From: a virus
Taxonomy: Duplodnaviria; Caudoviricetes
Strand: one strand, 5' to 3'
Length of the DNA: 37,671 nucleotides
IMG/VR virus record: IMGVR_UViG_3300019762_000017
Coordinates: 1-37,671 of that record
The notes under the pieces were generated by a model. It saw nothing but the letters and a program-made list of their open reading frames with translations. It searched no databases and had not been told where the DNA came from. Position numbers and translations under genes: made by a program. Positions 1-37,671 of this stretch are shown one piece after another (position 1 is the first letter of the stretch; every line of letters begins with the position of its first letter).

Positions 1-681
1 ATGGACGAGTTTCAAGTTGTTGAGCGAACGATATCAGGAGAGGCAAATCTACCTGTTAGCCTGCTAAGAAATCCGCAAGGAGTTGATGACTCATCACTAA
101 CAAGAATGATCTCATCTGCAGGCAATTTGAAAGGTAAAAACTTTCACATATTAGATCAAGCTGGTTTATCTGTTAATGACATTGTATCCATAGCAACGCG
201 ACATAAACATAAATACCCTGATACTGCAGTAATTGCGATTGATTACCTTGGGCTTATGACCATAAGTAAAAACGAGCGACACGACATTGCAATGGGCGAT
301 GTATCACGACGACTCAAGCAGCTAGCCAAAGAGCTAAAGACTCCAGTTGTTTTATTACTGCAGTTAGTCTCTAAGTCAATTGATGCTAGACCTATCACTG
401 ACAGAAAGCCTAGAGCTAGTGATATTAAAGACTCATCACGAATTCAGGATGACTGTGATTGGATTATCTTTCCATACCGTCACAAAGTTTATGATGATAA
501 CGCACACGATTACGCTGAGATTGTTCTAGGTAAGGCGCGTCACGGTGTTCAAGGTGCAATTGCATATCAAGAATTCAAGAACGGACATTTCATTGATTGT
601 GATCAATCTTATGCATTTGGAGCAATCGAACATTACATGAAAGAACAACAACCAAAACAACCAAAAAAGCGCGACATTTAA
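1..681 (+). CDS. dnaB: DnaB-like replicative helicase, C-terminal part
   Basis: IAIDYLGLM (Walker B), LKQLAKELKTPVVLLLQL, SDIKDSSRIQDDCD, AEIVLGKARHG motifs. Confidence 0.93.
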   Translation: MDEFQVVERTISGEANLPVSLLRNPQGVDDSSLTRMISSAGNLKGKNFHILDQAGLSVNDIVSIATRHKHKYPDTAVIAIDYLGLMTISKNERHDIAMGDVSRRLKQLAKELKTPVVLLLQLVSKSIDARPITDRKPRASDIKDSSRIQDDCDWIIFPYRHKVYDDNAHDYAEIVLGKARHGVQGAIAYQEFKNGHFIDCDQSYAFGAIEHYMKEQQPKQPKKRDI

Positions 682-699
682 CCCGTAGGAGCAATAGAG

Positions 700-879
700 A
701 TGAGTAAACCAAAATACAAACTAGAGCGCAGTAAATACCCAGGAACTGAAATGGAATGCGATGATTGTGCACTACTTCACTGCGCTCCATGCCCAAAAAC
801 TAGCGACGGACGACTCGTTTGCGGTCAGTTACTTCCGAATTTAGATACTATTTTCGTACAAGTCAAAGAGGGTGAGTGA
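700..879 (+). CDS. Small Cys-rich hypothetical protein (59 aa)
   Basis: Read by hand; AGGAG RBS; CDDC..C..C..C; stop overlaps next start. Confidence 0.65.
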   Translation: MSKPKYKLERSKYPGTEMECDDCALLHCAPCPKTSDGRLVCGQLLPNLDTIFVQVKEGE

Positions 880-1040
880 TGATTTACGCAGTGGAGATTA
901 AACTTTGGTGTGGAAAGCAATATGTAGAGCTGGATGAGCCTGTTGATACGATCGAGGAGGCCGAGAGGCTTGCTATTGATGTGATAAAGCAGTCCATAAG
1001 CTCGGCAGAAGTAGCGCAAACCTATCGCACTGGTGAGTAA
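879..1040 (+). CDS. Small hypothetical protein (53 aa)
   Basis: Read by hand, MIYAVEIKLW...; TGATG coupling; fills gap before ninB. Confidence 0.6.
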   Translation: MIYAVEIKLWCGKQYVELDEPVDTIEEAERLAIDVIKQSISSAEVAQTYRTGE

Positions 1041-1042
1041 AA

Positions 1043-1498
1043 ATGACAACTCACATAGCAACTAAACAAAACATAAACACTGAACTCGAATCAATATGTA
1101 TTGAGATTGATGCGATACATTTGACCGGTAAAAACGCTAGAGTGATTGTTGAATCAGACGAGAAGCGAACTCTATCCGCTAATGCCCAGGCTCATATCTG
1201 GGCCAAAGCAATCAGCAGTCATACCGGTGAAGATGTTAAGACTACATTCAACCGGTTGAAAAGGGACCATGCGTTACCAATCCTATTAGCAGACTTAACT
1301 CATGGACCGGTCGCAGACTTCATACTCAAGAAAACCGGTTTCGAATCGATGACCGATGACCAACAACTTAAAATTATCGATGCGATGTCAGTAACAAGAC
1401 TGTTCACCACCAAGCAACACAATTCATTTAGAGATTCAGTTCAAACGTACTGGAATCACGAAGGGCTTAACTTAGATTATTTGATGGGGAAATCATGA
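1043..1498 (+). CDS. ninB: NinB/Orf-family recombination protein
   Basis: KRTLSANAQAHIWAKAIS and SVTRLFTTKQ motifs; position after helicase. Confidence 0.75.
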   Translation: MTTHIATKQNINTELESICIEIDAIHLTGKNARVIVESDEKRTLSANAQAHIWAKAISSHTGEDVKTTFNRLKRDHALPILLADLTHGPVADFILKKTGFESMTDDQQLKIIDAMSVTRLFTTKQHNSFRDSVQTYWNHEGLNLDYLMGKS

Positions 1499-2130
1499 GT
1501 AATTCAAAGCGCAAATGCACTGGATGTAAAAAACGATTCCCACAAGAGGGAATGCTACCGTCACCTGTAGGATTCTTCTGTGATATTGATTGCCGCCTAG
1601 AATACGCTACAAAGAACTCTAAGAAATTAGCGGCTATTGGGTCGAAGATTCGAAGTAAAGCCAACAGGGCTGATTTGACGGCCTTTAATCGCAAAGATAT
1701 AGGGTGGCAACACAAACAAACACAGAAAAGATTTAATCGATTGCGAGTGTTGCAAGAAATTAAGTGGTTCCGCGATAACAATCAGCCGCCAACTTGTATC
1801 AGTTGTGGTAAAGAAAATATGGACTGGTGCTGTGGTCACTTCAAGACGGTAGGCGCTCAAGGTGCTTTAAGGTATGACGAGCTAAATACTTACCTTCAAT
1901 GTAATCGCTATTGCAATATGGGGCTAAGCGGAAACATCAGCGGCAACAAATCAACACGAGGCTATATCAAAGGACTTCACGAGCGGTTTGGTGAGGAAAA
2001 AGCCACTGAGATAATCGATTACTGTGAGTCTAATTCAGCATCAAGAAAGTGGACTTGTGACGAGGTGGAGGCAATACGAAAAGAAGCAAATGCAATGATA
2101 AGGAAGCTAGAAAGTGAGCTTGGGCTGTAA
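1495..2130 (+). CDS. ninG: NinG/Rap-family endonuclease
   Basis: N-terminal CxxC..FC..C; CISCG, CGHFKTVGA, LRYDELN..QCN.YCN. Confidence 0.88.
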   Translation: MSNSKRKCTGCKKRFPQEGMLPSPVGFFCDIDCRLEYATKNSKKLAAIGSKIRSKANRADLTAFNRKDIGWQHKQTQKRFNRLRVLQEIKWFRDNNQPPTCISCGKENMDWCCGHFKTVGAQGALRYDELNTYLQCNRYCNMGLSGNISGNKSTRGYIKGLHERFGEEKATEIIDYCESNSASRKWTCDEVEAIRKEANAMIRKLESELGL

Positions 2131-2232
2131 TCGCTTTATTGCATTAAATGAAAATAAACCATCGATTTAATTCGTTTTACTAGATTATGTCGATGGATAA
2201 TAATTAAACCTAATCTGAAGGAGTGAGAAGTT

Positions 2233-2460
2233 ATGAGTAATTTAAAAATAGCAGCAAGCCCATTAACTGGAAAAATTTACGCAGGAACATTAATAAGAAA
2301 TGGCTCTATGTGGGGTAAGAATAAAACTGATGTGACTATGGATTGTCTGATTGCCACTATTGAGCATTGCTTGAAGTTTGGCAATACAGTTCAGATATCA
2401 AAGCCTGATGGGACTGTTGAGTTTGAGATTGACGTTAAAGATTTTCGGGTGAAGAAATGA
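2233..2460 (+). CDS. Phage hypothetical protein
   Basis: AAGGAGTGAG RBS; SPLTGKIYAG...KTDVT pattern typical of small phage early proteins. Confidence 0.7.
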   Translation: MSNLKIAASPLTGKIYAGTLIRNGSMWGKNKTDVTMDCLIATIEHCLKFGNTVQISKPDGTVEFEIDVKDFRVKK

Positions 2461-2633
2461 CACTAATAAATAAAATACTAGCAGAGATAGAAAGCAAGCT
2501 CGGCGGCGTGTCTAACATGCAGTTTATGGACATGGTCACAGCATCACCATCACTTAAGCAAGCTATCAAAGATGAACAAGAATCTATCAGTCAGCTAGAG
2601 ACTAAAGCTAAATATGACATGGAGTGCGGATAA
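2457..2633 (+). CDS. Hypothetical protein (58 aa)
   Basis: Read by hand; ATGA overlap upstream, TAATG overlap downstream. Confidence 0.55.
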   Translation: MTLINKILAEIESKLGGVSNMQFMDMVTASPSLKQAIKDEQESISQLETKAKYDMECG

Positions 2634-2749
2634 TGAAAATAGCAGCAGTAGTAATACTAATAATAGCCGCACTTTATTTTGAGAGTGCAGAGCAAGAATG
2701 CTTAGATTTGGGTAACTCAGTTAATGAGTGTGCGCAGTTATCAATGTAA
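2633..2749 (+). CDS. Small membrane/secreted peptide (38 aa)
   Basis: MKIAAVVILIIAALYF hydrophobic N-terminus; translational coupling. Confidence 0.5.
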   Translation: MKIAAVVILIIAALYFESAEQECLDLGNSVNECAQLSM

Positions 2750-2759
2750 GGGGTGAGAG

Positions 2760-3827
2760 ATGAAAAAAGTAGTGAGCTTTAGCGGTGGAAGAACAAGCGC
2801 TTATTTGTGTTATTTGATGAAAGAGAAATACGGTGATGAAGTGGATTTTATTTACATGGACACAGGCGCAGAGCATGAAAAAACATATGAGTTCATTAGA
2901 AAGGTTAATGATGAATTTGGGCTTAATCTTACTTGCTTGCGTACCGATTTTTCTAGCCCTCTTGGTGCTGGTAATGGCTTTACAGTGGTTGACATTAATT
3001 CCATCAGTCCTGATTTGAAGCCATTTAGTGAAATGATATACAAGTATGGAGTACCTTACATTGGCGGCATGTTTTGCACTGACAGAATGAAGCTCGTTCC
3101 GTTTAATAAATACTGCAAGGAAAAGTACCCGAAAACATTTTGGTGTGACGGAATTCAAAAGCAGGGCGGGACTCCTGCTGGCAATATGTTCGAAGAGGCT
3201 GGGTATGAAACATGGCTAGGAATTCGAGCAGACGAGCCGAAAAGGGTCTTCGGTAAAAAGCTATACGGCAAATTAAAGTCCACGCTAGGCCTTAGTGATT
3301 CCGATTTAATTGATATGTACAGCACTAACCATATTGATATGGAGAAGTTTTTTGTTATGGAGGAACCGTCTGAGTGCGCGCTTTTTAATGAGGTATGCAG
3401 GAGGAAAAGAGCAGGCATCCGCTACATGGCTGAGATATCAGATTACGATAAGCAAGATGTTTTGGATTTTTGGTCTAATCAGGATTTCGATTTAGATTTA
3501 CCTGAACATCTGGGTAATTGCGTTTTTTGCCCCAAGAAGTCAGATCTAAAATTAGCAGCAGCGCAAAGAGATGAGTCAGATTTCTACCATGAATTTCTAA
3601 CTATGCTTTATTCGCCATCCGTTCGTGTAGATGACAAAACGGGTCACTATTCGAAAATGTACCGAGGAAAGCAATCACTTGAAAGTCTGATAGCTAAATT
3701 CGACGGATCAACGGGTGAAGAAATAAAAGCAAGAATACGTGGTGGTAAAATGGAGGCTTCCGGCTCGTGTTCAGAATCATGCGAAGTGTTTGCATGTGAA
3801 GCCAATCAAGTGGATATGTTTAAATAA
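2760..3827 (+). CDS. PAPS-reductase-family (PP-loop) protein with probable Fe-S cluster
   Basis: VVSFSGGRTS PP-loop, MDTGAEH, FCTDRMK, GIRADE, GNCVFCPKK, GSCSESCE. Confidence 0.85.
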   Translation: MKKVVSFSGGRTSAYLCYLMKEKYGDEVDFIYMDTGAEHEKTYEFIRKVNDEFGLNLTCLRTDFSSPLGAGNGFTVVDINSISPDLKPFSEMIYKYGVPYIGGMFCTDRMKLVPFNKYCKEKYPKTFWCDGIQKQGGTPAGNMFEEAGYETWLGIRADEPKRVFGKKLYGKLKSTLGLSDSDLIDMYSTNHIDMEKFFVMEEPSECALFNEVCRRKRAGIRYMAEISDYDKQDVLDFWSNQDFDLDLPEHLGNCVFCPKKSDLKLAAAQRDESDFYHEFLTMLYSPSVRVDDKTGHYSKMYRGKQSLESLIAKFDGSTGEEIKARIRGGKMEASGSCSESCEVFACEANQVDMFK

Positions 3828-3901
3828 AAAAATACCGCCAGGAGTGAGACTGGCGGCATAAACTCGGAGTAGAGATGATGGTTAGAAATGAGAAACCAAC
3901 A
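3826..3901 (-). ncRNA. Putative ~75-nt antisense sRNA (paQ-like position)
   Basis: Minus-strand TTGAGC-N17-TATAGT (3936-3908) upstream; intrinsic terminator stem 3832-3859 with U-tract on the minus strand. Confidence 0.5.
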
Positions 3902-4297
3902 AAAGTGACTATACAGACTAAAGCTGAAATGCTCAAGTTGTCAACTGGAATTAGCAGTAAAGCAAAAGTTGCAAGGGCGATAATATGCAGCGAAGAAATG
4001 GTGTCTTATTCGGATATCGCTAGGGTGCTGGGCATTGAGCTGGATGCGGTTGTGTGCGCAGTTAGAGATTTAAGGGGAAAGTGTTACGTCACATTTGAAG
4101 TGAAAAGAGTTGACGGAGTAAATTATTACAAAATCAAAAAGGTCATGAGAAAGATTCAAACTTGGCCAAATAGTCGAGTTATTAAATCGAGAAAAATTGC
4201 AGAGAACAACAGAATATCTAAAAGAATGAAATCGCTTGATTTATCTAGAAGATTGAAATCAGATAATATGACACTAATTGATTCGGTATTTTGTTAG
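3875..4297 (+). CDS. Basic winged-HTH protein in the lambda Q position, possible late regulator
   Basis: SYSDIARVLGIELDAVVCAVRDLR followed by beta hairpin; GGAG RBS; last gene of the early rightward operon. Confidence 0.5.
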   Translation: MMVRNEKPTKVTIQTKAEMLKLSTGISSKAKVARAIICSEEMVSYSDIARVLGIELDAVVCAVRDLRGKCYVTFEVKRVDGVNYYKIKKVMRKIQTWPNSRVIKSRKIAENNRISKRMKSLDLSRRLKSDNMTLIDSVFC

Positions 4298-4315
4298 CCT
4301 TCCGTGGCGTAGGGT

Positions 4316-4681
4316 TTACTTTTTAAGCCTATTAACTACGCCCTCAACCGCTCCGCCGCCGAAGTAAAACGCAAGTATAACAATAAACGCGCTACCCATG
4401 TCGCCATTTAGAAAAGTCATGATTGCTGTTAAATCCAACTCCTTCACCATGAATACGTCAGCAATATAAATTAAACCAGTTAGAAACCACAATGCAACGT
4501 ATGGAATGCTGACGACCAACATTAACCAGCGTTGTGCAATTTTGTACGGTTCGTATAATTTTAGAAAGGTCATCTTGGCGTTAGACTTTTCTTCATCAGT
4601 GAATACCATTGCATCAATACCGCTGATACCTGCATCAATGACTTTATCACTACCGAATATCTTACCTAAAAATCCAAACAT
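4316..4681 (-). CDS. Holin-like membrane protein (resembles 3TM/GTA-holin type)
   Basis: Start MFGFLGKIFG; FTDEEK motif; two TM helices ending AFYFGG; directly after endolysin. Confidence 0.65.
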   Translation of the reverse strand: MFGFLGKIFGSDKVIDAGISGIDAMVFTDEEKSNAKMTFLKLYEPYKIAQRWLMLVVSIPYVALWFLTGLIYIADVFMVKELDLTAIMTFLNGDMGSAFIVILAFYFGGGAVEGVVNRLKK

Positions 4682-4682
4682 T

Positions 4683-5042
4683 TTATTTTCTCCACTTATT
4701 GCCAGTTCGCGTGTCAACATGAACAAACGTTTCATACAATCCAAATCCGTATTGATTCGGCCATGTCATATCTAAATATTCAAATACTTCCTGGGGTGTT
4801 ACGTTTTTAACTACGATGTCACAAGCGCGGCCCTGCAAGTGATAAGACCGACTGGCACCACCAACAGCTTTGTTATGCTCATAGCAGCGACATGCTGAAT
4901 TAATAGTTACAGGCTCATTGAATCGCTCACGAACTGCCGTGATGACCATTAGAGTTTCTGGATCGACTGTATCAAAATTGCATTGAGGATTGCTGCATTG
5001 ACATTTAAATTCACTACGTTTAAAGAATGGTGAGAGCTGCAT
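4683..5042 (-). CDS. Endolysin, peptidase M15 family
   Basis: FKRSEFKC, INSACRC..HN..VGGA..SYHL.G.ACDI, FVHVDTR. Confidence 0.9.
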   Translation of the reverse strand: MQLSPFFKRSEFKCQCSNPQCNFDTVDPETLMVITAVRERFNEPVTINSACRCYEHNKAVGGASRSYHLQGRACDIVVKNVTPQEVFEYLDMTWPNQYGFGLYETFVHVDTRTGNKWRK

Positions 5043-5072
5043 AATTAATATCTCATTGTTTGCGGAGTATGA

Positions 5073-5081
5073 ATTATAACA
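5073..5081 (-). promoter_or_regulatory. Extended -10 promoter for the lysis cassette
   Basis: TGTTATAAT on minus strand about 30 nt before the endolysin ATG, downstream of a terminator. Confidence 0.6.
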
Positions 5082-5160
5082 TATACTGAGTGTAGGTTTA
5101 CCAAGTAGGCGGTGGTCAAAGAAAATATAAGGTGATGTTTGTTTGGATGGCAGGCATTAG

Positions 5161-5191
5161 AAAGCCCGGTATAATTTCGCACTGGGCTTTT
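5161..5191. terminator. Intrinsic terminator, possibly bidirectional
   Basis: AAAGCCCGGT-N10-ACTGGGCTTTT just after the stop of 5202..5570. Confidence 0.65.
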
Positions 5192-5201
5192 GTTTGGGTG
5201 G

Positions 5202-5570
5202 TTATAGGCTGCCATCTCCCATGTGACTGGTTTCAAATCCATGTGAGTAATATCCATTATGAGAGTTATAGAGATGAAGGTAAAGATCATCACTCCCATC
5301 TTTCGTTAGTCTAAAGCAGACCTGCCCTCCATCATCAAGATCGTCACTATCTACGCCTACACAATAGCTAACATCAAAAACATATCCATCCGTGACGAAT
5401 TCATCATTGGTGTTTCCGTCGCATCTGTACTGCTCATTTTTATCCTCTGATATGAAGTACCCAGCATCCTCACAGCAGCACTGACAAGTATCGTATCCTA
5501 CGAAAACGTCATTTTCATCAACAAAGTTTACCTTTGAATCCCATCCACTTTCTTTATCTGTAATAATCAC
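5202..5570 (-). CDS. Acidic hypothetical protein
   Basis: QCCCE and YNSHNGYYSHG motifs seen in phage hypotheticals; AAGGAG RBS, GTG start. Confidence 0.7.
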   Translation of the reverse strand: MIITDKESGWDSKVNFVDENDVFVGYDTCQCCCEDAGYFISEDKNEQYRCDGNTNDEFVTDGYVFDVSYCVGVDSDDLDDGGQVCFRLTKDGSDDLYLHLYNSHNGYYSHGFETSHMGDGSL

Positions 5571-5686
5571 AACTCATACTCCTTCTTAATTAGTCTTTCT
5601 TCAATTCTACGCCTAGCAGCCTGACGGCGCTTTAACTGCTTATGTTGTTCATGGTCTTTCTGTTTGCCGCGAGTTCGTGAACACAT
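5567..5686 (-). CDS. Small Arg-rich protein (39 aa)
   Basis: Read by hand, MCSRTRGKQKDHEQHKQLKRRQAARRRIEERLIKKEYEL; GTGA coupling. Confidence 0.55.
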   Translation of the reverse strand: MCSRTRGKQKDHEQHKQLKRRQAARRRIEERLIKKEYEL

Positions 5687-5715
5687 ATCTATCACTCTAT
5701 AGGTTAATGGGGTGG

Positions 5716-5901
5716 TTAGAGGCTATTCAAGTCATCAATTACGGGGTGGCCAACTTCGTACGAGTTAACCGTGCGCAACTCCATTTTATTGAAATCGTAA
5801 ACCTTTACCGTGTCGTCACTATTCACGTCTATCTGTATCGCTATGAATGATGACTCACCTTCAGGGTAGACGTTAATTACTGGTTTTATTGAATTGCTCA
5901 T
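5716..5901 (-). CDS. Hypothetical protein
   Basis: ACGGAG RBS; first gene after the leftward promoter. Confidence 0.6.
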   Translation of the reverse strand: MSNSIKPVINVYPEGESSFIAIQIDVNSDDTVKVYDFNKMELRTVNSYEVGHPVIDDLNSL

Positions 5902-5932
5902 ATTCTTCTTACTCCGTTGTTAGTGTGATTTA

Positions 5933-6014
5933 AATGTACCATATAATGGGTGGGTGTCAATATAATATATAAATATAATTAATGTATTGACTCTGTGCGT
6001 GAGTGGGTTATTAT
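5933..6014. promoter_or_regulatory. Divergent sigma70 promoters
   Basis: Minus TTGACA(5960-5955)-N16-TACATT with TG extension; plus TTGACT(5987)-N16-TATTAT; AT-rich centre. Confidence 0.65.
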
Positions 6015-6035
6015 TAATGAAATTCAGGAGGTAAT

Positions 6036-6236
6036 ATGCAAGAGAAGAAAAGCTTTAAGCAAGCGACGCTGTGGGTATCAACTCACGATAAAATTGAAGT
6101 ACTGATGGAGCATTATCAGTCGCAGCAAGATAAAGAGTTTGGCGATAAAGCTAAGAAGATATCGAAAGCCGCATTGATAGATAGCCTTGTCGCTATGAAG
6201 CTGCATGAAGTGACAATGGAAATTGAAGGTAAATAA
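6036..6236 (+). CDS. Small DNA-binding protein, ribbon-helix-helix-like
   Basis: FKQATLWVSTHDKIEVL...KISKAALIDSLV pattern; AGGAGG RBS. Confidence 0.55.
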   Translation: MQEKKSFKQATLWVSTHDKIEVLMEHYQSQQDKEFGDKAKKISKAALIDSLVAMKLHEVTMEIEGK

Positions 6237-6249
6237 CGGAGATAACGAG

Positions 6250-6876
6250 ATGAACACTGACAACATAGCAGTAACACAGCAAGAAGAGGAAGAGTTTAGC
6301 GCAATGAGCAAGGTTGAGCCAAAAAATGGTGAGTGGTGGCTGTGTGACGTGAAGAAAGATGGTCGACAAGCGCTGTACCTTGGAGCTAATGGTTGGATTT
6401 ATTCCAAATCAAGTGATGACATTATCGACAATGCAAGCCCAATATCACGCCTTTACACACAGGAAGAGTATGACAACAAGCCTGTTAGCCCTGTCGATGA
6501 TTCAGAGTGGAAGAATGGGATTCCTCCTGTTGGTGCTGAGTGTGTTTATCGACACAAAAATCAGCCGCATAATCCGTGGCTTTACCAGTTTGACGGGGTG
6601 CTTTGTGATTGCGTAGCTCATGTTGGAGACCTGTCAGTATTGGTTGCAAAAGACCTTTCATTCTCCACTGCCTGCAATGACTTATGGATTGAAAAGCCCG
6701 AATCCAAAGAAGACAAGGAAGCGCGTGAGCGAATGGAGTCTGCGTATGATTTGTATGCATCATGGGTTGGTGATGCGGTTGGTGCGCTTCCATTTAACTT
6801 TACCGAATTCAGCTCGGATGGCGCGATTGTCCGTAAGTGGCTTCGAGTTTTAGACAAAACAGGCTATCGCAAATGA
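6250..6876 (+). CDS. Phage hypothetical protein
   Basis: ACGGAG RBS before ATG 6250; W..GIPPVG.EC motif common in phage proteins. Confidence 0.7.
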   Translation: MNTDNIAVTQQEEEEFSAMSKVEPKNGEWWLCDVKKDGRQALYLGANGWIYSKSSDDIIDNASPISRLYTQEEYDNKPVSPVDDSEWKNGIPPVGAECVYRHKNQPHNPWLYQFDGVLCDCVAHVGDLSVLVAKDLSFSTACNDLWIEKPESKEDKEARERMESAYDLYASWVGDAVGALPFNFTEFSSDGAIVRKWLRVLDKTGYRK

Positions 6877-6965
6877 AATACTCAAACATAGAGGCTAACT
6901 TGAGTATTGCTGTATTCATTGGATTGATGGGTTTTCTATCATGGATAGCATTAAGCGGTTACTAG
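6873..6965 (+). CDS. Small single-TM peptide (30 aa)
   Basis: ATGA overlap; hydrophobic core. Confidence 0.45.
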   Translation: MKYSNIEANLSIAVFIGLMGFLSWIALSGY

Positions 6966-7031
6966 TAGCATTGTTTATTATCGCGATGTTTGTTGCAGCG
7001 CACTCATATTACGGATTGGAGAGTTTTTAAG

Positions 7032-7571
7032 ATGGTTAATTTAATTGAGTTACAAAACAAAATACACGCACAAAATAAAGAGCTTGGATGGTGGGATGAA
7101 GAACGTCCGTTCAGCACATTCGTATGCCTGTTTCATTCGGAGCTGTCAGAGGCGATGGAAGGTGATCGCAAAGGGCTGATGGATGACCACTTACCAGAAT
7201 ACCCGATGTTTCAAGTTGAGCTGGCTGATTTTGTTATACGGGTTTTGGATTACTTGGGCAGCAAGGGCTTTATTCATTACCAAGATATTTATTTCGATGA
7301 TGATGATATGGAAAATCAAAATGAGATAGAGTTGATTGCTCGACTTCATACTGGCGTGTCCATGTGCTTTCAGGATTATATTGATAGAAATAAAATGGTA
7401 GATCATGAGGCAAAGGATGGTCTGGCGTCATGCGTAGAGGCTGCATTTGCATTCTCTAGCTATAACAATATCAATTTACACAAAATCATTCTTGAAAAAG
7501 TAGAATACAACAAACATCGAGCTGACCATAAGCGCGAAAATCGCGCAATGGCTGGCGGCAAGAAATATTAA
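7032..7571 (+). CDS. MazG-like nucleotide pyrophosphohydrolase
   Basis: GWW, HSELSEAMEG, VELADFVIRVLD, EKVEYNKHR; GGAG RBS before ATG 7032. Confidence 0.85.
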   Translation: MVNLIELQNKIHAQNKELGWWDEERPFSTFVCLFHSELSEAMEGDRKGLMDDHLPEYPMFQVELADFVIRVLDYLGSKGFIHYQDIYFDDDDMENQNEIELIARLHTGVSMCFQDYIDRNKMVDHEAKDGLASCVEAAFAFSSYNNINLHKIILEKVEYNKHRADHKRENRAMAGGKKY

Positions 7572-7660
7572 GGATTGCGCATGTACAAACTAAAAGTAAT
7601 GACTGAACCAATGGGGTTTGATGATTTTTGCGAGTGGATTGATGAGATGGGGGGAGAGTG

Positions 7661-7813
7661 ATGGGTCGTAGAGAGTTATTTGAGTTATGGGTTTCCCGTC
7701 AGTACGGCGTCACAACATTACTGGAAGGATTTAGCGATACTGATGGATATCCAGATATGACAATAAACGCTATGTGGGCGGGGTTTAACGCAGGAATTGA
7801 GTTATCTCAATAA
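7661..7813 (+). CDS. Hypothetical protein (50 aa)
   Basis: RELFELW...Y.D..INAMWAGF pattern typical of small phage proteins. Confidence 0.55.
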   Translation: MGRRELFELWVSRQYGVTTLLEGFSDTDGYPDMTINAMWAGFNAGIELSQ

Positions 7814-7883
7814 CCACAGCAACATGCATAAGCGGTGAGCAACCAAGTGAGCCGCTTAATTCAAAGAAGTAAGACAGTAGTGT

Positions 7884-7892
7884 TGGTATAAT
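7884..7892 (+). promoter_or_regulatory. Extended -10 promoter at the start of the late operon
   Basis: TGGTATAAT, no clear -35, after hairpin TAAGCGG...CCGCTTA. Confidence 0.55.
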
Positions 7893-7916
7893 TGAGTCAC
7901 AATTAAGTAAGGAGTA

Positions 7917-8153
7917 TTGAAGATGATTGAATTACTTTTAATGTTTTCAGTAGTGATTTTGTCGGTAGCGGTGGCAGCAATTATTTATATTGTTAACTTC
8001 ACTCGAACAAGAGACATTGAAGTTATCGACTCACCGAATGAGGCGCAAAAACTCATTAACAACAAGTTCACTGAAGCCGCGCGACGAGTGATAGAAGAGC
8101 GAAAAAGAGCAGGGGAATCCAATGGACTTTCTGATGATAGAAAACATAGTTGA
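7917..8153 (+). CDS. Single-TM membrane protein
   Basis: TAAGGAG RBS; N-terminal hydrophobic helix; start may be ATG 7923. Confidence 0.65.
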   Translation: MKMIELLLMFSVVILSVAVAAIIYIVNFTRTRDIEVIDSPNEAQKLINNKFTEAARRVIEERKRAGESNGLSDDRKHS

Positions 8154-8610
8154 GCTTGCTGTTATTTCTGCTGCTGCATTCGTGGCAAGGTCTAAGTTAA
8201 TTCCGATCGCTCTAATCATATACAACGTGTTTTATCAAATCGTAAATGGTCTAGCTACTGCTCGTTATTACTTTGAAGTGGAGAATTACTATAACTATGT
8301 GACAACGCTCACAGAGGTGAATGAATCACTAATGGTCTATTACATTACTAATGGCTTATTTATGATGTTTATGTCTGCTTTGTTTTTCTTGCTTCAAACT
8401 AGAATGTCATTACTATTGTCAGTGATTGTAATGATTCAATCGCTACTCACTGTATTCATGTCTTTAGTTGTTTATAGAGTTAATAGTTCAAAGCTAGATT
8501 TGAATTGGGTTTTCGAAGTTCATTCGTCAATAGATAGTAAGTTTGTTATTATATACTGTGTAATAGCATGGATATGCGTTTTATTATCACGGAAGTCAGC
8601 CTATGGATAA
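8122..8610 (+). CDS. Multi-pass membrane protein
   Basis: 4-5 hydrophobic helices. Confidence 0.7.
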   Translation: MDFLMIENIVELAVISAAAFVARSKLIPIALIIYNVFYQIVNGLATARYYFEVENYYNYVTTLTEVNESLMVYYITNGLFMMFMSALFFLLQTRMSLLLSVIVMIQSLLTVFMSLVVYRVNSSKLDLNWVFEVHSSIDSKFVIIYCVIAWICVLLSRKSAYG

Positions 8611-8791
8611 GTATGGTGTTAGCCCAATGAAAGACTTTTTACCCTACATCATGGCTTTTTTTGGGTGGTTAGGCTCATTGAACTGGCTGTTGATAGCATC
8701 CGTTGCTGTCGCCGCATTTCGAGCTTACACTGCTTACAAAGAGTACAAACTAAAAGAGAGGGAATTAGATGCCAAAAACGCGACCGATTAA
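8603..8791 (+). CDS. Small holin-like membrane protein
   Basis: One or two TM helices, charged C-terminus, two possible Met starts. Confidence 0.5.
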   Translation: MDKYGVSPMKDFLPYIMAFFGWLGSLNWLLIASVAVAAFRAYTAYKEYKLKERELDAKNATD

Positions 8792-8885
8792 GCCGCTCAC
8801 CCCGACAGCTAAAGATGAACCGCGGCGACCGGACTTAACAGTTACGGAGGCGTTGAAGTTTATTCACGCTAAGAAGAAATCATGA
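8769..8885 (+). CDS. Small hypothetical protein (38 aa)
   Basis: Read by hand, MPKTRPIKPL...; ATGA coupling to a 29-aa TM peptide at 8882..8971. Confidence 0.4.
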   Translation: MPKTRPIKPLTPTAKDEPRRPDLTVTEALKFIHAKKKS

Positions 8886-8973
8886 AGAGATACGGCGATT
8901 TGATAATAGCTTATCTATTAACGATATCGCCAATTCTCGTTACATGTTTAATTATTTATAGAGAGCTTTAATT

Positions 8974-9246
8974 ATGGGCGTACCTACGTTATATCAATTA
9001 TCAGCCGATCAAGTTGAAGAAATCGCAGCGGCGGGAGCGTCAGGCTCAATGCACAATAATTCAACTGATACTAGCATATATATCACTCAAGCACTTTCAG
9101 CCCCCACGGCGGTAGACATCAAAAAGGGGCCGAGGCACGAGCTAACACCAAAAAGCGATCGATACTATGAGTCAGTAGGCGGTCTTTATAAGTTTTACGC
9201 GCTATCTGTAGTTGATTGCGATTTGTCGGTCTTTCCAAAGGACTAG
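8974..9246 (+). CDS. Small beta-rich protein, possibly virion-associated
   Basis: ORF track; in frame with the downstream SGNH gene. Confidence 0.6.
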   Translation: MGVPTLYQLSADQVEEIAAAGASGSMHNNSTDTSIYITQALSAPTAVDIKKGPRHELTPKSDRYYESVGGLYKFYALSVVDCDLSVFPKD

Positions 9247-9249
9247 CTT

Positions 9250-10572
9250 ATGTTTGTTAAGAATCGCTACAAATGGTTCGCAACTAGATCGGCTGCGATC
9301 CCGCAATACGACACGATTGTAGGAGTTGGCGCGTCAATAACTAATGGCGTGTTTCAGTTAACAGATCAATTTAAAATTCCATTTCGCGGGACTAAATTTA
9401 AATCAGTCGCGGTTCCCGGCGCTAGCCTCGCTGATATTATTGCGCAGATTGATGACATAACAGCTCTGGCGGAGGGACTGACTCTTTATGCAATGCATGC
9501 TGGCGGCAATAACTGCACATTTTTGCTCGCAGATGGTGGACCCGGAGGAACAGTAGGCGCATGGGGACCAGACACAACACAGGGCGAGAAAGATAGCGTT
9601 GAAGCTGAGTATCGACAGCTTGTATCTCTATTAGAGCCAACGGGTGACGTCGCGATTGGGTCACTAACATTTAGAGATTATCAGGATAGCGTTACAAATG
9701 CTCCCGATCCTGACGCAATCGGCTCAGGCTCAATGAATGACGGATTGCTTGCTCCGCTTTGCCAAGAATTAACTCCGAGGTTTTTCAGTGGTGGGCGTCC
9801 TGTGCTTGATTTCTACTCTTTCGGTAGAGCTGACCCATCCATTTTAGATGCTGACAATGTTCACATGTACACTGATTATCTTTATGACCCAGTCAATGTA
9901 AATGTGGCTAGAGGGCCGGGCACCTCAACAATGCGACTATATTTGATCAAGCAACTTGAAAGTCTCGGAGCTATCTACCCGACTCCGTTTGATAATTCCG
10001 TATACAAAAATAGAATTGCTATCAATGTCGGTGCTGCTGATGCGCTTGACGCAAAGCCAAGCTTGCAAACATGGGGTAACAATCTAACTGTAACATCAAG
10101 CATGGATAGTACGTTTTCCTTATTGTCTCACGCAAATCCAACAAGTCCCGGCGCTCAATCAGTGCGCATAGTCTCGGGGCCGCTATTTGCTAGAACAAAC
10201 TTAGACACTTCAGCTATAGAATGGGACGAGGGAATACAAGATCCAAATCTTCTATCTAACAGTGTCGGCTCAAATAACTTAATCTCATTCACGCTCAGCG
10301 ATGTAGCTAGAAGTGGCAGGGTTTATGTCGCGGGCTTACACACAGTCGGATCTATAAATACAGGGCGACGCGCAGAGATAACAGTAATAGACAAGAATGG
10401 CTCTCACGTTAGCGAAATTGAAAACACGAGCATTGATATTACTGTAGCTGATTATGTCACAAGTCAAGATTACGAGCTTAACGCTGGACAAGATTTGATA
10501 ATTGAAGTTAGAAATGCACCGGGCGCAGCCTATGGTTATGTCGGCGGTGTTGTTATAGATGAGAATAAGTAG
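9250..10572 (+). CDS. SGNH/GDSL hydrolase-domain protein with C-terminal beta-sandwich
   Basis: Block I VGVGASIT, II AVPGAS, III HAGGNN, V DNVH. Confidence 0.7.
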   Translation: MFVKNRYKWFATRSAAIPQYDTIVGVGASITNGVFQLTDQFKIPFRGTKFKSVAVPGASLADIIAQIDDITALAEGLTLYAMHAGGNNCTFLLADGGPGGTVGAWGPDTTQGEKDSVEAEYRQLVSLLEPTGDVAIGSLTFRDYQDSVTNAPDPDAIGSGSMNDGLLAPLCQELTPRFFSGGRPVLDFYSFGRADPSILDADNVHMYTDYLYDPVNVNVARGPGTSTMRLYLIKQLESLGAIYPTPFDNSVYKNRIAINVGAADALDAKPSLQTWGNNLTVTSSMDSTFSLLSHANPTSPGAQSVRIVSGPLFARTNLDTSAIEWDEGIQDPNLLSNSVGSNNLISFTLSDVARSGRVYVAGLHTVGSINTGRRAEITVIDKNGSHVSEIENTSIDITVADYVTSQDYELNAGQDLIIEVRNAPGAAYGYVGGVVIDENK

Positions 10573-10585
10573 TCACGAGGTGCGT

Positions 10586-10867
10586 ATGGGTAAAACAGTA
10601 AAACAGACAGCCAGGGAGGTACGTCGAGAAGAATTAATAATATTTCTAAAGGAAAGGGGTAAGCTAAATTATGTGTTTGATATAATTACTAAACTGGAAG
10701 ATCCAACTTATGAAATGGATGCCCTTCAAATACAACGACTTAGAGCGGCCTTAGACACAAGAGTTAAGCTTCTAGGCAAGTACCTCCCAGATATGAAAGC
10801 AGTAGAGATGCAAGCCACTGTTGCAATATCAAGCGCAGATGATTGGGCCAAAGATGACAATACCTAA
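10586..10867 (+). CDS. Terminase small subunit
   Basis: GAGGTG RBS; KLLGKYLPDMKAVE motif; overlaps the large subunit. Confidence 0.75.
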   Translation: MGKTVKQTAREVRREELIIFLKERGKLNYVFDIITKLEDPTYEMDALQIQRLRAALDTRVKLLGKYLPDMKAVEMQATVAISSADDWAKDDNT

Positions 10868-12422
10868 TTTCGCAAGGGAGGCAAAAGAAAACTTCCCGTT
10901 ATTTTCAAGAAACTGCTTATTCATTCGAACTAAAGAGGCTGGCGTTCAGCCTTTTGTGCTCAACAAAGCACAGCGATACATCCACGATAAGCTAGAAGAG
11001 CAAAGACTTAAAACAGGAAAGGTCAGAGCTATACTTCTAAAAGGTCGTCAGCAGGGCGCAAGCACTTACGTTGAGGGGCGTTACATCTGGCGCACAACAA
11101 TGTCAAAAGGTGTAAGGGCGTTCATTCTTACTCATGATGCAGAGTCAACAAATGCATTGTTTGAAATGACCGTTCGTTACTATGACAACCTACCCATCAA
11201 AACCATTGGCGGTGAAACCCATAACTTCAAGCCAACCATCACAAAGTCTAACGCTAAAGAGCTTAGGTTCGACGCGTTAGATTCTGGCTACAAGATAGGA
11301 ACAGCAGGTAATAAGGGTGTTGGTCGCGGTACGACTCTTCAATACTTTCATGGGTCAGAGGTTGCATTCTGGCCGCACGCGGCTGAGCATACTAAAGGGA
11401 TACTTCAAGCCGTGCCCGACGCTAAGGACACCGAAGTTATACTTGAGTCCACAGCTAACGGCCTAGGTAATTACTTTCATCAGCAGTGGAAAGAGGCCGA
11501 GAGCGGTCAGTCAGAGTACCAGGCTATATTCGTTCCGTGGTTTTGGCAGGATGAATATGCCAAGTATGTGTCTGAAGAATTAAATTTTATACGCACCGCG
11601 GAAGAGAATGAACTTTGTTCTGAGTATGGAATCAATGACGAACAGTTATACTGGCGTAGGCTGAAGATTAAAGAACTATCCGCTGACGGCATGAATGGCG
11701 AGAAAGCATTCAAGCAAGAGTACCCAATGAACTCGGCCGAAGCATTTCAGACTTCTGGTGAGGATGGGCTTATTACTGCTGACGTTGTTCAAAAAGCCAG
11801 AAAAGCGAAAGTGAAGGCATCTGGACCATTCATTGTTGGGGTTGACCCATCTCGCGGCGGTGATAGATTTTCATGGACAAGAAGAGCTGGTCGCAAATCG
11901 TGGGGTACAGGCTCTCGTAAGTTTAACGATTACAAACTCGGTGACGGGGTTGCTCTATGTAAGGGGCTGCTGGATACGCCGGATGAGGAGATAGGTAAGA
12001 AGCCGGACTTCATGTTTGTTGATGCAGGTTACGGCGCTGACATAGTTGACAGGCTTCATGAGCTAGGCTACTACAATGTTAAAGCCGTATGGTTCGGCTC
12101 AACTCCACTTGACCCAATTCGCTATTTAAATAAGCGTGCGGAGATGTGGGGAGAGGCCAATAAGTGGCTTAGAGATGAGAACTTACAAGCTCAGGTATCT
12201 GACACTGATTCACTTCAAGCTGACTTGATAGCTAGTCCGTACAAGACGGATTCAAGCGATAGGATATGCTTGCAACCTAAAGATAAAATAAAAGAACTCT
12301 TTGGCTACTCTCCAGATGAGGGTGACAGCTTTGTGTTGACATTTGCGGAGCCAGTAGCAAGTGCAGTTAATCGGGCGTATACTAACCAATACGCAGACAC
12401 AGAATACGATATATTAGGATAG
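10854..12422 (+). CDS. Terminase large subunit
   Basis: LKGRQQGAST, HGSEVAFW, ILESTANG, VGVDPSRGGD, SPDEGD. Confidence 0.95.
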   Translation: MTIPNFAREAKENFPLFSRNCLFIRTKEAGVQPFVLNKAQRYIHDKLEEQRLKTGKVRAILLKGRQQGASTYVEGRYIWRTTMSKGVRAFILTHDAESTNALFEMTVRYYDNLPIKTIGGETHNFKPTITKSNAKELRFDALDSGYKIGTAGNKGVGRGTTLQYFHGSEVAFWPHAAEHTKGILQAVPDAKDTEVILESTANGLGNYFHQQWKEAESGQSEYQAIFVPWFWQDEYAKYVSEELNFIRTAEENELCSEYGINDEQLYWRRLKIKELSADGMNGEKAFKQEYPMNSAEAFQTSGEDGLITADVVQKARKAKVKASGPFIVGVDPSRGGDRFSWTRRAGRKSWGTGSRKFNDYKLGDGVALCKGLLDTPDEEIGKKPDFMFVDAGYGADIVDRLHELGYYNVKAVWFGSTPLDPIRYLNKRAEMWGEANKWLRDENLQAQVSDTDSLQADLIASPYKTDSSDRICLQPKDKIKELFGYSPDEGDSFVLTFAEPVASAVNRAYTNQYADTEYDILG

Positions 12423-12425
12423 GTT

Positions 12426-12683
12426 ATGAGCGGTGCAGTTAATACAATTAAAAAGTACGTGGTTAATCCGATCAAGAGTATTTTATCTCCTCCGGAGCCA
12501 TCAGTCGCCCCTTCTGTGGGTGATATCACTGAAACTACTAGCACTAAAATGGCAGAGACAGCTCAGGAGCAAGCTAAGCGCAAAGCTAGGAAGAAAAAGG
12601 AAACCACTCAAACAGTATTGACTTCACCGCTTGGCGCAACCAAAGACGCAAAGACAGCTATTACTAAGCTAGGGGGATCGTAG
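12426..12683 (+). CDS. Small virion-associated protein upstream of portal
   Basis: Position; TVLTSPLG...KLGG C-terminus typical of podovirus pre-portal proteins. Confidence 0.6.
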   Translation: MSGAVNTIKKYVVNPIKSILSPPEPSVAPSVGDITETTSTKMAETAQEQAKRKARKKKETTQTVLTSPLGATKDAKTAITKLGGS

Positions 12684-14305
12684 TGGATTACAAGATATTA
12701 TCATCAAGCCTGACTAAGTGGCGCGGCAACTGGGAAACGTTCTGGCAAGATGTGGCAGAGCGTTGCTTTACTGACCAAGCCGACTTTAACGTGACTCGCT
12801 CGCCCGGCACAAGACGCACGCAAAGAGTGTTTGATTCTACCGCAGCTATTGCTATTGACCGCTCAGCTTCAGCTATCATCGGTTTGATTACTCCGAAGTC
12901 TGAACGGTGGCACACTCTAACTACTGATGATGACGAGCTGAATAAATCACAGGTTGTTAAGCGTTACTTCGATGACGTAACAAAGATCCTGTTTGCTAAT
13001 CGCTATGCTGCTCGTTCTGGTTTCTCGATGTCTAACTTCCAAAGTGTTCGGTCGTTAATGGGGTTCGGCACTGGCGCTATGACTATCAATGAGTCGCCAA
13101 GCGGCAAGGGTACTATCTATCAGTCAATGTTCCTCGGCGACATCTATATTGGAGTAGATAACTTCGGTCGGGTTGACACTATGATGCGTGAGTTTGAGTT
13201 CACTAAGAATCAAGCTATTCAGCAGTGGGGAGAAGAAAACCTTCCGCTTAAAATTAGGCAAGACAAGGGTAATGGTAAATTTAAGTTTTGCCACATCGTC
13301 CACCCTAACGAAGATTACAATGAATTCTCTATCAGGGCAGAAGAAAGGCAATTTAAGTTTGTGTACTTATTCAAAGAAGATATGGAAGCGCCGCTTGAGT
13401 CGGGTGGTTATTATTCATTCCCTTACGCCATTTGCCGTGAAGTAACATCACCCAATGAAATCTATGGCCGTAGCCCTGCAATGCAAATCTTGCCAGAGAT
13501 TAAAGGCCTCAATAAGATGCGACAAACTAACATCATGGCGGGGCAGATGGCTGTTACACCTCCTCTACTTGCGCCAACAAGCGCTAATGGTGTTGGTACG
13601 CTAGGTGCTGGGCCTATGGCAATTAACTTCAAGCCTGGCGGCGTCACTCATGGTGGTGTCAATGCTCAGGGTAATCAAATGGTATTGCCCATGAATACGG
13701 GGGCTCGTCCTGACATCGGCCAGCAAATGATTGAAGAATCACGCCGAATCATTAATGACTCATTCTATTTGAATCTATTCCAGATACTCGTTGAGACTCC
13801 AACCATGACGGCTACTGAAGTATTAGCGAGAACGCAAGAGAAAGGCATTTTACTTGCCCCAACTGCTGATAGATTGGAGGCTGAATACTTAGGTCCAATG
13901 ATTGAGCGTGAATTAGATATCCTATCAAGGCAGCGTTTACTGCCTGAGCTGCCGGGAGAATTACTTGAGGCTGGCGGCGATTACTCCGTTAAATATGAGT
14001 CTCCAATCACACGCGCCCAGCGTGCATCTCAATCGATGGGCATGCAAGAGACGTTTAATATGGCAATGAATGCGGCAAGTGTAGATCCGTCTATACTTGA
14101 TACGATTAATTTAGATGAAATGATTAAGCAGACAGCAGACAACAACGGCACTCCTGCTAGTGTTGTTCGCAGTCAGACGGAGATTGATGAGTTAAGACAG
14201 CAGCGTCAAGCTCAAGAGCAGCAGCAAAATATAGTCGAGCAAGCACCAGCTATGGCGAATGCAGCCAAGAGCATTGCCGAAGCTCAAGCAATTAGTTCGA
14301 TATAA
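12683..14305 (+). CDS. Portal (head-tail connector) protein
   Basis: FDSTA, EIYGRSPAM, MTATEV, YESPI motifs of T7/BPP-1-type portals. Confidence 0.95.
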   Translation: MDYKILSSSLTKWRGNWETFWQDVAERCFTDQADFNVTRSPGTRRTQRVFDSTAAIAIDRSASAIIGLITPKSERWHTLTTDDDELNKSQVVKRYFDDVTKILFANRYAARSGFSMSNFQSVRSLMGFGTGAMTINESPSGKGTIYQSMFLGDIYIGVDNFGRVDTMMREFEFTKNQAIQQWGEENLPLKIRQDKGNGKFKFCHIVHPNEDYNEFSIRAEERQFKFVYLFKEDMEAPLESGGYYSFPYAICREVTSPNEIYGRSPAMQILPEIKGLNKMRQTNIMAGQMAVTPPLLAPTSANGVGTLGAGPMAINFKPGGVTHGGVNAQGNQMVLPMNTGARPDIGQQMIEESRRIINDSFYLNLFQILVETPTMTATEVLARTQEKGILLAPTADRLEAEYLGPMIERELDILSRQRLLPELPGELLEAGGDYSVKYESPITRAQRASQSMGMQETFNMAMNAASVDPSILDTINLDEMIKQTADNNGTPASVVRSQTEIDELRQQRQAQEQQQNIVEQAPAMANAAKSIAEAQAISSI

Positions 14306-14314
14306 GGGAATATT

Positions 14315-15139
14315 ATGAGGTTGAACGAGGTTCGTAAATCTGGGTTACCAGTTATAGACATTGCCACGCCGATAGAGGTGTCGAACAGAGGGGATGAGGG
14401 TGTATCAGTATTCGCACAAGATCTTACGACGCCAGCTCTTAGCGTGCCGTTTCTCGAAGAAAGAAACACTAGCACCTTGGCGTCTGACGCATTAATTGAC
14501 GATAGAGTTATTAATCTATCCCCCGGTCACGGCGCTGTGGCCGGTGATATAGTGGAGCTTACGCTGGACGGCACATCAACATTTATGCAGACTAAAGTCA
14601 TATCTGTTAATGTCGATGCTGTGACAATAGATCAGCCGATCAATACTAACTACACTCCAGTTAACTCATCTATTCTTATTTCGTCAGACAGTCTACAAGT
14701 AGACGGCTCTATATCTCCACGAGTGTTTAGTGTCTTACCTCTCCCCGGACAGTCTATCGATGTGACGAGAATGATTATAGAAATCACCGGCTCATCAGCT
14801 ATGGACTTCGAAAAAATAGGATCAGACCCAGCGGTGATTAACGGGATTGTTTTAAGATTGAAGAAAGAGGACGGCACATTCACCAATTTATTCAATTTCA
14901 AAAGCAACGGCGATTTTATAAGACAAGCGTTTGATTACGAGTTTCAAGTGAATAATGCAAACAACGTCCGAGCGTTCACGTCACGACTGACATGGGCTGG
15001 GCAATCAAAGCACGGTGTAGTGCTCAGGCTTGACGGCGATCTGGGAGAGGAATTGCAGGTAGTTGTGCAGGACGATTTGACTGGCGGTGATAACTTGTCA
15101 TTCATACTGCAAGCTCAGGGGCATGAAGTTCAAAAGTAG
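14315..15139 (+). CDS. Beta-rich hypothetical protein inserted in the head operon
   Basis: 274-aa ORF with RBS, alternating hydrophobic pattern. Confidence 0.65.
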   Translation: MRLNEVRKSGLPVIDIATPIEVSNRGDEGVSVFAQDLTTPALSVPFLEERNTSTLASDALIDDRVINLSPGHGAVAGDIVELTLDGTSTFMQTKVISVNVDAVTIDQPINTNYTPVNSSILISSDSLQVDGSISPRVFSVLPLPGQSIDVTRMIIEITGSSAMDFEKIGSDPAVINGIVLRLKKEDGTFTNLFNFKSNGDFIRQAFDYEFQVNNANNVRAFTSRLTWAGQSKHGVVLRLDGDLGEELQVVVQDDLTGGDNLSFILQAQGHEVQK

Positions 15140-15142
15140 GTG

Positions 15143-15254
15143 TGATATACTCTCCATACCTTGTGACAGGGGTGTAGATAGAACTTATACATGAGACCAT
15201 TACTCTTCCTCCCACCTATCGGGACTGTCACGGGAGATAGTGGTCTTTTTTATT
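15143..15254 (+). promoter_or_regulatory. Promoter plus structured leader/attenuator
   Basis: TGATATACT extended -10; hairpin with GTGACAG loop; terminator AGACCATTA...TAGTGGTCT-T tract enclosing CTGTCAC. Confidence 0.6.
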
Positions 15255-15264
15255 GGTGAATAAC

Positions 15265-15354
15265 ATGAAGAAAAATAAACAACCACCTCAACCACCACGC
15301 AGAAAGAAGCTAGTTATCGCTGTAATAGCTGCGATTAAGGCGGGTCGAAAGTGA
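15265..15354 (+). CDS. 29-aa basic peptide, possible gene remnant
   Basis: GGTG RBS; MKKNKQPPQPPRRKKLVIAVIAAIKAGRK; GTGA overlap with next gene. Confidence 0.4.
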   Translation: MKKNKQPPQPPRRKKLVIAVIAAIKAGRK

Positions 15355-15647
15355 GGATGATAGAAAAGCTTAACTGGAAAATGCTAGCCTCTCGCATCAA
15401 TGGAGCTTACCGTCGATTGCTGAAGGATGACGACCATAAGTTAATAGTCCGTGACATCGTTGGGTTTGCTAAGCTAGGATTGTACGATGCTCATGTTGAA
15501 TATACACCAGAGCAGCTAATCGAATTACGAGGCCGTCAGCAGATGGCGCTTCACATACTGCGTCACCTAGATATTGATGCAGTAACACAGATTGAACATC
15601 AAAACGATGCTCAAGCACAAGGCACTTACTTAAACGAGGAACAATAA
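15351..15647 (+). CDS. Bbp19-like protein
   Basis: YRRLL....KLIVRDI...RGRQQMALHI pattern; between portal and scaffold. Confidence 0.6.
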   Translation: MRMIEKLNWKMLASRINGAYRRLLKDDDHKLIVRDIVGFAKLGLYDAHVEYTPEQLIELRGRQQMALHILRHLDIDAVTQIEHQNDAQAQGTYLNEEQ

Positions 15648-15648
15648 C

Positions 15649-16554
15649 ATGTCAGAAGTTGCCCCAGAATCAGCAGCAGGCGATACCACTTTACTAGGTG
15701 GTTTTTCACCTGAGCAGAGTGCCGCACCAGCAGCAGAAGAAGGACACGCACCAGCACAAGAGGCGCCTAAAGGTGATTCATGGTTTAGTGCGTATTCAGA
15801 AGATACTCAATCATTAATCACAAATCGAGGTTACGACAAGTTAGATCAAAATGAAGCTTTCGAAGCATTAGCGGGTGGTTACAAAAACCTACACTCAAAG
15901 ATGGGCGGCAATCACGATGAGCTATTTAAAATCACTGCCGATATGTCACCGGAAGATCGATCAAGCGTTTACAATGCGTTGGGTCGTCCGGAGACGGTGG
16001 AGGGTTACAGTTACCAATCGCAGGAAGGCGATTCACCAGAATTAGTTGATCACTTCAAGTCAGTAGCTCACGAGCTTGGTTTGACAGAGAATCAAGTTAG
16101 CAAAATGATCCCAATGCTTAACGAGAAGATTGTTGCTATTGGTGGGGATCATACCGCTCAGATTAACGCGCAAAACAATGAAGGCCTTGAAGCGTTACAA
16201 AAAGAGTGGGCAGGATCATGGGACACTAAGTTAAATATTGCAACTCGCGCAGCTGAACACTTCGGTATTACTGATGATATGCAAACCGCTATCGTTCAAA
16301 GCGGTCAGAGCGCTGGATTTATCAAGGCGCTAAACAGTATTGGCTCACTAATGGCTGAAGGTCAGATGATTGGGATGTCAGCATCAGACCAAAAAGCTAG
16401 CATTGGCGCAATGAGTAAGCAAGAAGCTCAAGCTGAAATTAGTAATCGACAGGGCGATCCAGAATTCCGCGCTCGCATGTCCTCAACAGATCGTAAGGTA
16501 TCAGAGGCAGCAGCTAAGGAGATGGAGAAATATTACAAGGTGTTGGCAAGTTAG
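15649..16554 (+). CDS. Capsid scaffolding/assembly protein
   Basis: Acidic; LGRPETVEGY and LQKEWAG motifs; directly upstream of capsid. Confidence 0.8.
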   Translation: MSEVAPESAAGDTTLLGGFSPEQSAAPAAEEGHAPAQEAPKGDSWFSAYSEDTQSLITNRGYDKLDQNEAFEALAGGYKNLHSKMGGNHDELFKITADMSPEDRSSVYNALGRPETVEGYSYQSQEGDSPELVDHFKSVAHELGLTENQVSKMIPMLNEKIVAIGGDHTAQINAQNNEGLEALQKEWAGSWDTKLNIATRAAEHFGITDDMQTAIVQSGQSAGFIKALNSIGSLMAEGQMIGMSASDQKASIGAMSKQEAQAEISNRQGDPEFRARMSSTDRKVSEAAAKEMEKYYKVLAS

Positions 16555-16565
16555 TCAGTTAGTAG

Positions 16566-16727
16566 TAAACTGTAACTAGCAAATTCAAAGAGACACGCAC
16601 CTTTCGCTGTAGAGATACAGCAGCCATTGACGGCAACATGCCCTCTTATTGGTGATTTGCTAAACGTCCCTCGCTAGAGATACGACGAATCACATTTAGT
16701 TAATCATTTTTTATTGAGGGCTTTATT
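16566..16727 (+). promoter_or_regulatory. Structured 5' leader of the capsid gene
   Basis: -10-like TAAACT; TAGCAAAT/ATTTGCTA stem; two TAGAGATA hairpins; GCCCTC complementary to SD GAGGGC. Confidence 0.6.
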
Positions 16728-17615
16728 ATGCCGTATACAGTACCAGAGCATCACGTATTACAATTCTCAGATCAAGTTGGTCTACTTTCCCAACAGACCG
16801 ATTCGGATTTCTTCTCAGCCGTAGATGTGCGAGACTTCTTTGGCGAAAACGCCGAAGTCATCAAGCAATACGGGACAACCGCATTTACCGACTTAACCGA
16901 TCCGCAGGGTGATACGGTCTTTGACTCTATCGATAAAACATCTCGATGGTGCTTCCCTGCTGATAAAAAGAACGTTCTTGCAACGACTCGTGAAGATGAA
17001 CTCCGTACAATCATCAACACAACCAACCCGCTAGTCATGGGGCAGGCGGCGGCGTTAGCTCGACTGTATGACTCAACGATTATGGCGGCAGCTATCGGTA
17101 ACAACAACGTTGGTAAGTATGACGCCCTTGTTTCTACCGCGCTACCTGCAAGCCAGATTATCAACTCTGTTGCAACTGGTATCGCATTCTCCCTAGCTTT
17201 CGTAAAAGCAGCTAAGAAGAAAATGGATCAAGATAACGTATCTAAGGCCGATCGCTTTATTGCGGTATCTCCAGACCAGATGTCACGACTAATGGATGAT
17301 CCAGAGGTTACAAGCTCTGACTACAACACGGTCAAGGCATTAGTTCAGGGTGAGATTAACACATACCTTGGCTTTACCTGGATTATGTCTACCTCCGTGC
17401 CTGTTACTGGCGATATTGAGTCAGCTGTTTGCTGGCAGCGTAGTGGCTTATGCCTTGGCTTGTGGGCGCGAGATGGTATGCGCGTATTCTCTCGTATTGA
17501 TGAGCGTAAAGATAAAAACTACTTAACTCAGGTTTACTCTAAAGTAGTCCTAGGTGCGACACGCACCGAAGAAGTTAAAGTAATTGAAATCCGCTCTGAT
17601 TCAACAGCAGCTTAA
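16728..17615 (+). CDS. Major capsid protein
   Basis: QFSDQVGLLSQQ, VTSSDYNTVKALVQGEINTYLGF, GATRTEEVKV; followed by terminator. Confidence 0.92.
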   Translation: MPYTVPEHHVLQFSDQVGLLSQQTDSDFFSAVDVRDFFGENAEVIKQYGTTAFTDLTDPQGDTVFDSIDKTSRWCFPADKKNVLATTREDELRTIINTTNPLVMGQAAALARLYDSTIMAAAIGNNNVGKYDALVSTALPASQIINSVATGIAFSLAFVKAAKKKMDQDNVSKADRFIAVSPDQMSRLMDDPEVTSSDYNTVKALVQGEINTYLGFTWIMSTSVPVTGDIESAVCWQRSGLCLGLWARDGMRVFSRIDERKDKNYLTQVYSKVVLGATRTEEVKVIEIRSDSTAA

Positions 17616-17622
17616 TTGTCGT

Positions 17623-17645
17623 GGGGAGTTCGCTCCCCTTTGTTT
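17623..17645 (+). terminator. Intrinsic terminator after capsid
   Basis: GGGGAG-TTCG-CTCCCC-TTTGTTT. Confidence 0.85.
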
Positions 17646-17656
17646 AAGGAGCTATC

Positions 17657-17827
17657 ATGGCTAAATCAAAGAAAGATACGCACACTAAATACACCATAGA
17701 TGGTTTAAAGGTAATTGGTGAGCCATCAAAAGGCACATCCGATAACGTTGAAATCCTAATCCCTCAAGACATGCCTTACGTTAAAGTCCGCAAAGCGTTG
17801 GAGTTAGCACTACTAAGGATTCGATAA
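17657..17827 (+). CDS. Small hypothetical protein (56 aa)
   Basis: Read by hand; TAAGGAG RBS; TAATG coupling. Confidence 0.65.
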   Translation: MAKSKKDTHTKYTIDGLKVIGEPSKGTSDNVEILIPQDMPYVKVRKALELALLRIR

Positions 17828-18432
17828 TGCCTAGTCAAGTGGATCTATGCAATAAAGCGCTAAGGCGGTTGGGTGAAGATCCTATTATCGCACTAGACAA
17901 CAATACAATATGGGGTCGTCGTTGTTCGTCCGCCCTACCTACTGTTATTCGTTCAATCCTATCTCTCGATAACTGGCGACCATGTATCAAGCGCGCAGAG
18001 TTGGCCGCTGAATCAATGAAGCCTATCGGGTTTACTTCTGCTTACCCTGTTCCTAATGACTTTCTTAAATTGTCTGCTGTAAAGATTGGTCACTATGAAG
18101 ATTGGTCAATGGAGGGTAATAAGATACTTACGCGCAAGGCTGCCACTGAGTCACTTCAGATTATGTACGTGTCAGAGGTTACCGATCCGAATATCTACTC
18201 AGCAATGATGTATGAAGCTATTGCGCTTGGTTTGGCTCATGAGTTATCAGGGTATTCAACAGCGTCAAATGTGAGTCGTGATGATATTTACACTCTATTC
18301 GTTAATTCAGTGAATACCGCCCAGTACGTTAACTCGCAAGAGAACCCAGTCACACAGCTTGCTACTTCATCATGGGTTGATGCTAGAATATCTAATCTAG
18401 ATAGAAGCCTTTACGGTTATGAGGTTGAGTAA
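17827..18432 (+). CDS. Tail tubular protein A (adaptor)
   Basis: SQVDLCNKALRRLGE, AYPVPNDFL, EAIALGLA. Confidence 0.85.
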   Translation: MPSQVDLCNKALRRLGEDPIIALDNNTIWGRRCSSALPTVIRSILSLDNWRPCIKRAELAAESMKPIGFTSAYPVPNDFLKLSAVKIGHYEDWSMEGNKILTRKAATESLQIMYVSEVTDPNIYSAMMYEAIALGLAHELSGYSTASNVSRDDIYTLFVNSVNTAQYVNSQENPVTQLATSSWVDARISNLDRSLYGYEVE

Positions 18433-20591
18433 TGAAATCACCTTACATGAAATTAAACTTCAACGGGGGCGAGCTTAGCCCCTTTCTTGATGGTCGCGTG
18501 GACTTCGATAAGTACACGTCCGGCTGTAAAGAGATGACCAACTTCATTCCCACCGTTTACGGCCCAATGACAAAGCGCCCAGGCACTAGATTCGTAGAGG
18601 ATTTAGGCGAAGAGGCCGTACTGTATCCTTTTGAGTTCTCAGAATCCCAAGCTTACATATTTGCATTTAAAAATTTAATTATTGACGTTTACACTGGTGA
18701 TGGACGCTTGGTTAATGGCGGCCCTGTCACTATCGCATCACCGTTCACTATCGCTGAAGCTAAAGAGTTAAAGTTCGCTCAAACTGGTGATCTGATTTAC
18801 TTCACTCACCCCACTGGCGGCATATATAAGATTTCAAGAACAGCTGTTGATACGTTTGCAGGTGAGTTATTTGAACCTCTTAATGGGCCATTTCAAGACG
18901 AGAACATTGATGCCACGCTAACAGTAACTGTGGCCGGAACACCTCCCAATATAACCATTACAGCAAGTAGCCCCACTTTTGTTGTTGAGGATATTGGCGC
19001 GTCAATTAAGGTCGGTTACTTGCCGTCTACTGAGTTTGATCGCTGGTCTCCCGAGGCTGGCACATGGTCCGTTAATGACTACATGCAGTATGAAGGTAGG
19101 ATTTACAAAGTAATCGCTGGATCTGGTGCCGCTGGTACTCGTGCCCCGCTACATGAAAAGGGCTCTAAGTCTGATGGTGCGTTAACACTTGAATACATTT
19201 CTGACGGGTTTGGATATGCCACAATCACAGCATTCACAGGCGATACGGTAGTTGATGCTACAATAATCAAGGATTTCCCGCCTAATATAATTGGGACCGC
19301 TACCGATGAATGGTCATGGTCTGCATTCGGTGGTCGCTTTGGCTGGCCTAATGCAATCGTATTTCATCAGCAAAGAATGATACTTGGTGGCTCACTTGAG
19401 CAGCCTCAAACTATATGGGGAAGTGTGATAGGTGATATTGAAAACTTTAACGAGGGAACCAATGACGATGACGCTTATGAGTTCACCATTGCCGCCAACA
19501 AGAAAAACCCTATTGAATGGCTAGCCTCTAATGTCGCATTGAATATCGGATCGCTTGGTGGTGAGTTCTTCGCGTCATCAGTGGGGCCAACTATCACACC
19601 CACTGATATTGATATAAAACAAATTGGTCAGTATGGCAGTTCTGAGAATGTAGCGCCTCTTATCGCTAATGGGTTCACGGTATTCACTCAGGCTGGTGGT
19701 AGAAAGCTGAGAGAGCTTCGGTTTGATGAAAGCTCACAGCGAAACTTTGCGCGAGATTTGAATAAGGTCTCTGAGCATATAACGGATTTCGGGATCAAAA
19801 AAATAGCGTATCAAGCTGAACCTTATCAGGTTATATGGGTGATTATAGGCACCGAGTTATACGCCCTTACTTACGAGACTGATGAAGATGTATTCGCGTG
19901 GAGTCGGCAAGATTGCGGTGAAGTCATTTCAATAGCCACTATTCCCGATGGTGGTAATGATCGATTATGGATGGTCGTCAAGAGAAGCGGTAATTATTAC
20001 ATCGAATACCTGACTGACTTCTATCGTCGTACAGATTTAATTGAAGATGCTTGTTTCCTTGACTCATCACTACTATATGAGGGAGTAGAGGTCGAAACCC
20101 TAACGGGGTTAGATCACCTGGAAGGTCAAGAGGTTCATGTCCTAAATAACGGTTCAGTGGGGCGGCCACAGACGGTAACGGGCGGAGAGATAACTCTGCA
20201 ATTCCCGACAACCAAATGCGCAGTCGGATTGCTAATAACGTCAGCATGGCAGTCTATGAGGCTGGAAGGTGGTTCCAATGATGGCGTAGGGCAAGGCAAA
20301 GCAAAGAAGGTCACCAGCTTAATATTTAGGCTGGAAGAAACGGGGGCGGGACTATCTTACGGGAAAGGGGGTGTGAACAAATCATTCTATGGGCCGTACT
20401 CGCTTGTAGATCTGCCCGTGAGAAATACTAACGATGACATGGACTCACCGCCGGGGTTATTAACTGGTGACGTGTGGCGGCAGGCGTTTGAGGGTGGAAC
20501 AGATCCGCAGATGATGATAAGAGTTGAGCATTCGTCACCCGTTCCGTGTACAATTATATCAATAATTTGCACAGTGGATACGAGACAATGA
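18432..20591 (+). CDS. Tail tubular protein B (nozzle)
   Basis: NFNGGELSP...GRVD, GPMTKRPGT, GWP..IVFHQQRM, GLDHLEG. Confidence 0.92.
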   Translation: MKSPYMKLNFNGGELSPFLDGRVDFDKYTSGCKEMTNFIPTVYGPMTKRPGTRFVEDLGEEAVLYPFEFSESQAYIFAFKNLIIDVYTGDGRLVNGGPVTIASPFTIAEAKELKFAQTGDLIYFTHPTGGIYKISRTAVDTFAGELFEPLNGPFQDENIDATLTVTVAGTPPNITITASSPTFVVEDIGASIKVGYLPSTEFDRWSPEAGTWSVNDYMQYEGRIYKVIAGSGAAGTRAPLHEKGSKSDGALTLEYISDGFGYATITAFTGDTVVDATIIKDFPPNIIGTATDEWSWSAFGGRFGWPNAIVFHQQRMILGGSLEQPQTIWGSVIGDIENFNEGTNDDDAYEFTIAANKKNPIEWLASNVALNIGSLGGEFFASSVGPTITPTDIDIKQIGQYGSSENVAPLIANGFTVFTQAGGRKLRELRFDESSQRNFARDLNKVSEHITDFGIKKIAYQAEPYQVIWVIIGTELYALTYETDEDVFAWSRQDCGEVISIATIPDGGNDRLWMVVKRSGNYYIEYLTDFYRRTDLIEDACFLDSSLLYEGVEVETLTGLDHLEGQEVHVLNNGSVGRPQTVTGGEITLQFPTTKCAVGLLITSAWQSMRLEGGSNDGVGQGKAKKVTSLIFRLEETGAGLSYGKGGVNKSFYGPYSLVDLPVRNTNDDMDSPPGLLTGDVWRQAFEGGTDPQMMIRVEHSSPVPCTIISIICTVDTRQ

Positions 20592-21025
20592 TAAGACCGC
20601 TTTCGCCTTTTGACGTTGATATGTTAGAAGTACAGGAAAAACAAAAGGCATATAGGCAGCACATTAAAGATGCTGCTTTGTCTTGCGGTTTGACTAATGC
20701 ATTTACCTATATTGAGAAGGATGGCATTAAAGCTGTTTTTGGTATGCAAGACATGTGGCCGGGTCGAGCTGTGGTGTGGGCGCTTATAGGTAGTGTAGGA
20801 AATTGGTCTGCATTACACCGTGGCGTAAAAAAATTAATGGAGCACTACTCAATGATTCACAATGTGTCTCGGTTAGAGATGACTACCGAGGTTGGTTTTG
20901 ATGAGTCAGAAAAGTGGGCCAAGATGCTAGGATTTAAAGAGGAATCATTAATGCCTAACTTTGGTGTTGATGGTAAAGATCATAAAATGTGGGTAATACT
21001 ATGGCAGCAGCAATCCCTTTCATAG
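20588..21025 (+). CDS. GNAT-fold virion assembly protein (T7 gp13-like position)
   Basis: WAKMLGFKEE motif; after tubular B. Confidence 0.65.
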   Translation: MIRPLSPFDVDMLEVQEKQKAYRQHIKDAALSCGLTNAFTYIEKDGIKAVFGMQDMWPGRAVVWALIGSVGNWSALHRGVKKLMEHYSMIHNVSRLEMTTEVGFDESEKWAKMLGFKEESLMPNFGVDGKDHKMWVILWQQQSLS

Positions 21026-21441
21026 CCATGGGAGCTTCCGTGCTGGGGAGTGTTCAAGGCGCACAGGCAACAGAGCAGCAGCTAGAGAATCAAGCTCAGG
21101 CTCTAGAGTTGCGTTCGAAGTTAATCCGCAGGGAAGGCGCAGACCAAGCTGAAATGATTCGAGGGCAGAAAGATCCGATACTTGGTCAAGTTACAGCTCA
21201 AGCCGCAGGCGGTGGCGTAGAGGTTAGTACTGGTAGCGTTCTTGATGTCATAAAAGACAACGCTTTTAATATCGAAATGGACGCGCTGACCACAATGGAG
21301 ACGTCTAATCGTCAGGCCAATACAGCGCAGATAGAAGCTGCGAACACGAGAGCAGGAAAGCCAACAGGCCTTAGCACTCTTCTTGGTGCGGTTGGTTCTG
21401 GCATGTCCGGCTACGCTGCCGGTAAAGTGGCATTTTCTTAG
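21001..21441 (+). CDS. Internal virion/ejection protein (gp14-like)
   Basis: Ala/Gly-rich hydrophobic ends; AAGGGVEVSTGSVLDV. Confidence 0.75.
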   Translation: MAAAIPFIAMGASVLGSVQGAQATEQQLENQAQALELRSKLIRREGADQAEMIRGQKDPILGQVTAQAAGGGVEVSTGSVLDVIKDNAFNIEMDALTTMETSNRQANTAQIEAANTRAGKPTGLSTLLGAVGSGMSGYAAGKVAFS

Positions 21442-21452
21442 AAGGGTTAATC

Positions 21453-23453
21453 ATGGCAAAGCTTCCACAATACATGCAAACAAAAGTCGCCCAAGCCGCA
21501 TCACCTGGAGCGGCATTAGTTGACACTTCGATGAGCAAGGCCGCAGGTCAGTTCGCTCAAGGCTTAGTTGATGTAACGAGAATTAACACTCAAATGCAAG
21601 AGCGTGAAGCTCGCGACTATAGACTTAATGTTCAAAATCAAACCACGGTCGCGCTAGCTGAAGAGAAAATAAACCTAACTAGTAGCTCCAAGACCGGAAG
21701 TGAATATGCAGGCGGCGTGCAAGCGTTTATCGATAGCCAGCGAGATAGCGCGGTCGAAAATGCGCCGAACCCGCGAGCGGCTGAGCAAGCAAGAAAATAC
21801 TATGACATGCTTGGTGCTACCGAGATGCAATCAGCTGTAGGTGTTGCGGCTAAAATTAACGCAGAAAACACAGCGGAGATAACCAGCACGACTTTAAATA
21901 TAAGTTTTAACGATACCTTTCAGAATCCTGGTAACTACGAAATTCAGTTAGCCAATGGCGCGCAAGTTATTGGCATGTCTGACTTATCAGAAAACCAAAA
22001 AGAAAGTGCTATTAAAGCTTACTCTAATGAGCTGACGGTTTATCGATTCCAAGGGATGATTAAACAAGATCCAGCAAAGGCAAAGGCCGAGCTTGATGGC
22101 GGTGAGTTTAATTCAATTCTAAATACAGATCAGTTAATGAAGTTATCTGCATCAGCTGATCAACAAGTAAAAGCTCAAGGCGCTGCGACCAAGAAGAAGG
22201 TATCAGGTGAAATTAGCGATTACATTGCCTACAAGAGTGCTGGCGGACAAAACAAAACAAACTACAGCGAAGCTAGCTTGCAATCAATCTACGGAGCTGA
22301 GCAAGGCACTGCCCTATTTAGCAAGATTCAAGACGCAAACTCTTTCGCTGATAGCTTTGGTCAAATAGAGTTAGCCGGAGCTGATGAGCTAGAGGGCTTG
22401 CTTGCGTCAGAGAAAGTGACCGGCCCCGAAGACTTCCGCACCCAGTCACAACAAGAGTCAAGTATGATCCGCGCCATTGTTGAGCGCAACAACCAGTTAA
22501 GCAGCGATCCGGCCCTGTACTCTTTGAAGTCTGGCAATGTTCAGCAGGCACTTGAAGAATATCAAGCGTCTGGTGATGGTAAAAGCTATGCAATCGCTAC
22601 CACGTCAGAGCAGTTAAGGCTTGGCGTTCCCAATGAATACTTATCCGTTATGAGTAAGAAGCAAGCTAATGCAATTGTCACTCAATACAATCAGGGCGGT
22701 GAAGATGCAGCTGAAATGCTTGGCGAGCTAAAGAATCAGTTTGGTGATTACTTTCCCATTGTAATGCGAGACTTAAACAGAGCCGGATTATCTCCACACG
22801 CATCACTGGTCTCTGTATTGGATGGAGGAGCGGCAACGTACCTATCACAAGCAGATAAAGCCGGATATAAAAAGATGTCCGATAATGTAGGAAAAGACAA
22901 TACCAAGGATATTAAAGACCTATCGAAAGCTTACATTGATGACAACTTTAGCGACACAGTTAACGGAACTCCTTCAGGGATTTCAATGAAAAACCAGATG
23001 AGCAAATCACTTGAGTTGCTATCAATGTACTACCTTGATTCGGGAATGGTTGACAGCGCTAGTGATGCAAGCGAAAAGGCATATGATGATTTAATAGGTG
23101 ACCGATACACCTTTCAAGATGGCTACAGAGTCCCGGTGAAGGTGGGAGGTCACACTCCCGACTCAAGTAAGATAGAGAGGTCACTTGATGCATTAATGGA
23201 TAATCTCGACGATATTAAGTTGATGCCCCCATTCGACCCATCTATGCCAGCAGAGCAAAGGCTAGAAGTTTACAGGATGCGATTACAACCAAAATGGCAG
23301 ACTCGCGGTGATGATGCAGGCGTTGAATTGGTAGACCAAAACCAACAGGCTGTATTATCTGCTGACGGGCAAAAGCTATTTTACTCATGGTCGGAGCTTG
23401 AAGAAATGGACAAGAGCACTACGCGCACATTCTTCGGCCTTGGGGGTCTTTAA
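21453..23453 (+). CDS. Internal virion/ejection protein (gp15-like)
   Basis: MAKLPQY start; helical Ala/Gln-rich; synteny. Confidence 0.7.
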   Translation: MAKLPQYMQTKVAQAASPGAALVDTSMSKAAGQFAQGLVDVTRINTQMQEREARDYRLNVQNQTTVALAEEKINLTSSSKTGSEYAGGVQAFIDSQRDSAVENAPNPRAAEQARKYYDMLGATEMQSAVGVAAKINAENTAEITSTTLNISFNDTFQNPGNYEIQLANGAQVIGMSDLSENQKESAIKAYSNELTVYRFQGMIKQDPAKAKAELDGGEFNSILNTDQLMKLSASADQQVKAQGAATKKKVSGEISDYIAYKSAGGQNKTNYSEASLQSIYGAEQGTALFSKIQDANSFADSFGQIELAGADELEGLLASEKVTGPEDFRTQSQQESSMIRAIVERNNQLSSDPALYSLKSGNVQQALEEYQASGDGKSYAIATTSEQLRLGVPNEYLSVMSKKQANAIVTQYNQGGEDAAEMLGELKNQFGDYFPIVMRDLNRAGLSPHASLVSVLDGGAATYLSQADKAGYKKMSDNVGKDNTKDIKDLSKAYIDDNFSDTVNGTPSGISMKNQMSKSLELLSMYYLDSGMVDSASDASEKAYDDLIGDRYTFQDGYRVPVKVGGHTPDSSKIERSLDALMDNLDDIKLMPPFDPSMPAEQRLEVYRMRLQPKWQTRGDDAGVELVDQNQQAVLSADGQKLFYSWSELEEMDKSTTRTFFGLGGL

Positions 23454-25141
23454 TGTTTTATGACAGTGCAGGCGCACCAGTAAGAAAGAGTTACACGCTT
23501 GATGAGTTCGGCGTTGATACCACAGCAGCTATGGGCGCAGCTTTTAAGCAAAGCTTACTTGAAACCTTTTCATCTGCAACGTGGAGAGATAACGAGCTAA
23601 TCAGGGCTAACATAGGTGAGGATGAAGTGCATTACGGTGCTTATTCTCCCTCACTTGGTCACAGTAAAATTATAACCGGAACAGAAAAAAAGCTAACAAC
23701 TGAGCAGGCACAAGCTCAGATAAATGACTCAGGCTTGCCGCTAACGGTTCCTGATGAGGGATTTACTCAAAAGGCGCTTGATATCGTAATGAACCGAAAG
23801 CGTGAGGAGTTAGTTAGAAAGAAACAAATGGATGACGCTAGTGGATTCATTGCTACTGGCGGCAAGTTTGCCGCGAGTATGATCGCCCAGGTATTAGATC
23901 CTGTTAACGTAGCCGTTTCATTTGTTCCCGTCATTGGCCCAACTAAATATGCAGCTTGGATTGCCTCCGCTGCTGGTGCTGGTGAGCGCGCACTTATCCG
24001 CGCTGGCGTCGGTACTGTTGAGGGGCTAGCGGGTGCGGCTATTGTTGAGCCTGCTATCTATCAAGCTATGTCAAGAGAGCAAGCGGATTACACAATGGCC
24101 GACTCCCTAATCAATGTAGGACTAGGCACTGTATTGGGTGGTGGCTTGCATATGGGTATCGGTGCAGCCAGTGACGCATTTAAAAGAACGGGTAGCAAGA
24201 CACTTCAGCAACCACAAGGCACAATGTCAAAAGCTATTGATAGTGCAGATCCGGCCACTCGTGAGGCTATGTTAAAAACCTCGATGCAGATGGAAGCGCA
24301 AGGTTATAAGCTTGATGTCACAGCAGTAGCGGCAGCTGATCCAAATCTAAATGCAATCACTAAGGCGATGGAGGCGGAATCAAAAGCAACTGGCATATGG
24401 TTTCACGGTACATCTAAAGAGTTTGATAGATTTGATATCTCAACGTTCGGAGCAAACGAGCCAAGAGGTGATTATGTGGGAAAGGCCATTTTCTTCACGC
24501 AAAGCAAAGAGAAGGCCCAGAGATACGCCAAGCAATCGGGTGGAGATATAATTAAGACCGCAGAGCTTGATCTTAAAAATCCACTGATAATAAAAGACGG
24601 GGCACCAAAGGATTATTATGATGCAATAAATCCATCTAAGCACCTTGATGAAAGTGAAGTTCAATATATGCGCGATGCAGGGATGAGTGAGAGAGAGATT
24701 AAGCAGGCGGCGTTTTATGACTTGACCGAAATTGAAAAGGCAGACTACGCAAAATCCAAAGGTCACGATGGATTGATTGATTATGATTATGGTCAAGCAG
24801 CTGTATTTGATGGTGAGCAGGTAAGGATAGTAAAAGAAAAAACCCCAATGCCGCCGCACGTTGATGAGTCTCAAGCCGCTAAAAATACAGTTAGCGAAGG
24901 TTTCTCCCCTGGCAATAAGCGCGGTGTTGATAAGCCTGCATCAATCGAAGCTGATGCGAAGTTAGCCAAAACCGAAAGTAGTCTAGATGAAGAGATGTCA
25001 GATTTAGAGGATTTCTTTTCTGAATATCAAAAGATGACAGGAGATGACACAAGCCTTAAAATATACGATGAAGCCATAGCAAAGGCTGAAACTGACGCGA
25101 CAGCGCTCAAGGCCGCAACCATGTGTAGGTTAACTAAATGA
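23453..25141 (+). CDS. Ejection protein with inserted ADP-ribosyltransferase-like (ART-PolyVal) domain
   Basis: Gly/Ala hydrophobic helices (LDPVN...VGLGTVLGGGL), then WFHGT..FDRF, GKAIFFT..A.RYA, LKNPL, GHDG, VFDGEQV. Confidence 0.7.
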   Translation: MFYDSAGAPVRKSYTLDEFGVDTTAAMGAAFKQSLLETFSSATWRDNELIRANIGEDEVHYGAYSPSLGHSKIITGTEKKLTTEQAQAQINDSGLPLTVPDEGFTQKALDIVMNRKREELVRKKQMDDASGFIATGGKFAASMIAQVLDPVNVAVSFVPVIGPTKYAAWIASAAGAGERALIRAGVGTVEGLAGAAIVEPAIYQAMSREQADYTMADSLINVGLGTVLGGGLHMGIGAASDAFKRTGSKTLQQPQGTMSKAIDSADPATREAMLKTSMQMEAQGYKLDVTAVAAADPNLNAITKAMEAESKATGIWFHGTSKEFDRFDISTFGANEPRGDYVGKAIFFTQSKEKAQRYAKQSGGDIIKTAELDLKNPLIIKDGAPKDYYDAINPSKHLDESEVQYMRDAGMSEREIKQAAFYDLTEIEKADYAKSKGHDGLIDYDYGQAAVFDGEQVRIVKEKTPMPPHVDESQAAKNTVSEGFSPGNKRGVDKPASIEADAKLAKTESSLDEEMSDLEDFFSEYQKMTGDDTSLKIYDEAIAKAETDATALKAATMCRLTK

Positions 25142-27630
25142 TAACGTGTAGCGATGCAATAAAGAACGCGACAGGCAAAGACTATGAAATCAGTGAAATT
25201 GACGAATTCATACAGCAAGCGGATCGCATTAAGCAAAAGATAATGAGTGATTCAAATATCGCAGATAAGAATCAGGCCATTATTGATGAGCTTGATAATA
25301 TTGCCGCTGATATGGTCGCAGCTCAGAAGATTGAAAAGCGTAACGCGATGATCAACAAGATGCGCCTCAATGAAAATATTGATTTCGTGCAATCTCAATA
25401 CGCTGATGACATGGGCAAGGGAATTCAAACTATCTTGGTCGGTGATGAGAAGATAGCGGCTGGCTCTCGTTACAGCGTTGATGCTGAGCAGAAGTCATTA
25501 TCCAACATGTACCGTGGCGGCATGGCTCACGACCTTGAGGCGGCTGGCTTATTTAAACTTGTTACGAGTCACGAATTTGATAGAGATATCGCAAGGGCTT
25601 TAGCTGGTGAAACTCCGGCTAATGTAAAGTTAAATCCTGATGTGGTTAAAGCGGCTGAGATAATCCAGAAATACCAAGAGTTAGCGCGTAGAGATTCAAA
25701 CAAAGCTGGCGCATGGATTAAAAAAATAGAAGGCTATGTAACTAAGCAAACTCACGATATAGATAGCATTGCTAAAACTAGCTATGAAGATTACACCGAG
25801 TTTCTTAAAAGCAAATTGAACTTAGAGAAAACCCTTGAAGGCGTGGATAATGAAGATGAGTTTTTTAGGTCTTTATACAAGGCCTTATCAACTGGCGTCC
25901 ATCACTCTCAATCACGCAAGGAAATAACTAAGGCATTTAAAGGCAGCGCGAACATGGCGCGCAAGATGTCAGAAGGTCGATTGATTCACTTTAAAAATGC
26001 TGATTCCTTCATGGACTATAACGACATCTACGGAAGTGGTGATTTAATTAGCGGAATACTTCAAGGGCTAAATAGTTCAGCGGAGAATACCGGGCTGATG
26101 CGAAAGCTTGGCACTAATCCAGACGCCATGCTTGATACTCTATATGACAATGTAGGCAGATCAATCAAAGACCCTAAAGAGCTAGCCGCTTTCGAGAAAA
26201 CAAAAAACATCACTGAAAATTATTTTGCTGAAGTGTCAGGACAAACGCGGCTAGCTGGCTCGCAAATGGGCGCGAAGGTATCAAGTAACATTCGAGCGGT
26301 TCAATCAATGGCCAAGCTTGGAGGCGCTTTATTGTCGTCAATATCAGATACGGTAACTTATGCCGGTGAGGTTAGATATCAGGGAGGTAACCTATTAAGC
26401 GGTATTGGCGAATCAATGCAGGCTATCGCCAAAGGTCGCGGAACTGTAGAGCACAGGCAAATAATGGCTAACATGGGCGTTAGTATGGATTCATTTCTTG
26501 GTGACTTATCTTCACGCTGGCAGACGGGCGATCCGATTAGTGGGTTAACTGAAAAATCAATGAACTCGTTCTTTAAATGGAACGGCTTAACGTGGTGGAC
26601 TGATGCCATGAAGAGAAGTGCGGCCATAGGGACAAGTAACCGATTATTCCAGCAGTCAGATATTTCATTTAATTCACTCGACCCAAGAAGCAAGCGAGTA
26701 ATGAAGCTGTACGGGATCGGTGATAATGAGTGGAATATCATTAGAAAGTCTAAATATGAAGCAGAGGACGGCACCGGGCTATTAACGCCAGAGGCCATGT
26801 CTAAGCTTCCTGATGACGACTTTGTATCAATGATAGAAAGTCAGGGGTTAAAGCCCACCAAGATGCGCATAGAGATGCTACGTGATGAGCTTGAGGGTAA
26901 ATTAAGAAGCTACGTGTCCGATAGGACGGGTTACGCACAATTAGAGACCGATGCCCGCTCGCGTTCGGTGTGGACAAGAGGAACGAAGCGCGGAACAGTG
27001 CCGGGTGAAACACTTCGATTCATTGCTCAATTCAAACAGTATCCAACTATATTTTTACAGCGAACATTAGGGCGTGAAATTAAAGGTAAAGCCAAAGGAA
27101 CAGGATCGGATAAGTTCATCGATTCCCCTTTGTATGGCGTTGCCTCGCTATTCTCAGCGCTAACTATTGGCGGTTATGTAGCAATGACAGCCAAAGATTT
27201 AGCCAAAGGAAGAGAGCCAAGAGATCCATCATCAATGAATACATGGATGGCGGCAGCGGTTCAGGGTGGCGGCGCTGGCATCTATGGAGATTTCTTATTC
27301 GGCGATATGAAAAACAGGTTTGGTGGCGGCGCGATCTCAACCTTTGCAGGGCCAACAGCAGGAACGGCAGAGCAGGTGATTGATTTATTCCAGCGGGCTC
27401 GTGACGGTGATGACACCGCATCCACTGCGCTAACTGCCGCACTGAATAACACGCCATACGCAAATCTATTCTATACGCGGATAGCTCTTGATTATATGAT
27501 ACTCTATGACGTAAGGGAGTCATTAAATCCAGGCTACATAAAGCGCATGGAGCGGCGAATTAAAAAAGAGAATGAGCAGGAGTTTTTATTACCACCATCT
27601 CAAAGCGCATTAAGACCAATAACAAGGTGA
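25138..27630 (+). CDS. Large internal virion/ejection protein (gp16-like)
   Basis: YVTKQTHD, QFKQYP, QGGGAGIYGDFLF, PYANLFY motifs of BPP-1/epsilon15-type ejection proteins. Confidence 0.8.
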   Translation: MITCSDAIKNATGKDYEISEIDEFIQQADRIKQKIMSDSNIADKNQAIIDELDNIAADMVAAQKIEKRNAMINKMRLNENIDFVQSQYADDMGKGIQTILVGDEKIAAGSRYSVDAEQKSLSNMYRGGMAHDLEAAGLFKLVTSHEFDRDIARALAGETPANVKLNPDVVKAAEIIQKYQELARRDSNKAGAWIKKIEGYVTKQTHDIDSIAKTSYEDYTEFLKSKLNLEKTLEGVDNEDEFFRSLYKALSTGVHHSQSRKEITKAFKGSANMARKMSEGRLIHFKNADSFMDYNDIYGSGDLISGILQGLNSSAENTGLMRKLGTNPDAMLDTLYDNVGRSIKDPKELAAFEKTKNITENYFAEVSGQTRLAGSQMGAKVSSNIRAVQSMAKLGGALLSSISDTVTYAGEVRYQGGNLLSGIGESMQAIAKGRGTVEHRQIMANMGVSMDSFLGDLSSRWQTGDPISGLTEKSMNSFFKWNGLTWWTDAMKRSAAIGTSNRLFQQSDISFNSLDPRSKRVMKLYGIGDNEWNIIRKSKYEAEDGTGLLTPEAMSKLPDDDFVSMIESQGLKPTKMRIEMLRDELEGKLRSYVSDRTGYAQLETDARSRSVWTRGTKRGTVPGETLRFIAQFKQYPTIFLQRTLGREIKGKAKGTGSDKFIDSPLYGVASLFSALTIGGYVAMTAKDLAKGREPRDPSSMNTWMAAAVQGGGAGIYGDFLFGDMKNRFGGGAISTFAGPTAGTAEQVIDLFQRARDGDDTASTALTAALNNTPYANLFYTRIALDYMILYDVRESLNPGYIKRMERRIKKENEQEFLLPPSQSALRPITR

Positions 27631-27634
27631 CACT

Positions 27635-29266
27635 ATGACAGTTACAGCTACCAACAGAAAAGATACATTTACCACCAACGGTGTCACGGTTGACTTTGCA
27701 TTTACATTCAATATCACAGATGTAACTCAAGTCACTGCGATCACAGTTGATGCGGAGGGGACTGAAACTCCTTACACTAACTTCACGGTCTCTCAGAATA
27801 TAGCAACCGCAGGCGGTGTTCTGACAACCCTTGACGTCCTTAATAATGTCGATCTAGTGATTATTAGAGACACACAGCAAACTCAAGAGATCGACTACAT
27901 AGAGGGCGGTAGATTCCCGGCTAACTCTCACGAGGATGCTCTAGATAAGCTGACTCAGCAAGATCAGGAGCTTCAAGAGCAGCTAGACCGAACTATAACA
28001 GCGAACATAAGCGATCAGAATCCACTCGACTACAATGGGATTATCGAAAAGATAGAGCAGGGCGATGTCGATTCGATAAACACAGCAAACAACTACACCG
28101 ATCAACAAGTATTCAACTCCGGCACAGTAACACCGGACAGTGTATACAAAGGTGACGAACAAATAACAAGCCTCGTGCTCTGGCCGAAGCCTGCAAACGT
28201 TTCCGCCATCATCGGCGATATAGTACTAGCTGGGACTACAGCGTTGAGAGACGCCGTTACTGATAGGATTTACACAACTGACGTAACTGTGAGCGGTGAG
28301 ATAACGGCATTAGATTTCGGGCTGTTAACCGCCACCATTGGCGGTGTAGGCGTAACACTTAAGCTTTACGAGTACTATGTTAAGGACGATGTTTACAATA
28401 AAGCCGAGACTTACAATAAAGCCGAGACTTACAATCAATCAGAAGTTTACACAAAGACTGAAGCCGATGATGAGTTTTCAAGGTCGGTGCAAAACCGCTG
28501 GGTAGGAAACCAAAACTTCAACGTGCTCGGCAAAGACGGTTACCCACTACTTGACGCAGTACCGCAAGATATTCTAGCCGGAAATGAGATAGCAGCGGGC
28601 ATTATTGCTCTAACTGACTGCTTGCAGATGACCAAAATCAACGGCGTGATTAACTCGGCAAGCAACACAGGTATCATTCAGCGTAGTTACCCGAAAGACG
28701 ATGCCGGAGAAATAACGAAAAACTCTCAATACTGTGGATTTAAAGATCATCTAGGTGCTCAGATTCAAGCTGACGTTGACGCATTCAGTGCGGCCGGGGC
28801 GAGAATCACGGATGATGCATCGAATGTGTACGGTGCCATTGACTTATCTATCGCAACTGACGGACTGCAATTCCTGTTTCTCGCAAATGAAGCGGGTATT
28901 ATTGAGAATGTTAGTGATAACAAATCAAGCAGAAGCTACAACCCAGTAACGGAGCATAGCCCTCAAGTTTTAGATGCATGGGCAGTGATAGACGGTGCAA
29001 CGGGATTAATTTTAAGTTCATACAATATTTCGTCAGTTGTTAAAAACGGCACAGGCAGATTGACTGTAACGAGCGGGACTGATTTTGGAAACTTAAATTT
29101 CCTTTTGCTAACATCAATCGGGAAAGCGGGCGGTAACCTATTCGATAGAAGTGTCATTGAAGATACAACATTCAGAACAAGCGATAGCGTCAGGGTAGCA
29201 ACTGGCACAGGCATTCTAGCATATGAAGATCTTCCTTATGTTTTTGTTGCATTTTGTGGGCTATAG
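27635..29266 (+). CDS. Tail fibre
   Basis: T7 gp17-like N-terminus (NGVTVDFAFTF...HEDALDKLT); C-terminal AW..IDG...SYNISSV...GTG domain. Confidence 0.85.
   Translation: MTVTATNRKDTFTTNGVTVDFAFTFNITDVTQVTAITVDAEGTETPYTNFTVSQNIATAGGVLTTLDVLNNVDLVIIRDTQQTQEIDYIEGGRFPANSHEDALDKLTQQDQELQEQLDRTITANISDQNPLDYNGIIEKIEQGDVDSINTANNYTDQQVFNSGTVTPDSVYKGDEQITSLVLWPKPANVSAIIGDIVLAGTTALRDAVTDRIYTTDVTVSGEITALDFGLLTATIGGVGVTLKLYEYYVKDDVYNKAETYNKAETYNQSEVYTKTEADDEFSRSVQNRWVGNQNFNVLGKDGYPLLDAVPQDILAGNEIAAGIIALTDCLQMTKINGVINSASNTGIIQRSYPKDDAGEITKNSQYCGFKDHLGAQIQADVDAFSAAGARITDDASNVYGAIDLSIATDGLQFLFLANEAGIIENVSDNKSSRSYNPVTEHSPQVLDAWAVIDGATGLILSSYNISSVVKNGTGRLTVTSGTDFGNLNFLLLTSIGKAGGNLFDRSVIEDTTFRTSDSVRVATGTGILAYEDLPYVFVAFCGL
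28394..28465 (+). repeat. 18-nt in-frame tandem repeat, 2 perfect plus 2 degenerate copies
   Basis: TACAATAAAGCCGAGACT twice, then TACAATCAATCAGAAGTT and TACACAAAGACTGAAGCC. Confidence 0.9.
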
Positions 29267-29275
29267 GTGGTAATT

Positions 29276-29830
29276 ATGAGCAATGTAATAGTATTTAATG
29301 GCAAAGACGGGCGAGTTAATTTCTCACATATCGGTAGCAGCGATGCATCTGAGTTAGCAAAAAAACTAGGCCTGTCGATGGGTGAGTATATTACCGTTAA
29401 TCACTCAGAGCTCCCCTTGTGTGATATGTCAAGATGGGCATTTGACGGTAAAAAAGTTACAGAGTCAAAGTTGACGATAGATCAATGCAAATGCTCACTT
29501 GCTGATGCTCGCTGGAATAAGCAGAATTTAGGCGTTGTTGTTGATGGAATTGAAATCCAGACTGATGAGAATTCAGTTAAAAAAATGGAGTCATACGTTA
29601 CTGAATCAATCATAAATGGTCTCATTGACGTACCGTGGAAGTTAGCGGATGGCACATTTAAGTTATACACAGTGCAAGAGCTGAAACCTGTTTACAAGTG
29701 CGTTGTAACTTATATCAATGAATGCTTTAGAAATGAAATGTCATTACAAAGTGAGCTTGATTTAGCAGCAGACCCGACCGTAGTTAATCTAGAAACTGGC
29801 TGGCCGAGTCGAGTATTCACCACAGTTTAA
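29276..29830 (+). CDS. Tail fibre assembly protein (DUF4376-like)
   Basis: ARW....GVVVDG..IQTD..S, WKLADGTF, CF..E, GWP. Confidence 0.75.
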   Translation: MSNVIVFNGKDGRVNFSHIGSSDASELAKKLGLSMGEYITVNHSELPLCDMSRWAFDGKKVTESKLTIDQCKCSLADARWNKQNLGVVVDGIEIQTDENSVKKMESYVTESIINGLIDVPWKLADGTFKLYTVQELKPVYKCVVTYINECFRNEMSLQSELDLAADPTVVNLETGWPSRVFTTV

Positions 29831-29847
29831 ATTTACACTGTAAAACT

Positions 29848-29874
29848 AAGCCCTCGATGTGAGGGCTTTTATTT
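29848..29874. terminator. Terminator between convergent operons
   Basis: AAGCCCTC-GATGT-GAGGGCTTTTATTT. Confidence 0.85.
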
Positions 29875-30088
29875 ATCTAATCCCGCTCCTCCACTGCTGC
29901 ATTATTTCATCCATCTCGTTGCATATTCTATCTCTGACAATCCAGTAGTAATTATCATCATCGTAGCAATATCTGACAAGCTTCGGGTGAAGAGCTTCCA
30001 GTTTATCCGATAGTAAATCAATCCTAGCTTTAAGTTCAGGCACTTTGCGCTTTGTGAATACAAGCGCTCTTATAAATCCGATAATCAC
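29873..30088 (-). CDS. Hypothetical protein
   Basis: GTGA coupling; GGAG RBS. Confidence 0.55.
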   Translation of the reverse strand: MIIGFIRALVFTKRKVPELKARIDLLSDKLEALHPKLVRYCYDDDNYYWIVRDRICNEMDEIMQQWRSGIR

Positions 30089-30357
30089 AGCTCCGTCTCC
30101 TTATTAATCAAAGCGCCCTCAATCGTACCTAGCAAGTCCACATCCCAACCCTGAGTATTCACACCGATTTTAAAATATGAACGCGTCATGCCGATCTCAC
30201 AGCTTATATGCATATCATGCAGCTCGATAGGTCGGTCATTGTTCAGCGAATCTTGAAATTGTTGTTGCAAGTAATCGAATGCATCGGCTTTTTGCTGCAA
30301 TACTTTCACTTCATTGCGGACATCAGGCAGCATATCGAGTAACTGTTGCTTATTCAT
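30085..30357 (-). CDS. Hypothetical protein (start MNKQQLL)
   Basis: QKADAFD motif; packs between its neighbours. Confidence 0.6.
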   Translation of the reverse strand: MNKQQLLDMLPDVRNEVKVLQQKADAFDYLQQQFQDSLNNDRPIELHDMHISCEIGMTRSYFKIGVNTQGWDVDLLGTIEGALINKETEL

Positions 30358-30358
30358 A

Positions 30359-30589
30359 TTAATCACCCGTATTTCGCCCGCGACCGTAGCCCATTTTCTC
30401 GCGCTCATCGACTTCAATAACTTGGTCTCTAGCGCCAATCTCAACACGTTCAAGCATTCTAGCTTTGCGTCTTTCTTCACGCTCAGCATTGCGACGATTT
30501 ACGCCTTCGTTATATTCCGCAAGCGATTCAGAACTAACACTTGCTATTGTTTGCTTTGCTATTAATGAGTAATCAATCTTCATCTTCAT
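30359..30589 (-). CDS. Hypothetical charged protein (start MKMKIDY)
   Basis: GAGG RBS; Arg/Glu-rich helix; NTGD C-terminus. Confidence 0.6.
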   Translation of the reverse strand: MKMKIDYSLIAKQTIASVSSESLAEYNEGVNRRNAEREERRKARMLERVEIGARDQVIEVDEREKMGYGRGRNTGD

Positions 30590-30770
30590 ATTCAACCTCT
30601 TCTCTATTCCACATAACTTTACGAAACCAGCTACACCAACCATTAACATCATGAAGCATGTATCCGCGATCTACTTCTGGTATGTTTTTGCTAAGTACAT
30701 TATCAGCGTGGTCTTTTGCCTTTTCCTCACTGCTGAACTTGCAATAAACAGTTTCTAATTTAAACGCCAT
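30573..30770 (-). CDS. Hypothetical protein
   Basis: GGAGTGAG RBS; first gene of the leftward operon. Confidence 0.55.
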   Translation of the reverse strand: MAFKLETVYCKFSSEEKAKDHADNVLSKNIPEVDRGYMLHDVNGWCSWFRKVMWNREEVEYEDED

Positions 30771-30801
30771 TTCACTCACTCCAATTGCGTAACGTGAATC
30801 T

Positions 30802-30899
30802 AATTTAGTTTAATTGATGGAAAATAGCAAGCTCATTTTAATATTAAAATAATATTCACTTAACCATTGACACGATATTCTTTTGATATTAATATTCAC
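30802..30899. promoter_or_regulatory. Divergent sigma70 promoters with AATATT repeats
   Basis: Minus TTGCTA-N17-TAAATT; plus TTGACA(30867)-N17-TAATAT; palindrome TTTTAATATTAAAA; TAATATTCAC twice. Confidence 0.7.
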
Positions 30900-30923
30900 C
30901 ATATCAAACAACGAGAGGTAAAT

Positions 30924-31079
30924 ATGAGCGACGATAACAAGCCGAAACAACGGGCGGCATATTTTACTGATGAAGAGTATGAATTGGTAAAAAAGGCAGC
31001 AGGCGTGAGCGATAAGAGAAACCTTGCTCACTTCATTAATTACAGCGTCCTAAAGGAAGCTAAGAGAGTGTTGAAATGA
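30924..31079 (+). CDS. RHH protein resembling DUF1778/TacA-type antitoxins
   Basis: AYFTDEEYELVKKAA...NLAHFI....LKEAKRVL; GAGG RBS. Confidence 0.6.
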   Translation: MSDDNKPKQRAAYFTDEEYELVKKAAGVSDKRNLAHFINYSVLKEAKRVLK

Positions 31080-31498
31080 GTTACATATACGTTGCTGAGT
31101 CAGGAGATGGGTACATCAAGATAGGCAAAACAAACTCTCCAGCAGAAAGAAAGGCGACAATACAGTCAGGTATGGGGATATCTATAACTAAATTTCGAGC
31201 GTTTGAGTGTGAAGGTGACTCTTTAGTTTCGGAGAAGGAAGCGCATAGACTTCTTTCCAGTCTGTCCTTATTTGGAGAATGGTTTGCTTGCAAGTTTGAT
31301 GACGCTGTAAACATATGCAGATACGTATCAAAAAATCCAGATCTTATAAGCGACACTGATGAAGTAAAAATTAATCTAGGCGTTCCAGAGTCTTTATCTA
31401 AAGACTTAAAGGAAATCGCAAAAGGGAAGGGTATGAAGTTTCACGCCTTTTTAAATCAAGAGTTAACGAAAGTAGCTAACAGAGGTAAAAAGGGGTGA
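31076..31498 (+). CDS. GIY-YIG (T5orf172/MUG113-like) domain plus C-terminal RHH
   Basis: YIYV....YIKIGKT..PAER, EKEAH, GEWF; INLGVPESLSKDLKEIA tail. Confidence 0.8.
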   Translation: MSYIYVAESGDGYIKIGKTNSPAERKATIQSGMGISITKFRAFECEGDSLVSEKEAHRLLSSLSLFGEWFACKFDDAVNICRYVSKNPDLISDTDEVKINLGVPESLSKDLKEIAKGKGMKFHAFLNQELTKVANRGKKG

Positions 31499-31501
31499 GT
31501 G

Positions 31502-32146
31502 ATGGGTATTCCAGTATTGATACTCGGTGAGAGTGGTTGCGGCAAATCAACAAGCATGAGGAATTTAAATCCTAATGACTGCTTCTTGATTCAGTCAGTT
31601 AAGAAACTACTTCCATTCAGAAATGAATTTAAACCAATGTCGAAAGAAGGAGGGCAAATAAAAGCCACTGACAATACTCAAATGATCATTAGAGTGATTG
31701 ACGGAGCCGTGAAGCTTGGCAAAAAGATGATCATCATTGATGACTTTCAATACATCATGGCTAATGAGTTCATGCGCAGAAGTAAAGAAAAGTCATACGA
31801 CAAGTTTAATGATATCGGCTTTAACGCATGGAGCATCATTAACCACGCTCAATCAGTTGATAGTGATATCAGGGTTTACTTTATGTCTCATGTTGAAACT
31901 GACATGAACGGTAAAACTAAAATCAAAACAATCGGCAAAATGCTTGATGAAAAGATAACACTAGAGGGTCTATTCACTATCGTGTTAGGCGCATCCGTTT
32001 CTGATAGCAAGTACACATTCACAACGCAAAACGGCGGTAGCGACACGCTCAAAAGCCCAATGGGTATGTTTGATGATTTACACATTGATAACGATTTGAA
32101 AATGATTGATGACACGATCATTGAATATTACAAACTGGAGAAATAA
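31502..32146 (+). CDS. Sak4-like single-strand annealing ATPase
   Basis: LGESGCGKST, IIDDFQY, KTIGKMLDEKITLEGLFT, KSPMGMF. Confidence 0.85.
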   Translation: MGIPVLILGESGCGKSTSMRNLNPNDCFLIQSVKKLLPFRNEFKPMSKEGGQIKATDNTQMIIRVIDGAVKLGKKMIIIDDFQYIMANEFMRRSKEKSYDKFNDIGFNAWSIINHAQSVDSDIRVYFMSHVETDMNGKTKIKTIGKMLDEKITLEGLFTIVLGASVSDSKYTFTTQNGGSDTLKSPMGMFDDLHIDNDLKMIDDTIIEYYKLEK

Positions 32147-32148
32147 GA

Positions 32149-32757
32149 ATGAACACAGTATTTAATTACAACCAGGAAGAAGCCGCACAAATTGGTGGTA
32201 GCTCTTACGTTTCAAAGTCTGGCGGTTATGACTTTAAAGTTGTCTCAGCTAAGTTTGTTAACTCTACAAACTCACAAGCTCGCGCTCTTGAAATGGATTT
32301 AGAAACTCGTGATGGATTGAAGTGCAATTATATCTCTATTAACTTTGTTAATGGTCAAGGTCAACCAAACCCATACGGAAATAAATTAATTCAGGCAATT
32401 ATGGGCTGCTCTGGTACTCAGCAGTTAAATGAAGATCAGCAAGGTGATTGCCCTAATCTTATCGGTAAGTTCTTCAAAGCTGTAGTTCAGCGTATTGATT
32501 ACACTAAAAATAATGGAGGAGATGGTTATAAGTTTGAAATCAAACTACCAGCTCACATTCAAACCAGCAAAACTGTAAAAGAAGCAATTGATAACTCAGC
32601 AGCATCAGCATTTGATAAGTACGCTGCATCAATCGAAGATAAGGATGAGCGAACACAATCAGCACCCACTCAACATCAGCGAGAGAGTTCACAACCTCAA
32701 TCAACAGCACCTCAATATAATGAAGTTCCTGACGATTTTGATGACTGCCCATTTTAA
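32149..32757 (+). CDS. Single-stranded DNA-binding protein
   Basis: Follows Sak4; OB-like core; acidic DDFDDCPF tail. Confidence 0.75.
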   Translation: MNTVFNYNQEEAAQIGGSSYVSKSGGYDFKVVSAKFVNSTNSQARALEMDLETRDGLKCNYISINFVNGQGQPNPYGNKLIQAIMGCSGTQQLNEDQQGDCPNLIGKFFKAVVQRIDYTKNNGGDGYKFEIKLPAHIQTSKTVKEAIDNSAASAFDKYAASIEDKDERTQSAPTQHQRESSQPQSTAPQYNEVPDDFDDCPF

Positions 32758-32814
32758 ATCAACCCTTAACCAACCAATATCAGCGGTCACATGACCGCTT
32801 AACGGAGTAGAATA

Positions 32815-33357
32815 ATGAAACACGTAATGCTAGATATTGAAACACTAGGCAACAAAACAAACTCGGTCATCTTATCAATTGGCGCTTGTTACTTCGATCC
32901 CAAAACTGGCGAGATTGGCGACACTATGTCAGTTCATATTGATGCTAGTTCGTGCATTGATCGAGGATTAAGTATGGATGCATCTACTGTTCTCTGGTGG
33001 CTATCTCAGGAAAAAGGCGCTCAAGCAAAAATTACTGAAGGTCAAAACGCAAGCGAAGATATAACCACTGCATTAAAAGATCTTACTAGGTTCATTCATT
33101 CAGAATCTCAAGTTTGGGGTAATGGTGCAACCTTCGATAACTCCATTGTTAAGAATGCATACGAAAAATGCAATATGGGAGCGCCCTGGAAGTTTTGGAA
33201 TGATCGCGATGTTCGCACGATTTTAGAGCTTGGTTATCAAATCGGATTCAATCCTAAAAAAGACATACCATTTGAAGGTGTGCGACATGACGCGCTAGAT
33301 GATGCAATCCATCAGGCTAAATATGTATCAGCAATCTGGCAGAAGCTAACCAACTAA
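32815..33357 (+). CDS. DEDDh 3'-5' exonuclease
   Basis: MLDIETLG, WGNGATFD, RDVRT, HDALDDA. Confidence 0.9.
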   Translation: MKHVMLDIETLGNKTNSVILSIGACYFDPKTGEIGDTMSVHIDASSCIDRGLSMDASTVLWWLSQEKGAQAKITEGQNASEDITTALKDLTRFIHSESQVWGNGATFDNSIVKNAYEKCNMGAPWKFWNDRDVRTILELGYQIGFNPKKDIPFEGVRHDALDDAIHQAKYVSAIWQKLTN

Positions 33358-33381
33358 CCACCCATAACGGAGTAATGAAAT

Positions 33382-33657
33382 ATGGACAAGTGCTACAGAG
33401 TTTTAAAACGATGGCGATCTGGTGACATAAAAGAGCTTGAGCTAATAAGCAGATCAGCAAAAACTGCAATTGTTAAAGGGACGTATTGCTACCCAGATAT
33501 AGAGCGAAGAATGCGCATTGAAACTGAAGTCCATCTAATTGTCTTTAGCGCAGAGGAAGCCAAAAAAGTAGCCAAGGACATGATTGAAAAAAGAATATCT
33601 GTATACGAAAAGAGTATTAAAGATCTAAAATCGGAAGAGATAAAAATCAGCCAATAA
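33382..33657 (+). CDS. Hypothetical protein
   Basis: ACGGAG RBS; followed by terminator. Confidence 0.65.
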   Translation: MDKCYRVLKRWRSGDIKELELISRSAKTAIVKGTYCYPDIERRMRIETEVHLIVFSAEEAKKVAKDMIEKRISVYEKSIKDLKSEEIKISQ

Positions 33658-33664
33658 CCCCACC

Positions 33665-33690
33665 AAGCCCGCTTAATGTGGGCTTTTTTT
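33665..33690 (+). terminator. Intrinsic terminator
   Basis: AAGCCCGC-TTAAT-GTGGGCTTTTTTT. Confidence 0.85.
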
Positions 33691-33710
33691 ATGCGTGGAA
33701 GGAAATAAAG

Positions 33711-33758
33711 TGTTGCATTGTGAAACGTATGGGTATATATTTGTTTCACGGTGTAACA
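33711..33758 (+). promoter_or_regulatory. pR-like promoter with two 17-bp palindromic operators
   Basis: TTGCAT-N17-TATATT; TGTTGCA-TTG-TGAAACG and TGTTTCA-CGG-TGTAACA. Confidence 0.7.
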
Positions 33759-33771
33759 ACAAGGAGGCGAA

Positions 33772-33951
33772 ATGCCTGAACACTTAAAAGCCTTGATAGG
33801 TAATCAAGCGAAGCTACAAGAGCTATTAGGATGCAGTAGAACTCAAGCTTGGAGAATATGGACAGGGAAAAGCTCATTAACTCCAATTAACGAAAAGTAT
33901 TTATCAAAAGTATTACAGGATGAAATGTATGAATCAGTTAGTGACAAATAG
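33772..33951 (+). CDS. Cro-like HTH protein (59 aa, absent from ORF track)
   Basis: AAGGAGG RBS; NQAKLQELLGCSRTQAWRIWTG. Confidence 0.75.
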   Translation: MPEHLKALIGNQAKLQELLGCSRTQAWRIWTGKSSLTPINEKYLSKVLQDEMYESVSDK

Positions 33952-34579
33952 CCAATCAAAAACCATGTCATCGATAGAGATTGCCGAGCTGACAGAAAAG
34001 CGCCACTCCGATGTAATGCGTGACATTCGAGTAATTCAAGAACAATTAGATGAGCGCAAGTTTGCGGTTATGTCTCACTATGTGGATAGCTCGAATAGAA
34101 AGCAAGGTATGTGGATTCTTGACTATAACGAAACAATGGTTTTACTAACTGGCTACAGCGTAAAAATGAGAATGAAGGTTATTGATAGATGGCAGGAATT
34201 GGAGCAGAAGTCACAGCCACAAATACCAACTAACTTTGCAGAGGCTTTACAGTTAGCGGCAGACCAAGCCAAGCAACTCGAACTTGCAGCGCCTAAAGTC
34301 GCATTCGTTGATAACTATGTAGAAAAAACAAACCTACTTAATGCCACTCAAGTAGGTCAGAAATTTAAAATGTCAGCAGTAAGAATCAACAAATTCCTAG
34401 ATGCTATCGGAGGAGTATATAACAAAAACGTTAAGCGTGGTCGTGCTTTCACTCAATCATTTGTAGATAAAGGTTATGGCGAAATGAAAACTAACGAGAT
34501 GGGTTATCCACAGGCCTTATTTACCACTAAGGGTGATGCGTGGATTCATCAGCAATTGGTGAGCGAAGGTGTGATATGA
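33929..34579 (+). CDS. Rha-family regulator with antirepressor (KilAC-like) C-terminus
   Basis: TMSSIEIAELTEKRHSDVMRDI, TGYS...R..VIDRWQELE, PTNFAEALQLAAD, APKVAFVD. Confidence 0.88.
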   Translation: MNQLVTNSQSKTMSSIEIAELTEKRHSDVMRDIRVIQEQLDERKFAVMSHYVDSSNRKQGMWILDYNETMVLLTGYSVKMRMKVIDRWQELEQKSQPQIPTNFAEALQLAADQAKQLELAAPKVAFVDNYVEKTNLLNATQVGQKFKMSAVRINKFLDAIGGVYNKNVKRGRAFTQSFVDKGYGEMKTNEMGYPQALFTTKGDAWIHQQLVSEGVI

Positions 34580-34863
34580 CAATACACACTACAGCAGCCA
34601 AGTTTCACGCAGCTAACGACATCGACGGCATGAGAATAGCAACTGAAGCCCGTCGAAAGTTTGGACACAACGCCTGGATGTGCGCAATCGTTGAATGTAG
34701 AAACAAGCCTAAGCCCACTGTAAAGCCCGTAGAGGAGATTAAGCCCGAGCCGACACAAACAGACACACGTAAGATAGATATGCGAGCTGAGCCAGTCCAG
34801 AGCGGTAGAACAGCATCAGGGACACTAACTAAGAAAAGTAATCTTGATATAACTAATATGTAG
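34576..34863 (+). CDS. Hypothetical protein
   Basis: ATGA coupling to rha. Confidence 0.6.
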   Translation: MTIHTTAAKFHAANDIDGMRIATEARRKFGHNAWMCAIVECRNKPKPTVKPVEEIKPEPTQTDTRKIDMRAEPVQSGRTASGTLTKKSNLDITNM

Positions 34864-34874
34864 GAGTGAGTGAG

Positions 34875-35042
34875 ATGAGTAATTCAATTCAAGTTAAGAA
34901 AGAAGTAGAAATGGAGATACAGGTAGATCACATTAAGTGCCAAGATTGTCATGACGAGCTTGATTTTGAAATGACATGTGATAGCTACGGTGATATCCAA
35001 ATCGCAGTAGAGAGATGCAAGTGTGAAGATAGCCAACAATAA
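34875..35042 (+). CDS. Small putative Zn-binding protein (55 aa)
   Basis: Read by hand; AGGAGTGAG RBS; CQDC...CKC. Confidence 0.6.
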   Translation: MSNSIQVKKEVEMEIQVDHIKCQDCHDELDFEMTCDSYGDIQIAVERCKCEDSQQ

Positions 35043-35052
35043 GGAATAGACG

Positions 35053-35304
35053 ATGGAAGATATAAAAACAATAACCGCATGCAGCGACGATAAAACAGAG
35101 CAATACAGGCTGCTTAATATGCTGCATGTGATGGCTGGCAAGTTATCTTTAAGTAAGATTGATAACTGGGGTTTAAAGTGTGTTGCAACCTACCCGGAGT
35201 ATGCCCTAACTACGTATACCAATGGCATAATTGATATTGAAGTTGTTAGCTCATATGGGCAGCACACATACACAATGAAAGCAGTTGAAGTTGAAGAAGA
35301 TTAA
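35053..35304 (+). CDS. Hypothetical protein
   Basis: AAGGA RBS. Confidence 0.6.
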   Translation: MEDIKTITACSDDKTEQYRLLNMLHVMAGKLSLSKIDNWGLKCVATYPEYALTTYTNGIIDIEVVSSYGQHTYTMKAVEVEED

Positions 35305-35319
35305 CCCTTTAAGGAGTAG

Positions 35320-35568
35320 ATGATAATGATGATGTTAAGTCAGATGCAAATTGACGCACTTATTAATAGTGAAGATTACATTAATAAGCTAGCCGAAGAG
35401 TTGATGCTTAATGAAATCCTTTGCGGTGAATGCGATCCCGTAGTGTTTCTAAAAAGAACAATGAGAAGCGTACTAGCTGAGGAAAAGAAGCCACGGAGTA
35501 TAATGAAAAGCGCTTACTGGGATAAATGGGTAGAACGAGATTTAACCCCCTTAATAGAGAGTGAATGA
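35320..35568 (+). CDS. Hypothetical protein
   Basis: TAAGGAG RBS. Confidence 0.6.
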   Translation: MIMMMLSQMQIDALINSEDYINKLAEELMLNEILCGECDPVVFLKRTMRSVLAEEKKPRSIMKSAYWDKWVERDLTPLIESE

Positions 35569-35586
35569 TTAATTTGATAACAAGGT

Positions 35587-35645
35587 AAAGGAGTGTAATA
35601 GCTCCTTTCTTTATACTTGACTTGTACCCACGTTGAGTGTATATT
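35587..35645 (+). promoter_or_regulatory. Terminator followed by sigma70 promoter
   Basis: AAAGGAG..CTCCTTTCTTT; TTGACT(35617)-N17-TATATT. Confidence 0.7.
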
Positions 35646-35673
35646 GATTACACAATAAAGAGATGAGGTTTGT

Positions 35674-35874
35674 ATGGAAAAGTTACCAGTTCGATTCCCT
35701 GAGAAGCACGTGTTAGGTATTTCAGATTTAATGGATTCACTAGGTTCAAATCAGAGTGATATGGCTCGAGCAGCTATGGAGCTGGGGTTAATGCAGATTA
35801 AGGAGCTAGCAGCAAGAAACGTTGAATCAGCTCAGCAATTAGTTGCCATTAGCTCGTATAAAGCAAAGCAATAA
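35674..35874 (+). CDS. CopG/RHH-like DNA-binding protein
   Basis: KLPVRFPE...NQSDMARAAMELGL. Confidence 0.7.
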   Translation: MEKLPVRFPEKHVLGISDLMDSLGSNQSDMARAAMELGLMQIKELAARNVESAQQLVAISSYKAKQ

Positions 35875-35917
35875 AAAACGCGCAAGCCCGACCAAAAGCA
35901 ATGCGCGTAGTAAGTAC
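35870..35917 (-). ncRNA. Putative oop-like antisense RNA
   Basis: Minus-strand terminator ACGCGCA...TGCGCGT-TTTTT; TGTCATAAT extended -10 overlapping the ATG at 35927. Confidence 0.4.
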
Positions 35918-35926
35918 GAGGTAATT

Positions 35927-36253
35927 ATGACACAAAAAAATAAAGATGAGTACGTATACCTATTTGTATGCACTTCTAAGAAGATTGACGGGATGTACCT
36001 TGCAAAGTACGGCTGCTCAAAAAAAGACGTGAAGCCTAGGCTTTATTCAGCGCAATCAAAGATGAAGTGTAAGTTCGATATGCAGGTGGTGGTTAGAGTT
36101 CGCAGCGCACACAAGGCCGAGGGTAGGGTCAAATGGAATTGGATTAATGAGATTGGACAGATGTATTACATTGGGTCTGAGTTTGTTGGAATAAATCCAT
36201 GCAACTTAAATCAAGCAATTGATGATTTTAAGGAGCTGGTTAATGGCCAATAA
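35927..36253 (+). CDS. GIY-YIG/T5orf172-like protein
   Basis: YVYLF...KYGCS...RL...AE...GSEF; GAGG RBS. Confidence 0.55.
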   Translation: MTQKNKDEYVYLFVCTSKKIDGMYLAKYGCSKKDVKPRLYSAQSKMKCKFDMQVVVRVRSAHKAEGRVKWNWINEIGQMYYIGSEFVGINPCNLNQAIDDFKELVNGQ

Positions 36254-37001
36254 GGGATGGGTAAAGCTTCATAGAAGCATAACAGAGCACTGGGTTTGGG
36301 ATTGTGAATTTAGTTGCGCACAGGCATGGGTAGACCTTCTAGTTAACGCCAACCACTCCGAGAGAAAGCTTACAATAAAAGGCCAACTAATCATCATTGA
36401 AAGAGGTCAGCAAGCAAGGTCTGAGGTTACTCTTTCTAAGCTGTGGAAATGGTCAAGAAACAAGGTTAGACGATTCCTTAAAAACCTAGAAAGTGACGGT
36501 ATGATTACTCAGAAAGCGACACACCTAACATCAATCATAACTATATGTAATTACAGTGATTTTCAGGGTGGTGATACAACTAACGGAACAGGTAAAGAAC
36601 AACTAACGGAACAGGTAAAGGACAGCAGGCGGAACACAAACAAGAATGGTAAGAATGATAAAGAAGTTATAGATCAATTCAACTTTGAAGATATAAGAGC
36701 AGTCTGGAATGAAGTCTGCAGTAACTCATCGACAATCTGCCAAACCAAAAAGATTGTAGATTCCAAGACTAAAAAGCAACTTCCGGTTATCTACAAAAAC
36801 TATTTAGCCAGATGCAAATCTGCAGGTAAGGTGCCTGTTGATAAACCAACTTGGTGTAAGTCTTACTTTGAGATAGTTCACGAGTGGGCTGCAGGATGGC
36901 AAAACTTCAAAGATGGCGATGTGTTTAAGCTTCATCTTGAATACGCTACTAGACTAGCAACTTATGAAAAAGTAATTGAATGGAACGAACATAATGATTG
37001 A
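36243..37001 (+). CDS. Replication initiator (lambda O analogue)
   Basis: GWVKLHRSI..HWVW, LLVNANH, RGQ, WKWSRNKVRRFLKNL, ITICNY. Confidence 0.85.
   Translation: MANKGWVKLHRSITEHWVWDCEFSCAQAWVDLLVNANHSERKLTIKGQLIIIERGQQARSEVTLSKLWKWSRNKVRRFLKNLESDGMITQKATHLTSIITICNYSDFQGGDTTNGTGKEQLTEQVKDSRRNTNKNGKNDKEVIDQFNFEDIRAVWNEVCSNSSTICQTKKIVDSKTKKQLPVIYKNYLARCKSAGKVPVDKPTWCKSYFEIVHEWAAGWQNFKDGDVFKLHLEYATRLATYEKVIEWNEHND
36576..36666 (+). repeat. Origin iterons inside the initiator gene
   Basis: ACAACTAACGGAACAGGTAAAG twice at 23-nt period, degenerate third copy, then AAGAATG repeats. Confidence 0.75.
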
Positions 37002-37671
37002 TGCATATCAGTACGAAATAGAAATGATATACGCGGTACTTAGGGGTGGATTAACTCCGAATGCTATTGAGGTTATCGATAGAATTGAGCCTGAAATGAT
37101 GCGAGGCACTCACAATAGGGAGCTGTGGTCGATAATTAAAAAGCTAAGTTCTGCAGGTGATTTAATTGAGCCGATAACGGTATTTGAGAAAGTGGAGGGT
37201 GATCTAGGTGGTGATGAAGGGATCAATCAAATGCTGGCCATGCGTGGGAAAATAGTCGGATCACCATCCAATGTAAAAGGGTACGCGAAACGAGTTAGGC
37301 AGGCTTATTATTTGAGGCAGGCTGAAGATGCAATGGTTGAGGGCATTCAAAGAATACAGAATTGTTCAAGAGCCGATCAGATTGGAAGTGTTGCCGAATC
37401 ATTAGAGGCTATATTGAAAGGCTTGGTGATTGAATCTGACTCTAAGAAGCCGCGATCATACGATGAAATCATGGATGACTACATTGAGGTGTTTCGCGAA
37501 AGAATTGAAGGCCACGAATCACAGAGAATGATTAAAACAGGGATTGCACCACTTGACGAAATGACGGGAGGATTTAATCAAACCGATCTGATTGGTCTCG
37601 GTGGAACGCCTGGAATGGGTAAAACTGAATTACTGGTAAGAATGATCCGCGGTGTCTGCAGTCAAGATATG
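36994..37671 (+). CDS. dnaB: DnaB-like helicase, N-terminal part, open at window end
   Basis: Read by hand, 226 open codons; IKTGIAPLDEMTGGF, GGTPGMGKT Walker A. Confidence 0.92.
   Translation, partial: MIDAYQYEIEMIYAVLRGGLTPNAIEVIDRIEPEMMRGTHNRELWSIIKKLSSAGDLIEPITVFEKVEGDLGGDEGINQMLAMRGKIVGSPSNVKGYAKRVRQAYYLRQAEDAMVEGIQRIQNCSRADQIGSVAESLEAILKGLVIESDSKKPRSYDEIMDDYIEVFRERIEGHESQRMIKTGIAPLDEMTGGFNQTDLIGLGGTPGMGKTELLVRMIRGVCSQDM

What the first reader, a model, noticed from the sequence alone, without database searches (positions are those of the whole stretch)
3826..3944. Candidate phage sRNA carrying several anti-Shine-Dalgarno segments, antisense to the Q-position gene
Seen: minus-strand TTGAGC-N17-TATAGT (3936-3908), with an alternative TTGACA-N18-TAGTCT. 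About 75 nt downstream is a hairpin whose stem extends by a G.U pair only on the minus strand (A.C on plus) and is followed by a U-tract only on the minus strand. The RNA covers the RBS and start of 3875..4297. Its loop region is complementary to AGGAGTGAGA at the RBS of 2233 (10 nt), AGGAGTGAG at 34875 (9 nt) and GGAGTGAG at 30770 (8 nt). Its body matches CGGAGTAGA at the exonuclease RBS and TAGAGATGA at the start of the gene at 700. Known: lambda paQ RNA silences Q in cis. Inference: one sRNA that delays the late regulator in cis and may repress several early genes in trans. Caveat: RBSs resemble each other anyway. Alternative: the two plus-strand GGA motifs are CsrA sites.
Basis: partly seen in the sequence, partly recalled or inferred. 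Interest (0 to 1): 0.75.

Follow-up and report, generated by a model that had tools for sequence, protein, structure and literature searches.

The report
Lysis-operon terminator with anti-RBS loop
A strong hairpin in this uncultured Vibrio-like phage likely ends the leftward lysis-gene message, whose tail would then run antisense across a neighbouring DNA-binding gene; its loop mirrors a ribosome-binding tag of several early genes far better than chance, but one related phage has the loop flipped, so a separate multi-target small RNA is possible rather than shown.

Summary
The sequence features are real. Hairpin 3832-3859 plus U-tract is the strongest minus-strand terminator-like site in the genome. 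The proposed internal promoter (9/12) is at chance level (18 found, 22.5 expected). Gene 3875..4297 is a winged-helix protein, not Q.

A conserved perfect extended -10 (5081) precedes the leftward endolysin cassette, and no comparable terminator lies between it and this hairpin. In a related phage (G003) the homologous hairpin directly ends a leftward lysis/head operon, with its 8-nt loop inverted. A 99%-identical strain (L012) lacks the U-tract.

The loop/RBS match is still not chance: 10 of 65,536 loops do as well. The tag sits at 6 of 31 non-structural and 0 of 25 structural or lysis starts. The whole 76-nt RNA scores only at the median of antisense controls.

Verdict: a lysis-operon terminator predicted to create an excludon-like antisense overlap with the wHTH gene (about 55%). 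A sar-like sRNA is about 20%, and trans silencing by the loop about 25% (not exclusive). No RNA data were available.

The parts
3832..3859 (-). Intrinsic-terminator-type hairpin (10 bp with one G.U, 8-nt loop)
   Evidence: strongest of 5 minus-strand sites genome-wide, -16.7 kcal/mol
3826..3832 (-). U7 tract, minus strand only
   Evidence: same in L001/L002; absent in L012
3840..3849 (-). Loop (3849-3842) plus 2 stem bases, complementary to the RBS tag AGGAGTGAGA
   Evidence: loop inverted in G003/L048
3908..3936 (-). Promoter-like TTGAGC-N17-TATAGT inside the wHTH gene (unproven; would give a ~76-nt RNA, 3901-3826)
   Evidence: chance level; hexamers unchanged in L001/L002 while 5 of 17 spacer bases differ
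3875..4297 (+). Winged-helix DNA-binding protein, 140 aa (start 3875 or 3878, RBS GGAG at 3866); not a Q homolog
4316..4681 (-). Membrane protein (phrog_9646), last gene of the leftward lysis cassette; holin-like role is inference
4683..5042 (-). Endolysin, peptidase M15
5073..5081 (-). Perfect extended -10 (TG-N-TATAAT) upstream of the endolysin; predicted lysis promoter
   Evidence: kept in L001, L002, L012, and in L001 inside a 76-nt patch ahead of a different endolysin
5933..5960 (-). Upstream leftward sigma70-like promoter TTGACA-N16-TACATT
   Evidence: same in L001 and L002
2219..2228 (+). RBS tag AGGAGTGAGA of gene 2233 (DUF7446); precedes different genes in relatives
2749..2758 (+).
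31491..31499 (+).
34862..34870 (+). RBS tag AGGAGTGAG of gene 34875
30775..30782 (-). RBS tag GGAGTGAG of gene 30770; shares a longer duplicated joint with the 34862 tag

Best explanation
The hairpin and U-tract at 3859-3826 likely form the intrinsic terminator of the leftward lysis transcript, and because the oppositely oriented winged-helix gene lies between the lysis genes and this hairpin, the message's tail would run about 470 nt antisense across that whole gene and its ribosome-binding site. Shown by sequence: the hairpin and its polarity, the gene layout, the conserved extended -10 at 5081, and the homologous hairpin directly behind a leftward lysis/portal/head operon in G003. Inferred: transcription from 5081 (and 5960), read-through to 3826, and damping of the wHTH mRNA by duplex formation or polymerase collision once lysis genes turn on (an excludon-like feedback, if the wHTH is a late regulator). 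On this reading the loop's likeness to the early RBS tag is a remnant of a shared gene-joint sequence and is not needed for the terminator's job.
For: Strongest minus-strand terminator-like site of 5 genome-wide. Downstream of 5081 the loose scan found only one weak, bulged candidate (-7.1 at 4416) before it.

The extended -10 is kept in 3 of 3 related loci that contain the region (L001, L002, L012).

In G003 a leftward operon (membrane gene 82% identical to G001's lysis-cassette gene, then a 502-aa gene, then head morphogenesis) stops a few bases before the homologous hairpin. The available 5.9-kb G003 fragment has no wHTH gene. There the flanks match L001 in register but the loop is the reverse complement.

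In L001/L002 a rightward terminator with plus-strand U-tract closes the wHTH gene, so the gene is bracketed by opposite terminators.

Identity over the hairpin adjoins a 98%-identical patch. Similar patches run 26-46 nt into other coding starts. L012's junction lies in register with the 10-nt tag, so the tag acts as a recombination joint.
Against: No RNA evidence. The loop/tag match is far above chance (10 of 65,536) and this reading explains it only by shared ancestry. All 12 of 12 synonymous codons in the first 14 are identical to L001, against 51 of 95 later (P about 6e-4). The peptide MVRNEKPT is invariant in homologs only 31-34% identical and ends at the predicted +1, which fits a short internal RNA. 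The rightward hairpin at about 4296-4320 is weak in the window itself (-2.4 to -4.8). L012 lacks the U-tract yet keeps the lysis cassette, so the terminator is dispensable in at least one strain. Rho-dependent termination upstream was not testable.
Confidence: 0.55

Rival explanations
1. The loop is a trans-acting anti-RBS seed. Whichever RNA carries it (a 76-nt sRNA, or a processed 3' piece of the lysis mRNA) would pair with the GG[A/G]GUGAG tag of non-structural genes and damp their translation as a group. Not exclusive with the best explanation.
For: Profile 10/9/8 nt against the phage's own RBS windows is reached by 10 of 65,536 loops; against two unrelated Vibrio phages the same loop scores 7/0/0 and 0/0/0. 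Of 105 terminator-like hairpins in 7 sequences only this one has three matches of 8 nt or more; the identical G001 copy gives 10/9/7. The ten best partners of the 10-mer are all non-structural genes. The tag is at 6 of 31 non-structural and 0 of 25 structural or lysis starts, p=0.023. Tag frequency is 5/69, 2/35 and 2/9 in the three phages with the hairpin, against 1/228 in four cultured Vibrio phage sequences. The 8 loop bases are open (0.0 kcal). Terminator loops can matter in sRNA regulation (PMC11979758, abstract).
Against: G003 carries two perfect tags in 5.9 kb yet has the loop inverted, so its terminated RNA shows the tag itself and not its complement. L012 has no U-tract. No covariation could be tested because all copies are identical or inverted. 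The whole RNA is average among 33 antisense-to-RBS controls: 18 hits against a median of 22, with 20 of 33 as high. The 16S anti-SD also prefers early starts (p=0.003). Two tags share a duplicated joint. One unrelated hairpin had a single 12-nt RBS match. The phages are close kin, so tag and loop co-occurrence is not independent evidence.
Confidence: 0.25
2. A P22 sar-like cis-antisense sRNA of about 76 nt (3901-3826) is made from the promoter inside the wHTH gene and blocks that gene's translation.
For: The geometry fits. Both hexamers are unchanged in L001/L002 while 5 spacer bases differ. Synonymous identity is 12 of 12 over codons 1-14. MVRNEKPT is invariant in 5 of 5 aligned homologs and is predicted disordered. 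The cis duplex is the best of 71 windows (-24.1).
Against: A 9/12 promoter is chance level. Only 1-2 hexamer positions are free of coding constraint. The conserved block adjoins a recent exchange patch and has parallels at other gene starts. P0012 has a different N-terminus on the same protein. No DNA was obtainable for the distant homologs.
Confidence: 0.2
3. The block is mainly a recombination joint between gene modules. The hairpin is an inherited terminator whose antisense consequences are unselected.
For: At least three different upstream contexts join at this block (window, L001/L002, L012), with a possible fourth contig in run X7. The U-tract is lost in L012 and the loop is flipped in G003. 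A Sak4-like annealase is encoded.
Against: The hairpin is intact and strong in the window and G001/G002. The polarity-defining G.U and U-tract survive even in G003.
Confidence: 0.15
4. The two plus-strand GGA motifs are CsrA sites that gate wHTH translation.
For: Two GGA motifs lie 26 nt apart upstream of 3875, one of them the SD. A cultured Vibrio phage carries an annotated CsrA homolog.
Against: The first GGA is partly in a strong stem. Neither motif has the ANGGA context (consensus recalled). Every GGAG SD has a GGA. No CsrA family hit among 61 ORFs. The G003 inversion removes the motif from that strand.
Confidence: 0.04

Closest known systems
Convergent excludon / non-contiguous operon (PMC12288877 and PMC11034616, passages read)
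   Same: The 3' part of one transcript would overlap an oppositely transcribed gene, with the terminator lying beyond it. Such overlaps are described in E. coli, S. aureus and phage 80alpha.
   Different: Overlap here is predicted, not measured. It would cover a whole gene and its RBS. No co-transcribed gene follows, so it is not a non-contiguous operon in the strict sense.
P22 sar RNA and lambda aQ (paQ) RNA (PMC12197685, passages read)
   Same: Antisense RNA over the start of a phage regulatory gene.
   Different: The target is a winged-helix protein, not Ant or Q. No CII, CI or integrase family hit among 61 ORFs. The internal promoter is unproven.
OppZ and CarZ, 3'-UTR-derived sRNAs of Vibrio cholerae (PMC7398697, abstract and section list read)
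   Same: A mechanism by which an operon's 3' end could become a base-pairing regulator in a Vibrio host.
   Different: Those pair with their own transcripts and are shown by RNase E mapping. Here the best partners are on other transcripts and no processing is shown.
Hairpin-loop small inversions (PMC2939885, passages read; described for chloroplasts)
   Same: A loop between short inverted repeats found in both orientations in relatives.
   Different: Seen here in a phage terminator, from one contig.

Membership tests
Intrinsic terminator | GC-rich hairpin directly followed by a U-tract | tested here: met
Intrinsic terminator | Lies downstream of a same-strand transcription unit | tested here: met
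   leftward lysis genes end at 4316 with a conserved extended -10 at 5081; directly after a stop codon in G003
Intrinsic terminator | RNA 3' ends map to the U-tract | not testable with these tools
   no RNA holder listed
Convergent excludon | Opposed transcripts with the terminator inside or beyond the opposite unit | tested here: met
   layout in window, L001, L002; the rightward terminator is weak in the window
Convergent excludon | Measured overlap and mutually exclusive expression | not testable with these tools
   no transcript data
lambda paQ/aQ system | Target is a Q-family antiterminator | tested here: not met
   no PHROG or Pfam Q hit; fold is a winged helix
lambda paQ/aQ system | CII-activated promoter (TTGC-N6-TTGC around -35; motif recalled) | tested here: not met
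   motif absent; no CII hit
P22 sar-type cis-antisense sRNA | Short RNA spanning the target RBS and ending at a terminator | tested here: inconclusive
   geometry fits; promoter at chance level
Trans-acting anti-SD loop sRNA | Exposed loop complementary to several RBSs beyond chance | tested here: met
Trans-acting anti-SD loop sRNA | Seed conserved in polarity, or covarying with targets | tested here: not met
   inverted in G003; U-tract lost in L012; no divergent copy found to test covariation
Any Rfam family | Score at the gathering threshold | tested here: not met
   0 matches in the whole window

The most novel reading that the evidence does not exclude
The 3' end of the lysis message, or a 76-nt RNA co-terminal with it, is a late-to-early off switch. 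It silences the winged-helix regulator in cis and, through one terminator loop, a set of non-structural genes (PAPS-reductase-like, Sak4 annealase, DUF7446 and two small genes) that carry a lineage-specific RBS tag. The tag travels with the gene joint, so newly swapped-in genes inherit the control, and a single loop inversion (G003) switches the circuit off.
Probability: 0.22. Interest if true: 0.72.

Novelty: new member of a known kind. Interest (0 to 1): 0.38.

Why it matters
On the likely reading this is an ordinary terminator in a slightly unusual layout, giving a testable excludon-like link between lysis timing and a phage DNA-binding protein.

If the loop acts in trans, it would be a phage RNA that addresses its own early genes through a shared RBS tag, a mechanism for the early-to-late switch. 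One search for this theme returned no phage paper. Two broader searches returned reviews of single-target or host-targeting phage sRNAs; I saw listings, plus passages of one review. Natural variants (loop inverted, U-tract lost) supply ready-made controls.

Tried and rejected
RNA and family searches: Rfam found nothing. Sequencing runs: no RNA holder listed, which is not evidence either way.

Searches for relatives of the element or gene: blastn of 3815-3960 against phages gave only chance hits. tblastn of the wHTH, of P0004 and of the 32-aa ORF against cultured phages found none or chance hits. Genome collection: no wHTH relative; 21 stem-pattern hits, none with this loop. RBS-start pattern in viral contigs: 17 of 19 hits unrelated. 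L018 is a chance match inside a GC-rich gene. The 2110-2240 patch has no cultured match. Endolysin relatives L158-L161 were fetched but not analysed.

Stem pattern: 137 loci, 85 contexts, 37 different loops, so the stem alone is generic and is not evidence of homology.

Left out as non-independent: L011 (same length as the window) and L003, L004, L009, L010, L013, L014, L019, L020 (same contigs as L001/L002).

DNA for P0004-P0006 and P0012 could not be obtained, so covariation is untested. My first idea of a strong G.U-only rightward terminator at about 4300 was dropped for the window. The Q/paQ and CsrA readings were rejected as above. A literature search for terminator loop inversion in bacteria returned nothing or chloroplast papers only.

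Full report
Context. The window is a complete 37.7-kb virus record with podovirus-type structural genes. Its nearest cultured portal is from Vibrio phage 1.182.O (74%), and its PAPS-reductase-like gene matches mostly Vibrio phages, so a Vibrio-like host is inferred. Of 61 ORFs scanned, none hit Q, CII, CI or an integrase (ORFs under 50 aa were not scanned). The layout near the finding is: rightward dnaB, ninB, ninG, small genes, PAPS reductase-like 2760..3827, then gene 3875..4297, which converges with a leftward cassette ending in an M15 endolysin (4683..5042) and a membrane protein (ending at 4316).

Observation. The hairpin folds at -16.7 kcal/mol on the minus strand (z -5.6, 0 of 200 shuffles as good) and -14.7 on plus; the G.U extension and the U7 tract are minus-only. 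It is the strongest of 5 minus-strand terminator-like sites in the genome. The promoter is a 9/12 match; 18 such sites occur in 1-8000 against 22.5 expected. Rfam has no match.

The gene. 3875..4297 has no PHROG hit and a sub-threshold HTH hit. Atlas neighbours are unnamed regulators and CaiF/GrlA or DUF977 clusters at 0.88-0.91, which are leads only. The model (pLDDT 72, residues 1-10 disordered) matches winged-helix proteins such as TFE-alpha, PerR and ArsR types at E 2e-4 to 1e-2. It is a winged-helix protein, not Q. A late-regulator role is inference from position only.

Relatives. Two viral contigs (L001, L002; 81-82% protein identity) keep the A-tract, hairpin, loop and first 44 coding bases unchanged, with a small indel between hairpin and SD. 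All 12 of 12 synonymous codons in the first 14 are identical, against 51 of 95 from codon 16 on (P about 6e-4). However, this block is contiguous in L001 with a 98%-identical patch (window 2455-2749), and similar patches run 46 nt and 26 nt into the genes at 6250 and 700, so recent exchange can explain it. Three distant homologs (31-34%) keep MVRNEKPT, which ends at the predicted +1, while P0012 has another N-terminus. No DNA was available for these four.

Two natural variants matter. L012, 99% identical on both sides, lacks the A-tract and outer stem; there the loop and right arm are the coding tail of a 32-aa ORF. A contig in run X4 shows the same junction (it may be the same sample). G003 (L017/L048/L183) shares nin-region modules with the window at 92-93%. 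It has the same flanks as L001 in register, but the 8-nt loop is the exact reverse complement and the stem has one mismatch. There the hairpin lies a few bases after the stop of a leftward operon: a membrane gene 82% identical to G001's lysis-cassette gene, a 502-aa gene and head morphogenesis. The 5.9-kb fragment has no wHTH gene. This is one contig and was not checked on reads. The stem pattern alone is generic (137 loci, 37 loops), so homology rests on the flanks, the loop and the neighbourhood.

Source of the antisense RNA. A perfect extended -10 at 5081 precedes the endolysin and is kept in L001, L002 and L012; in L001 it precedes a different endolysin. An upstream leftward promoter at 5960 is also shared. 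Between 5081 and the hairpin the loose scan found one weak candidate (-7.1) and the stricter scan none. In L001/L002 a rightward terminator closes the wHTH gene; in the window it is weak. The simplest reading is that the lysis mRNA ends at 3826, with about 470 nt antisense to the wHTH gene and its RBS. This is inferred, not measured.

Trans targets: against. With opening energies, the 76-nt RNA has 18 of 70 non-cis hits at -8 or better, against 10 of 69 and 8 of 60 in two cultured phages. Antisense windows over 33 other RBSs of this phage do as well: median 22, with 20 of 33 at least as high; at -10, 13 against a median of 9, with 12 of 33 as high; the top-five mean equals the median. So the body matches are ordinary.

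Trans targets: for. Only 10 of 65,536 possible loops reach the 10/9/8 profile, 220 reach a best match of 10, and 40 have three matches of 8 or more. Of 105 terminator-like hairpins in 7 sequences, only this one has three matches of 8 or more; its G001 copy gives 10/9/7, and one unrelated hairpin had a single 12-nt match. Allowing G.U adds 2760 and 31502. The ten best partners are non-structural genes, and the tag occurs at 6 of 31 non-structural and 0 of 25 structural or lysis starts (p=0.023). The 16S tail (motif recalled) shows the same trend more weakly, p=0.003 against 5e-5 (starts and classes chosen by hand, one late start mis-set). The tag is at 5/69, 2/35 and 2/9 RBSs in the three phages with the hairpin and 1/228 in four cultured Vibrio phage sequences, two of them partial. 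The match is therefore real and lineage-specific. It could be selected pairing, or ancestry: the tag is the usual sequence after a stop codon at gene joints here, it precedes different genes in relatives, and L012's junction is in register with it. G003 has two perfect tags and the inverted loop, which counts against a required pairing, though its copy may be a decayed derivative.

Comparison. The layout works like a convergent excludon (PMC12288877, PMC11034616; passages read). The short-RNA version would work like P22 sar (PMC12197685; passages read). It is not a member of the paQ/Q system. A 3'-derived version would resemble OppZ/CarZ (PMC7398697; abstract and section list). PMC11979758 (abstract and section list) shows that terminator loops can matter, there likely without base-pairing. 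Loop inversions between short repeats are described in chloroplasts (PMC2939885; passages). No supplements were consulted. Earlier scan notes describe similar anti-RBS loops in other phages, several claiming covariation. They are unchecked and I did not test them; they raised my prior for the trans reading from under 10% to about 25% and prompted.

Verdict. A real terminator, most likely of the lysis transcript, with a predicted antisense overlap (0.55). A sar-like sRNA 0.2; trans action of the loop 0.25 (not exclusive); unselected joint 0.15; CsrA 0.04. New member of a known kind; interest 0.38.

Noticed in passing
L048:1204-1230 (G003) versus window 3832-3859: Exact inversion of an 8-nt terminator loop between related phages, with the stem polarity and U-tract kept.
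   Followed up: yes
L012:1425-1523: In a 99%-identical strain the hairpin's loop and right arm are the coding tail of a 32-aa ORF; in G003 the same ORF stops at 25 aa and is followed by the RBS tag.
   Followed up: partly
window 667-725, 842-882, 2119-2236, 5039-5114, 5920-5991, 6230-6295, 6974-7034: Short 84-97% identical patches shared with L001/L002 at gene joints and promoters, often ahead of different genes; likely module-exchange joints.
   Followed up: partly
window 7884-7892 (+) and 5081-5073 (-): Two perfect extended -10 elements without a clear -35, ahead of the structural block and of the lysis cassette; candidate late promoters, possibly targets of the wHTH protein.
   Followed up: no
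window 5933-6014: Back-to-back sigma70-like promoters in an AT-rich spacer, kept in L001 and L002, next to a 66-aa gene at 6036 without a family hit.
   Followed up: no
window 34862-34877 (+) and 30782-30768 (-): Two small genes on opposite strands share a near-identical 15-nt RBS-start joint.
   Followed up: partly
window 3875-3901 and 4274-4294: Both ends of the wHTH protein (MVRNEKPT and LIDSVFC) are identical in homologs only 31-34% alike overall; one of three distant homologs lacks the C-terminal motif.
   Followed up: partly
whole window: No integrase or CI-type repressor hit among 61 ORFs, although an Ant/Rha-type protein (33920) and several small DNA-binding-like ORFs are present.
   Followed up: no
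L186:23899-24192 (Vibrio phage 1.013.O): Annotated phage-encoded carbon storage regulator (CsrA) next to a winged-helix gene.
   Followed up: no
L185, minus-strand hairpin near 1255 (Vibrio phage 1.030.O): Terminator-like hairpin with a 12-nt antisense match to one of the phage's own RBS windows.
   Followed up: no
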